A stretch of 64,000 bases of DNA from Andalucia godoyi And28. Taxonomy: Eukaryota > Protista > Jakobida. The translations under genes and the position numbers were made by a program. Numbering within the stretch: the stretch's first letter is position 1; every line of letters begins with the position of its first letter. The stretch covers positions 1-64,000 of the forward strand of contig VRVR01000002.1 of the NCBI GenBank assembly GCA_009859145.1, given 5' to 3'. The notes under the pieces are model-generated. The model was not told where the DNA came from, did not search any database, and saw only the letters and a program-made list of their open reading frames with translations. Below, in pieces: positions 1 through 64,000 of the stretch.

Positions 1-668
1 TCACCACACTCGTGGCATATCACGTCGGAGTTTTCCTTTTTCACCGCGGCTCGGGGTTCGCCAGATGGCACCTTGCTGGTGAAATTTTCGCGACTCGGAG
101 CAGTTGGTGTCGGGGTGGGAGTCAAAAGGTTGACTTCCGATGCCATATCAGACAAACATTCAGCTTCCTCGATTGCGAACTGCTTTGCTTCAGCCAGCGT
201 TGACGGTTCTCGAAACCGGACCCGTTCGGCGAGTCGCACGGGTTTAAGTTTTTCTTCAAACAGCTTACGTAGCTGCTTGTCGGAGGGGAGAACACCCTCA
301 CAACGTTGCTCTTCCTTATCGAACAGTAAGATAAAACTCAGAAGCGCATCCATTGACACTCCACGGCCGTTCGGCATTGAAAGTTTGCGGAACCGGTCAT
401 ACGCGCTCAGCGCCGTTGAGGGTACGAAAAACTTGGATACGAGACAAATGAGGGTTTCTTCGTCGATCTCAGAAGATTTTTCATCAGATTTAGGCAATCT
501 AATGGAGATGATTCTCAAAACTGAATTGCTGATCAACTGCTTCAGATTTCGGATTCCGCCACGACTCTTATAACCGTCATAAGCATCAAGAAAAGCGGAC
601 CACGAAGCTGCTGTCAGGGTCTCCAGGTACGGAGGGGTGTTCGCGAACATATACTGTTGTTCCTGCAT
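1..668 (-). mobile_element. Retrotransposon (Ty3/gypsy-like) gag ORF, 5' part; continues beyond the left window edge
   Basis: Manual translation from ATG 668 (MQEQQYMFANTPPYLETLTAASWSAFLDAYDGYKSRGG...LKPVRLAERVRFREPSTLAEAKQFA...VICHECG) is open to position 1. It ends at the start of a CX2C zinc knuckle after a capsid-like 'P.TL.EA...A' helix. It is absent from the ORF track because it has no stop in the window. Confidence 0.7.
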
Positions 669-2086
669 TTGCAAGAGAAGTCGAGTATTAATACTGTGAC
701 ACGTTTAAACAAAGAACATCTGATTTTTTACGAAATAAATAAGAAATACCAAATCAACCGTTCGAAGCAATTTCAAACTGCCAACAAAACACACAAACAT
801 CCAGATGTCGACACATGTCGACATGACACGCTGTACCTCGCCATGCGCGCCGCCCGATGATCACGCATGGTACAATAAAGAACCCAATCTGGATGCAGTG
901 CTCTGCTTACTCTGTATAACTCAACGGAATGCAACAGGTGACACCCTTCCTGTCTCTTCTCTGCGAGCGTGGTTAGTGTCGCGCCGGGCAAGAAGAAGGC
1001 TCGGAACACACGCATGGGAGGGCCCCCGTGCCACATTCCATCACTGGATGCAGCGGCGAGGACAGATTCGTTGTTGAAAAAATATACTGATAAAAAGCGA
1101 CTGTAGTCGGGAATTAGGTAATTAATATTTTACGTATAACTCCTAAACGGCGTCGTCCCCAAGAGAATTTCTTTTGCCAGATTGCTCGCCGTCCCCGACT
1201 CTACCAGTCCCCAGCATTACCTCAGAAAAAGTGCTGTGGACCATTTTCCGTATTTGTGACGCTTGAGATCTTCGACTGCATTCAGACAGTGAAGCAAACG
1301 CAGGAGCTGTCAGCCATTTGCGAGGTACCGTTTGTGTCTAGCCGCGGTCGTCCGATGATCCGGAGTTCCTATGCTGGACGAGAGCACACTCACCGCTCAC
1401 CCATCACCATGAGCACTGCTCCCAAACATGACCCATGGTGCATGTCGCTGCAACAGCGTCTCTGCGAGAAGAAAGGCTTCCCGCCAAAAAACCCACTGTA
1501 GTTGAAGAGGAAAGCATGAATTAGCAGAACGTCGGGAGGCATAACGGCTCTCAGACAAAACCCCCCGGTGCGTGTGGCACACCGTTGCATTCGCGTGAAC
1601 GAGCTCTACATACCCCCGGTCTCAGTCTTGGAATTCGTCGGATTGCAAACTCCCTATTTTATTTTGCAAGTCGCTTTTTCCCCTTCATCAGCCAAGACCG
1701 TTGCCCCTTCGCTTCTTCTCCGTTTGCACACTGTTCTGTGACTCTTGGAATCAATCCGATTTATGGCAATATCTGGAATATGGGGAAGACAAGATGTTAG
1801 GAGAATCAAAAGAAGACGGAAAAAGAGAACTCAGGAATTGGGACAAGTCCGGGAATTCCCAAGAGTCCTCGGATGTAATGATTTTTGGTATGAGCTCGGA
1901 AGTGCTGCTTGCCTGGATGAAGGCAAAAGGCTTCTTGTGGATGACGTCGTCCCGTCCATCGTGCTTGCGGAATGTCTAGGCTCGTTTTACTCGAACCACA
2001 AAAAGCAGCGTACAGCTCTCGAATGCGTGCTGCGGCCACACTGTCCACACTTTCTTTGACCTTCCAATCCAAAAAAGGCGTCGGAA

Positions 2087-2336
2087 CCGCTGCCACTTAT
2101 TGCAATATGATGAAGCAATCTAAAGTGCACGCAAACAAAAACACTGCCACGCGCCATGCGCATGTGTTTCCTATCTTAAGCAACTCCGTCACACGATGCC
2201 CGATTCGTTTCGCCCCATTTTGATCATGAAATCCCTATATAAACACGCCGCCGCGTTGCATTATGCATGTTGTTGGGTTGCAACATTGATTATGGGTGAT
2301 CAGCGATGATTATCCGTGATTAGTGTACAATGTCGG
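2087..2336 (+). mobile_element. Family A copy A1: ~250-bp non-autonomous Fanzor2/IS607-like mini-element (left end fused to right end)
   Basis: 2087-2261 aligns with the reverse complement of 33236-33062; 2262-2336 aligns with the reverse complement of 32608-32534. The Fanzor-coding interior present in the 32.5 kb copy is missing. Confidence 0.8.
2287..2336 (+). ncRNA. Candidate omegaRNA 3' hairpin and terminus (copy A1)
   Basis: 15-bp stem rich in G-U pairs (TGATTATGGGTGATC / GATTATCCGTGATTA, loop AGCGAT) followed by GTGTACAATGTCGG. Same position and 36-nt length as in copies A2 and A3. Confidence 0.55.
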
Positions 2337-2816
2337 CGCGTCCTTCAATTGCTGGACAAACAAACGCAGAGACTCGCGACCGGCCCAGCACCGAGGCATC
2401 ACGCGAGGCATCTAACAGACTGTTGATGATTTCTCCTCGAATCGCAAAAGTCCTATTGCAGGCTGTTCTTATCAAGAACGATGGCCATCGGCTGCAGCCA
2501 CGATGAGCACGTCGCCGAAAGCAATACACATAGTGGTCAAGCTGGCTTGCGTGCAGGACACGTCGACTTTTCATGAAGTCCATTTTCGGCGACTTTTACT
2601 GCAAATGTCCGTTTGTGCGGTTTTTCTTGTCACCTCGCGAACTTCAATTTCAGCTTGCCCAAGTTTGCAAAAGTTTCCATTTTTTTAAAGTGTATTTTTC
2701 TTTCCTTTTTTCTTCTTCTTGTTCTTCTTCTCATTCTTTTTCTCGTTCTTATTCTTCTGCAATTTATTGTCTCGCAAACGGACCATAAGGAGACTTGAAT
2801 AAGGGGTGGAGTGCAC

Positions 2817-4298
2817 ATGGGAACTGTGCAGGAGTATGTGGAACTGGAGGACGTTGACGATGAAGAAATGCCGCTGTCCCCCGCTGCCGACGATAGACTC
2901 TTTGCATGGAAAAAGTTGTGGAAATTCGTAGGTCCGGGCCTCATCATGTCCGTGGCGTTCATCGATCCTGGCAACTTGGAATCGGATCTTCAGGCTGGTG
3001 CCACTGCTGGATTCCAGCTCTTATGGGTGCTTCTTTGGTGCACCGTTCTAGGGTTGTTGCTTCAGTTACTAGCTATGCGACTGGGAGTTGTCACCGGGAA
3101 GACACTGGCGGAAACATGCCGAGATAGATATCCCATGATACCTCGAAGATGTCTATGGTTTCTCATTGAAATGGCAATCGTGGCTTCGGACATCCAAGAA
3201 GTTGTCGGTTCCTCCATTGCATTGAATTTGTTGTCCAACGGGAAGATTCCGCTGTGGGCTGGTATTCTGATCACGGCCGCCGACACGTTCACGTTCTTGC
3301 TGATAGATCGCTACGGAGCGAGGCCGTTGGAAGCCGTCTTTGGTGTGATGATTTCACTGATGGTCGCCACATTTGGGATCGAGTACATTATTGCGAAGCC
3401 CAATCAAGAGTTGGTGTTGAAAGGCCTGGCCATTCCGTACGTTAGCTCAAACAATGTTACGCAGGCAGTGGGCATACTGGGCGCAGTCATTATGCCGCAC
3501 AACTTGTTCCTGCATTCCGGGCTTGTGTTGTCTCGAAAAATTAATCGCTCCGATCAGAAAAGGGTCAGGTCCGCCATATTCTACAACACAATCGAATCGA
3601 CAATCTCCTTGTTCGTTTCGTTCGTCATTAATTTGTTCGTGGTCGCAGTGTTTGCAGAAGCATTCTACGGCAGCGATGATGCAGACGCGATTGGTCTGCA
3701 GAATGCGGGGTACAAACTGCGAGACGTGTATGGTGATGCTGCGTTGTACATTTGGGCAGTCGGTCTTCTTGCTTCCGGACAGTCATCTACAATGACTGGT
3801 ACGTACTCCGGCCAGCTTGTAATGCAGGGATTTGTGAATTTAAAGGTGTCTGCGTGGAAAAGAGTGTTTATTACTCGCTCCATCGCGATAGTCCCAGCAA
3901 TGATTGTTGCACTTGTATCCCAAAGCAACTACGATGTTGTGGATGAATACCTAAACGTTTTGCAAAGCATTCTCCTTCCTTTTGCGCTTATCCCAACACT
4001 GGTCTTCGCGAGTGATCCCAGTATCATGGGTCCGTTTGCGCTGGGGAAAAAGATGAAGTGTTTATTTTGGTTCTGTGCGATGCTCGTACTATCCACAAAC
4101 ATCTATTTGGTCCAAGATTTTGTCGCAACCACTCTGCCACAAACCGGGCTTGTGTATGCTGCAACATCAATCGTTGGAATCTTTTATTTTGCGTTCGTTG
4201 TGTACCTGGCCATTGGACCGGATCGATCCCACAGATTAATACGGGCACTTTCATGCCGGAAGGCGGCTCAACGAGACGGTTTTCAAGCAGTGAATTGA
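2817..4298 (+). CDS. NRAMP: NRAMP/SLC11 divalent metal transporter
   Basis: DPGN motif in TM1, MPHNLFLHS in TM6, GQSSTMTGTYSGQLVMQGF transport signature, ~12 TM segments; first ATG at 2817. Confidence 0.96.
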   Translation: MGTVQEYVELEDVDDEEMPLSPAADDRLFAWKKLWKFVGPGLIMSVAFIDPGNLESDLQAGATAGFQLLWVLLWCTVLGLLLQLLAMRLGVVTGKTLAETCRDRYPMIPRRCLWFLIEMAIVASDIQEVVGSSIALNLLSNGKIPLWAGILITAADTFTFLLIDRYGARPLEAVFGVMISLMVATFGIEYIIAKPNQELVLKGLAIPYVSSNNVTQAVGILGAVIMPHNLFLHSGLVLSRKINRSDQKRVRSAIFYNTIESTISLFVSFVINLFVVAVFAEAFYGSDDADAIGLQNAGYKLRDVYGDAALYIWAVGLLASGQSSTMTGTYSGQLVMQGFVNLKVSAWKRVFITRSIAIVPAMIVALVSQSNYDVVDEYLNVLQSILLPFALIPTLVFASDPSIMGPFALGKKMKCLFWFCAMLVLSTNIYLVQDFVATTLPQTGLVYAATSIVGIFYFAFVVYLAIGPDRSHRLIRALSCRKAAQRDGFQAVN

Positions 4299-4473
4299 AA
4301 TCAATTTCTCCCCCCTCCCCCTATGAGACGCACACAGTCCAGGAATCACTTTGAGAAATACAAAGATGACACCTAATGGACAAAAAGTTGGTCAGCATTT
4401 GAAGGGGGTTTCCTGTAATTGAGAAGAATGACGAGATTTCCGTCTGCGACAATGTCGGCATCGCCAACGGTGA

Positions 4474-4884
4474 ACAGCTTTGTGTATCAACGCTGAACCA
4501 CAAGCAATACGATTTTCTTACCGTGGTCAAGTGTAGAATGTCTTCATTCTTCACTTTTCTTATTCTTTCTATTCCATATTACTGTCTGTGTTTTATATAA
4601 TCGAACCCTCAGGCAGCATCTTTCATCAGAGACAAAACATCACATGGCTCCAAAGACGGGTCTTCCGACAAACCCACACCGGCCATTCCCGAAGATACCG
4701 AGAACCAAGGAATCCGATGATCTCCTCTCCTCGGAGGCCGAGAGCAAGAAGAAGCAATGACCCTTTGGTGCAAAGCAATCTGCATTGAAGAGTTGATGCT
4801 CGTCCCCAAATAAAAACACTTGACTTGGATCTGTCTTCGGTTATAGCTTAGCCCGATGACCAATCATGATTCATGTTTTTGGCG
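4474..4884 (-). repeat. Family B dispersed element, copy B1 (diverged, inverted orientation)
   Basis: Shares both ends (CGCCAAAA(A)CATGAATC ... TACACAAAGCTGT) and internal blocks with 24799-25180, 50339-50993 and 55144-55747. Confidence 0.85.
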
Positions 4885-5780
4885 ACCGGTGCAACAAGAA
4901 TGAGGAGGGGAAAAAAAACCCTGATTGTTTCCAAGGAGATGTTTTACTCGAACCTTTTGGGCCAACCAATATTTTTTATGTTTAACAATCTCGCGCGCTT
5001 GCGGCCAGCTGTGGAGCATGCGAACGAACCCCGGACAAAAACGAGTGATGGGTGGAACGATAATTTGTTTTGGCAAGGAGAACGTCTTCGATTCGTCGAA
5101 GAAGCCATTGCACAGGAAGGAGCGATCCGACCAAAATGATCGCAACCTCCCCGTTTGTTGACGGACCGGTGCAAAACTGCAGAGCAGCCCTTCTTCTGCA
5201 GCTGGATAGAAGGCAGGTTCACGGTGCGATCTCTTTGGACTTGATTTTGGAGCGTGTGTCAGCAAAAGACCACAATCTGATTGCATATCCGAATCGCGCA
5301 CGCCGAAAATTTCTTTCCCTGGAGCGGTTCGTGGACTCGTGTCGGAGCAATATTCTTGAGAATGTTCTCGGACAATCCAGGGGGGGGCCTGCATTGCTCG
5401 CAATCCTTACGTCCTGTCCAGGTCCACAAGGCAAGAACCTTCAAGTCTTGCAGTTGGTTGGACAAATTTGGGAATGCTGTGTCGTTTTGGCAAAATGGAT
5501 GACGTAGCAAAAACGATGGTGACCGGGAAACTCGGGGAAGCACGACAAGCGGAGAGGTTTGTTTGTCTGATTTGCAGCTCATTTTTTACACCATTGCGCT
5601 GTCGATTCGTTCTCCTTCTTTTCCAGCTCTTTCATCGTTGTCTCCTTGTTGGTCAACTTACACCAGTACATCATTTGCAACGGGCAGCACGATTGTTGTT
5701 CATTAATTTTTTTAAATTACTATTGTTCTTTTTTTCTTTTCTTTTCAAAACATTCTTTAATTTTTATCTTATATTTTACA

Positions 5781-8700
5781 ATGGTGAAAACAGCGGAAGG
5801 CTCCGTCAATTCGGATTCTCAAGCGAGTGCGTTCTCGGCAACGTCCGAGCTCCTCCATACCGTAAGTCTTCCCATGGAGTCCTTGTGGAATGTCGTTGTG
5901 GAGTTCAAGGCCGTTATGAATTCCAGGTTTAACCTGACGACTCAGCGCATCTTACTCGTGATGGAGGTTGTCTCCTCGCTGTACTTGTCCTTGTTCATTC
6001 TTGTCGCCCCTGCCTGGAGAGAAGTTCTTACTAACACTCCCGCGCTCTTTTATGTTTCTTCTGTTCCCTTTGCCCTCATATGTGTTTATGGCACGTTCTC
6101 GATTTTCCGTCTGATGCTGACCGTATCCAACCGCGGGACAAACACGATGGTGATTCCTCGAATCCATGGAGCGGGAAAATTATGGAGCCTGCTCGCTGCG
6201 TTGTGGCCTGTGCTGTTTTGCCAGTTCATTAGTGTTCTTCAAGTACTGCTGGCCAGCTCTTCGCTGCCGATCATTTTGTGCTGCATCGTGTATGCTGTCG
6301 GAATCGTTCCTCTCATCACCATTTTAATTCCGATTTTCCACATTTTTTTGTTCCAGACTGTCGTTTTGACCCCAACTCCAAGCGCCGCACTCAGCGGCCT
6401 CCCTCATGTTGTTCGGTACGGATTCCAGCTGCTGGCTGTCTCCATCGGGGTAGCCTCGACAAGCACAACTCTCGCTTATTTGTACTACGTGCCGGTCATT
6501 TTGGCGTCGTCTTTGTGTTTCCTGTGGACCCTGTCCTCAACTCCCCTTTTCAGCGCACTTTCGAATTCCATATGGTGCATAATCTATGGAGTCCACTTCT
6601 CTGTTGCTCTCTATTTTGCGCTGGCAGAGCCTGCGGTTTGGGTTTTGGCGTTACTTATTCTCGGTACCTGCGCAGCATTCGGAGGGCTCATGCTTTTGCG
6701 CTCCCATCTTCTGATCTCATCACTGGCATCCAACGTCGGAACCGCTGCGCTCTCGCAGCGCAAATCTTCTCGAGTTCACTGTGAAACATACGCGTCTCAT
6801 TCCGATCTGAGCCGAAGTGACGGCAAACATGATAGTTTCCGTTCCACAACGTCATCTGAGGCGAGAGATGATGTCGAGTCGCAGCAGTCTGACTGCAGCG
6901 GACCTGTCGGAGCTACGAACTTGCTTGGAGTGTCGGAATCGGTGGATGTGACGAACATGGATGATCCATGGATGTTTATTCGAGTCATGGTACCCATTTC
7001 TCAGCTCCTTGTGCTGGTGAAAAAGTTCTCTTCAGAAAGCGATATGGATCCTGTTGCCGAGGAAGTTGTTCGCCTGTTTGAAGCCGCGATCGAAAAATGG
7101 TCGGGATGCATGGAACTGCGAATTCTGTATGCACATGTGCTTCACGAGATTTCATTATTGTTGGATGAGAAGATCTGGATCCTTCGGATGAATCGTGTTC
7201 TGATTGCAGAAGCATCCTTGACTTCTCGTGTCGACATTCGATTCGAGATGTTCTTTTTGCAAAAACTTCGCCAGCGCTGCATTGGGGATCAGGATTCATT
7301 TTCGTCCGACGCTCGAAGCCTCCGAAAGCGTCTGAGGAAGGTTGATCGGCTCCGATCTCTCGCACTGGGCTTTCAGGCACAATTTTGGAAGACTCTGCTC
7401 GTTGACGCACAGAATCATCATTCGCTGACGTCTCTTATTGACCGAATGGATCATGTGAGCCGAGACGCCATGGCAAATTTCAAGTCAATTGAAGCCACTT
7501 ACGGAATGTTGCCCGAGATTTTGCGATCAAAGGCCCGTTATTTCATTGATGTCTACGGAGACGTTTCGTACGGCCAAGAGATGCTCCTTCGTGCAGATCA
7601 AGTCGAAGAACGTGCTGCAAAGACCTCCTCAGGACATGGTCGACAGGTTCGTCCATCAGAAAGTCAGGAGGAGGATTTATCATCCGTTCCTGATCCACGA
7701 AAACAAATTTCGATCTTTTCCAGTCCTACCAGCGGAGACCGATCACAGTCCATTGCAACGAGTCCAGCTGGGCGCAAGGATGCAAACTTTGGGTCTGCGG
7801 CACATCTGAGCTCGGGCCTTCAGAGCAGCATTCCGATTCCAGGTCGATCTGCAAAGCAACCGTTACGCTCCTCGTTCGCGGAAAAGTCTATTCTTCCTGG
7901 CGGTGATTCCACGGGTGCTTCCGATACTGACGGAATGGATCAAGAAAGTGCAAGTTCGGGTTTGGCAAAGGTCGCAGCGAAGTCCCGAAAAACGTCTCTT
8001 TCAGAAGAATCTGAGAGCGAGCGAGATTTTGAAGCCGCAGAACTCTCTTCTGCGTCCTCTGGATCTGTTCAGGCTGCCATCACGAGATCGAAGCAAATTC
8101 GAGACGACTTCATGGCTCGGGAATCTCGCGGGATTCGCCGTATGCGCTTGATGATCTTCGTTTCCATCTTTGTTTGTTTCGTTGTGTTCGTGGCATTCTT
8201 CACAATGACTATCGTTCTTGTTCAACATCCACTCAGTCACCTCGATGTTCGGTCTGGCTTGCCAACAGAAGATGATCCTGATGCACTGAGTTACAGTTTT
8301 GAAGCAGTGAACAGGCTGTCCAACAGCTTGTTTCTTGCTGGTACCTTGAGCAAAAAGTGGGTAGATGGTTTGGTCGAAGATCACGAACGAGCCAACCTGC
8401 TGCGAGTGACGGAAAGTACACTGGAAGATTACAAACTGTGGTTCTCCAGAACGTTGAGACGAAAACCACAGAATGAGGATGCAATACATGCTCTCAACAA
8501 CAGGTTCGGCGTGTCATCCTTTGCTGCGGACCCGAATCTGAATTACTGGAACTGGACCATGAAGACAGAGATCATCTCGGCCGTCGAGGTTCTGCAGGCT
8601 GTCCAGAATTCATTTTCAGAAGGTGTTGCTTGTTTGAAGGCGCATTCGGTATATTCAAAGGTTTTCAACTCGTCTTCCAGCACGTGGATTTCTCCGACAA

Positions 8701-11105
8701 TCTCAGCGGAGTGCACCAAGAATTTTGTGTTTGTTTTCTACAACGCGAATGGTGGTGGAATGGAAGCGGTGAAGCACTTCGAAGAAAATACTGCCCTCGA
8801 TCTTCGGTCACGCACTGCTGTGCTGGAGTATGCGACCATTGCAATCTGCCTCGGAACTGCGATTACTTTGCTGGTCATATTGTTTTGCATACTTTTCCCG
8901 TCCGTGCGTCTGCTGGAGAACGAGAGAGAAGCCATGCTCCGCCTGATTGCTTCTATCGATGTATCTGCTTTGAAGAAGATTTACGAGGAAAGCAAATCAC
9001 GCGCTAAATCGTCAAAAACTTCGAGTAGGCAGTCTTCTGCAGCAGGTCGCTCGGGAAGCGAATCGCAAAAGAGTCAAACGTCCTCTTTTGTGCGCACAAA
9101 GTTCTCCTTTGCGATCATTGTTTTAATCGTGTATCTTGCTGCTTTTGCTGTGTTGCTCGGTCTCTACATTGGTGACGTCTTCAGCATCAACGAGGAAGTA
9201 GAGTACTTCTCGTCGACGCAAGAATCTGCATCACGTGCAGATTTTCTCGCCCTGTCTCTGTTCTCCTCGACCGCATCTCCACTAGGCGACTTCAGCCAGA
9301 GACAAGAGCGGCTGAGCGTGTTGTCAACAGAAATCGTACACGACTTTCAAAAGTTTATCGTGCCATCCGGCGAGCATTCTCAGGGGATTGTCTACCTGTC
9401 ACCAGAGTTGCACGCGGCGTTTTTGGATCCGTCCTGCACCTTCTACTCCTTCAACGTTTCTCGATCCGACTGTCGATCATTGCAAGCGGTCATTTCCGAC
9501 ATGTCTTCGCTGTACAATTCATTCTCTTTTGGAACTGCAATGTCCAGCTCCGCACCACGAGAACTTGCGTTCAGTGAAACGTATTTATCGGCATTTACTG
9601 ATCTGACCGAAGTGGTTCCCTACAAGCTGAATTTTGCGTACAACAACTTCGTTCAGTATTACAATGACAGGGTCGACATCTTCCGCCTTCTCTGCATCTT
9701 TCTGTTTTCTGCAGGATTTCTGCTCCTTCCGCTTGTCTTATGTGCGGGTTTGGTATTTCCGCTGATGCGCCTGTCCTCGGCACAGCGCCAGTTCCGTTCC
9801 GTTTTCTTGCTGATTCCGCTGGACTACATGGAACAAGAGCAGAAGATCTGGATGTTTGTCTCGGGCACCGAAGACGAAGAAGTGGTGCTGAACTTGCACC
9901 AATCCAAGAAAAGATCGAGCCTGTCAAAACGGCCAGGAAGAGCGGATGCGGAGCATGATGAGGAAGCACTTCGCCGGGTGCTGGATTCGTCCACCGATGC
10001 ATTTTTCGAACTCGATTTGAAGGGGAATATCCGAAACTTCAACAGTTCTGCATGCGCCATATCTCGGAGAATGAATGACGAGCTCTTGGGCTCCAGCTTG
10101 GAGGACATTCTGGCAGATGGACAGCGGCTGAGGTCGATTGTCCACTCGAAACAGGTAGGATCACTGATGTTTGAGACGAACTGCATTGCCTCATCTGGAG
10201 AAGTCATATGTCCTGTTCGCCTCAATGTCCGCGTTGTTTCTTCTGCCCCAGAACAACAAATTCAAAAGGGTTCCAATGTCGCTACCTCCGAGTTGGACAA
10301 AGCAAACACTGGCAAACTCTTCATCCACGTGTTTATGAGGGACATTACAGAAGAACAGCGACAAAACATACTGCTGAACGAGGAAAAGTCCAAGAGCATG
10401 GCACTCCTTCGTAACATGATGCCTCTTCCTGTCGCGTCAAAACTGATGAGAGGAGACCGGCCAATTGCATATGAGCATGATGCCGTTTGCTGTCTCTTTT
10501 GCGACATCAAGAATTTCACACCGCTAGCAGCGTCCCTCGGCGCCGCGTCGACTGTCCACATGCTTGATTCCTTGGTGGGCCAGTGTGACGACGTTTGCGA
10601 GCGCCGCGGGATAACAAAAGTCAAAACAATCGGCGACTGCTTGTTTTTATGTGCAGGAATCATCATTGATGGGGAGCCCATTGACCCAGGCATGGCACAG
10701 ACGAAGAAAGAAGACCTAAGGAAGAGGAATGTTGTGCTGGACATGGTTGAGACAGGACTGGAAATTATCAAAATTGCCGAGGCATTGCAAATCCAGGTGC
10801 GAATAGGATTGCACATTGGACCTGTGATTTCGGGCGTGATCGGAAAGGTGAAGTACCAGTTCGACTTGTGGGGAGATGTGGTGAACGTGGCCAGTCGCAT
10901 GGAAAGCTCGTCCACTGAAATGCGCATCCACATGAGCCGCGATGCCTATGAAAAAGTGTACGAATACTACGAATGCGACGAACGAGAGGTACACGTGAAA
11001 GGAAAAGGCGTGATGAACACGTACCTCTTGGTTGCGCGGCGACCGGACCCAATGGGATCCGCAGATGCTCCTAAAGCGATTCTGGGCAAAGGGCCAGTTC
11101 TTTGA
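5781..11105 (+). CDS. Multi-pass membrane class III adenylate cyclase with TmcB-like region and PAS domain
   Basis: N-terminal TM cluster and further TM pairs; PAS-like segment (STDAFFELDLKGNIRNFN...); C-terminal cyclase motifs LFCDIKNFT, VKTIGD, FDLWGDVVNVASRMES. K and D specificity residues indicate ATP. First ATG at 5781 follows a T-rich leader. Confidence 0.9.
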   Translation: MVKTAEGSVNSDSQASAFSATSELLHTVSLPMESLWNVVVEFKAVMNSRFNLTTQRILLVMEVVSSLYLSLFILVAPAWREVLTNTPALFYVSSVPFALICVYGTFSIFRLMLTVSNRGTNTMVIPRIHGAGKLWSLLAALWPVLFCQFISVLQVLLASSSLPIILCCIVYAVGIVPLITILIPIFHIFLFQTVVLTPTPSAALSGLPHVVRYGFQLLAVSIGVASTSTTLAYLYYVPVILASSLCFLWTLSSTPLFSALSNSIWCIIYGVHFSVALYFALAEPAVWVLALLILGTCAAFGGLMLLRSHLLISSLASNVGTAALSQRKSSRVHCETYASHSDLSRSDGKHDSFRSTTSSEARDDVESQQSDCSGPVGATNLLGVSESVDVTNMDDPWMFIRVMVPISQLLVLVKKFSSESDMDPVAEEVVRLFEAAIEKWSGCMELRILYAHVLHEISLLLDEKIWILRMNRVLIAEASLTSRVDIRFEMFFLQKLRQRCIGDQDSFSSDARSLRKRLRKVDRLRSLALGFQAQFWKTLLVDAQNHHSLTSLIDRMDHVSRDAMANFKSIEATYGMLPEILRSKARYFIDVYGDVSYGQEMLLRADQVEERAAKTSSGHGRQVRPSESQEEDLSSVPDPRKQISIFSSPTSGDRSQSIATSPAGRKDANFGSAAHLSSGLQSSIPIPGRSAKQPLRSSFAEKSILPGGDSTGASDTDGMDQESASSGLAKVAAKSRKTSLSEESESERDFEAAELSSASSGSVQAAITRSKQIRDDFMARESRGIRRMRLMIFVSIFVCFVVFVAFFTMTIVLVQHPLSHLDVRSGLPTEDDPDALSYSFEAVNRLSNSLFLAGTLSKKWVDGLVEDHERANLLRVTESTLEDYKLWFSRTLRRKPQNEDAIHALNNRFGVSSFAADPNLNYWNWTMKTEIISAVEVLQAVQNSFSEGVACLKAHSVYSKVFNSSSSTWISPTISAECTKNFVFVFYNANGGGMEAVKHFEENTALDLRSRTAVLEYATIAICLGTAITLLVILFCILFPSVRLLENEREAMLRLIASIDVSALKKIYEESKSRAKSSKTSSRQSSAAGRSGSESQKSQTSSFVRTKFSFAIIVLIVYLAAFAVLLGLYIGDVFSINEEVEYFSSTQESASRADFLALSLFSSTASPLGDFSQRQERLSVLSTEIVHDFQKFIVPSGEHSQGIVYLSPELHAAFLDPSCTFYSFNVSRSDCRSLQAVISDMSSLYNSFSFGTAMSSSAPRELAFSETYLSAFTDLTEVVPYKLNFAYNNFVQYYNDRVDIFRLLCIFLFSAGFLLLPLVLCAGLVFPLMRLSSAQRQFRSVFLLIPLDYMEQEQKIWMFVSGTEDEEVVLNLHQSKKRSSLSKRPGRADAEHDEEALRRVLDSSTDAFFELDLKGNIRNFNSSACAISRRMNDELLGSSLEDILADGQRLRSIVHSKQVGSLMFETNCIASSGEVICPVRLNVRVVSSAPEQQIQKGSNVATSELDKANTGKLFIHVFMRDITEEQRQNILLNEEKSKSMALLRNMMPLPVASKLMRGDRPIAYEHDAVCCLFCDIKNFTPLAASLGAASTVHMLDSLVGQCDDVCERRGITKVKTIGDCLFLCAGIIIDGEPIDPGMAQTKKEDLRKRNVVLDMVETGLEIIKIAEALQIQVRIGLHIGPVISGVIGKVKYQFDLWGDVVNVASRMESSSTEMRIHMSRDAYEKVYEYYECDEREVHVKGKGVMNTYLLVARRPDPMGSADAPKAILGKGPVL

Positions 11106-11557
11106 TTTAAAAAAATTGTCATCACAGTCACCTTCCCCAGCGTATTCATCACCTCTAAAGTACACTGCGTGTGTTGCCTCACGGTTCTGACGCCCTTGCA
11201 CTTCTGAAAATTACTACCCTCAAACGCATATCTCTCCAAGCATTTGGGCTCGCATGCTGCTGCGCCTCGGACACATTTTTTGAAACAAAATGACGTTTCA
11301 AATCAGCACGAACATCCATCAAATGAGTACTCTTGCGTGGGACATCCGTGCAGGAGGTCGACGGCTGTCAACTCTATGATACTTATCCGATGAAATCACG
11401 GCCACCCACAAGACATTTGGGCTGGAGTGTGATGCCTTCGAATAAATCAACAGTGGATCCGCTGTCCGAACCCGAAACACTCTAGAGAAAGCCAGATCAG
11501 GGGTTTTTTTTTGCATCTTGCTCCACGACATTGTATATTGATGTGTTGATGTAGAAA

Positions 11558-13945
11558 ATGGGACTATGGACACGGTCGAAGGGATTGCTGTCGAGTGCTT
11601 CCGCGGCGAAGTTGCTGGCGTCTGTGCGAAACGTCGGAATCATCGCGCATGTGGATTCCGGAAAGACGACGGTGACTGAGCGCATGCTGTTTTATGCCGG
11701 GCTGATACGCTCTTGCGGAGAGGTGCACGACGGCGATACAGTCATGGACTTTCTACCAGATGAACAAGCCCGGGGAATCACGATTTCATCTGCAGCAATT
11801 TCGTTCGACTGGTCTGGTGCGTCTGTGAATTTAATCGATACACCCGGCCATGTGGATTTTGGCATCGAAGTAGAACGATCATTACGAGTGTTGGACGGCG
11901 CAGTTGTCATTTTGGACGGTGTTGCTGGTGTTCAACCGCAGTCGCTTTCCGTCTGGCAACAGGCGGTCCGTCACGGCGTCCCACGCATCGTATTCGTCAA
12001 CAAAATGGATCGAGAAGGCGCATCGATCGAACGAAGTGTCCAGTCATTGAGAGACAGGCTAGGGTGCGATCCTCTTGTCATGCAATTGCTCTCTCCGTTG
12101 CAAGAAGGTTCATCGTCAGCAGACGCATCGTTTGACATCATTGACTTGGTTCGCATGGAGCGCGTGCAGTATCCGCAGTACTTGCGAACACCACTGTCCG
12201 TGCCAAGCAATGCGTCTCCAGCGAAGGAGAAGGACATATGGGACAATGCAGTCCATTTGCGCACACAGCTCATCGAGAGAGCTGCCAATCTTGACAGCGT
12301 GCTTGCAGACGTTTACTTGTCTGCGGAAGACCCAGTCACAAGCGTATCTCCAGAGTCGTTGCGATCTGCGGTAAGGCGAATCACAATTTCTGGCTCCGGA
12401 GTACCACTGTTTGCGGGTGCTGCCTATCGAAATATCGGCGTGCAGCCGTTGCTGGATGCCGTCAAAGACTATCTGCCGTCTCCTCTGGATCGGCCCCCCG
12501 TGAGTGCTCGTCTCGTTCCTTCTGGGAAGCTGATGAAAAAGGGTTCGCCGGACCCGCAAACGAACATCGGCATGCCTTGTTCTAAAGACGGCCCTGCTTT
12601 GGGACTAGTTTTTAAGATTGTTTACCACGAACAGCGGGGGTCAGTGGCTTTTGTCAGAATGTATTCTGGCCAGATTGCTGCGGGGCAGCAGGTTGCTGTC
12701 TTTTCACAGCAGTTTCTACCCAGCAACGCTTTGAAACGGACAGACGAAACGTCTGGCACAAGCGCACCGCCTCTTCCCGTAGTGGAGCACAAGGAGCGCG
12801 CCCACAAAGTTATGAAAATCGCTGCACAGGATCTTCTTCCTTGTGAGAGTATTCAGGCAGGGGAGTTTGGGGCTATCATCGGACTGAAGCATGCCCGAAC
12901 CGGTGATACAGTGTATGCCGCCGTTCCAGGGCCGACGGGAAATTCCAAAATGTACTTACCGAGTCTCCTGAGGGTGCCACAGCCCGTCTTCTGGGCGGCG
13001 GTGGAATGCGAGTCATCTGCTGCCGAGTCGGTGCTGGATTCCGCTCTCGAGGCACTCTGCAGAGAAGACCCGTCTCTGTTGCTCCAAAACGATGCTGAAA
13101 CTGGGCAGCGGCTGCTGTGCGGGATGGGTGAACTGCATCTGGATATTGCGCGTTCGCGGCTGGAGAGAGATTTTCATGTTCCGGGACTGCGCTTCGGAAA
13201 AGTGCACATATCCTACCGTGAAACGATTTCCGCCAGCCGGAGCCTCGAGCACAGCGTTGCCGAGCTGATGTCGAGACCTGTGCGATTCTTCATTGCGCTG
13301 CATCCCAAGGTGGCAGAAGGCGCGGAGCCTGCGGACAACGGACACCTGATATCTAAAGTCTCTGTGGACCTCATCTCAGCGCCTACAAACCTCCCGGAAA
13401 AGCTTCGAGAAGATGTTGGAGACATTTTTGAGTCCGCAATCGCTTCTAGTCTGCTTCGGGGACCCTTGCTTGGGTATCCCGTAGTGGGTGCAGACGTGGC
13501 GATTTCGAACGTCATGCTGGACGATAACTTAACGAATGCTTCCAGGGACACGTTGGAGCCTCTGATTCGTACTGCTGTGGCAGAGCGCATGATGAAACTC
13601 TTGAGATCGAAAGACGTCCACCCGCGTTTATTGGAGCCCGTCATGGAAGTGGTTGTCGTGACTGACAATCAGAATCTTGGGGCCGTGGTCTCGGATCTGA
13701 CGGGATCTCGCAGAGCATGCATCAAAGACATTGGATTTGAAGGAGCAGAATGTGGCGGGAATGACAATTCGCAAAATCGTGTCGTTGTCGCGGACGTCCC
13801 TCTCCAGTGTCTTGTGGGCTACACGACAACTCTTCGATCCTTGACGTCGGGCCGAGCCTCTTTCACCATGGAATTTTCTCGGTATGCGATCTGTGATCGC
13901 AACTCGGAACAGAAGGTGCTGCTCGCAGAACGAGGATTCGTATAG
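11558..13945 (+). CDS. GFM2: Mitochondrial EF-G2 / ribosome-releasing factor 2
   Basis: AHVDSGKTT, RGITISSAAISFDW, DTPGHVDF, NKMD GTPase motifs; EF-G domains III-V (GMGELHL, LLEPVM); short basic N-terminal presequence. Confidence 0.85.
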   Translation: MGLWTRSKGLLSSASAAKLLASVRNVGIIAHVDSGKTTVTERMLFYAGLIRSCGEVHDGDTVMDFLPDEQARGITISSAAISFDWSGASVNLIDTPGHVDFGIEVERSLRVLDGAVVILDGVAGVQPQSLSVWQQAVRHGVPRIVFVNKMDREGASIERSVQSLRDRLGCDPLVMQLLSPLQEGSSSADASFDIIDLVRMERVQYPQYLRTPLSVPSNASPAKEKDIWDNAVHLRTQLIERAANLDSVLADVYLSAEDPVTSVSPESLRSAVRRITISGSGVPLFAGAAYRNIGVQPLLDAVKDYLPSPLDRPPVSARLVPSGKLMKKGSPDPQTNIGMPCSKDGPALGLVFKIVYHEQRGSVAFVRMYSGQIAAGQQVAVFSQQFLPSNALKRTDETSGTSAPPLPVVEHKERAHKVMKIAAQDLLPCESIQAGEFGAIIGLKHARTGDTVYAAVPGPTGNSKMYLPSLLRVPQPVFWAAVECESSAAESVLDSALEALCREDPSLLLQNDAETGQRLLCGMGELHLDIARSRLERDFHVPGLRFGKVHISYRETISASRSLEHSVAELMSRPVRFFIALHPKVAEGAEPADNGHLISKVSVDLISAPTNLPEKLREDVGDIFESAIASSLLRGPLLGYPVVGADVAISNVMLDDNLTNASRDTLEPLIRTAVAERMMKLLRSKDVHPRLLEPVMEVVVVTDNQNLGAVVSDLTGSRRACIKDIGFEGAECGGNDNSQNRVVVADVPLQCLVGYTTTLRSLTSGRASFTMEFSRYAICDRNSEQKVLLAERGFV

Positions 13946-13963
13946 ATCAGTCGCCCCGGAGAG

Positions 13964-14005
13964 TCTCTCTCTCTCTCTCTCTGTCTCTGTCTCTCTCTCT
14001 GTCTC
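13964..14005. repeat. (CT)n/(CTGT) microsatellite between convergent gene ends
   Basis: Directly visible. Confidence 0.9.
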
Positions 14006-14076
14006 ACATCTCGAAACCAAGCACATAAAATCATTTTTACTACAACGAATTTCACAAGACTGATCGGTAATGAGCG

Positions 14077-14427
14077 CTACTTCAACTCGCGCTGCCGCAA
14101 GAAACGAGCATATGCAGACTCGGGGGCTTGGATTTTCCGGTCCGTATCAAATTTGGACTCCACATGGGAATCTTTCCAGAAGTGGTCAGGCCGACCAGGA
14201 TGGTCCCATGATCGAACAAGCGCATCGGCCTTCGCCTTCACCTCAGTCAGATTCCGTCGCATCTCGGCATCACGTACAATGTGTTTGTCCATATTTGACG
14301 AGATCCAGCTTTGAAAAAATGGCTTCGAAACAACCGCAAATCCCCACAGTCCGCCGATCGCAAGAACCGTGTAAATTCCCTTGTAAGACACTTCAACCGC
14401 AGCACCCGCAGCACCCGCAGCCCCCAT
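14077..14427 (-). CDS. Hypothetical 116-aa single-TM protein
   Basis: ATG-initiated ORF with one hydrophobic helix (GIYTVLAIGGLWGFAVV) and a normal-complexity tail, filling the gap between EF-G2 and RPL4. The 5' end is uncertain. Confidence 0.55.
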   Translation of the reverse strand: MGAAGAAGAAVEVSYKGIYTVLAIGGLWGFAVVSKPFFQSWISSNMDKHIVRDAEMRRNLTEVKAKADALVRSWDHPGRPDHFWKDSHVESKFDTDRKIQAPESAYARFLRQRELK

Positions 14428-14920
14428 TCTCTGTTCTTCTTGTTCCTGTTCCTGTTCCTGTTCCTGTTCCTGTTCCTGTTGTTGCTAGGATATCGACTCT
14501 CGCAACACGGTCCGACAAATGGTCAACAGTTAGGAAAAGAAACGGGTGCTTCAGCCTCCACGAAAGCAAAAAAAAAGGGGGGGAAAAACCTCCTCTTTGG
14601 AAGGGAGGAAATTGTCCACTACGGCCAACAAAAAAATGGACGATGGGGAGTGGGGGGGAGTGGATACAAGCATCAACAAGGTGCATCAAGCCAGCGCAAA
14701 GCATTCATTACGCAAATGAGGCAGGTCATTTTTGCTTTATTTTGCTTTTTTGCTCGTTTACCGACAAAAAAAAAAGTGCTTCTAGCCCTACCCTAGGGTT
14801 GCAGTGGCAAATTTGCAAGTACACCAGAAGTGCTGAAACAGTTTTTTCTTTGATTTTCTCTCTCTTCAATTCCACTCTTTCTTCCTGTTTCATTCTGTGT
14901 GCGAGCTCTCCTTTTAGACC

Positions 14921-16111
14921 ATGTCGATCCTCCGCCCTGTTATCACTGTCTTCGGAACTGACGGCAAGAAGACCGGTTCTCTTACTGCCCCCGCAGTCTT
15001 CTCCGCCCCCATCCGCAATGATGTTGTCCACTTTGTGCACACCAACATGGCAAAGAACAAGCGCCAGCCTTACGCTGTGATGCCGATTTCTGGTGCCCAG
15101 ACTTCTGCCGAGTCTTGGGGTACTGGTCGCGCTGTTGCTCGTATTCCTCGTGTCGGAGGTGGCGGAACTCACCGCTCGGGCGAGGGTGCCTTCGGTAACA
15201 TGTGCCGTGGTGGTCGTATGTTCGGACCCAACAAGGTTTGGCGTCGCTGGCACCGCCGCATCAACGTCAACCAGAAGCGTGTTGCCGTTGCCTCTGCTCT
15301 GTCTGCATCTGCCGTTGTTCCTTTGGTGATGGCCCGTGGACACCGTGTGGAGAACGTCCCCGAGGTTCCGCTGGTTGTGTCTTCCGAGATTGAGAAGATC
15401 AACAAGACTGCCGCCGCAGTCAAGATCCTCAAGGCCCTCGGTGCATACGACGAGGTCGAGAAGGTTGTTGATACCCGCCGCACTCGTGCAGGCCAGGGTA
15501 AGATGCGCTCTCGCCGCTATGTCGTTCGAAAGGGGCCTTTGGTCGTTTACAAGGAGGATAACGGTGTCGTCCGAGCCTTCCGCAACATCCCCGGAGTTGA
15601 AGTTGCGTGCGTTGATCGCCTCAACCTCCTCCAGCTCGCCCCTGGTGGACATCTTGGACGCTTCGTCATCTGGACCGAGTCTGCCGCCAAGCACCTCGGA
15701 TCCTTGTTCGGAACTTTCAAGTCTGCTTCTCTGCTGAAGAACGGGTTCAAGCTTCCTCAGCCTGCCATGATCAATGCCGATCTTGCCCGTATCATCAACT
15801 CTGATGAAATCCAGTCCAAGGTTCGCATTGCCAAGCCCAAGGCCGGATTCGCTCCCCTCAAGAAGAACCCGCTCCGCAACCGTGGTGCACTCTACAAGCT
15901 CAACCCGTATGCCCGCTTTGCCGATAAGGTGAAGAAGCAGGCAGAGCAGAAGAGCTCTTCCTTCAAGGCGTCTGCTCTTGAAGCCCGCCGTGCTGGAAAG
16001 CCCATCAAGGGATCGGGTGTCGCCAAGAAGCTCGCCAAGTTCCGTGCCACCCGTCGTGCGGGATCCAAGAACTTCCTTGCCCAGGTCTCTGCGACTCTTA
16101 CAGCCCAGTAA
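14921..16111 (+). CDS. RPL4: 60S ribosomal protein L4 (uL4)
   Basis: [40 protein letters not shown] signature; strong codon bias. Confidence 0.99.
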
Positions 16112-16160
16112 AAGTATTTCCTCTATGCTTTTTGATCGTTCGTTCGTTCCATTTTTATAA

Positions 16161-16196
<36 letters not shown>

Positions 16197-16359
16197 TTGG
16201 TTCGTGTTTCACTTCGGGGGGTTTTGGACAGTTTTTGCATCTCTCCAAGCCGGCCTCCCCAACAAGTGCTTCTGCTCCAGTCGCTGGCAACAGCAACTGT
16301 CAAGAACAATGATAACCATAAACAGAAGACGTGACATCACCACGACGAAGATTCATTTA

Positions 16360-18126
16360 TTATTCAGCTGCTCCTCCGTGCGACTGCGTCTGTTCGGAAT
16401 GGGCTGCTGACTCCGAGGGCTGTGACTGGTCTGTTGTACTTGCTGCACCATTTGTGGCAGAATCCTCCTGCACATGTGTGGTCTCCATGAACTGGTGCGT
16501 GATCTGTTGAATTTCCTCTTCTGTCGCACCACCCATGTCATCACCAGTGCTCTTCTTGGTTCCTTTTGCTTGCTTCTGCTTGAGCTCCTTCGCTCGCTGC
16601 TCGAGATTCTTCTCTCTCCGCATTTCCCTGTCGAACATCTGCTGGATCGAGGTCTTCTCGTTTGCCTGCTGAATCGCAAGCCCATCCGAAACCTCCAGAA
16701 GCGAAGTGCTGCCATCCAACGAACCCACCGCAATGAGTCTTCCATCATCGTGTGCCTTCAAAGTATGCAGCCCTGCGTCTGAGACTTGCAACGACAACAC
16801 AGGGTCGTTTTGCTTGTACAGGTAATCCCAAACATCAAGGGTTCCATCCATCTTTGTCGTAAAGAAAACACCGGGTCTCGTAGGACTCCATGCACCGCTC
16901 GTGAGATACGATGTATGGTACTTCGTCGTCATAATTGGAGTGGTAATATCATCAACCCAGATGCGTGCTGTCCAATCACCGACCGTCAGGAAGAATTTCG
17001 GAGCAAACATATTTCGCTTGACGGCGTAAATGGGGCCATGATGGCCTGTGTACACTTGAGCAATGCGATCCGCTGGAGTCTTCGCCTTACGGTTACCAGC
17101 AAGAACGAGTCCTTGCTCTGTTCCAACCATGAACTTTGCAGCGTTTGATGGGTCGTAGTCAAGCGAAACCGCTCCCAGGATGCCGCGGTACGATTCTTGC
17201 TTTGCTGGCTCCAGCTGCAGGACTTCGATAGGCTCCCCGATTTTTCGAGTGTCCCAGAACAAAACTTGACCATCCGTCGAACACGACATACACTCGGTGT
17301 TTGTCTTGGTGGCCAACCACTTCACATCGTAGACGGGATCACGATGCGACTTCTCAATCAACGACGAGTCGAAAGGCATGGAGCCCTTCCGAGAGTCCCA
17401 GAACGAGAGGATACCGTTGTAGCAGCCGCCGATGAGAATGTGCGGATCCTTGTGATTGTACTCGAGGCAAACAACTGGGGATGCTGGCGTGAGCTCCTGC
17501 TCCGGATAGTTGGCATTGTTAATGTCCCAAATGTAAGATGACAAGCTCATACCTTCTGGCATCTTTTGAAACTGCAGCACGCAGTACGCCACAGCAATTT
17601 TCTTTCCGTCCGTGGGAGACCATGAAATGTGCGAGGCCGTGCGCTTCAACGGACTCGGATCACGGAAGACAGTCACCGTCTTTGCCGATGGGGGCTCGCT
17701 GGAATGATCCATGTAGTCTCCGCTGAAGTAATCTTCATAGATGTCAATCGCGTTGTTTTGCTTTGTCACGTGATCCACACGGTCTGCAATTGCGCGCACG
17801 TTCTTGATAAAGTCTTCATCACGCATAATCTTTTTGGTGTAACGGTCCTTCTGATCCTGCTCCGACGAATCAATGTCTTTGGGCCATCCACCTTCAAGAT
17901 GATTTGTTCCCTGCGAACGAAGCGAAATACGCTCCGTGTTTGCTTCACTCTCGGACTGCTCAGGGACACACTGGACACCCGTTACTTGAGGATCGCGCAA
18001 AAGATACGACTCTGCGGTCGCGGCATCCGGCGCAATGTCGCAAATGACCTCGGCATCCAAGTCCTGGAACTCTCCATGTCGACCAAAGTCACGGCGAGCC
18101 TTTTGGTAGACGTATACAATCTCCAT
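16360..18126 (-). CDS. DNAI2: Axonemal outer-arm dynein intermediate chain 2 (IC2/IC69-like, WD40)
   Basis: MEIVYVYQKARRDFG, NHLEGGWPKD, KQNNAIDIYEDYF, WSPTRPGVFF are characteristic of DNAI2. Confidence 0.95.
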   Translation of the reverse strand: MEIVYVYQKARRDFGRHGEFQDLDAEVICDIAPDAATAESYLLRDPQVTGVQCVPEQSESEANTERISLRSQGTNHLEGGWPKDIDSSEQDQKDRYTKKIMRDEDFIKNVRAIADRVDHVTKQNNAIDIYEDYFSGDYMDHSSEPPSAKTVTVFRDPSPLKRTASHISWSPTDGKKIAVAYCVLQFQKMPEGMSLSSYIWDINNANYPEQELTPASPVVCLEYNHKDPHILIGGCYNGILSFWDSRKGSMPFDSSLIEKSHRDPVYDVKWLATKTNTECMSCSTDGQVLFWDTRKIGEPIEVLQLEPAKQESYRGILGAVSLDYDPSNAAKFMVGTEQGLVLAGNRKAKTPADRIAQVYTGHHGPIYAVKRNMFAPKFFLTVGDWTARIWVDDITTPIMTTKYHTSYLTSGAWSPTRPGVFFTTKMDGTLDVWDYLYKQNDPVLSLQVSDAGLHTLKAHDDGRLIAVGSLDGSTSLLEVSDGLAIQQANEKTSIQQMFDREMRREKNLEQRAKELKQKQAKGTKKSTGDDMGGATEEEIQQITHQFMETTHVQEDSATNGAASTTDQSQPSESAAHSEQTQSHGGAAE

Positions 18127-18274
18127 GTTCTTCAGAAATCACAAGGCTGTCTCACTCCAACAACGAAAACTTGGGCAACAAGAAAGAAACAAGACACGGA
18201 AGGCCGGGGAGGAAGAAAAAAAACGACAGACGGAGAAAAAAGATTTTTTGGTTGTTTGCGACAAACTAGGTTCA

Positions 18275-18305
<31 letters not shown>
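18275..18305. repeat. (GA)n microsatellite in the divergent DNAI2/GCP4 upstream region
   Basis: Directly visible. Confidence 0.9.
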
Positions 18306-18707
18306 CGGAGGGAGAAACTCAAAGACGAAACGAAGAAAAGGAAGGAAAGTAGGAAACAAACACGAGAAGAACAGGAGGAACAAGACGCAAAGAAACAGCA
18401 AAAGGCAAAGAAACAGCAAAGGCAACAATGGAGGATCTGGGACAGCAAAGACGGGGGAAGGGGAAAAATGCAGTTGGGTGTTTTGTAAATGCTAGGCTTT
18501 TCAAGAGATTGATGCCGTGAGACTAGCGGCAGCCCGCCAAAATTCACTTTTTTCTTTTTTCCTATTTAATTGTGGGTGCTTTTTTTGTGCATAATGTGTA
18601 TGCTTGCAGCGTGTCTGGTGTTGCTGGTCTTGTTGTCCGTGTTCTCAACTGTTCCTTTCTCTTTCTCTTTCTTTCATCGATCAGGGTTGTTGTGCGCTTG
18701 AGGAATT

Positions 18708-20892
18708 ATGATTCATGATGTTTTGTATGCTCTCGCTGGGTATCCAGGAGACTACATTATGGACACAGGATCTGCGTTTAAGTACTGCGGAGACCCATCT
18801 CTGATCACTCCGTCCGAGAGAGTATGGCGTTTTCGAATTTCTTTTCGTCCTTTGTTTTTTTCTGGTGTCAGTGCTTTCTGTTGACTTTTAGGATTTGACT
18901 AACTTGAACTTGTTCTTCCCTGTGCGGTTTCTGTTTTTATTTTTTTGGTTTCCTTCATTTTTTCTTGGGGGGGTGCGAATGCAGATTTTGCTCGAGCAGT
19001 TGTGCAAGGTGGGTTTCTTGTGCAGGAGTCTGGACGAATTTGTTCGATCCTTGAAGTCGGCGTCGTTGTTTCTCCCGGCGCTGTCGCATGGCGTCCACCA
19101 GATTCTGTCCGGATATCGCTCTCTCCTTGCAGAATGTGAAGAAAGACTGGCCATTGACGCCGTTTTGCCGCTGGCGCAGCTGGAACACATGGTTGCGGAC
19201 TACCGATCTGTGTTTCCTGCGGTGATGGATGTCGTCGATCAGGTTCGAGTATCGGGGGTGTCGGCTGGAAAACTGATGTCCATGCTGTATGATTTGTGCA
19301 AATCGGGAAATCCGGTGCTGCGGAGGAGCATGCAGACCCTGCAAAGTCATGTTCATCGAGTGTTTTTCCGGCAATTGGCCTCATGGATGGTGTATGGAAT
19401 GCTGTACTCGGATGACTTCTTTATTCGAGACCGTCTTGTATCCTCCATGTCCGTGCATGCGAGTCCGAGCCGGAATCCGCTGAGGCCCCAAAGCGTTGTC
19501 AGTCCGGAAAACGCAGCACCGTCGGCTTCTACGATGGAGGACATGCACATTTTTTGGACGCAGCGCTACTCGCTGAATTTTGAGGCATTGCCAGTCTTTC
19601 TCTCTGTTCAAGTGGCGGAAATGATTCTGTTTGCCGGCAAGACCATGCAGATTCTTTCCCATCAGAGCAAGAACGACCAGCGTACCGTCCTCGACGACGA
19701 CGACGACGGCGACGACAATGTACAACCGCTGCGCATGCGGGACGCTGATCGTCGAGCGTCGTATTCCACTGCAGAGTCTTCTGGATCTCCTGCACACGCT
19801 GCGCTCCTTCATCCTTCTGCCGGCGACGTTGTCCGTGGGGAGGAACAGTACATTCTTGCATTGCTCACAGAGATGCAGAACCAATCGATTCTATCTCCCG
19901 CGGCGTTGGAGCAGTCCATCAGTCTGATCCGAAGACGGATTGCTCAGTGCCTGTGGAATGTTGTTGTTGTTGACGCAAGGTTGCCGGAGCACATGGACGT
20001 CATTCGGAATTATTTCTTGCTGGGGCGTGGAGATTTCTTTCAATGTTTTGTTGAAGAGTGTCGCGGTTTGTTCGACGGGATCGGGATTGGGAATGTGAAC
20101 GGCGAATTGGAGTCTGCGTTTTCGAGAGCCGCCACCAGGTCGGCAACTCTAGATGGCGACCCTATGTTTTCCAATCTGACCATTTCGCTGACGAACCCCA
20201 ATTGGTCGCCGGCTGAGGCGGTAGCTCAGATCCAAGCACAGGTCATGCAGCCTCCCATTTCCCTGTACTTCAAACTCCAATGGCCCCTTCAGTTATTTTT
20301 CTCTCCTGAAAAAATGGCTACCTATAATCGCCTGTTTCGATTTCTGTTTGCGCTCAAACGCGTTCAAATTCAGCTGCAGGATGCGTGGGCAACGCTTATG
20401 GAACAGACAGATCTGCGGGCGAAACGAAATCACGAAAACGAAGTGCACTTGTTCAAGCTTCGGCACTCCATGTCCTTTCTGATTGACAACCTCCAGTTTT
20501 ACATTCATGTCGATGTCCTGGAAGTCCAGATTGCAAATCTAATGGAAATCTTTCGTGCGCAAAGCAGGGATTTCGAAGCGCTGCAAAGAGCCCATGCATC
20601 ATTCTTGACGGACATCTGCGAACAGTGCTTCTTTTCCACGCCTGTGGTTGAACGGGTGCTGGAGGATTTGTGCACCAAGGTTCTCCAGTTTTGCTCTTTA
20701 GTCCGTCGTCATTTCGGGGCTGCAGATGCTGAGCCGTTTGATCCCAAAGAGCTGCAAACTGTTAGCGAAGGATTTGATCGCCAAGCGCACTTGCTGTTCA
20801 AGATATTATCTGGCGTTCGTGGTCCTGTGTCTCCGCACCTTGCACAGCTGCTGCTGCGTTTCGACTTCAATCAATATTTCTCTGGAGTCTAA
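18708..20892 (+). CDS. TUBGCP4: Gamma-tubulin complex component 4; exon 1 18708-18821, exon 2 18985-20892
   Basis: Exon 1 encodes MIHDVLYALAGYPG...PSER (the GCP4 N-terminus) and joins in phase 0 to ILLEQLCKVGF. Spc97/98 motifs YFLLGRGDFF and LYFKLQWPLQLFF are present. Confidence 0.9.
18822..18984 (+). other. Spliceosomal GT-AG intron (163 nt) in GCP4
   Basis: GTATGG donor, T-rich body, TGACTAAC branch-like motif at ~18896, TGCAG acceptor. Removal restores the conserved N-terminus in frame. Confidence 0.8.
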
Positions 20893-21105
20893 ACCAGCGT
20901 GTAGTCTGGCATGGGACGTCTCGGGCTTTCGCTACCAAAACTTGTAAATAGGACAGAGCATGCGATGTCTGCACCGTTTCCTGCACGAACGTACGAAAAC
21001 AACAACCTGCAAACAAAGACGAGAATCTGAATCTGTTCGCTTAACAAACCCAAGGTTTGAGGCTGTTTAGGTTGAAGAGCCGGTTCACGTTTTCTTTTCT
21101 TTTTT

Positions 21106-21505
21106 CCACGCGATGCCAATGTACATGACCCCCTGCCACGCTACGCAAGACGTGTGGCATTTCCGCCGCAACCTGACGACGGACATGCATTGCAAGCTTG
21201 CAAAAAGGCTGTGTGAGGGAGCATGACTGCATTCTACTTCCGAAATTCGACCCCCATCTCGTATGGTGCAGAGGGAGTCGGCAGAAGGGAAGAAACAACG
21301 CACTGGAGGGTGCTTGCATGTCCACAGTGTGCATGCCGGATTGGTCGCGATTGAAATGGTGCGCGCAACAGCAATTATCTTGAGAGCGCCCGCAAGGCGT
21401 GTTGGGACCTAACCCCCTTCCCGTCCATGGCGATACGGCTCAGGGTTGCAGCATTTGATTACGCATGACTGGTGATCGTCATGCATACTCAGTGTACAAT
21501 GTAGG
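21106..21505 (+). pseudogene. Family A copy A2: decayed Fanzor2 (IS607-TnpB-like) fragment plus right end
   Basis: RRNLTTDMHCKLAKRLC (21164-21214), +1 shift, REHDCILLPKF (21216-21248), then CPQCACRIGRD*NGARN (21319-21369). Ends in GTGTACAATGTAGG as in A1 and A3. Confidence 0.8.
21385..21505 (+). ncRNA. Candidate omegaRNA region (copy A2)
   Basis: Lies downstream of the RuvC-III motif. 36-nt hairpin 21456-21491 (12 of 14 positions pair) has a different sequence from A1/A3 but the same position and length. Confidence 0.5.
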
Positions 21506-21680
21506 CGTGACGTGCTTCTGTAAATGCCACTGATCAATGCATTTCATTTTTTCTTTTCGTCGTCTTCTTTGTTTTTTTACTGTTGCGCAATACCTCTGGT
21601 TGTCTTTATGACACGACATGTTTGGTCAGCATACGCGCGATTTGCAGATTGCTTTCTTGCAGTACAGTGATGGCTGCAGT

Positions 21681-22319
21681 TTAAATGATTTTCTTCTTGG
21701 ACAAGTACTTCTTCAGGTATATACTCTGGCCAATTCCCATTCCAACGAGCGTGATGAGGGTCAGGAATCCCAGCCACGAGACCCGTCCATACGTTGCTTC
21801 ATTCGTGTTTCGCATGTGCTGCTCCCGATCAACTTGGTTGTGCAGTTCGCTGTATAGCTCTTTAACGACGTCTTCCATATGGCGAAGCTGCACTTCGACG
21901 GGCTTCAAGTGCTCTTTTGTCGCAATTTGGTCGTAGTCGACTGCATTGACGCCCGATCGCAGCTCAAATTCAATACGGCGAACCATGGTCGACGTGTAGG
22001 CGGTCCCAGGAGGAAGCTTGTTGTGGAAGCAAATCTTGTAGTCGCCGCCGTTGTCGTCAGCGACATGTCGAAACAGGGCGTGCTTCTCAACATTCTTTTC
22101 AACAAAAACGATATTCTGCTGCGGCCCGATCACTTCAATGTCAATCTGCTGATAAGGAGCTGGAAGCACGCTGATTTCTCCAATCATTGGACTCTTTCCA
22201 GTCAGTTCTTCCATGAAACAAAGCGACGTCCCGCCTTGAAGATCAAATTCAAATGCAGAGGACAGCACAGCGAGCAATCCGACGCAAACAAGCGCAACTT
22301 CCAGCCGCACCATTCCCAA
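21681..22319 (-). CDS. TMED10: p24/emp24/gp25L family cargo receptor (delta subfamily)
   Basis: Signal peptide, GOLD domain (CFMEE...YKICF), HLKPVEVQLR coiled coil, C-terminal TM and KKKII tail. Confidence 0.9.
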   Translation of the reverse strand: MGMVRLEVALVCVGLLAVLSSAFEFDLQGGTSLCFMEELTGKSPMIGEISVLPAPYQQIDIEVIGPQQNIVFVEKNVEKHALFRHVADDNGGDYKICFHNKLPPGTAYTSTMVRRIEFELRSGVNAVDYDQIATKEHLKPVEVQLRHMEDVVKELYSELHNQVDREQHMRNTNEATYGRVSWLGFLTLITLVGMGIGQSIYLKKYLSKKKII

Positions 22320-22690
22320 AAACCTCTATAGTTGAAAATCCTATCCTTTCTTTTTCTTCTTTTCTTTCCTTCGTCCCTGGGTTGCAGAAGAAGAAGAAGA
22401 AGAAGAAGAAGAAGAAGGAAAGTCGAAAAACAAAAAGTCCAGCAAAGAAATCGACAGTTGTCGTCCATGGTGCCAGGATCAAGGGCTTTGCATCATCCGA
22501 GGGTTGCGACGTCTGTTTTATTTTATTATTGTTGTTTTTAGGAGGGAGAGGACCGATCAAGCATATACTGTACTCGACTGACGAGTGACGCCAAATCTGT
22601 AGTCTTGTACGCGCAATGCACACGAAGAGAACAGAAAGACTGGCACCCGTTCTGTGAGTCAAGATACGCAATGAGCCACCGACACGAGCA

Positions 22691-24727
22691 ATGAGCAACA
22701 AGAATAATCCCGTTTCATCATCAGCGCAGGAAAGGCTGGGTGCTTTTCAGGAATCGCCTATTTATTGGATTTTGAGAAAGTCTGTGCGAGACGAGTTGCT
22801 ACGCATGAAGCCGCTGCCAAAGCAGGACATACAGGATGTTATCATCCGTTTGCTGAACGAGCCAGAGAGAATGTGTCAGGTAGATTCATTTGTGGCTTTG
22901 CAAAGACAGCTGAAACAGGACGACATGCTGAGAACGCAGAGTTTGGGTGTGATTCCGGCGATTGACGAGTGCCAGTGGCGGTTTGGAGAGTTTTTGAAGG
23001 CTCAGATTGTGGAATCGGCTCGGCAGTTACAGGCTCCGCTGGGCCGTCTGAGGACCGAAGCGTCGGAAAGCAAGCGAATTATTCGTGAAGCCACGATCGG
23101 CGAGGATCCTGAGGAAGCCGCAGAGATTGTCAAGTTGGATTTCGAAGGACTCGACATCTACCTCGAGGATTCGTCAGACTCGGATCGCGAAGATGTTGTG
23201 GAGCATACGGCTCCGCCGGCTTCTTTTGTGTCAAGGAGCTCTGGAAGCACCGTACCCTCCGCTCGGACCTCATCATCGCCGAGTTCCATTTCATCCCTGC
23301 TTCCAGCCCCTCCTCCTCCTGCTTCACAAGCATTATCACAGTCATCTTCTTCAACGCAGTCGCAGTCGCAGTCCGTGCAGCCGGCATGGAGACCCATTTA
23401 TACTTGGAAAGTTCTGTACGAAGTGCTGTGTCGGCTGTCATCTCCGAACCGCGACCCGCGATTCCTCAGCGTGTCGTCGATTCGTCTCGAGTTGCCAGTT
23501 CCGGATACCCTCTCTTTGCAACAGATGTTTCAAGACTTGTCGTTGGAAAAGCGGCACATCGGCGTGGATGACATGTTCCCCGAAAATCTCTGGTATGTAG
23601 AGGCTCGCACAAAGAGTGCAGAGAGGATTGTTCGCGATTGGAGCTTCCAGGCGGCCAGAGAATACCTGCGATGTGGAAGTCCGGCCTCTTGTCGACCAGC
23701 GCTGTGGAGACTTGTGACGTCTTCGCTTGATTCTTCATTTTCTTCGACGGTTCGAACAGAACGTTCGCTCACTGCCCTTTTCCAGAATAACTCGTCAAGA
23801 AGGTCAGTTTACAGCTCCGCTTCATTCTCCCGTGGAGCAAAGCAGTCTCCGTTTTCTCTTGGAAGTGCAAACGGTTCGAGCTTTTCCGGTCCTGCGTCTT
23901 CTTTGCTCGGGGAGGTCATTTCCGCAACGCAAACTGGTAGCGAACGTTCCGTGTCGTATTGCAGCGACGGCGAGGTTGCGTATTTTGAGAATCTGCAGGC
24001 GCAAGTGGAAAAGGTGGAACTGTTCACCGATGCTCTGTACCGCATGGACGTCCAGTCTGTCATGAACAGCGACATGTTCTTTGTGTTTGATGATGTCTGC
24101 CAGGAAATGATGCTTGCGTTTTCGAGAGATCCTTGGGTGGCGAAGAACTCTCAAGCTGCTTGGCCACCTCTGTCTCCCGTTTCCTCTTCGGAATCCAGCC
24201 CTTGTCAGACAGCTTATCCTCCATGCAACGTCATTCCGTTTTCCAGCATTGCATACTATGCATCCCCCTTGTTTTACCTGTTTGCCGACAATCGAGACAT
24301 TTATTTTGTGTTTCGCCTAATGTATAGCCGGTACTTCTGCCATCTGCACGTCATTTCTGCGCACCCGCAGTCGATAGTTTCTCTCAGTCGCTTGTTTGAA
24401 GTGCTTGTGCAGCACCGAGCTCCGCAGGTGTTCGTGCATTTGAACAGCCTTGGCATCCCTCCGTTGGAGATTGCTTTCCGATGGATTGTGCATGCGTTCG
24501 CGGATGTTCTCGACATCGACCAGCTCTTTCTGCTCTGGGACCGCATTCTCGGGTTCGATTCGCTGTATGTTATTCCAGTTTTGGCAGCTGCGATTTTCGC
24601 CTTTCGATCGAAACCGCTGCTGGCTGCCCAGTGTGTGGAAGATGTCCGTGACATCATGCGTGACAACAGTCGCATCCGCGTCGTCTCTCTCCTGCAGCAG
24701 TTTCTCTTTGACCCGGAGCTGTCATAG
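22691..24727 (+). CDS. TBC1D19: TBC1 domain family member 19-like Rab-GAP
   Basis: C-terminal YPPCNVIPF, LHVISAHPQSIVSL, IAFRWIVHAF, LWDRILGFDSL and LLQQFLF match the TBC1D19 C-terminal domain. Confidence 0.85.
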   Translation: MSNKNNPVSSSAQERLGAFQESPIYWILRKSVRDELLRMKPLPKQDIQDVIIRLLNEPERMCQVDSFVALQRQLKQDDMLRTQSLGVIPAIDECQWRFGEFLKAQIVESARQLQAPLGRLRTEASESKRIIREATIGEDPEEAAEIVKLDFEGLDIYLEDSSDSDREDVVEHTAPPASFVSRSSGSTVPSARTSSSPSSISSLLPAPPPPASQALSQSSSSTQSQSQSVQPAWRPIYTWKVLYEVLCRLSSPNRDPRFLSVSSIRLELPVPDTLSLQQMFQDLSLEKRHIGVDDMFPENLWYVEARTKSAERIVRDWSFQAAREYLRCGSPASCRPALWRLVTSSLDSSFSSTVRTERSLTALFQNNSSRRSVYSSASFSRGAKQSPFSLGSANGSSFSGPASSLLGEVISATQTGSERSVSYCSDGEVAYFENLQAQVEKVELFTDALYRMDVQSVMNSDMFFVFDDVCQEMMLAFSRDPWVAKNSQAAWPPLSPVSSSESSPCQTAYPPCNVIPFSSIAYYASPLFYLFADNRDIYFVFRLMYSRYFCHLHVISAHPQSIVSLSRLFEVLVQHRAPQVFVHLNSLGIPPLEIAFRWIVHAFADVLDIDQLFLLWDRILGFDSLYVIPVLAAAIFAFRSKPLLAAQCVEDVRDIMRDNSRIRVVSLLQQFLFDPELS

Positions 24728-24798
24728 CAACAGTAATTTTTCAATTAATTAAATTTTAAAAAAAGAACCCCAAAGAAAGGAAAGAACTGTAGGCCGCT

Positions 24799-25180
24799 CG
24801 CCAAAACATGAATCCCAATTGGGGAGGGGGGGCCGCATCACCTCTTCAATGCAGATTGCTCTGCATCAAAAGGGTCATCGTTTCTTCTTCTTCATCTCCA
24901 CCTCCGACGAGAGCGGATCAACGGGTTTCTTGGTTCCCCGTGTCTTCAGGCATGGCCGGATCTGATCTTGTCGGGAAGTTCCCTCTCTGGAGCCATGCGA
25001 TGTAGTTTGTCTTTGTCACTGATGAAAGATGCTGCTTGAGGGTTCGACTATAAATATGAGAAACAAACAGAAAATAACAGAAAGGAGAAGAAATGAGTGC
25101 AGAATGAGAGAAATTCTGGACTTGACTACGGTACGAAAATCGTATTGTTTTGATGTTCAACGTTTCATACACAAAGCTGT
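24799..25180 (+). repeat. Family B dispersed element, copy B2
   Basis: 3' part is near-identical to B3/B4; 5' part and internal junction resemble B1; same terminal motifs. Confidence 0.9.
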
Positions 25181-25260
25181 AGTTCGTACAATGCCTTTTC
25201 CCAGTTTCTCTTTTTGGATCTTCCCTGTGTCTCACTTTGCGAACGGCGACCACGGCGACC

Positions 25261-25977
25261 ATGACGAGTACAGTATCGTTGTGCTCCACCCATCATCTGC
25301 GAGAGCTGTTTCTTCGTGCTCTCGCAGCCCTTCCATTGCAAACCAAAAGAAGGTCTCATGGCGGCCAGAAGGAACGGAACCGGAGTGTGGAAGGAGAATG
25401 GGAAGGACTACGACAGGTTTTCCAGACGTATTGCAACGGCTCGGACGGGGACGCCGTCTTGTTCCAGCACATCAAGGCTGCCGTGAAGTTGTGTTCGCAG
25501 TCGAATATGCAGCCTCCTTACAAGCCCTCGCTGCTCGATGTCTGCCGGGGCTCGGCAGTGTACGTACCTCCAGCGCCAGTTCGCGTGCGATCGCCAGAGC
25601 TCGAGGCACGTGTGCAGAGACTGAAACGAGAGCTAGAGCAAAAGGAGTACAATCGAATGGTGAAAGACGTGAACTCGCTGGAGATCAAGGAGAAGAATCG
25701 AGACAGCTTCGCAACGTACGGTGCGTCAATCACGACTGGCCTGCAGCTTGGGATGACGGTGTTTACACTCGTGACCATTGGACTGTACGCCGGAAAACAG
25801 TGGTATCCTGATGAAAAGTCTGCCCAGCTTGTATGCTGTGCGTTCTTTGGCATCGGCGGTCTCATGATGGAGGCAACCTTGTATATTATCAAAATGTATC
25901 GCGAAGACTGGAAAGCCGGTAGGCGGAAGAAACAGCAACAATTCGAATCCAAGATGGGTATCAGTAAACTGGACTGA
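25261..25977 (+). CDS. TMEM199: V-ATPase assembly factor Vma12/TMEM199-like
   Basis: GSAVYVPP...RSPELEARVQRLKRELEQKEYNRMVKDV motif followed by a two-TM hairpin. Confidence 0.85.
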   Translation: MTSTVSLCSTHHLRELFLRALAALPLQTKRRSHGGQKERNRSVEGEWEGLRQVFQTYCNGSDGDAVLFQHIKAAVKLCSQSNMQPPYKPSLLDVCRGSAVYVPPAPVRVRSPELEARVQRLKRELEQKEYNRMVKDVNSLEIKEKNRDSFATYGASITTGLQLGMTVFTLVTIGLYAGKQWYPDEKSAQLVCCAFFGIGGLMMEATLYIIKMYREDWKAGRRKKQQQFESKMGISKLD

Positions 25978-26255
25978 TTTATTTTTTCACGTGCTCTATG
26001 TGACCTGCGTGCACGGACGATGACAGAGAGAGACAACGGCGTCAATTGCGGCTGCGAGGAAAGTTTTCTGTCGAACTGCCCGCCAAAGCTGCGGATCCTT
26101 TCCTGTTTTGCCGTGTTTGTTTGCTCATTTCTTCCGCAGCATTTGCACCAAAAAATAATTAATTAATTAAAATAAGTAAAGGTAACGCTGCACGACTCTC
26201 TTTTTTTATTATTATTATTAATTTAATTAAAAAAGAAATCTCATTTTGAGGAAAT

Positions 26256-26546
26256 ATGGAGTTTCGCCACAATCCTGCAAAATCGAAATTCTCAGTCTTC
26301 TTTGCGGACGGCTCCGAAGGCGTTCTGGACTACTGCCAGTCGACAGACGACCCAAACGAATTTGTGCTGCCCCATGTGGAGATTCCCGCTTCGCAGCGAG
26401 GAAAAGGAGCTGCTGAAGCTCTGGCGACATTTGCCTTTGAGCAGCTCGCAAAGATTGACAAGGTCAAACTGGTCGTTACCTGCCCGTATTTGGTCAACAA
26501 GTTTCTACCTCTCAATCCACAGTTTGCGCGACTTGTCAAGCGTTGA
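26256..26546 (+). CDS. Small GNAT-like acetyltransferase (YjdJ/NATD1-like)
   Basis: HVEIPASQRGKGAAEAL and VVTCPYL match the minimal GNAT 'Acetyltransf_CG' pattern. Confidence 0.85.
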   Translation: MEFRHNPAKSKFSVFFADGSEGVLDYCQSTDDPNEFVLPHVEIPASQRGKGAAEALATFAFEQLAKIDKVKLVVTCPYLVNKFLPLNPQFARLVKR

Positions 26547-26822
26547 CCTTGGCATTTTCAACGCGCTCATTGCGGTACCAAACACCTCCCTCCTCCATAC
26601 CCCCTCTCTTCCACCCTCTGCTAGCTGTTGCCATTTGATGAAAGGAAAGAAGAATAAATTTTAAAAACGAAAGAAAGAAAGAAAGAAAGAAAGAAAGGAA
26701 AAAAAAATTGAAATATTGTACTAGTGTGTGTTTTTCTCATGATACGAAGAACTTGGGAAGATTGTCGAATATGTACATGTATGTGCATTTCAAGGTATAA
26801 ATTAGACTTGCACTCAAAAAGA

Positions 26823-28472
26823 TCACACGTGCTCGAATATGGAGCGGAATGCACGGCCGTCTTCTTCACAGTCTGTTCGAAACTGAAGGCTTTCCAGCGA
26901 CAAGCACGAGCACCTGCATGCTGCAAGAAATGCACCAACTTTGAGGATGGTTTCTGGAAGGCCGAACTGGCGAACAAGATCCGAAAACGGAATCACGAGC
27001 ACTGGGGTTGCTCCGGAAAGAAAAGCGAAATTGCTCCATGGAATGTACCGTGTGGCTTCGTCAACGTCACTAACAACAAATTCATTTGACTGCAGCACAA
27101 CGTTCAACAGTGGATACTGGCTCAACAGTCGGAGCAACGGACAAACGCACTGTGAGACTTGCGACACGTTCCAGAGAAACGAAACCTTGCGCGGATGCAA
27201 TCGCTGAACAACATGGCTTTTTTGAAAGCGCTCGATTGCTCTTGCACTTTCCGATGGGCAGTATGTCAGCTGGATGCTCGTGACAATGGGAAGCTGCGAC
27301 AGCCGGATCAGAAGAAGACCACGATGATCCGATGCCGCAGAGACAGGGAAGGAAAGGTCGTCCGGAATGTCTTCAAGAGAGACAACCAAGCTGATGCTTG
27401 ATGAAAGCGCAGTGGAATGTTCAGACAAGCATTCGCACAGCTCCAAAATCGGCTGCGCGTTTTGCGGCTCCCAAACGATCTGTCCTTTCATGACAATGCG
27501 CCCCTTGAGCTTTCTGAAGATGTCGCAAAACGCACTCGTGTTCCAAAACGCGGGAGCGACACCAGCTATAAAATCCATGGATCCATAGATTCTTGCTGGT
27601 TCATACTTGCCACAACGCAGCAACATCCCCAGACATTTCTCCGCAGCCAGCACGTCTGCAAACGAAAACAACGCTGCACGCCACAGAAAGCGAAGGTGTT
27701 GGGCGTCACGGTACTTTTGCTCAAATGCTTCAAGGTTGAACAGCTCCGTGTGCCGCATGTCCTGAAGGCACACATATTTTGTAACGTCAACGGGTAAGCG
27801 ACTGTCAAAGAGGAGTGCGTCCGAGCCTCGGATGCCTTGGAACACCTCCACTTGTGCACGCTTCGGCACCCAGCGTTCCACAAAGGACTGAAGCTCAAGT
27901 GCATTTTCTGGATCCCAATAAAACACTTTGAGACACAAATGAGAGTGCTCCGACAACAGGATGCAAACACGGTTTAGATCTCCCGCAGAGACTGTCACGG
28001 AGCAAGCATTCGCAAATGCCACTTGGTGCGGAAACAGTTTCTGCAACGCAGATCCTGCTTCCAGCTCGTGGATTGACGCAGCGTCGTCCGAACTTCCTAC
28101 CTCCAGCGATACAAACGGCCATGACTGCAGCAGGTTCTTCGCACTCGAAATTGACAACGACTTTGAAGAAAGACGTGCAGAAACGGCCAGCCGGTCACCA
28201 TACATGGACTTCCATTGGCCCAAGCTGGACATGATTTCGCTCGAAAATTCCTTGCATTCTATCAGCATGGCCATTTCGATGGTGCAAAAAGGGTGATCAT
28301 GCAGAATCCTTGGAATCCACTCAATGTACCGAAACCGCGGAAAGGAAAATCGCACACGAAACGAACACAATCGCATTCGCTGGAGAACTGTGTGGCTGAC
28401 AAGATACACAAAGGCCTCATTTGCAAACCCATGAACCCGTGATAGGATCGTTGGTGGAAGATCCTCCAGCAT
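26823..28472 (-). CDS. Hypothetical protein with F-box-like N-terminus
   Basis: Long ORF. Likely start MLEDLPPTILSRV at 28472; the upstream in-frame part is microsatellite/UTR-like. The LxDLPxxIL pattern is F-box-like; the rest is unrecognised. Confidence 0.65.
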   Translation of the reverse strand: MLEDLPPTILSRVHGFANEAFVYLVSHTVLQRMRLCSFRVRFSFPRFRYIEWIPRILHDHPFCTIEMAMLIECKEFSSEIMSSLGQWKSMYGDRLAVSARLSSKSLSISSAKNLLQSWPFVSLEVGSSDDAASIHELEAGSALQKLFPHQVAFANACSVTVSAGDLNRVCILLSEHSHLCLKVFYWDPENALELQSFVERWVPKRAQVEVFQGIRGSDALLFDSRLPVDVTKYVCLQDMRHTELFNLEAFEQKYRDAQHLRFLWRAALFSFADVLAAEKCLGMLLRCGKYEPARIYGSMDFIAGVAPAFWNTSAFCDIFRKLKGRIVMKGQIVWEPQNAQPILELCECLSEHSTALSSSISLVVSLEDIPDDLSFPVSAASDHRGLLLIRLSQLPIVTSIQLTYCPSESARAIERFQKSHVVQRLHPRKVSFLWNVSQVSQCVCPLLRLLSQYPLLNVVLQSNEFVVSDVDEATRYIPWSNFAFLSGATPVLVIPFSDLVRQFGLPETILKVGAFLAACRCSCLSLESLQFRTDCEEDGRAFRSIFEHV

Positions 28473-28822
28473 GCTTACACCCCCAGATCTCTTTCTCTTA
28501 TGTCTCTTATGTCTCTCTCTCTCTCTCTCTCTCTTACACACCCACAGTCTCGGAGACGTACGCCCAACACACACACGCACCCAATCCAGACGTACTGTTT
28601 CGTGTCGTGTCAAGTTGTGTATCGAGTTGCACAGTGCGGGAAATCGGGGGATTTGGTGTGGAAGAACAGTGTTTATTTTTCTGTACAGCAGACACTGCTT
28701 GGAAGAACATCCGCGTTGAGCAGACCACAGAGACGTGAAACATAAATTAGGGGACAGTGCGGGAGACTGGCAGATTGTACTAAGAGGGAGGGGGGAGTCG
28801 TCTTTTGCGTGGATCGAGAGAG

Positions 28823-29641
28823 CTACGTGCTTCCAAGACATTGCAGATCCTTGAATCCGAGGGCATACTGCAGAAACAGACAGTACCACTGGGCATTACA
28901 AGCATTTTCACGCTGAATGGGTCGATTTCCAACGTGATCTGCATATTGTTTCGCCTTTGTCCAGCTCCATCCCAAATACCGCATCTGGTACGCTATTCCC
29001 ATCTCCCCGCTGCGGTCCATGCCGTGTTCACAGTGCCAGTACAACACCGTCGGAGTGTCGGATGTAGTCGCATGGAGCATATCGTACATTTGCTGCGTTC
29101 GATTATGCAGCAGATCGAGATCCCAGTCTGAAAACGTCCGTGCTTTTGCCTCTTGATCGGTCGCGGAGTACTGATTCGGGCAGCTCGCGGACCCGTAGAA
29201 CGGCCAATGATGTAGCCGGCCGCGCTCCGGAAACTGGAAAAAATACGAGTTCTCAATCTTCAGGTCGGTGTCTTCGATGATCTGCATGCCGGAAAGCAAG
29301 CTCAGGTCCGTCAAATAGAACGACGCCGGCAGTGGAATATGCGTCTCGTTCGCAGCCTTGATGGTCATAAACTCCCGCAGCTCCGTGTACCCAAAACACA
29401 TCCACAACGGCTGTGAAAACCCACAGTCCTGCATCGGAACAGAGTCGTTCCGAGGCATGTCTCCCCGGAACAAAATGTTGTATGCGCGGTCCGGACGCTG
29501 CACATAATCAACCACATGCACCTTGGCAAGCTTTACTCCCAAGGACACTCCACACATTCCAAAAAGCACCACCGTCTGAAGAAGCAGTGTCGTCCAAATA
29601 CCAGACCGAGAACCGCCATCTCGTCTCCGCATTTCCACCAT
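28823..29641 (-). CDS. Secreted PTP/DSP-fold phosphatase-like protein
   Basis: N-terminal hydrophobic signal segment; P-loop WHCEHGMDRSG (HCxxGxxR). Confidence 0.75.
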   Translation of the reverse strand: MVEMRRRDGGSRSGIWTTLLLQTVVLFGMCGVSLGVKLAKVHVVDYVQRPDRAYNILFRGDMPRNDSVPMQDCGFSQPLWMCFGYTELREFMTIKAANETHIPLPASFYLTDLSLLSGMQIIEDTDLKIENSYFFQFPERGRLHHWPFYGSASCPNQYSATDQEAKARTFSDWDLDLLHNRTQQMYDMLHATTSDTPTVLYWHCEHGMDRSGEMGIAYQMRYLGWSWTKAKQYADHVGNRPIQRENACNAQWYCLFLQYALGFKDLQCLGST

Positions 29642-29947
29642 CAGGTAAGCGCTCCTTTTTTACTCTATTTATTCCTTCGTTTTTGTCTCTCTTCTCGCTG
29701 TCCTGTGTCAACAAACGGCCAAGCTACACACAAAGGACGCTTTCATCCTTCATCCGCTGGCATCGTGGTGCAGGGCTACGGTCGGCGGGCGGGAGAACTT
29801 CTAGCAACAAAAATATTTAGCAACGAGGTGCGCTCGTTTCCTCCTTTGTATACTGTTTTTTCCGTTGCACTTGCCACTACCATTATCATTATTGTTATTG
29901 CTACTGTTATTGGATTAGACATTTTTTGGGTGGCTTTATGAGTGGAG

Positions 29948-32452
29948 ATGGAGCCGCCGAGCCCCACAAAGCAGATGATGGATCGATTGCTGAATATCCA
30001 GCCTTCGAGTCCCACAAAGCAGATGATGGATCGATTGCTGAATATCCAGCCTTCGAGTCCCACCAAGCAGATGATGGATCGACTGCTAATGATGAACGGG
30101 CATGCTCCTCCTCCGCTGAGTCCAACGCGCCAAATGATCGATCGACTGCTTGCCATCAACATTGACGTTCCCACATCACCTGCGCAGCGTGCTAGATATG
30201 CGCCGAAGAAATTGGGAATGGAGGAACCGGAGAGAGCACGAATGGAACGCCGTCTCGGTTATCCTGCAGTGTCTTCCTCTCATACACTACCACATCAGCA
30301 GCAGCAGGAGCAGCAGCAGCAGCAACAACAACAACAACAACAACAACAAGAGCCGCGGCTCTACCCGACATTGGTAAACACGATGACCAGTCGAGCGTCG
30401 TCGTCTTCTCCTTCTCCTGCCTCCTCTTCGTTGACGATGAAGGACTCTGGAAATTTCGACGAGGTCTACATGCCAAGAGTCGAGCAGATGCTGGCAAGGA
30501 AACGACTCTCCGAAGGATTTCAGGTTCCACGACGCCACGATCCACCGCCTCCGACGCCATCTTCGCAGCCGCCGCAGTCTGTGAGTTCTCTGCTGAATGC
30601 AGATGATGTCATGATACCGAAACTATCGCTGGACTACCCTCCAAGACCCTCTATTGTACCGGCGTCCGCCGAAGACAAGGAGGCAAAAGTACGAGCGCAA
30701 AAGCAAAGAGCTGAAGAAGAGGCACGCCGAATGAAGCAGTCTGCTCTCGAAAAAATTGAAGTTGAGCGGCAAAAGAGACTGGAAGCGGCAAAGCGTGCTG
30801 AAGAAGAACGGAAGCGGAAGCATGAAGCAGAGGAACAAAGAAGAATCATCGAGGAGCACGAAAAGGACAGACTGAAAGGCGAGATTCAGCAACTGCGAAG
30901 CCAGCTGGAAAGAGAACGGCGGCTTGCAGAGGAAACCGAGCAAAGACGCCTCGCAATTGCAGAAGAAGAGTCCAAGAAGAGGAAGCTGGAAGAAGAACTT
31001 GCTGCAGCCAGAGAAAAGCGATTGATTGCAGAAAAGAAGCAGAAGGCACTGGAGAAGCAACGGCGCCTGAACGAACTGCTTGAGAAGGCACGCATTCAAA
31101 GTTTGCAACAACTGAGGACGTGTTTCCTTGCATGGCAGCAGTATGCAATCGAGACGGCACATCGAGAAAGGTCACTTATGAGAGAGCGAGAGTGGAAGTT
31201 TCTTGCACGGACAATGGCTCGGTGGAAAGCGGCATTTCGGCATCAAATACTGCAAAGACAGGCGGTGATGAAAAAGCAGCTGGAAGAAAAGCTTGCCTCT
31301 ATGGACCGCATGGCGCTTGCCCATAATGAAATGCGGCTGTCTCAGCACATGTTCCGTATTTGGAGGCGAAAGTGGCATGTGATCCATGAGCAACGTCGAG
31401 TTCACGAACACCATCACACGCGCCGGCAGAGAATTGACAGTGTTCTCAGCAAACTACAAGAGAAATTTGGCGATGATCAGGAACACAGCAGATCTGGATC
31501 TGAAGATTACCCCACGGATTTTGTCACAGGAGTCTCTGCGGCCGTTGCCAGCGCGTCCATCGGTGCTTTTCACGACCAGCAACCTCCGTTGTCTGCTCGG
31601 TCTGCCACCGACACTGCAAAACTATCGTCCACCACGGGATCCCACGCGAATCGATTCTTGGAAGAAATGAAGAAGCGCGAGGAAATTCGGCTGATGCGGA
31701 AGCGAGAATTTGAAGATCGGCAGAAAGCACTGCGAGATGAAAAGGTGCGCAAGGATGCGGAAGAAAAGTCCCGAATGGAGCAAGCCGAGAAGGAGCAGAA
31801 AAAGCGTGAGATGGAAGAGAGGCGGAGAAAGAAGGAAGAGGACGAGCGACGCCAAGCGGAACGTGTGATTGCCGAGCAGGAGCTTGCAAACAGACTGCAG
31901 CATGCATCGCAACATCACGATCGCGCGACGCTGCGCTATCGCGGCTTGCTTCCATGGAGACAGCTCGTTGCCTTGCATCGTGAAGCGATTGCGCAAGCCG
32001 ACGAGCGATCGAACAAACGAGTGGAGTCCCATTACTTTCGCAAGTGGGTTCGCGCAAGACAGGACAGCGAAGAGCGCCGGCTGGCCCGTGCATCGGTCCT
32101 CGGTCGAAGAATTCTGCTGCGGCTCTTCTTTGAAATGTGGAAAAGCCGACGTGGGGCGATCGAAATCTTCGTCCACGTTGTCTATGCGGCCTGCGATGCT
32201 GGAATATGTCGTTCGTCTTTCCAACACTGGCATCAACGTGCCCATGCAAGGCAAGCTGCCCGTCGTGCCGAGGAGGTGCGGCTTGAAACGGCTGCGGATG
32301 CGCACTTTAAGATCCAGACGAAACGGCACGTGTGGGATGAGTGGAAACGCTTTGTCGAAGCCTCTCGGTTTGAACGAGAGCGCAGTCGCATTCGTCAAGC
32401 GTTTGCACGGACTGTTCGTGATTTTCTCCCGGACTCACAGATTGGGTTGTAG
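29948..32452 (+). CDS. CCDC191: Coiled-coil domain-containing protein 191-like (centriolar/ciliary)
   Basis: Charged coiled coils, Sfi1-like W repeats, LRYRGLLPWRQL and terminal TVRDFLPD, resembling the CCDC191 C-terminus. Confidence 0.7.
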   Translation: MEPPSPTKQMMDRLLNIQPSSPTKQMMDRLLNIQPSSPTKQMMDRLLMMNGHAPPPLSPTRQMIDRLLAINIDVPTSPAQRARYAPKKLGMEEPERARMERRLGYPAVSSSHTLPHQQQQEQQQQQQQQQQQQQEPRLYPTLVNTMTSRASSSSPSPASSSLTMKDSGNFDEVYMPRVEQMLARKRLSEGFQVPRRHDPPPPTPSSQPPQSVSSLLNADDVMIPKLSLDYPPRPSIVPASAEDKEAKVRAQKQRAEEEARRMKQSALEKIEVERQKRLEAAKRAEEERKRKHEAEEQRRIIEEHEKDRLKGEIQQLRSQLERERRLAEETEQRRLAIAEEESKKRKLEEELAAAREKRLIAEKKQKALEKQRRLNELLEKARIQSLQQLRTCFLAWQQYAIETAHRERSLMREREWKFLARTMARWKAAFRHQILQRQAVMKKQLEEKLASMDRMALAHNEMRLSQHMFRIWRRKWHVIHEQRRVHEHHHTRRQRIDSVLSKLQEKFGDDQEHSRSGSEDYPTDFVTGVSAAVASASIGAFHDQQPPLSARSATDTAKLSSTTGSHANRFLEEMKKREEIRLMRKREFEDRQKALRDEKVRKDAEEKSRMEQAEKEQKKREMEERRRKKEEDERRQAERVIAEQELANRLQHASQHHDRATLRYRGLLPWRQLVALHREAIAQADERSNKRVESHYFRKWVRARQDSEERRLARASVLGRRILLRLFFEMWKSRRGAIEIFVHVVYAACDAGICRSSFQHWHQRAHARQAARRAEEVRLETAADAHFKIQTKRHVWDEWKRFVEASRFERERSRIRQAFARTVRDFLPDSQIGL
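29958..30160 (+). repeat. 48-bp coding tandem repeat (3 units plus 1 degenerate; PSSPTKQMMDRLLNIQ)
   Basis: Units start at 29958, 30006 and 30054, with a degenerate unit at ~30117. Confidence 0.95.
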
Positions 32453-32533
32453 GGTAGGTAGAATAGTTTGGTTTTTTGTACAGAAACCCCCGTCGCACAA
32501 TCCGCGCATGATTTTATTCGTTGGAGTTTAACA

Positions 32534-32650
32534 CCTACATTGTACAGTAACCACGGATAATCATCGCTGACCACCCATAATCAATGCTGCAACACCAACA
32601 TGCATAGCATGATTGGGAAGGGGGTAGGCCCCCAACACGCCCCTCGGCAT
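32534..32650 (-). ncRNA. Candidate omegaRNA region (copy A3)
   Basis: Between the RuvC-III motif and the element end. 36-nt hairpin at 32583-32548 followed by CTGTACAATGTAGG. Confidence 0.55.
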
Positions 32651-33236
32651 GAGAGACGTTCCCAAGATAGATGTAGATGCTGCGCGCGCCGTTCCAATCG
32701 CGGTCGAGCGTGCATTTGCACGATGAGCAACACACCGCCTTGTTGCCAGACAACTTGCGATGGATTTCCTCCGCAACGGCCGCACGTTTTAGACGTGTAC
32801 TCCTCCGTCACAAGTCACAACCGACGCCTGCCGCCCCCGCGATTTCGCACAATTTTTGAAGAGCAGCCGCTGCTGGAATTGATAATGGCCCCATGTCAAC
32901 ATCTGCCACGTCGTTGTCGCCTTGGCGATCTTTCCTGGCGGCGGCCCAGCGCCGGAAGGTGGCGGTGGATATTGTCATGGGTCTTGCACAGCGTTGCGGG
33001 CGTGACGTACATGGTGCGTTGCATGGACAATAACAATAAGAAATGAGCGTCGCTGTGCGAGAATGCCACGCGGCGGCGTGTTTATAGGGATTTCATGATC
33101 AAAATGGGGCGAAACGAATCGGGACATCGTGTGACGGGGTTGTCAAGATAGCAAACACATGCGCATGGGCGCTTGGCAGTGTGTTTGTTTGCGTGCGCTT
33201 TAGATTGCTTCATCATATCGCAAATAGTGGCAGCGG
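32534..33236 (-). mobile_element. Family A copy A3: internally deleted Fanzor2/IS607-like element with both ends and the Fanzor C-terminal half
   Basis: With frameshifts: LCKTHDNI (32991-32968), MLTWGHYQFQQRLLFK (32902-32855), VTEEYTSKTCGRCG (32811-32770), CCSSCKCTLDRDWNGARSI (ending 32676). This is the RuvC-II / Zn-ribbon / RuvC-III order of TnpB/Fanzor. Both ends are shared with A1. Confidence 0.88.
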
Positions 33237-33416
33237 CTCGTCGTTTATCACCGTTATGCATCCTTCTGGCTTACGGGATGCTGTTAGAATGCCCAAGATT
33301 CCTGCAGAAAGAACGGCGAAAAAAGGAAAAGAAAAAAAGGCGGAGGGGGGACCAAAACAGGGAAGGGAGCAAGATTGAAAAACAAATGATAGAAAGAAGA
33401 CCGTATGCGAGACAGC

Positions 33417-34082
33417 TTATTTTTGTTTGTTGTAAATGGTAAGAGCAACTGCAGCTACGATACCGCAAGCAAGGATACAGAGGAAGCACAGAATAATCTT
33501 ATCCGTCATCATTCTTCTGATGAAAGCCTTGAGTTCTCGATCTGCACGCTTCAGCTGCGTTTCGATTTTGTCCAAGTCGTCTGAGATTCTCGACAACTGC
33601 TCCGTTTGTTCCTTGAGTTTTCCAGCCGTTGCACGACCCACCGCTTCTGTCGTTTCAATGGTCCTCTTGGATCGTTCCAGCGAAGACAGCGACTCGTTTT
33701 GCGTATCCACACCAGCCTGTGCAAGCTGCCCCGTCGTCATTTGGTTTGGGTCCGTTGAGCGCGCCGGCTTTGCTCCCGCCACAAGATCTTCTCTGTCCTT
33801 CTCTGTCTTTGCCCACGAAAGATCCGAAAGAAGCTTATTCAGAGTATTTTGGTGGTCTTTCGCCCGCGCCTGGTATGTTCGCCGGTCTGCAGGCGCAAGT
33901 TCTGGAATCTCCATCTTGAACGAATTAAACACTTGACGAGCTCGCTCAATGCGCTTCTCCGTAAACGTCACTTTTTCCTGTCGAGCATTTCCCTTTAGCT
34001 TTGCAAGCGAATCAATCCCGCTTCGGATCTCCTCCTCAATCTCGTTCAGCTGGTCGTCATAATCCTGAATCACAGATGCCAT
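33417..34082 (-). CDS. NPSN: NPSN-like Qb-SNARE
   Basis: Habc N-terminus, SNARE helix LKEQTEQLSRISDDLD...RRMMTDKIILCFL and C-terminal TM. TDK-then-TM is NPSN-type rather than Vti1-type. Confidence 0.8.
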   Translation of the reverse strand: MASVIQDYDDQLNEIEEEIRSGIDSLAKLKGNARQEKVTFTEKRIERARQVFNSFKMEIPELAPADRRTYQARAKDHQNTLNKLLSDLSWAKTEKDREDLVAGAKPARSTDPNQMTTGQLAQAGVDTQNESLSSLERSKRTIETTEAVGRATAGKLKEQTEQLSRISDDLDKIETQLKRADRELKAFIRRMMTDKIILCFLCILACGIVAAVALTIYNKQK

Positions 34083-34655
34083 CTCCCCTTCTTCCGTATA
34101 TCAGTCAGTCCCAGTGTCTTCAGCAAACAATGGACGCAATTCAGAAAAATAGTAACAAAAACAAAGACAAAGACAAAGACAAAGACAAAGAAGAAGAAAG
34201 AAGAAAGAAGAAGAAAGAAAGGACAGAAAGGACAGAAAGGAAAGGAAAAAGAGAAAAAGGGATACACAGGAAAAGGTGGGGAAAATGAGCAACAGAATGA
34301 AACGGGAGCAGGTCTTTTTGGGCTCTCATTTGCTCGGCAGGCAGGGGAAAAGCAAAAGAGAAAAAACGCCTAAAAAACTGTAAAATAAATATTTAAAAGA
34401 ATGACCAATTCTTTTTCGCAAGTCTGTAGACACAATTGATGCTGGAATGGCGTGTTTCCCTTTTTCTTTTTTCCCCCCACTATCTTTTTATTTCCTTATG
34501 CATTTCCCGCGAAAAAAGAAACGCTCTGGAGAAAAATCAATATGAATGCAGACGACGAGGCGAACAGTGTTGCAGTTTTCGGTTGCATTTTTTCTTTCTT
34601 TTTATTATTTTTTCTTGGTTGCTTTTTGGCAAAGGTTAGAGTTGAGATCTCTGGC

Positions 34656-35681
34656 ATGGTGCAGCAAGTCGAGTACAAGTTTAATTTTCCTTGCACCGTG
34701 CAGCAAATATGGAACATTTGTTTTGCGGATGCGTCGTACGTGATCAACTATCACACGTTTCGTCATGATACGGACATAGTGGTTGGGAAATGGCTGCCTG
34801 CGCTGGATGGGGAAGTAGCAGTGGACTCACAGAGAATTGTAAAGTTCACTCCAGCAAACGCTGTTCCGCAGGTGGTCTCGAAGCTAACTGGGATTGCATC
34901 GCCACACTGCGTGCTTGTCGAGAAGCGCATGAAGCCAACCAAGGCGTCGGTGCCCGGCCGCGAGATCGTTGTTGAGTCGGAACTTGGCTTTGAAGAGGCA
35001 TCAATGGCTGGGTTCAAACAGACCAATACATGGTGCCTGATGGATGCAGCTTCTGGAATTGGGTGCGATGTTGTCGTGACGGGCCGTGCAGAATACGTCG
35101 GTAAGATTTGGGGCGTTTCAGGAATGATCGAATCCTCAATGCTTGCTGCAATGAAAAAATCGTTTGTGCTCTGGGGACAAGTTGCAAACGAGTATGTAGA
35201 GAACACTCTTTCCAAGATGATGACAGCGACGCCACAGGAGGGTGTCGAACGACCTTTGCAACCACAGGCAGTCTCGGAAAGCGGCGCCATCCGTGTGTCG
35301 ATGGGAATCGAGTCATCTGTCAGCGTCGGTGACGAAGAGTTCTTTGATGCTGCATCCATCTCTGGAGAAGCATCGCACGATGATCTGGCCGTCATCCGGA
35401 GAGAAATCGAAAAGCTCAGCACGGACGTTCGGTTCCTTTCAACGGCGGTCCGAAATGCAGCAGTCATTCGCGCTGCATCGACCAGTGCGCCAAGCGCAAC
35501 CACTGACACAGCTGTGCAAATCATCCTTTCAAAGATTTCGGAGATGCAGAGCGAAATGAATGTACTGCGCACAGAAAATGCCGCAAACAGACTGTATCTG
35601 CGACTCAGCACGCTAGGAATCATTCTGCTGGCGGTGCCTCTGGTATTCTCGAGCATCGGAATTCGACGATTGCTGCGATAA
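34656..35681 (+). CDS. VASt (StART-like) domain protein with coiled coil and C-terminal TM
   Basis: FPCTVQQIWNICF...DIVVGKW...RIVKF...WGVSGMIES pattern. Start is uncertain: ATG 34656 chosen, but the frame is open from 34452. Confidence 0.7.
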   Translation: MVQQVEYKFNFPCTVQQIWNICFADASYVINYHTFRHDTDIVVGKWLPALDGEVAVDSQRIVKFTPANAVPQVVSKLTGIASPHCVLVEKRMKPTKASVPGREIVVESELGFEEASMAGFKQTNTWCLMDAASGIGCDVVVTGRAEYVGKIWGVSGMIESSMLAAMKKSFVLWGQVANEYVENTLSKMMTATPQEGVERPLQPQAVSESGAIRVSMGIESSVSVGDEEFFDAASISGEASHDDLAVIRREIEKLSTDVRFLSTAVRNAAVIRAASTSAPSATTDTAVQIILSKISEMQSEMNVLRTENAANRLYLRLSTLGIILLAVPLVFSSIGIRRLLR

Positions 35682-35911
35682 GCAAGGAGAGGGTTTCTTG
35701 TTCATCGAAATCGAGGAAGAATGCAAAAAAGAAAGAAGGGGAGGAAGGAGGAGAAAGGACGCGTGGGGAAGGGGATTCTGGGATCGTACAGCGGTATTTT
35801 TTTTAATTACCTACGAACTACACAGGAGCAGGGCACAGCAAAAACAAACAGAAAAGAAAAAAGAAAAAAGAAAAAAGAAAAAAGCAAGGCGGCGCCGTGG
35901 GGGCTAGGGGT

Positions 35912-38138
35912 TCAGGCGGTCTTTGCTCCCTTGCTGGCGTTCGCAGCGGAACGACGGTCTTCCAACGACACACGCAGTGTCGGGGGTATGTACTGGATGT
36001 CTAGTTTTGAAATGATACTTGCGATGTGTTCGATTAGCGCGGTCTTGGCCGGGCCCCACACATCTGTGGCCTGCCAAGAGCACTTGATGCGGAAGTAGCA
36101 TGCAATTGTCATTTTTGTGCCGTCTTCAATGGACGCAGTTTCGAGGGCCGGCTCCTCCCACAGAGATGCATGCATCCGGCAGTAGCTGACGATCTCTTCC
36201 TTGAACTTCGCCACCTTTTCAGGAGGAGTGCGCACGTCAATGTGGAAATTGGTCCAGATGGAAGCAAATGGATTCCGTCGAAGATTCAGCACAACAGAAG
36301 AAAACAAAATGGAATTCGGAATCGTAACCTCTTCACCGCGCGTTGTCGTTGTGCGCGTCGCAAACAACCCGATTCTCTTCACGATGTACGTGTCGCTTTG
36401 CAAATTCGTGATCTTAATGCGGTCCCCAACATTGAAGGGTCGCACACCGAGGACAAGCACTGCAGATTCAAACATCTTTTGCGCAGTGGAGCCGAATGCA
36501 AAGGACAGTCCAAGAAACAGAGAGGAGAGCGGCAAAATCACAGTGAACAGTGCATATCCATATGAGACCAACCACGCAATGAAGGCTATTATCCAAAACG
36601 GCACACCAAGCAGGCGAGAGAGGACGAGCGTGATGCCTTCGTAGTCCGCCAGGTTGTTGGCAAGCCATTTTCGCTGTTTGTAGATGGAAACGATTTCTTC
36701 CACAAGCGGGGCCATATGAAGACGCCCATTCACATCTGGTTTGAACTGGGCCCACGCTTTCTTCGTGATTTCAGAGTTCACGGCTTTGCCCAAATGACGC
36801 GCCATATCATGAATATCCACAAAGGAGTCGTCATGCTGTGCATTTCGCAGCAAGTTGTCAAAAATAGACCCTGCAATCTCAATCGCATCCTGCCGACCCT
36901 TGACTTCGTTCCATACAAAACGATCGACTTCCGCAGACTTTGTGACTGTTTTCAGCTTTTTGCTCCGTACCATTTCCACGAGTTGCGAGAATCTCCCATG
37001 AGATAGCTGTTTTGAAAACGATTCGCTCGCCAGAAGGCCAAGAGACGGCAGATTTTCATGCGAAGGAGGAACGGTCAATTCCTGAAACGACAAGATAGAA
37101 GAAGGCGAACTTGATATGCCACTCGCATCACCAGAAGTGTGTCTCCGTCGATGGCGACGCATGACCAGCTTCGTTAGCAGCTTTTCTCGAAACAGCGAGC
37201 GCTGAATTTCTTCTGCAAACCTGTCCTTCTTGTAGTGCACAATAACGTGGACTTGAAACAGCTTTTGAAAAACATAAAACACGGATGTCCACAGCAAGTT
37301 CACAATGGTTTGTCGCACAACAGACATGTAAGGAAACTTCATGTCGGCATCTGTAAGCAGCCGTTGCCACCCGACCACCAAGGCAGTGAAGTACACAACA
37401 CACGTCAAGACCGTTTGCAGGCTTTCTACGTACACTAATATCGCGTCCTGTGTATCCATTCGGTTCACGATGTACAGAATGCAAAACACCACAACTGACG
37501 AAATGTTCCACGCCCCGATTGCAAGAAATAAATAGAAGAACCAGAAGTACAGATGCACTTCCGCGAAGTATACGTCTGGAAACAAGAAGAAGAACAACAG
37601 CGCAAGAAATAAGACAAGCAGGAAAATCACGAACACCGGATGTCGCCGCATCAAGTCAAAGAACGGGTCGATCACGCGATCTCGGAAAGCGACGCCGATC
37701 CCGGGTCCACGGCCGTATACACGGTCTGCATGATCCTTATTGTCCGACACTGCGGTGGACCGCGAATCGGTCGAGAGGTGACCGGAAGGGGCCAGAAGGT
37801 TCTCAGCACTCCGCGGCGTGGGAACACCATCGCCGTCGCCACCAGCTGAGCTCGGCGACACAATCGTGCGCTCAGGAGTGTACGTATTCCTGCTTCTCAC
37901 AGGATCCTCATCAAAGTGCACGGAGCCTCTTTCAGACCGCAGACCCCGCAGGTCCGACGGACCCGATTGACCCTTTGATGGAGTCGCCGGAGTGTCCACC
38001 ACCACCGACACTTCATCCACGAACCTAACAGACTCGAAATCCGGAGATGAAGAATAGTTTGGTCTATCTGAGCGCTGGCCAGCATCATTGCCGGTACTCC
38101 GACTATTATTATTATTATTCTGATTATGATTATTACCG

Positions 38139-38181
<43 letters not shown>

Positions 38182-38272
38182 CACTACCCATGTTGGACGA
38201 CGGTGCAAGTGCAGATTGCGATGTCGCACGACCATGGCTGGCGGAAGTGTTTCCAGCCGATGTCACTCCCAT
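35912..38272 (-). CDS. MscS-like mechanosensitive channel (eukaryotic MSL/Msy type)
   Basis: TM cluster, EF-hand-like region, LSFAFGSTAQKMFES, VRPFNVGDRI, IPNSIL...NLRR signature. Confidence 0.93.
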
Positions 38273-38562
38273 TTCCCCGAGATAGAGGCAGCACTCGTCA
38301 CTTGCTCTCGGGACCCACGATTATTTTATTTTTCGTTTTTTGTTGTTATTATTACTATTATTATTTCCTTCTTTTTTATTATTTCTCCCACGTTGCGATC
38401 CCCAAAAAACAAAATTAAGAAACGGCAGAAGAATGCTGTGTTTTTGGCTCGTTTTGTGTAGAAGAATTTTCCCCTTGAACACACATACCTCAAACAGACT
38501 CAAGTGCCGAAGTGCTCATTTAACACACCTCATGCATCGGCAGAACCAGACATTTTCAATCT

Positions 38563-38790
38563 TCATGAGTGCCTCACGCGAGACTCCAGCTCGCTTGCAC
38601 TGGGAATACCGCGTGGATTCCGACACAAGAGCCGCGGTCGCCTGAGCCAGCACTGACGAATGTTCATCGCGGCGTTGGCATCGCGGCCCACGCACCGGCG
38701 GTCAGATGGACAGCTCACTGTGGCGCAGTGTCTCAACCCCCCGGGGCACGACGCAACACCTGTTGTGCATGACAGTTGATGATAAGTGAT
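38563..38790 (-). pseudogene. TnpB/Fanzor1-like C-terminal relic (different family from A)
   Basis: Open frame ...GGLRHCATVSCPSDRRCVGRDANAAMNIRQCWLRRPRLLCR...; RDANAAMNI at 38685-38659 is the RuvC-III motif after a C-x4-C pair. Confidence 0.6.
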
Positions 38791-39497
38791 GTGTCATGTA
38801 ACGGTCTGGTTTTCACTGCTTCTTTTTATTTCGAGTTCCTCCGATTCTTTTCTGTTTTCATTTTGTTATTTCTTTTACTCGTACAATCTGTTGTTACCAT
38901 TTTACTATATTACTTTGCCTAGTCGCCACAGTGGTTTAGCAGGAGTGCACTGCGCCACGTGATGAACGGCGAATCGTTCACCCAACTCAGGAGGGCAATC
39001 GTGCAGATCGGGATGGCGCAGCCGCTCTCGGAGCGCAGCTTTCACCACCTACACCATCGGGTTCTGAAAATGTGCAAGTATGAAACCGACGGAACAGACA
39101 AACCGACAACGTGTGGCGAAGTGTGAGGAGGATGTGGTGCCAAATAAAAACGGTGAAATATCAAAAATACGAACGCAGCAGTGCTTTATTCAATGTTTTA
39201 TTTGACACAACGAAGTCCAAGGTGAAACGAGAGAAAGGAAAAAAGGAAAAAAAGAGAATGGGTTCAACAAACAAAATCCAAGGGACGAGAGACAGCGGAT
39301 AACAGACAAAAGGGAAAAGGAAACGAGAGAAACGGAAAGGGGAAAAAGAAGACCGATTTGAGGATTTGCTGGAATTTCTGAATTGAATTTTATGGAAGCA
39401 CCCGTATTTAATATTTGTGCATTGATTGCATGGTTTCGATATTTAGTTCAATACTTATTGGTAGGTTGTAGGAAGAAGGGAGGGATTTTTTTGCGAG

Positions 39498-40595
39498 ATG
39501 AAGCGGTTGTTTACGACTCTTTCGAAGAAACACGTGCTAGTGTTTGAGGATTTGGTACGCCTGCACAAGCCAGCGAACATCCGGGTTTTGTCTGGCATTC
39601 AGCCGACAGGTACGTTTCATCTCGGAAACTATCTTGGGGCATTGCGCACGTGGAAGCAGCTTGTTGAGTATGTGAATCCTGCGAATTCGCCGGAACCGAT
39701 CACGCGAAGCCGCCTTTTGTTTTCGATTGTGGACATGCATTCGATTACGGTGAGACAAGATCCGGATATGCTGCGTGCGTCCGTTCTGGAATCTGCGGCA
39801 GCGATGATTGCTTGTGGGGTGGATCCGTCGAGATCGGTGTTGTTCCAGCAGTCTGCGGTAAGTGGGCATGCGGAGTTGGCATGGATTTTGAGCTGCTCGA
39901 CGCCGCTGGGATGGCTTCGGCAAATGCACCAATTCAAGTCCAAGAGCGAAGCGCAAAAGGAGGGCACATCACTGGGACTGCTGAGCTATCCGGTGCTCAT
40001 GGCGGCGGATGTGCTGTTGTATCGATCGACACACGTGCCTGTTGGAGAAGACCAGCTGCAGCACTTGGAGCTCACGAGAGACATTGCCAACCATTTTCAC
40101 TCCTTGACAACCCAGCAGTCTGTGTTTCAAATCCCCACCATCGTGTACTCGGAGGCCACTCGTGTCATGTCCCTGCGAGATGCCGCTGTCAAAATGTCAA
40201 AGTCGGATCCGCTAGAGGCATCTCGGATCTTGCTAACGGACTCCGTGGACGTCATCGACCAGAAGATCCGAAAAGCTAAAACGGACTCGATTCCGGGAAT
40301 CTCTGCAGATCCGGCAAGAGCGGAGGTCATGAATCTGCTGACCATGTATGCGGCACTGTCGAATGAATCGATCGCGTCCGTTGCCAAGCAGTTTGCCGAT
40401 TCAGGGCACGCAGCCTTCAAGAGGTCTCTAGCCGAGGTGATTCAAGCAACCGTCGTTCCCATCGGAAACGAAATCAGCCGCTTGAAGAAAGACGAAGAAT
40501 ACTTAAGACAGGTGATGGAGCTCGGTGCCGAGGAAGCTCGCACGATCGCCCATCAAACGCTGCTAGATGCGAAAAGAGCGGTGGGTCTACTATAA
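39498..40595 (+). CDS. WARS2: Mitochondrial tryptophanyl-tRNA synthetase
   Basis: SGIQPTGTFHLGNYLG (HIGH), YPVLMAADVLLY, VPVGEDQLQHLE, KMSKS; short presequence. Confidence 0.95.
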   Translation: MKRLFTTLSKKHVLVFEDLVRLHKPANIRVLSGIQPTGTFHLGNYLGALRTWKQLVEYVNPANSPEPITRSRLLFSIVDMHSITVRQDPDMLRASVLESAAAMIACGVDPSRSVLFQQSAVSGHAELAWILSCSTPLGWLRQMHQFKSKSEAQKEGTSLGLLSYPVLMAADVLLYRSTHVPVGEDQLQHLELTRDIANHFHSLTTQQSVFQIPTIVYSEATRVMSLRDAAVKMSKSDPLEASRILLTDSVDVIDQKIRKAKTDSIPGISADPARAEVMNLLTMYAALSNESIASVAKQFADSGHAAFKRSLAEVIQATVVPIGNEISRLKKDEEYLRQVMELGAEEARTIAHQTLLDAKRAVGLL

Positions 40596-40738
40596 CATGG
40601 ATGTTTCGAACGTCCCTTGTCGGGAAACCCAGCGGAATGTACAAGCCCGGCAAAACCCAAACCACATTTTTAGAAACATGTATGTGAACTTGCTATTACT
40701 ATTAATAATACTGCATAGTGGAAAACACATTCAGCCAT

Positions 40739-41911
40739 TTATTGGAGCTTGGAGAGAGCAGACGGTCCCTTTTCCTCCCATTCTTTCTTGGATACCCACA
40801 TGTCAGCTCTGTTCTCGATGATTTGTGCAAACACCGCACCGCCAAGGAAGACCATATGCTTGCGGCGCGGCGGATCTTCGATGTTGAGCTTGAACTTGGA
40901 CAGGCGATCCTTGTCGCCCTGCAGAACCTTCTTGAGGTACAATTCCTTAATGTCCTTCTCGAGACGCGACGGAAGACCAGGGTACATCGTGGTACCTCCC
41001 GAGAGCACGATATGCTTGTAAAACTCTGTTCTGAGATCCATGTCGGCCGACTGGATCGTGTTGAAGATCAGTTCAGAGATACCATCTCCCTCCTTATCCA
41101 CCCGTGATGGCTGGAAGAGCGCCTCCGGTGCCTCAAAGCGCTCTGAATCAATCTTGATAACTCGTCCGTCCGGCAATTCGTATTTTTGACAGAGCGTCGT
41201 TGTCTCGAGTGCCAGCTTCTTTTCAAAAGACAAGTCGTATCCAACATAGCAGAACTTCTCTTTGATTTCGCGAACCGTCTCGAAATCTGCAGTTCGGTTG
41301 AATGCGTAGCCCTTGAACTGAAGCAGCTTGATCAGGTATGTCGTGATGTCGCGCCCTGCAAGATCCATACGCTTGATGAGAGACGGAATAACGTATCCTT
41401 CATAAACCGGCACAATGTGGGTTACACCATCGCCAGAGTCCACTACCACTCCGTTCATGAGGCCCTGTGCGTACAAAATAAGCACCGCCTGAATTGCCAC
41501 ATTCATTGCCTCAAAACCAAACTTCTCAAACATGTACTCTGCCATGAGCTCTCTGTTCTTTTTCGGGTTCATGGGCGGCTCCGTCAGCAAAATCTTGGAC
41601 GACTTGCAGTCCACTCCAAGCTTCTGGTCGAACGTGTATCTCCACAAAATCTCCATATCATCCCAGTTGCGGACGATTCCGTTTGACAGCGGATAGGACA
41701 GCTGCAGCTGTGCACGGTTCGCAGATGCTTCCTCACCCACCATCACATCCTTGATCTTTGTTCCGCCCACCGACTCTTCCGACCGGAGCATCGGACGACC
41801 CACCAGCGCAGGGAAAACAGCAGTCGGAAAGTTATCGCCTGCAAATCCGCACTTCACAAAACCAGTGCCATTGTCGCAAACAACAGTACAATGATCCTTC
41901 AGTCGACTCAT
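40739..41911 (-). CDS. ARP2: Actin-related protein 2
   Basis: [50 protein letters not shown]; ATG at 41911. Confidence 0.97.
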
Positions 41912-42935
41912 GGTTTGAGGATGATTCAAACTTTTTTCCCTCAGCAATGCAACAGCCGTACCCAGAGAACCAAGAGAAAGCAGAAGAAGAAAAAGAAGAA
42001 ATCAAGAGAAGAAACAGAGAAACAAAAAGGAAGAACTGAGATGAATCAATGAAATGAACGAGTGGGAATGCAAGTCTTTTTTGGAGAAATGCGGACTTTT
42101 TAACTATGCACCAAAGGGAAAAAACAGGGAAAGCCCCGAGTTTCCCAACCTCAGCGTCATGGACTCCCTTTGTTGACACGGAGGAGGGGATTCGACGGAT
42201 GTCTTTTGTTTGTAGCTTCAATTGAGGATGGTCTGGCAATTACGACAGGGAACATGCTCTTCTGTGTTTTTGGACGCACCCATTTCAATCAGCATATAGA
42301 ATCCGGGAAACGCTCACGAAATGTAATGTGTACATAGTTCAAACTCGTAAGACCAACTCGTCAAAAAAAAAAAATTAAAAAACTGGAGAGTGTGTGTGCG
42401 TGTGTGCGTGTGTGTGTGTGTAGACAATCGAAGAATTGTGTTTATTCAAATAAAACAAAAAAGAAAAAAAACAGGTTTACTGGGGAAGGGAGGAAACTGT
42501 ATCACTGTGCACTGTTCATCGTGTCATCTTCACCATCATCACCTGGAAACAGTTTGGCCATCCTTGACGTAGTCAACTTCCTCAGTGGAAAGATCTTCCG
42601 GGAAGTGCCCTTGCCACCTGGCATGCACAACCCATCGCAACCCATCGACATGAAGAAGAACCTGACTCTGCAGGAATAATCTCAATAGGGGGTGTCTTCA
42701 GAAGCAATCGTCATCTGATATGCAGTGTGCCTGTAACCTCGGGGACGTGCTTTCCTTTAACGGCCGGATCTAAAAGACTGCATCATTGGAAGAAGCACCA
42801 GCAGGAGGGACAGAAGCAGAAGTAGGGAACGGGTGCAGGAGACGGGATTGAGAAAAGGAAGTCGTAAAGAAAAATAGAAAACGGATTGACAGAAGAAATC
42901 TCAGACTCTCTGAATTCAAGTTTATGGAAGCGCCC

Positions 42936-44627
42936 TTACTGGAGCAGGACTACTTCACCCGATATGCGTCCGACGATGATGTTGGTGGCGGAATCGCCAC
43001 CGAATGCAACGGATGAGATGTAGTCGAGCTCGTTAGCGCAGACGGACGGCAGCGTCCACTGCGCAAGGTCTGCCAGTCCCTTGCCTGCAGACACAATCTT
43101 GACAGTGCTTGCCGATCCAAACGCCATGACGGAACCGGACGCATCAAAGTTCACCGCGACCGTTGTGGCGGTTTGCAGGTCCCATTCTTTGACCATCTTC
43201 AGCTTTCTCAAATCCCAGAGTTGCGCGTACCCATCCGAAGTGCCGACGGCAAGGTAGTATCCGTTTTCTGAAAACCGCAGCGACGCAACACTCGATCTTT
43301 GCGTATCAAAGAACGCTGGCACAGACGATGCCTTGATGTCCCAGATCCGGACAGCATTTCCAAGTCCACAAGCAGCCAAGAGGCCATCGGGATGGAAGCC
43401 AAAGGCCGAGTACCCTACTTCGGCGCTCGAGACCACATCTACAAAACGAGCAACAGGCTTTCCGGATGCTGCGTCCATCAATGTCCACGACTTCTCGGAC
43501 CCGGCACACACGCCGTACCACGCACCGGAAGGATGCACATCGCACCGCATGTACGCAGCAAGTGCAGACTCGGCGTATGGATACTGTGCATGCGTGGACG
43601 TCCCTGTGAACGCAAGATCGCCATCGTGAGAGGTGTTCTTGAGTGCGAACTGAGAGATGGACCCATCCACCCCGGACACCGCGACAACAAATGACCCATT
43701 CAATGCGACGCCGGACACCACGCTGCGAGTCGACACAGTCTGTACTACGCTGCTGCAGTTTTTGCTGAGTAGCAACACCATCGATCCCTTTCCAGCAACA
43801 ACATACTCTGAAAACACGGCGCTGTTCGAAAACAGACAGATCTCTTGTGAAGCGCTTTGGGAAGCTGGCGTAAGACTCGGAGATCGAACCACCACGTGCG
43901 CAAACGATGCTACGGTGTAAACTGGAGCAGCCCCGCGGGCTTTTCGTTCTGCAGCAAGTGTTTTTCCGTGCGAAACCAGGGTTTCAATCTGATCTTCTCC
44001 CAACGAAGGCACATGCATTCCGACAACAAGCGCGCTTCCATTCCCATTTCCATTTCCAGACTCGGCACGGGCGTTGGAGTTTGCAGCTGTATGTTCTGCC
44101 GCCGGCTGCGAATCGACATCCGTCATCTGCTCCACAGATGCGGATTCCTGCGAATTGGGATTCGAAATGAGTCTCGCAATGACCCTGCAAGCTGCATCGT
44201 GTTGATACAATGCATGTGCGAGTTCCTGTCGAGTCATTTCGAGGGTCTGGCGCAGTGCAAAGGACTCGATTGCGAGAGAGTCCCACTCGGACTGTAGCAA
44301 TTGCAAAAGCGATGGCACGCTAGTTTGCTGTGCTGCTGGATGGTTCGGCGATCTTGCTGCGATAAAATTGGCATTCGTAGTCGATGCAGAAGAACCTGTA
44401 GAAGAAGCAAAAGTAGTGAATGAGGATGTCAAACCGGATGATGCAGGGAGTCGAATCGGCGCTGTCGCGATAGGCAGCAAGTCATCAAGCGTCAGCGGCG
44501 TCGACGTAATGGGACACTTTCCATGCTCAGCGATGTACTTTTCAATCAGCCGACGCTCAAACAAATGTCCAGTCTTTTTCGATACGACTGGCTCCTGCGG
44601 AATCTGTCCACAAAGCGCGCAGTACAT
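42936..44627 (-). CDS. PRP19: Pre-mRNA-processing factor 19 (U-box, coiled coil, WD40)
   Basis: MYCALCGQIPQEPVVS..GHLFERRLIEKYI U-box; SVPSLLQLLQSEWD...TRQELAHALYQHDAACRVIARL; WD40 repeats. Confidence 0.96.
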   Translation of the reverse strand: MYCALCGQIPQEPVVSKKTGHLFERRLIEKYIAEHGKCPITSTPLTLDDLLPIATAPIRLPASSGLTSSFTTFASSTGSSASTTNANFIAARSPNHPAAQQTSVPSLLQLLQSEWDSLAIESFALRQTLEMTRQELAHALYQHDAACRVIARLISNPNSQESASVEQMTDVDSQPAAEHTAANSNARAESGNGNGNGSALVVGMHVPSLGEDQIETLVSHGKTLAAERKARGAAPVYTVASFAHVVVRSPSLTPASQSASQEICLFSNSAVFSEYVVAGKGSMVLLLSKNCSSVVQTVSTRSVVSGVALNGSFVVAVSGVDGSISQFALKNTSHDGDLAFTGTSTHAQYPYAESALAAYMRCDVHPSGAWYGVCAGSEKSWTLMDAASGKPVARFVDVVSSAEVGYSAFGFHPDGLLAACGLGNAVRIWDIKASSVPAFFDTQRSSVASLRFSENGYYLAVGTSDGYAQLWDLRKLKMVKEWDLQTATTVAVNFDASGSVMAFGSASTVKIVSAGKGLADLAQWTLPSVCANELDYISSVAFGGDSATNIIVGRISGEVVLLQ

Positions 44628-44629
44628 GC

Positions 44630-44760
<131 letters not shown>

Positions 44761-45134
44761 CTTTGGTGTTTTTTGCGCCAAAAATCCCGTTTTCTCTTTT
44801 CCCTCTTTTTTTTTCCTTTTCCCTTTTCCTTTACTTTGACAGTGCGGCTGTTGATGCTGCAGTTGATACAAGAACTCGATCCAATGCGAGAAACTTGAAT
44901 GACCTTTTCCAATGCTGTTGTTGTTCAAGTCTTTTTTCTTTTTTGTTTTTGCGTTTCTGTCTTATCGTTTCTTCAATATCTCGTTTTGCTATTAATTTTT
45001 TTTTTGGTTTTGGTTGTTTTGTTTTTTCTTACTTGAAATATTTTTATTGACTTGTATAATCTCTCACAGTTTCGTTCAGACGCTCTTCGGTTAGGTTTTT
45101 TATTTTTATTCTTATATTAAAACACAACTCGGAA

Positions 45135-45902
45135 ATGTCATCGATTGGAACGGGGTATGATTACTCCGCAACGACCTATTCGCCCGACGGTCGCATCTAC
45201 CAGATTGAGTATGCCGAGAAGGCCGTCGAAAACTCGGGGACCTCTGTGGGTCTGTCGTATTCGACTGGCGTTGTGATTGGAATTCAGAAGCTTCTTTTGT
45301 CCAAAATGCTCGAGCCTGGCTCGAATCGCAGGCTCCAAGTTGTGGATCGCAATGTCGGAATTGTCGGCTCTGGGCTTGCTCCGGATGCTCGCCAGCTTGC
45401 GAACCGTGTTCGCGCAGAAGCTAGCAACTTCAAGCGGACTTTTGGCATTGATATCCCTGCAAAAACGCTCGCCGACCGCGTTGCAAGTTTTGTGCATGTG
45501 TACACGCTGTATTCATCCGTGCGGCCGTTTGGTGTGTCGACGATCATGGCTGCTGTCGACCGCAATGGACCGCAACTGTTTCTTGTGGAACCCTCGGGTG
45601 CCTGTGCTGCATACCGCGGCTGTGCAGTTGGGAAAGGCAGACAGACGGCAAAGAACGAACTTGAAAAAATCACAAAAAAGGAGGGGATGGGCATGCAAGA
45701 GGCTCTCGAGGCTGTCGCGCGCATCTTGATCAAGTGCCAGGACGACACAAAGGACAAGGACGTCGAGTTTGAACTCGGATTCGTCGACACTGCGGGAAAG
45801 GGATTCGAGATCTTGTCGGACGAAAGAACAAGAACGATTTTCGAGGCGGTCCGAGCTAGAATCCAAGCGGAGGAGGACGACGACGATGACGACGATGACT
45901 AA
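45135..45902 (+). CDS. PSMA3: 20S proteasome subunit alpha type-3 (alpha7)
   Basis: MSSIGTGYD...YSPDGRIYQIEYAEKAVENSGT, YTLYSSVRPFG, acidic tail. Confidence 0.97.
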   Translation: MSSIGTGYDYSATTYSPDGRIYQIEYAEKAVENSGTSVGLSYSTGVVIGIQKLLLSKMLEPGSNRRLQVVDRNVGIVGSGLAPDARQLANRVRAEASNFKRTFGIDIPAKTLADRVASFVHVYTLYSSVRPFGVSTIMAAVDRNGPQLFLVEPSGACAAYRGCAVGKGRQTAKNELEKITKKEGMGMQEALEAVARILIKCQDDTKDKDVEFELGFVDTAGKGFEILSDERTRTIFEAVRARIQAEEDDDDDDDD

Positions 45903-46224
45903 GAAGGGAAGAAAAGACGAAGCCCCACGAGACGCACAATGCTGTATCATGCATATAATTAAAGCGACACAAGAAGAATAATGGAGAAATGCAGAGAGAC
46001 TGGCCCTGGAGCAACATCGGTGCTTCATGACGACGACGGAGATCCAAAGCGTCCACAGTCCAGAGTCTGGCGTCTGGCATTCGGCGTCTGGCATTCGGCG
46101 TCTGGCGTTCGGCGTCTGGGTTCTGAGTTTCCTGGATGATTATGATTTAATGATAGGAGATACAGACATCAAGGTGGCAGGGCGCAGAAAAAGAAAGAAA
46201 CTGGATATGTAAATGCAAAAGAAA

Positions 46225-46911
46225 CTAACCAAGTGCGTTGACAGGAACGATAAGCAAGTCGTCGGCGACGAGTTTGAACGTCTGTGCAAACGCGGTGAAC
46301 TTTGCACAGAGCCCTGTTTCGGCCTCGAGCTCCTCAAATGTCTCTCTGTGGTGGTAATACGCGTGTGCAAAGAGACGATACAGTCTTCGAGCAAGCGAGG
46401 AGTACTGCTTGACGGATGCTTTTGGGATGCTTACTCGCGACGGGAAGTTGCGGCTGGACGAAAGAAACGACACGATGGAGTCCAATGTGTGAATCATATA
46501 AGCAGGTGCAGAGCACTCTGAGTTTCCCTTGTGTGCTGCACACAGAAAAACCCATTCATCTGTGGCCTTCATCACCGGGCATGAATTGGCGGTGCAGTGC
46601 GGTGCAAGCCTGGCAAGATACACGTTAAGTTGGCTGCAGAAGAACCGGAACAAGTCGTAGATCCACAGATTCTGGTCTTCGCCTTCCGGAAGCGAGACAA
46701 ACGACGCCGCAGCCTCAAGACTCGTTGCAAACATTGCGGCTCGCGAAGGACTGTGGGCATGCGATTCAAGTCGTTCGTACAGTGCAAACATGGTCGAAGG
46801 ACATCCTGGGGAAGCCACAAGCTGTGTGTGGCGATACATGTCCGAGCGATGCGTGCCAGGACGCAGTCGGCGACGATCCGAAGCGGGAACAGTAGATACT
46901 GCAGCGGTCAT
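46225..46911 (-). CDS. MOB4: MOB4/phocein-like protein
   Basis: RPGT N-terminal motif, PEGEDQNLW, CPVMKATDEWVFLCAAHK, FPSRVSI, RRLYRLFAHAYYHH. Confidence 0.92.
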   Translation of the reverse strand: MTAAVSTVPASDRRRLRPGTHRSDMYRHTQLVASPGCPSTMFALYERLESHAHSPSRAAMFATSLEAAASFVSLPEGEDQNLWIYDLFRFFCSQLNVYLARLAPHCTANSCPVMKATDEWVFLCAAHKGNSECSAPAYMIHTLDSIVSFLSSSRNFPSRVSIPKASVKQYSSLARRLYRLFAHAYYHHRETFEELEAETGLCAKFTAFAQTFKLVADDLLIVPVNALG

Positions 46912-47423
46912 TATTTTTGATGTCGTCTACTTTGCACCACAACTAAATACGCTAATGAAAACGACAATTTTTTTTGTTTTTCTTTTGTTAACTCGTCACA
47001 GCCACACGATCAGTCAAAACGTTGCTGGAGCCTGCAAGCTACTGCTGCATTAGAGCAAATGCAGTAGGAATGCAAATCACAGAAACGTGACAACTCCCTC
47101 ATTGCAGAGGCTTGATGCTAAACAAAAAAAAGGTCATCAACAGTTGTTTCTTTTACAGCAGGAAAAAGACGGCAAACATTTTGAGCGAGGAGGCGTCGGA
47201 TTCCGGTGTTGTCACCGTTTCTTCTGTGATGCAATAACGGTAATTCGCGACCGTTGCTGACTGCAGTCATGAGACTGGTTATTTTGACGACCATGCACTC
47301 ATACTGAGAAAAAGTTACTGCTTTATGTTTGTTCCTGGACGCTGCATGGCACCGTAAGCATCTAACGAACTAAATGAGAGCGGGCACCGCAGGCCGCCAG
47401 CGACTGCGCAACACGGAACACGG

Positions 47424-50135
47424 CTATGAAATGTAGCGATAAGAGTTGTCGTCGACGCGCTCAATATAGTCGCGTTCAAGCAGGACTCCAATGTTTTCCT
47501 TGATGTCATGGAGCTGGGGGACAAAGCGCGACTGGAGGAGCGACAGGACTTCGGAGACCAGCTCGGAGTGGGTGCACTTGCGGCGAGTCTTCATGACGCG
47601 AACAATGGATGCTTGGATTAGCGCCTTTCGATCCTCCGCAATGGACTCAAACGTGTGTGCGATCTCCTTGTGCGATTCGCGAAGAGCATACTGATGGATC
47701 TGCAGACGGCGTTTAGAACTTCGAAAAAACATGTTCACTCCATAGGCACAGAGCTGCTCCAGCGACTCGCTGTTCGCATTGTGGTGCGACTGGTTGCTTG
47801 GCAATTTTCCGTCATCGTTTCCATCGTCGTCGCGGCTGCCTTGCAGTCCCTCAAGATCCGATCTCTTGGCCACGATGCCTGCACGAATCAGCGTTTTCAT
47901 GTGCATTCTCGCAACAGCGTCGTCCACACCAAGAATGCGGCTCATTTCCGCGACCGTCAGCCAATTGTGCTTGTTGAACAAGATGAGGATGGACATTTGA
48001 AACGTCGTGACTTGGAATTCATAGTGCGGGAAAGAGTGATGTCCGAGCAAGGGAAACATGGTGCGCATCACGCCATTGGAAGTGTGGTGCAGCCACGTCA
48101 GCTTGCGACCCGAGTGCTGCGCTCTGTAAAACACGTCGAACGCCAGAATGAAATTCGCAAGCTCGGTTGGAGCAAGGAAGCCAGGCACGGTGCTGTTGAG
48201 TTGCCACGCACCGGCTGTGAGCACCATGGCCTTGAAGTCGAAATCGTACAGACTGCGCAATCGCAGCCCCTCGTCGACGGAGCAAAACATTCTGCTGAGA
48301 TCGTCGGAGACACGAACGTCTTGGAACATGCGAGACAGTTTGTGAATGTACTCAAATCGGCTTTCCGGTTTCAGCTTCGCAATCATCAGCTCCTCGTAAT
48401 CAAGCTCCACAAGGCCCTGGATGAGTCGGCGTCCAAGGTACTCTTGAAAAAAAGCATCAAACACATCGCGCTGCGGTAGCAGTCGATACAGAGCTACAAT
48501 GCACGAGATGTTGTCTTCAATCTCAGATTCCGGAAGAGAGCGCATTTCGCGATGGCTGCGACGAAGTAGATGGTCAGAAAACCTGGCAAGAACAATCGGC
48601 ACTTGCGCAAAAGTTGCGCCAAGAACCTGTGTCATGCCGGTCTCCACGGAGCTTTCAAATCCAACATCACCCGCAAATGCCGCGCAAGCAAAATCGGCAA
48701 ACCGGTGGTACGTTTCATACAACGCCTTGACCACTGGGGTAGGATCTAATTTAAAATCCACGATGACATCCTGCCCTCCAATGTTCATCACAACCTTGGC
48801 GCCAGCAGTATGCTGCGGTTGACCTGCCAGCGACGTGGATCCTAATGATGCCGATGCAGATGCCGATGCAGACAGCAAATCAGGGGTCGACCCCTCATCG
48901 GAAAGCAGGGGCTTGCTCACGTCGCCGTCGATTGAGAAATTCCGACGACCTTTCCGACTCTCGGAAACCTCCGTACACACTCGCTGCAGCTTGGCCAGGC
49001 CAGTCTTCGCAACGTGATCTTCCACTAACTTGCGATAGTGGACAAGGAGAGTGTCGTCTGTGGCAAGTAGCAAGTTATACAATCTCCTGCTGCCTTGCAC
49101 GTCAAAGGAGTGCAAACAAACTTCGCACTCGTCCAGGAACTGCCTCATCCGAGAGCCAAGAACCGCGTCTGCAAGCGCTTTCAACAGCGGTCGCTCGGAG
49201 CACGCATGCAGATACCGGGAAACAAACTTTTGGTCAACCAAAATTCGGTCTTGCAATGCAGAGAGCAAGTCTCTCATGGAGTGTTCGACAAGAAACGAGC
49301 GCGCAAATGAATCGCTTTGCTTTTGAATGGAATCAATCAACACCGATTCCAGCATCGACTGATACAGCGACAGCGGCTTCGAGGATTCCGCGTAGATCGT
49401 CAGCAATGAACTCACATACATTGCGATTGCTGTAAAGGGGGCTTCTGCACTCTCACTGGACTCTGCAAGATCAGCTCTCGAAGATGTCGATGAATGCGTG
49501 TACCTTGTTTCGTACAAGTCGACAACCGCTTCGTTCAGCAGAGGAGTCAAGTGATCCAGAATCGCGTGTCTCCAGACCGTCAGGCACATTGTTTTAATTT
49601 TTGAAACGCGCACAATGGAAGCCGCGTTTTCCCCGAACTTTCCTTCTCGCAGCAGCTGCTTTGTTCTTCGAATCCAGTCCTTTTCCAAGTAAAACAGCAG
49701 GACAGAAAGAGTGGTTGCGGCTACCGAGAAGCTCATCCACGCTTTCGAGTACTCTATCAGCATGGCCTGTGGGCCGGCATCTCTGTATACACCAGTCAGA
49801 ACCTCACGAACATGCAGCCGAAGATGCTCATTCACAAGACTTTCCGTGTTGAAGTACAGGAAGGCAGGTTGGGGATCGCGTTCAATCAGTAAAACATGCG
49901 GTGCGGAAAGCTGATCGGTCCCAAAAGCCGCAGCAGGCCCAGGCACGTTCGCACAGTTCCACGTACAGAACCGATAGACACGCGACATGATCGGCTCCCA
50001 ATCCGAGGGAGTCTGGTATCGAAGAGGATCAAAAAGAATGTTTCGAATCGATCTGCTCAAGAACTCCCACGACTCTCGATAATCAATCGGCTGAAGTGCC
50101 TTGAGCGTTACTCCATGATGCGTAGCAAGCGGCAT
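47424..50135 (-). CDS. Cullin (CUL1/CUL2-like)
   Basis: Cullin repeats, cullin-homology domain (RKLTWLHHTSNG), neddylation motif IVRVMKTRR and C-terminal winged helix; ATG at 50135. Confidence 0.92.
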   Translation of the reverse strand: MPLATHHGVTLKALQPIDYRESWEFLSRSIRNILFDPLRYQTPSDWEPIMSRVYRFCTWNCANVPGPAAAFGTDQLSAPHVLLIERDPQPAFLYFNTESLVNEHLRLHVREVLTGVYRDAGPQAMLIEYSKAWMSFSVAATTLSVLLFYLEKDWIRRTKQLLREGKFGENAASIVRVSKIKTMCLTVWRHAILDHLTPLLNEAVVDLYETRYTHSSTSSRADLAESSESAEAPFTAIAMYVSSLLTIYAESSKPLSLYQSMLESVLIDSIQKQSDSFARSFLVEHSMRDLLSALQDRILVDQKFVSRYLHACSERPLLKALADAVLGSRMRQFLDECEVCLHSFDVQGSRRLYNLLLATDDTLLVHYRKLVEDHVAKTGLAKLQRVCTEVSESRKGRRNFSIDGDVSKPLLSDEGSTPDLLSASASASASLGSTSLAGQPQHTAGAKVVMNIGGQDVIVDFKLDPTPVVKALYETYHRFADFACAAFAGDVGFESSVETGMTQVLGATFAQVPIVLARFSDHLLRRSHREMRSLPESEIEDNISCIVALYRLLPQRDVFDAFFQEYLGRRLIQGLVELDYEELMIAKLKPESRFEYIHKLSRMFQDVRVSDDLSRMFCSVDEGLRLRSLYDFDFKAMVLTAGAWQLNSTVPGFLAPTELANFILAFDVFYRAQHSGRKLTWLHHTSNGVMRTMFPLLGHHSFPHYEFQVTTFQMSILILFNKHNWLTVAEMSRILGVDDAVARMHMKTLIRAGIVAKRSDLEGLQGSRDDDGNDDGKLPSNQSHHNANSESLEQLCAYGVNMFFRSSKRRLQIHQYALRESHKEIAHTFESIAEDRKALIQASIVRVMKTRRKCTHSELVSEVLSLLQSRFVPQLHDIKENIGVLLERDYIERVDDNSYRYIS

Positions 50136-50338
50136 TCTTCTCGGCGCCGCCTTAACCCTCCCAAGAAAAAAAAAAAAAATACAATAAAATAAATACAGAA
50201 ACATCTGTTAAACAAAACTTTCAGGAGTCACATGAACGCAAAACATGAAAGTCGGGGAATCGGGGAATTTCGGAGAAGAGATAAAAGATCCGGCAGCCAA
50301 AAGACTTTTGTACCATCAACGGAAGCCAGCAGCCGCAT

Positions 50339-50993
50339 GCCAAAAACTATGAATCATTATTGTTGATAATCGGCTAAGCTATCGCAGAAGACAGATCCAA
50401 AGTCACGTGTTTTTTTGATTTTTTATTTGGGGCGTGCACCAGCTCTTCAATGCAGTCAAAGGGTCATCGCAGCCAGCAAACTCCCAACCGACCCAGCATT
50501 CAAACGTTGGAGGAAACAGAATGTGGTCGGCGGCGCTGCACATCGCACCTGAGGACGCTTTTGCCTTTGCTCCTTCTTGTTCTCTGACTTGGAAAAAGCC
50601 CATTCCGAACGCACTCGATCACATCTTTTTGTGATTTGATCATCCGCAGCTTGCTCAGCAAGGTGCGACGAGAGGGGGGATCAACGGGTTTCTTGGTTCC
50701 CCGTGTCTTCAGGCATGGCCGGATCTGATCTTGTCGGGAAGTTCCCTCTCTGGAGCCATGCGATGTGTTTTGTCTTTGTCACTGATGAAAGATGCTGCTT
50801 GAGGGTTTTGATTATAAATATGAGAAACAAACAGAAAATAACAGAAAATAACAGAAAATAACAGAAAATAACAGAAAGGAGAAGAAATGAGTGCAGAATG
50901 AGAGAAATTCTGGACTTGACTACGGTAGGAGCATCGCGTCCCCCAATAGGGTTGGATAAGCAACTTCCGGTATGATGTTGTTTGATGTTCAAC
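50339..50993 (+). repeat. Family B dispersed element, copy B3 (long form)
   Basis: Nearly identical to B4 over ~550 bp. Carries an expanded AACAGAAAAT tandem and a ~45-nt extra segment flanked by CGGTA. Confidence 0.92.
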
Positions 50994-51174
50994 ATCGACA
51001 GACAAGGCTAGCAGCCGTTGCGAGGCACTCTCCCGCGCCACCCACCCTGGCAGGCGCCATTCCAGCAACGTTTTTGCGTGTATTATTCATTTATTTATTT
51101 AGTTTGTTTCCCTTTCTCCTCTTCTGAGAGAACGAAGGAAGGCATTGGGGACTTTTTGATTTCTATTGACGATC

Positions 51175-54100
51175 ATGCAGAAGCCAGGAGGCGAGGAGTT
51201 TCCGTCTCCAATTCGCGGTCAGTCTATCGCTGCCTCGAGCGATGCGAACCCAAATGACGGGTCATTTGACTTTTCAAAGTATACTGCGCCAACGACTGCC
51301 GAGCGGAAGTTACGAAAGTCCGGAATCAATCGGAAGCACAGACCAACTCCAAAGAAAATCACACTGGAATTGGATGAAGAGCTGGGTTCATCGGAGGACT
51401 CCGAATCGCAGGTGTCCGAAGTATCGTCGTCGGCAAGCTCTCGAGGGTTAGAGCCTCGGAGACGGATGTCGATGCAGTCTGCGAGGGCCGGCACAGGGGA
51501 TGCGCTGGAGGAGGAAAATGAAGGAGACATTGTGCATGCGAATGCATCGGACTTGATCAAGGCAGCAAGAGCATTGAGGAAAAAGAGAGAAGCGATGAAG
51601 ACACAGGAATTGGAGCTTGAGATTCAAAAAGATGGGATTGAGGAACGCGAGACTGCGTTGGAGTATTCGTCAAATCAGCTCAAGAAGGAGAGAAGAACTC
51701 TGGAGTTGCAGAAGCAGGAATTTCTGGAAATGGAAAAGAGGTTGCGGACCCAAGAAAGGGAGCAAAGTCTGTTGGCGAAGCAGCTATCCACCGAGTCATT
51801 TGCAGAGATGGAGGCCAGAACGCGGGAGTTGGAAACCCGCGAGAAGGCTCTGAGTGAAAAGCTGCTGGCCATCCAAAGGCAGCAAGTCGATTTGGACAGC
51901 AGACAGCAAATTCTGGATCAGCAGGCTGACGTCTTGGCTGCCCAATCCCAAGAAGCAATATCGTTTGATGAGTACCGACGACAGCTGCGAGAAAAGGAGA
52001 ACGAGATCAGGAAGCTGAAATCCAAGACAACGGAACTGACAGGCCTCGAGAGAGATGTCGAGAAGAAGATCAAGGGCTTGGAGCGAATGGAGCGACAGTT
52101 GCAAGAACAGGCCAAGAGCATGGAATCCCGTGAGGCCTCTTTGCGCGATCGTGAGTCCAGAGCAGCAGATGTTGATGCGCGTGAGAAGTCCATCTACAAT
52201 TTGCAAAAGGCACAACAGGAAGAACGGTCCAGAATGGAGATGCAGCGACGAGATTTGGACGCTCTCGCCCAGGATTTGGATCGAGAGCGAACAAGACTGC
52301 AGACGCAAGCAAAGGACATCCAAACGACATCGGAATCGATCGCAAACGAACGCAGAGTCTTACAAAACGAAAGTGCAATGATTGCTCGTGAGAGAGCTTC
52401 ATTAGCGGAAGAACAAAAGATCGTCAGACAATCGCAAGAGGAGGTTCGCAGGGTTCGAAGGGACCTGGCGGACATGGCTGCGGATTTGCAGAAGCGCGAG
52501 AAAGGCGTCCGAGATGATTTAGAAAAGCTGCTGTTGGAGCAGGAACGAAATGAGAAGAATGAATCCAGGATAGAAGCGCAGATTGATCATCTGGAATCAT
52601 TACGAAAGGAAGTGGAAGACGGTCGCAAGATTCTAGACGAGCATACTGCTCGGTGGAACAGTGAGCAGGAGGCGATGAAGGCGGAATCTGCAGAACTTCT
52701 GCAATTAAGAGCCGAAGTTCAGAGAGAGTTAGCGGAGGTCGAAGGCGGTCGCGATGATCTGAACAAACGGCATGCACAATGCGCTTTGCTTGAAGAGAAC
52801 CTTCGAGTCCAGGAACGCACGCTGAAAGACTTGAAGACTCGTGTGGACGATATGCATGCACGTGTTTCGTTCGATTCGCAAGAAATTGCTTCACGGCAAG
52901 CGGACTTGGACGGGCGTGAGCAGTACGTTCTCGAAAAGGAATCACGGCTTCGCAATCTCGAAGAACGAGAACAGCAGATTCGTATTCTGGAGCATTCGAT
53001 GGAGGAGCGATCGAGAGAAGTGAGCAGTGCTGAGGATCGCCTCATCAAGTGGCAGACGGAGCTGACGCAACGAGAGCGCAAACTCGTGGATAGTGAGCGC
53101 ATCGCAACGTCGGTGGAGGCTGAATTGCAGAAACGACAGAGAGAGCTGTTGTCGCACCACGGCGAACTCAAGAAACTGCAAGAATACTTGGAGCGCGAAC
53201 GCCGGATGGTTGACCAAAAACAGCACGATTTGGAAGCTCGAGAATCGCAAATCATGACCAGTCGACAGAACCTGCGTCAAGAGGAGCAACGGATGGGATC
53301 GATGAGGGAGGAGTACGAGCGACTTTTGGAGACCAAAAGAGCTCTCGGAGAAAAGGAAAATGTGCTCCGGGAGCGGGAGGAAAGAGTCCGAGATCTGGAA
53401 GCCCGCGAGCGCACAATTCAGGAGAAGACGAGCGTGTTGTCCCGGCGTGAGACGGAGATTGCGGACTCCGAATCGCACATCTTCCGAGTCAGAAAAGAAG
53501 TGGAAGAGAAATCGAAGAGCTTGGTGGAACAACAACGGAAGGTTGAGGACGACGCATCTCAGATTGCGAAAGAGCGACGGGAACTGGACGAGGCACTGGC
53601 CCATGTTGGAGAAGTCGAGGCTCGTTTGGCACAGCTCCAAATCGATCTCGATCGACAGAAACGCGATCTTTCTGAGAAGGAGCTGCATGTCAAAGAACGA
53701 GAGAAGCTTGCCGAACAGTCGATTTCGTCGTACAAGACGCTGAAGTCCGCAACAGAATCCGAGAGAGCTGCACTCGATGTTGAGCGCCAGCGAATGTCTC
53801 TTGGAGCAAGCCTTGTTGCCAATTCTACTTCAGTCCGCTCCGGTCGAACGTCTCCTGAGCGATTCGACTCTGTCGTGCAGAGCTTCCAATCAGTGAGTTC
53901 TACTCCCAGTCGTATGGGTCCTCCAAGCGCTATATCTCCACGGACTGCCGCGTCTTCCATGATACTGCCTCCTCCCAGTCGCACAAACCCTGTCAGCCAA
54001 CAGCAGCAACCGTCGTCGAGGCTCCATTCGCAACGGAGCATCGACGCGGAACTTGCTGCAGCGCTCGGATCCGATCGTCCGTCGTTCAGTTCGTCGTATG

Positions 54101-54465
54101 GCACGTCGTCGTCACTGGATGCCGTTTCAGAAAACCTTCGTCGCCTTGAACAAGATTTGCAACGTCTTGGCGGCCCGCTTGGCGTATCGGCATCTTCTTC
54201 CATCGTTTCTGGAAGCAAGGATGGTTCCGGTTCCTCGACGATTGTTTCGCAGTTTTCAAACTCTTCTTCTTCTTCTTCTTCGTTTTCTTCCTATCTTGAT
54301 GGACCGCTGGGGAATAATAACAGCTCAGCTAACATTCCTCAATCGGATTCTTCACCAGAACGCAGCACCCGTCCAACCAGCCGCGAGGCGAATCGTGGCT
54401 CCGGCATCGGCCAGCGAAAGCTGGAATATGACAAGCCGCCTCGAGCGCCGCCCACTGCAAGCTAA
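51175..54465 (+). CDS. Large coiled-coil protein with Ser-rich C-terminus, unknown function
   Basis: 1096-aa ORF, E/R/K-rich heptads; no recognisable catalytic motif. Confidence 0.85.
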   Translation: MQKPGGEEFPSPIRGQSIAASSDANPNDGSFDFSKYTAPTTAERKLRKSGINRKHRPTPKKITLELDEELGSSEDSESQVSEVSSSASSRGLEPRRRMSMQSARAGTGDALEEENEGDIVHANASDLIKAARALRKKREAMKTQELELEIQKDGIEERETALEYSSNQLKKERRTLELQKQEFLEMEKRLRTQEREQSLLAKQLSTESFAEMEARTRELETREKALSEKLLAIQRQQVDLDSRQQILDQQADVLAAQSQEAISFDEYRRQLREKENEIRKLKSKTTELTGLERDVEKKIKGLERMERQLQEQAKSMESREASLRDRESRAADVDAREKSIYNLQKAQQEERSRMEMQRRDLDALAQDLDRERTRLQTQAKDIQTTSESIANERRVLQNESAMIARERASLAEEQKIVRQSQEEVRRVRRDLADMAADLQKREKGVRDDLEKLLLEQERNEKNESRIEAQIDHLESLRKEVEDGRKILDEHTARWNSEQEAMKAESAELLQLRAEVQRELAEVEGGRDDLNKRHAQCALLEENLRVQERTLKDLKTRVDDMHARVSFDSQEIASRQADLDGREQYVLEKESRLRNLEEREQQIRILEHSMEERSREVSSAEDRLIKWQTELTQRERKLVDSERIATSVEAELQKRQRELLSHHGELKKLQEYLERERRMVDQKQHDLEARESQIMTSRQNLRQEEQRMGSMREEYERLLETKRALGEKENVLREREERVRDLEARERTIQEKTSVLSRRETEIADSESHIFRVRKEVEEKSKSLVEQQRKVEDDASQIAKERRELDEALAHVGEVEARLAQLQIDLDRQKRDLSEKELHVKEREKLAEQSISSYKTLKSATESERAALDVERQRMSLGASLVANSTSVRSGRTSPERFDSVVQSFQSVSSTPSRMGPPSAISPRTAASSMILPPPSRTNPVSQQQQPSSRLHSQRSIDAELAAALGSDRPSFSSSYGTSSSLDAVSENLRRLEQDLQRLGGPLGVSASSSIVSGSKDGSGSSTIVSQFSNSSSSSSSFSSYLDGPLGNNNSSANIPQSDSSPERSTRPTSREANRGSGIGQRKLEYDKPPRAPPTAS

Positions 54466-54616
54466 GCAATGTCCAGCGAGCCCATCCAGACAGGAAGAAG
54501 AGTGACAACAACAAGAAAGAAAACAATGTGTAAAGTTTATGAAAGCATTTGAAAGAAACACGTGGCAGCCTTCATTTCGTACCGACTCTCTTACCCTGTG
54601 CGTTTTGTTTGTTGGG

Positions 54617-54655
<39 letters not shown>

Positions 54656-54690
54656 GATTTATCGTGACTGGCGATGTTGGAAAACAGGCA

Positions 54691-54921
54691 TCATCTCTTT
54701 GCATCAATGGTTCGCGAAGCATCGATCCGTTCATAAGCAATTTCGTCCATGAGCTCATCAATCTTTTCTTGGATAAAATCGACGTCCTTTTCCGCAACAA
54801 GCAAATGCAAACTGTCAAATTCGCAGATTATGAACCTGCGCACATGCACATTCAGATTCTTCAAGAACATGCATATTGCTTCATCCATGCATTTGATTAA
54901 GACGCCTCGTGATTCACGCAT
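54691..54921 (-). CDS. GTF2H5: TFIIH subunit p8/Tfb5
   Basis: RGVLIKC...FLKNL...FIICEFDSLHLLV...IQEKIDELMDEIAY matches Tfb5. The 5' end is ambiguous (see findings). Confidence 0.85.
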   Translation of the reverse strand: MRESRGVLIKCMDEAICMFLKNLNVHVRRFIICEFDSLHLLVAEKDVDFIQEKIDELMDEIAYERIDASRTIDAKR

Positions 54922-55143
54922 TCCCCACACCGTACGTCAGCCCGCACCAGCCAAGAAGAAGAAGAACAAGCCGAAGACGACAAAGATGATGAAAAGATGA
55001 AGATATTTGCAGTTCCAAGACGCGCGCATACTCGGAATGCTCTTTTACAAACTGTGCACATGACTTGAGGTCCTTTGAGGACTCCCAAGTCACGAAATAG
55101 CGACTCCTGCTTCTCTTTTCGTTTCATGCAAACGATTTCCGTT

Positions 55144-55747
55144 CGCTAAAACATGAATCATTATTGTTGATAATCGGCTAAGCTATCGCAGAAGACAGAT
55201 CCAAAGTCACGTGTTTTTTTGATTTTTTATTGGGGGCGTGCACCAGCTCTTCAATGCAGTCAAAGGGTCATCGCAGCCAGCAAACTCCCAACCGACCCAG
55301 CATTCAAACGTTGGAGGAAACAGAATGTGGTCGGCGGCGCTGCACATCGCACCTGAGGACGCTTTTGCCTTTGCTCCTTCTTGTTCTCTGACTTGGAAAA
55401 AGCCCATTCCGAACGCACTCGATCACATCTTTTTGTGATTTGATCATCCGCAGCTTGCTCAGCAAGGTGCGACGAGAGGGGGGATCAACGGGTTTCTTGG
55501 TTCCCCGTGTCTTCAGGCATGGCCGGATCTGATCTTGTCGGGAAGTTCCCTCTCTGGAGCCATGCGATGTGTTTTGTCTTTGTCACTGATGAAAGATGCT
55601 GCTTGAGGGTTTTGATTATATATATGAGAAACAAACAGAAAATAACAGAAAGGAGAAGAAATGAGTGCAGAATGAGAGAAATTCTGGACTTGACTACGGT
55701 ACGAAAATCGTATTGTTTTGATGTTCACCGTTCATACACAAAGCTGT
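55144..55747 (+). repeat. Family B dispersed element, copy B4 (long form, both ends)
   Basis: Nearly identical to B3; terminal TACACAAAGCTGT shared with B1 and B2. Confidence 0.92.
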
Positions 55748-55826
55748 CAGCTTGCTTTGTCCTTTAAAATTAATTATTTTATCTTTAAATTTTGTTTTTC
55801 TCGTTGCTGTTGAGGTGCTGAGCGGA

Positions 55827-58352
55827 ATGCGAGATCGGGTGATAGTGTGGGTGGTGTTGGTACTTGCGCTTCTGTGTCGTGCAGTCAGCGCGAGTGGTCC
55901 TGTGTATGTGCTCTCGAATGTGCATGATACGCCGCAAGGGCAGGAAGGCTCGCTGACGCTGCAAGATGGAACAGTTGGGCCCTATGGATCGGATATCCCG
56001 AATCTCAAGCTTTCCGTGATGTTTGAAACGGAAAATCGACTGCACATCAAGATCACGGATGCAGATCATGCAAGATGGGAAGTCCCGCTTGTGGCACAAC
56101 CGACTTCTTTCTTGGGTCCGAACAAGAATGAACAAGCAAACTACGACATTTCTCTTCAAAACAATCCGTTTTCTTTCAAGGTGACGAGAAAAGCGGACAA
56201 TGCTGTCATATTCGACACGGCAAATATGCCATTTGTGTTTGAAGATCAGTATATTTCGTTCGGCTCGTGGATGCCGCAGAATGCAAATGTCTATGGTCTC
56301 GGAGAGAGGGTGCATCCATTCCGATTGGATCCGTCTGGAAAGACGTACTCGATCTTCACGGTCGACAGAGGCACTGCTGTGGACAGGAACCTCTATGGTG
56401 CGCACCCGTTCTATACAGAGTTCCGAAACGGAAATGCCCACGGTGTCTTCTTTTTGAATTCCAATGCAATGGACGTGTTGCTGAACCCGGGGGCTATAGA
56501 GTTCCGCACCATCGGCGGTGTTGTGGACTTGTACTTCTTCATGGGCCCGCAGCCCGAGTCGGTTATTCAGCAATACCAGGAAATCATTGGGAAGCCAGTG
56601 CTCATCCCGGCGTGGTCACTCGGAAATTCTCAGTGTCGCTGGGGATATGCAACGATCGACGACGTGGAGCACGTCATCGGGAACTACTCTGCGCATAATC
56701 TGCCACTGTCTGTGATGTGGTCGGACATTGATTACATGAATGGATATCGCGATTTTACTACAGATCCCGTTCGATACCCCGTCCCGCGCGTGCAGCAGAT
56801 GATCAACCAATTGCATTCGCAAGGAAAGGAGTACGTTGTCATCATTGACCCAGGCATCAAGGTGGAGCAGGGCTATCCTGCGTATGACCAGGGGCTGCAA
56901 GACGGCATTTTCATCCTGGAGCCCAATACCACGAACCCGATCCTCGGGCAAGTTTGGCCTGGAATCACTGCCTTCCCTGACTTTTTGACTCAAAAGGGAC
57001 GAGCATACTGGAAGAACCAAATCCAGAGCTTCCTTTCACAAGTCCCTGTTTCTGGACTGTGGATTGACATGAACGAGCTGATTTCGTTTTTGGATACGCC
57101 TTGCTCCGGAAAGATAGGGAGCTTTGATCCGGACAACCCACCGTATGTTCCAGGTCCCGATCCTTTAGACCTTCGAACCGTTTGCATGTCCTCGCGAACA
57201 ATGGATGCGACGCAGATCTCATACAACACGCACTCGCTGTACGGGTTTTCGGAGAGCATCGCAACCCACGATGCCCTTGCCGCCCTGAAGAATTCTCGTC
57301 CATTTGTTCTTAGTCGCTCGACGTTCTCCGGCTCTGGCCACTACAGTGCACACTGGCTTGGTGACAATGATGCCACGTTCGATGCCCTTGCGCAGTCGAT
57401 CCCTGGCATCTTGAACTTCAATATCTTTGGTGTTCCGATGGTTGGTGCTGATATCTGTGGGTTCAATGGCCCCACAAATCCCGAGTTGTGCACTCGCTGG
57501 ATTCAGCTTGGTACGTTCTACACCTTCATGCGCATGCACAACGCCATCAGCGAAGGCCCCAAAGAGCCGTACGCCCTTGGCCCTCAAGTCCTCACTGCTG
57601 CCCAGCGCATGTTTAATGTCCGTATGAGTATGCTTCCGTACCTGTACACACAGATGTTCCGAGTGCATGCATCTGGTGGCACTGTCTTGCGAGCCATGTG
57701 GTTTGAGTTTCCGTCCGATGCGAGCGACCAATTGGCGTACATGGATCAGCAGTTCATGTTTGGACCGTCGATTCTCGTTGCCCCGGTTCTCACACAAGGA
57801 GATGTTACGAAGAGTCTGTACCTTCCTTCGGGTGTCTGGTACGATTTTTGGACTGGTGCTCCAACAGTCTCCACCGGACAGTGGTTCACAGTGGTTGCAC
57901 CGATTCAGTCCATTCCAGTGTATGCGCGCGGAGGGCACATTGTTCCGAAGCAACAGCCTGCAATGTCGGCGCGACTTACGTACAAGAACCCGTACGATCT
58001 TGTGGTCGCCCTTGATGCGTCGGGGAATGCAGACGGCGAGCTTTATGTTGACGATGGTGATTCCTTGCAAACGTTGCAAAATGGGAAGTACACCCATGTT
58101 GCGTTCCAGAGCACGTCGTCCGCATCCAGCGGGACGTTTTCCGCCAGCATTGACAAGCAAGGCTTCGACGTTTCATCATTGTTCATCCAGTCCGTCACCT
58201 TCCTTGGAGCTGCATGCCCCTCCGGATCGCCCAAAGCAGTTGTGAATGGAAAATCGGTGGCCGCAACGTACTCCGCCGACGTCAAAACGCTCTCTCTCAC
58301 CGGCCTCAATGCTCCTCTTGCAAAATCGGTAGCCGCTAAATGGAGCTGCTAA
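55827..58352 (+). CDS. Secreted/lysosomal GH31 alpha-glucosidase
   Basis: Signal peptide MRDRVIVWVVLVLALLCRAVSA; WSDIDYM, nucleophile WIDMNE, acid/base HWLGDN, GADICGF. Confidence 0.96.
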   Translation: MRDRVIVWVVLVLALLCRAVSASGPVYVLSNVHDTPQGQEGSLTLQDGTVGPYGSDIPNLKLSVMFETENRLHIKITDADHARWEVPLVAQPTSFLGPNKNEQANYDISLQNNPFSFKVTRKADNAVIFDTANMPFVFEDQYISFGSWMPQNANVYGLGERVHPFRLDPSGKTYSIFTVDRGTAVDRNLYGAHPFYTEFRNGNAHGVFFLNSNAMDVLLNPGAIEFRTIGGVVDLYFFMGPQPESVIQQYQEIIGKPVLIPAWSLGNSQCRWGYATIDDVEHVIGNYSAHNLPLSVMWSDIDYMNGYRDFTTDPVRYPVPRVQQMINQLHSQGKEYVVIIDPGIKVEQGYPAYDQGLQDGIFILEPNTTNPILGQVWPGITAFPDFLTQKGRAYWKNQIQSFLSQVPVSGLWIDMNELISFLDTPCSGKIGSFDPDNPPYVPGPDPLDLRTVCMSSRTMDATQISYNTHSLYGFSESIATHDALAALKNSRPFVLSRSTFSGSGHYSAHWLGDNDATFDALAQSIPGILNFNIFGVPMVGADICGFNGPTNPELCTRWIQLGTFYTFMRMHNAISEGPKEPYALGPQVLTAAQRMFNVRMSMLPYLYTQMFRVHASGGTVLRAMWFEFPSDASDQLAYMDQQFMFGPSILVAPVLTQGDVTKSLYLPSGVWYDFWTGAPTVSTGQWFTVVAPIQSIPVYARGGHIVPKQQPAMSARLTYKNPYDLVVALDASGNADGELYVDDGDSLQTLQNGKYTHVAFQSTSSASSGTFSASIDKQGFDVSSLFIQSVTFLGAACPSGSPKAVVNGKSVAATYSADVKTLSLTGLNAPLAKSVAAKWSC

Positions 58353-58647
58353 CTTTAAAAACTGTTTTTTCTTCCTGTCTCCCCCTGTTTCCCTGTTTCT
58401 TTGCTTGTCGCTGTTCTGCGGTCTGCACTATCCTTGCCATCCCCATTGACATTTCTGAGGCCGCAGGCGTGCACCACAGAGCCATCGAGGCACCGACGAG
58501 CGTCGGAGAGAGGGGTCGGGCACTTTCCTGCCAGTCTCAAAACTCGTTTTTGCATGCAATCTTTCAGCTGGCGGCGAAGGACGAAGGATCCTGGAACCCA
58601 TCTAAGGTTTTCCTTCAAAGAACGGCTAGGTCGGCAAACACGGCAGA

Positions 58648-59301
58648 ATGAGTGAATATTGGATTGTGGATTTTCAAGGAGAAGGAGCGCTCTTGGAGTC
58701 GTGTCTTCATCTTCGCAAAGCCGTCTTTTGCGATGAACAGAATGTCCCGATCGACGAAGAAGTGGATGGGCTGGACGACACTTCGCACCACTATGCGATC
58801 TTCCGATGTGAACTGCCCCCGCAGCAATCTCGGGGATCCGCCAGCACCCCCAAGAAACTCCAATTGCGGGAAGTATCCAGAGTCATGACGGCACCGGAGC
58901 TGTGCGCCCAGTATTCGGCGGCACAGCGTAATGCGTCAATTGTGGCGACGTGTCGCACACGGGTTGCAAAAGAGGAGGACCCGAGGGTCGCGGATGCTGT
59001 GAAGAAGGGGAAAGCCAAGATTCAGCGCGTGGCAGTTCGAATGGACCATCGAAACCGTGGAATTGGAAAGTGTCTGATGGACTATGTCCTCGAACAGCTG
59101 AGGGCGATTGGGCAGCCAGATGGACCCATCGCCGTTGTCGTGCTTGGGGCACAGGCACATGCAATTCCTTTCTATGAGCATCTTGGATTTACTGTCTACA
59201 GCGATCTCTACTTGGACGCAGGCATCGAACACAAGGATATGAAAATGTACCTTCACAGCACCTCCGATTCGAATCACCAACCGCATGATCATTCGTCGTA
59301 A
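58648..59301 (+). CDS. GNAT acetyltransferase (ElaA/YjcF-like)
   Basis: LRKAVFCDEQNVP..EE.DGLD, IQRVAV...RNRGIG, AQAHAIPFYEHLGF, AGIEHKDM. Confidence 0.9.
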   Translation: MSEYWIVDFQGEGALLESCLHLRKAVFCDEQNVPIDEEVDGLDDTSHHYAIFRCELPPQQSRGSASTPKKLQLREVSRVMTAPELCAQYSAAQRNASIVATCRTRVAKEEDPRVADAVKKGKAKIQRVAVRMDHRNRGIGKCLMDYVLEQLRAIGQPDGPIAVVVLGAQAHAIPFYEHLGFTVYSDLYLDAGIEHKDMKMYLHSTSDSNHQPHDHSS

Positions 59302-59835
59302 TAAACTCTAAAAACACGGGACACCTTGACTCGTGTGTCGTCGCTCATGTTTATCTGCTATTGTTCACTCTGGGATGTGCAGAGGGTGTTGCTATCTGCA
59401 CCTCTGCGCAGCGACCATCGGACTGCAAAAGTTGTCTGGACCACGTAACAGCTCGGATCACACCCGCTGTTGCTCCTCAGGCTGCTGAGTGTATGTAGAG
59501 GATCACCGATCAAATTCTTCGCGGTCCGCACACTGCACGCTTAAGGAACGAGAATTACAACTCAACTTCCGAGTTCAGTTCAGCGTTTCGGAAATCGAGT
59601 TTGGCAGTCCGAAATTGAGCTGAGCAGCCTTTGGCAGATTTCACTGTGCTTGCTGTTGGGTTTTCCTTTCTGTTGTTTCTTTCATTCTTTCTATATATTT
59701 TTTTTTTCCTTCTCTTTCTCTCACTTTGGCTGTTTTCTTTTAAATGGCATTTCAAAAAACAAAAATTGCATTTTTCTGTGTACACAGGGGTTACTAAACT
59801 TTTTGCTGATTGATTATTGAAGGGGCGCAAAGTGT

Positions 59836-59874
<39 letters not shown>
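59836..59874. repeat. (GA)n tract abutting the Mpv17-family ATG
   Basis: Directly visible. Confidence 0.9.
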
Positions 59875-60873
59875 ATGCTTGCGTGGGGAGCTTCGTTTGG
59901 CAAGCGTGTGATGTCGTCGCCGTCATGGCTGTGGTACATGCAGCAGCTTGAGGATCGTCCGATTCTAGTGAAGGCGACAACGACGTCCATTGCGTACGGG
60001 ATGTCCAATGCGATTGTGCAGACATACTATCTTTCCAAGGGCGAAAAACACGAATTTTCGTTGCGAGAAATGGCGGTGAATGCTGGCATTGGGTTCGCGG
60101 CCGGCGCGGCCTTCCACGGATGGTACGGATATCTGGATCTGCTTCCTGTTCGTATTATGCATGCGTGGCACAAGGTGAAGATCCGTGGAATGTACTCGTT
60201 TGCAGCAAATCTCGGGTTTATGAATAATTCGTCGTTCCAGACGGTGTACCAGGAAATGGTGAAGACACAGATCACTCCAAGACTCATGGGCAAGAAGGCG
60301 TACATGGCGACAAAGTTGATTGCAGATGAGCTGGTGTTTTCATCGCTGTTTCTCTGCTTTTACTACTCGGTCCTCACATCTGCAATGGGCGGATCGCTGC
60401 AGGATGCAAAGGAAAAGGTCTTTGACAAGTTTGGTGCGGCCTATGTGACCGACATGGCCATCTTCTTGCCGCTCCAGTTCTTGAATTTCAAATACGTGCC
60501 GGTTATGCTGCAGCCGCTCGTGGTGACTCTCGGTAACTTCTTCTTCTCCACAGCTCTCAACATCATTGGACATGACGGTCCGCACGAGAAGGCAAAGAAA
60601 CCTGTCGTCTGCTCGTGCTGCGGACGTCCATTCGAGGATTCCCCAGTCTCCGCTATCGTCGCACCAGCTGCGCCGTCGTCTGTCTTGATTGCGCCACTCG
60701 TCGCTAAGCCAGCACATGATCAACCGGCGCCCAAGTCGGTCGTCGATGTGTTGATTGCACCACCAACGGAGCAGAGTTCCCAGCCCCATAATGCTGTGGT
60801 GGTGGCCCATGCTGTTCCGGCAGAGGTAGTGCAGGAGGAACTGGCAGTTGCGAGTGCCAGTCAGCAGCAATAA
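59875..60873 (+). CDS. Mpv17/PMP22 family membrane protein
   Basis: WYMQQLEDRPILVKATT, FHGWYGYLD, KLIADELVFS, PLQFLNFKYVP; low-complexity tail. Confidence 0.9.
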   Translation: MLAWGASFGKRVMSSPSWLWYMQQLEDRPILVKATTTSIAYGMSNAIVQTYYLSKGEKHEFSLREMAVNAGIGFAAGAAFHGWYGYLDLLPVRIMHAWHKVKIRGMYSFAANLGFMNNSSFQTVYQEMVKTQITPRLMGKKAYMATKLIADELVFSSLFLCFYYSVLTSAMGGSLQDAKEKVFDKFGAAYVTDMAIFLPLQFLNFKYVPVMLQPLVVTLGNFFFSTALNIIGHDGPHEKAKKPVVCSCCGRPFEDSPVSAIVAPAAPSSVLIAPLVAKPAHDQPAPKSVVDVLIAPPTEQSSQPHNAVVVAHAVPAEVVQEELAVASASQQQ

Positions 60874-61124
60874 TGGCAAGGTACAATTTGGAGAAACAAA
60901 TACGCTCGCGTTGATGTTTTTCTTTCTCTTTCTATTTTAAAACTTAGACTTTGCAATTCCCGCTGAACGAAATATAGATTTGTTTTATGTTTGTTGTTGT
61001 TGTTGTTGTTGTTGTTCTTTACCAACACGATTTCCGGGTTCGTTGTCCGGAAGGAAGTAAGCATTAATTGTGTTTTTTAAATTTTAAATTTACTTATTTT
61101 TATTTGAAAAGAAGAAAAAACACA

Positions 61125-62795
61125 TCAGACAGCACCCCGACGCCGGCCGATTAGAACAGCCACACCAAGAACAGCTGCAACAGCAACGGAAAGCGCTGCA
61201 AATCGCCAGGAAGAAGGCACAATCGATCGAAGGGGAAACGCAGAATGTTTCTCAGCTTCCGAGAACGTCAAGCATGGAAACTCGCGGTCGTCCGAATATA
61301 CAGGTAATGTAAGGATGCTGGGGAGCTGCCCGTCCAACGGTCCTGCCGAGATGGACGATAAATTCAAGGACATCTTGGAAGCATCAGATTTGCGCCAGCG
61401 CCGGATCGCAAATGAGGGTGAAGTAAGTGGATCTTGTGCGTCAGCGATAGCGCTCTGAACGTCGGGTGCATTCATATGCATGGCAGCGTCGCGAGCGGGA
61501 TGATCTGCCACAGTCGAGTTTGGTGAAAACACCAATCGCTTCACAATGGCGCTCCTGGGAGTTCTCATCGCCGATTTTTCTCGAGACTCGTGCAGAGGAG
61601 TTGTGAAGCAAGAAGCTTGGGAAGCATGTTGATGCGCGCTTGGCGGCCTGCTGCAAAAACTGCTTTGAGCATCCTGTAGTTGAATGGGTGACGCCAGCGC
61701 GTGTGAACGAGAGGAATCTGGTGATGACGTTGCCAAAGTCATCGGCGCAGCTGTTTGCTTCGGTGCCTGGCTCTGGGAGAAGTCGACTACTTCATTGCAG
61801 GATCTGGTATCGCGATGTCCAGCAGAAGGGTCGTGCATGGTGATGTTGCTCTGCGACGCTTCTGAGCTTCTGAGACTCCAATGTGGAGCATGAAAAGATC
61901 TCTCGGAGACGTCAACAGCTGCAGAAGCTGGCATGGCACCGTTTCTGATTTCTATCCGAGTCGCCAAGCTTGCAAACAGGAGGCGGAGACGGAAGCAGCA
62001 GTTCGTATGAAGACAAAGTTCGTGCACAAGCTTCCAATAGGATTCCCAGAAGGCCTGGCTCGCATCGTCGACAGCTTCGAAATAGAGAGGTGCATCGTGA
62101 TCGCCACACCCAGGACAGTTCCAGTTCTTGGCTTCGTGGATCCATCGTCGAACGCACGAGAGGATATCCGAATGAGAGATTTTAGAAGGTTCGGCAGAGT
62201 ATGCTTTCAAAGACATCATCAATACTCGAGAAAGTCGAGGAAACAGAAGGGGCTCCGGAGACGACGTGAACTCTTCCTCCGACAGACACGTTCTCCTAGA
62301 CGACACCACTTCCAATGCCGATCGCATCACACATTCGTGCAGTTCCGACCAGCATTGCAGAATGCCGTCGATAAAGTGCACGAATAGCCTTCTCAATCGC
62401 TCCCGCTCCTGCAGAAACGTCGACCCGGATGTGTTCTTGCTGTGACTGCCACGATCAACTGCAAACCGCTCAAACATCTCTTCAACCGCCGCGCCAGCAT
62501 TCAGTTCAATCGCTCCAAGCAGCGCCTGGCTTGACAGCAGACATGCACACATCCAGTCCTGATAATCATCCTCCGAATATACTGAGCGTGTGTCCGGACG
62601 ACTTCTGGACAAGACTTCAAGAGCTTCGAGAGCGTCGGCAACCAAACGAGGCAGCGATCCGGCGTCGAAGCGAGCGGTTGAATGGACATCGCCAGGAGAG
62701 CTGTTCTGAATGTTACGCATTGTGGCGACGCATTCATAGTACTCCGATTGCATTATTTTAAAAAAGTCCCATTCTGCGGCTTGAAGCTGTGTCAT
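61125..62795 (-). CDS. Hypothetical tail-anchored membrane protein
   Basis: 556-aa ORF: helical N-terminal half, Ser/Pro-rich linker, C-terminal TM followed by RRR. Confidence 0.75.
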   Translation of the reverse strand: MTQLQAAEWDFFKIMQSEYYECVATMRNIQNSSPGDVHSTARFDAGSLPRLVADALEALEVLSRSRPDTRSVYSEDDYQDWMCACLLSSQALLGAIELNAGAAVEEMFERFAVDRGSHSKNTSGSTFLQERERLRRLFVHFIDGILQCWSELHECVMRSALEVVSSRRTCLSEEEFTSSPEPLLFPRLSRVLMMSLKAYSAEPSKISHSDILSCVRRWIHEAKNWNCPGCGDHDAPLYFEAVDDASQAFWESYWKLVHELCLHTNCCFRLRLLFASLATRIEIRNGAMPASAAVDVSERSFHAPHWSLRSSEASQSNITMHDPSAGHRDTRSCNEVVDFSQSQAPKQTAAPMTLATSSPDSSRSHALASPIQLQDAQSSFCSRPPSAHQHASQASCFTTPLHESREKSAMRTPRSAIVKRLVFSPNSTVADHPARDAAMHMNAPDVQSAIADAQDPLTSPSFAIRRWRKSDASKMSLNLSSISAGPLDGQLPSILTLPVYSDDREFPCLTFSEAEKHSAFPLRSIVPSSWRFAALSVAVAAVLGVAVLIGRRRGAV

Positions 62796-63067
62796 GTACC
62801 ATAAAATATTTAAATGAGTTTTTGTTTTGTTTTCTTTTTGGGTACACGGGGGCCGTTAAAACCCTGACGTGACAGCGTGGGACATTTCCATACAAGCAGA
62901 CCTCTCGGGTTGCCGATGCGCTCGGGACAATCGCCTGCGTTGCACATTCGAAGCATGAAAATGGGCGCCGTAGCCGAGTGGCTTTTCAGAGCGTCCTGAA
63001 TGCATCTGACGGCCAGCCCAAGTGCTCACGCTAAATCACAAAACACTGTACGGCGTTACGGCGTACT

Positions 63068-63490
63068 GCTCGCCAGATTATTGATCATCGGCTAAAGCTA
63101 TCATCGAAGGCAGATCCAAGCCACATGTTCTTTTTATTGTATTTTTGGGCACCAACTCTCCAATCCTGATCGTTCTGCACCAAGGGATCATCGCAACCAA
63201 CACATTCCCCAAGCGATTCAACATTCAAAATTGAACGATGATTGCGAACAGTGTTGGTCGCGTGGATGCGAAAACTAGCATCTCTCATTTGAGGACGCTG
63301 GAAATGCTCCAGACTACCGATCTTCTCGTGGATACGGAACATCCCGTGCATCCTTTCGTCGTGTATGGCTCTTTCACAACCTGGATTGCCGTCCCCAACT
63401 AAAGAAATGCTGGAAAGGAAATCTTTGTGCCAGTGAAGCATAATCCAAATGGTCGAGGGGCGGTTCTGATGCCGCCTGTCGTACGAGAAT
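63068..63490 (+). repeat. Family B element, copy B5 (most diverged; least disrupted reading frame)
   Basis: ATCGGCTAAAGCTATCATCGAAGGCAGATCCAAG, CACCAAGGGATCATCGC and TTTGAGGACGCT blocks align with B3/B4. Confidence 0.7.
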
Positions 63491-63558
63491 GACAAAGCAG
63501 GAGATTGTCATTGTCGCATCGCATTTGCTCCTTTCGCTTTCGCTCTTTCTTTTTCGTC

Positions 63559-63726
63559 CTCTCTCTCTCTTTCTCTCTCTTTCTCTCTCTTTCTCTCTCT
63601 CTCTTTCTCTTTCTCTCTCTTTCTCTCTCTCTCTGTCTCTCTCTCTTTCTCTCTCTTTCTCTCTCTCTCTTTCTCTCTCTCTTTGTCTCTCTCTCTCTGT
63701 CTCTCTCTCTCTGTCTCTCTCTCTTT
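63559..63726. repeat. Imperfect (CT)n/CTTT tract upstream of the last gene
   Basis: Directly visible. Confidence 0.9.
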
Positions 63727-63799
63727 CATTCATTTATTCTTTCTTCCTTTCTTTTTTGAATCTTTCATTGTACATATTTTTTAAAAGTGTCTGTTTTTA

Positions 63800-64000
63800 A
63801 TGGCGCGGAAGGCTGCGGTGAAGAAGCTCCTAAGGAAGCCTTCGTTGAAGCCAGCAGAAAAGGTTCGTCGAGATTCCTCTTCGGAAGAGGAAGCAGACAG
63901 TATTGATGTTTCTGCGAATCTAAAGCAGTACAAACCGTCTGCGGATCTTGCATTATCTGAAGAATCAGACAGTGAAATCGAAATTCCGTCGTTTGGCACT
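63800..64000 (+). CDS. 5' end of a gene running off the right edge (basic/acidic low-complexity N-terminus)
   Basis: ATG at 63800 after a T-rich leader; MARKAAVKKLLRKPSLKPAEKVRRDSSSEEEAD... is open to the end of the window. Confidence 0.7.
   Translation, partial: MARKAAVKKLLRKPSLKPAEKVRRDSSSEEEADSIDVSANLKQYKPSADLALSEESDSEIEIPSFGT

Follow-up and report, generated by a model that had tools for sequence, protein, structure and literature searches.

The first 64 kb of the 538-kb nuclear contig VRVR01000002.1 of Andalucia godoyi (assembly GCA_009859145.1; hereafter the window) contain a dispersed repeat, Family B, which we identified in five copies by blastn, all-against-all comparison and MAFFT alignment. 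On balance, Family B is probably an unclassified, non-autonomous, transposon-like interspersed repeat that carries a relic open reading frame (ORF). The family is new, but its kind is familiar and it does not represent a novel type of system; it reveals neither a hidden kinase nor a new kind of gene-fragment spread. The genome of A. godoyi is compact, intron-poor and about 20 Mb in size (PMC7050145), and its authors set aside subtelomeric scaffolds rich in transposon- or viral-like sequence (PMC7050145). No description of repeats in this 20-Mb genome was found in the genome paper (PMC7050145) or in a full-text literature search; a catalogued interspersed family is thus a small, useful addition, and a Family B catalogue would aid spacer and promoter annotation in a phylogenetically important protist.

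A blastn search with positions 4301–5000 matched four further places in the window, which bears out the five related copies claimed in the first-pass annotation of this DNA. A Family B nhmmer profile detected the same five copies and no sixth, either in the 64-kb window or in 6.9 kb of added contig, an extension through the Mpv17 gene that brings the total sequence examined to 71 kb. End-motif searches allowing mismatches returned no additional copies, and exact-pattern scans of JGI metagenomes and IMG/VR gave no Family B match. The sample consists of five copies, which effectively represent two to three independent lineages. B1 (4474–4889, minus strand), for which the annotated span of 4474–4884 was nearly exact, is a full short-form copy of 416 nt with ~79% identity to B2–B4. 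B2 (24794–25180, plus strand, 387 nt) is likewise a short-form copy. The long forms B3 (55139–55747, plus strand, 609 nt) and B4 (50333–51011, plus strand, 679 nt) have two extra internal segments, of about 100 and 77 aligned nt, which are missing from B1 and B2. B5 (63066–63283, plus strand) is an old, degenerate, internally deleted partial copy; its 5′ part has 76–79% identity to the other long copies, and it keeps part of the first internal segment of the long form. As previously annotated, the location is intergenic, within spacers, for all five copies. B4 also contains a microsatellite, (AACAGAAAAT)n, with a 10-nt unit repeated 4.8 times at 50830–50877; about two units are present in B3 and B2.

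The discreteness of the unit is supported by its conserved termini (5′ CCG-N-TCGCCAAAA ... ACACAAAGCTGT 3′). Both ends are common to B1, B2 and B3, which lie in unrelated flanks, while B4 shares the 5′ end and has a diverged 3′ end (last 30 nt, 73% identity to B3). The fixed-end, dispersed unit that had been proposed is hence real, although the copies that possess both ends are B1, B2 and B3 and not, as first listed, B1, B2 and B4. We compared the junctions by taking the unit as NTCGCCAAAA...ACACAAAG and aligning the 10 nt immediately before it (5′ flank) with the 10 nt immediately after it (3′ flank); P values were obtained from local alignment scores against random 14-mer pairs. Imperfect direct repeats of 9–11 nt bracket three of the four full-length copies, all in register. 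They are found at B1 (minus strand; 3′ CTGTT-CACCG at 4464–4477 and 5′ TGTTGCACCG at about 4887–4896; score 15, P about 0.005), at B2 (plus strand; 5′ CTGTAGGCCG at 24784–24796 and 3′ CTGTAGTTCG at 25177–25186; score 12, P about 0.04), and at B4 (plus strand; 5′ CCAGCAGCCG at 50326–50335 and 3′ CTAGCAGCCG at 51008–51017; score 16, P about 0.002). The same comparison of 5′ and 3′ flanks gave no flanking repeat at B3. The middles of the repeats are copy-specific, as in target duplications; all copies conserve the inner halves of the junctions (5′ CCG and 3′ CTGT), and the outer halves are no more than similar. Because the repeats overlap the conserved CTGT/CCG termini, the true element boundaries and the length of any target-site duplication (TSD) are ambiguous. 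The imperfect repeats at B1, B2 and B4 are candidates for the TSDs that the first-pass annotation had suggested looking for, but B3 has none and the repeats merge with the element's own ends. The imperfection of the flanking repeats is compatible with old insertions.

These junctions suggest how Family B may have moved. The copies would have been inserted by machinery supplied in trans that recognizes the element ends and prefers targets resembling those ends when joined (CTGT-nnn-CCG). CCG and CTGT would then belong to the element, the insertion sites having resembled its joined ends. One option is that an end-joined or circular intermediate integrates at short homology; a second is a staggered cut of about 10 bp at preferred targets, a spacing in the Mutator length class. 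Integration at short homology and a staggered cut both fit the three junction pairs from which we infer the mechanism. If the junction-homology pattern held genome-wide, it could indicate how a lineage of Discoba transposons integrates.

The copies are mosaics. In its interior, B4 matches B3 at 99.4% identity along 505 nt, with identity up to 100% locally, whereas the termini of B4 (first 20 and last 30 nt) are much more diverged from B3, with 93% identity in the 5′ part and the 73% noted above at the 3′ terminus. Similarly, the 5′ part of B2 is nearer to B1 (83–91%, versus 67–88% for B3), and its 3′ part is 95–100% B3-like. B3 and B4 lie 4.3 kb apart and flank the coiled-coil gene. The mosaic copies indicate probable ectopic gene conversion between copies, for example along the B3/B4 tract. 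Since gene conversion can explain high identity among copies, this identity is no evidence of recent transposition.

We compared Family B with known element classes. A repeat search found no terminal inverted repeats (TIRs), and the terminal 80 nt matched the reverse complement of the other end only at the level of shuffled sequence; Family B consequently fails the TIR test for a TIR DNA transposon or miniature inverted-repeat element (MITE). Hallmarks of Helitrons, LTRs, poly(A) tails and TIRs are all absent from Family B, and within 71 kb neither an autonomous partner nor an empty site was found. Family B is not a solo LTR, as its ends are CCG.../...CTGT and not TG...CA, and it has no similarity to the region beside the Gag-like ORF at the contig start. 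B4 and B3 could be taken for an LTR pair, being direct repeats that flank a 4.1-kb segment, but the enclosed 1,096-aa ORF encodes a coiled-coil host protein without a retroelement domain. A SINE or processed retrocopy was rejected on the grounds that neither end has an A-run and that the window yielded no match with ARAGORN or Rfam. The termini and flanks do not fit a Helitron (5′-TC, 3′-CTRR hairpin end, A/T insertion) in either orientation. A structured RNA gene was rejected as well, with no hairpins, no Rfam match and fold z-scores of −1.3 to −1.7, marginally better than shuffles. Finally, the long internal segments of B3 and B4 are not introns, having no GT...AG boundaries on either strand.

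Three groups of elements resemble Family B in part. Family B shares with MITE-like or non-TIR MULE-like internal-deletion derivatives its short and discrete form, its conserved ends, its position in gene-proximal spacers, its length variants arising from internal indels, and its ORF remnant. Furthermore, its 9–11-nt flanking direct repeats are of the same length class as Mutator-type target duplications. It differs from MITEs and MULEs in the absence of TIRs, in the imperfect repeats that overlap its termini, and in that no autonomous partner was seen. Cryptons, which use a tyrosine recombinase, and IS607-like or Fanzor-associated elements, which use a serine recombinase, integrate at short homology and make no TIRs. 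Family B is like these elements in having no TIRs, in junctions that share a short core with the target, and in insertion sites that resemble the element's own end-to-end junction. In addition, a TnpB/Fanzor remnant occurs in the window's Family A, which starts with a similar CCGCT(C)GCCA. In contrast to Cryptons and IS607-like elements, however, Family B has no linked recombinase or Fanzor coding sequence, and no tyrosine or serine recombinase gene with Family B ends is present within 71 kb. Like Pack-MULE carriers of host gene fragments, Family B is a mobile unit that bears a stretch with coding-like substitution bias, which corresponds to the first-pass idea of a spreading gene fragment; unlike them, it has no TIRs, and no parent gene was found in 71 kb or in public protein collections.

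The coding-like bias was measured as synonymous and replacement codon differences between copies. Over the whole element, B1 and B2 differ by 18 synonymous versus 32 replacement codons in the B1 frame, compared with 5/45 and 6/45 (synonymous/replacement) in the other two forward frames. Permutation of the substitution positions between B1 and B2 yielded 10.0±2.9 synonymous differences (P = 0.010 for this frame, 0.038 for the best of three), and the same test on B1 and B3 gave P = 0.005 and 0.024, respectively. The excess centres on a B1 ORF of 58 codons on the minus strand (4609–4785; ATG at 4785 to TGA at 4609; MQIALHQRV...LMKDAA), which is open only in B1 and was defined independently of that excess. 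Within this ORF, we counted 11–12 synonymous differences versus 5.2±2.05 expected (P = 0.003–0.009; best of three, 0.011–0.028), and its codon differences divide into 11 synonymous and 11 replacement. Upstream of the ORF there is no synonymous-excess signal, and downstream the signal is confined to a 14-codon block, ILxLTTVRKSYC (4/6 differences, P about 0.02). The local codon counts in the first-pass annotation were accurate on recount, but the statement drawn from them, that the copies diverge almost only synonymously, is overstated both for the whole element and for the ORF.

Several properties of the data bear on how far this bias can be read as coding. B2, B3 and B4 are 95–100% identical in the tested region, so the coding evidence is essentially one pairwise comparison, and the signal, which was noticed post hoc, has a P of about 0.01–0.04 after frame correction. 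B2–B4 share indels of 1, 1 and 8 nt inside the ORF, and B2 carries one more; the motifs highlighted at first pass consequently sit in three frames in B2–B4. In the B1 frame itself, in-frame stops occur on both sides of the 58-codon ORF. With this excess centred on an ORF that is still open in B1, a once-coding ancestor of Family B is plausible, though short of established. The earlier conclusion that the ancestor evolved under coding selection thus retains a modest synonymous excess in one frame but is tempered by the broken frame in B2–B4 and by the moderate P values. The synonymous bias between the B1 lineage and the B2–B4 lineage would be the trace of an ORF once under purifying selection, and the ancestor with that ORF may have been an autonomous element or a small gene. 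The B2–B4 master would have lost the frame by the shared frameshifts before being copied, in which case the spread was independent of the ORF.

Searches with conceptual translations of Family B returned no credible relative. No Pfam family was reported by hmmscan at E≤10 for the B1 translation, and at the same threshold the other forward frames of B1, B3 and B5 matched only IL8 (E = 0.03), which we judged to be noise. There was no match to the Family B translation by phmmer against the PDB at E≤10, in PHROGs, or in a word-index search of 5.8 billion protein clusters. An exhaustive HMMER scan of 1.84 billion representative proteins recovered five proteins, each with 5–9 weak stretches; the three of these that were read are unrelated tandem-repeat proteins, hence the scores are repeat-inflated and the matches were judged spurious. 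A tblastn search for a parent gene in 71 kb recovered only the Family B copies, and the intact parent gene whose presence the first-pass annotation had proposed checking was found neither there nor in public protein collections. We infer that the peptide once encoded by Family B, if any, was not a kinase and has no detectable relatives.

The likeliest of the alternatives, though itself unlikely, is that the period-3 pattern is due to chance and that Family B never coded for protein, being either plain non-coding DNA or the gene of an unstructured non-coding RNA. The count of substitutions by phase ([20,19,31]) is insignificant (P = 0.13), the corrected P values for a pattern chosen post hoc are only those given above, the frame is unbroken in only one copy of five, and no protein homologue emerged from the Pfam, PDB, word-index or HMMER searches. 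A chance pattern, however, would have to account for a single frame among six in which synonymous differences reach roughly double the permutation mean, for the coincidence of this excess with an independently defined open frame, and for the second small block, ILxLTTVRKSYC, which has the same pattern in the same B1 frame.

We regard as distinctly improbable the proposal that B1 is a genuine minus-strand gene of 58 aa, convergent with Nramp, and that B2–B5 are decayed duplicates of it or of lost paralogues. The ORF is intact in B1 alone and the synonymous excess falls exactly inside it, the orientation of B1 suits a convergent/divergent gene layout, and the codon-usage score of the ORF (0.06 per codon) falls among those of real genes, being at the 25th percentile for coding windows and in the top 7% of off-frame windows. 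Yet 47 of 182 other intergenic ORFs of like size have an equal or better score, the word-index and exhaustive HMMER searches gave no homologue, and upstream of the ORF lie two ATGs with a short uORF. Moreover, the version that was copied and homogenized is the frame-broken one, and the homology runs well past the ORF on both sides to discrete ends with flanking repeats.

The settings of the copies bear on a further proposal, to which we would give equally little weight, that Family B is a promoter or 5′-leader module, possibly a co-opted mobile promoter, that would supply start sites for the Vma12, GH31 and coiled-coil genes. The 3′ ends of B2 and B3, in the same orientation as the gene, lie 82 nt before the Vma12 ATG (25262) and 80 nt before the GH31 ATG (55828), respectively, and that of B4 lies 164 nt before the ATG of the coiled-coil gene (51175, plus strand); a TATAAA/TATATA patch about 130 nt from the 3′ end is conserved in 4/4 long copies. 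B1, on the other hand, is located between the Nramp stop codon (4298) and a small plus-strand ORF (ATG 5136), and it is directed towards the 3′ end of Nramp. The coiled-coil gene and the divergent cullin gene (ATG 50204, minus strand) are separated by a spacer that B4 fills, the start of B3 is ~11 nt away from what looks like a small ORF on the minus strand (ATG near 55128), and B5 lies between divergent genes with ATGs at 62795 (minus strand) and 63802 (plus strand). B3, B4 and B5 are thus between divergent genes, where a gene start is faced either way, and the two copies in tandem spacers differ, one facing the downstream gene and the other facing away. Given that either orientation in a divergent spacer faces a gene start and that the tandem pair is split 1/1, a position upstream of genes, which the first-pass annotation gave for most copies, carries no orientation signal and little information; upstream placing is what a compact genome allows. 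The downstream genes are, furthermore, functionally unrelated. A promoter role would be compatible with a transposon origin, and the two are not exclusive. The small plus-strand ORF beside B1 (5136–5507, 123 codons from its ATG), which lies between B1 and the adenylate cyclase gene, may be an unannotated gene.

A more far-reaching version of the transposon reading, which we hold to be quite improbable, is that Family B, and perhaps Family A with its Fanzor/TnpB remnant, belong to an undescribed jakobid transposon type that would have no TIRs, would integrate in end-joined or circular form at targets similar to its own junction (CTGT-nnn-CCG), and would have left insertions that now serve as a TATA promoter or leader for the unrelated housekeeping genes Vma12 and GH31. 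As for the original proposal that Family B is a fragment of a Crinkler/CR-type kinase gene spreading as a unit, we give it almost no credence, as motif resemblance is all that speaks for it (YLG(R/T)., W..V...AG and LMKDAA.GFDY), and against it stand the lack of a Pfam match at E≤10, to Pkinase or otherwise, in the forward frames of B1, B3 and B5 apart from the IL8 noise, the absence of a PDB match at E≤10, an exhaustive protein search that gave repeat-protein artefacts alone, the lack of GxGxxG, VAIK Lys, HRD and DFG motifs in the Family B translations, the distribution of the motifs over different frames in B2–B4, and the in-frame stops that part some of them in B1; with no credible match in PHROGs or the word index either, the kinase identity is refuted as far as sequence methods reach.

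The long ORFs of the window are ordinary eukaryotic genes, including Nramp, PAS-adenylate cyclase, EF-2 (an EF-2-type protein gene at 11558–13945), RabGAP, Vma12, cullin, GH31, GNAT and Mpv17. Other mobile-element remnants are present in the window, namely a C-terminal TnpB/Fanzor remnant (Family A) and the Gag-like ORF at the contig start. The long copy of Family A (32534–33236, minus strand) contains the C-terminal remnant, with a frameshift, of a TnpB/Fanzor-type nuclease (EEYTSKTCGRCG ... CSSCKCTLDRDWNGARSIYI), which matched Pfam PF07282 (Cas12f1-like_TNB) with E = 4.8e-10 when its pieces were joined by X, and with E = 0.016 and 0.002 when they were searched apart. The short copy (2087–2336, plus strand) derives by internal deletion, with ~176 nt of the 5′ part and ~75 nt of the 3′ part retained. 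Families A and B have no overall similarity; their 5′ starts (first 10 nt) both read CCGCT(C)GCCA, a weak, post hoc resemblance (P = 0.004–0.03), and their 3′ ends are not significantly alike. At the contig start (1–705, minus strand), an open frame of 234 codons extends past the contig edge and terminates in ...CHECG, with which a zinc knuckle begins. Its match to Ty3_capsid is weak (E = 0.012, below the Pfam cut-off), and it probably represents the Gag of a retroelement located at this end of the contig. Long simple-sequence tracts of the (CT)n/(CTCT)n and (TG)n types, which cross-match one another, occupy spacers at 13964–14005, 44637–44762, 54620–54654, 59836–59874 and 63531–63724. Finally, a tandem repeat at 29958–30087 (48-nt unit, 2.7 copies, 96% identity) lies at the 5′ end of an 836-codon ORF, where it encodes repeated SSPTKQMMDRLLNIQP units.
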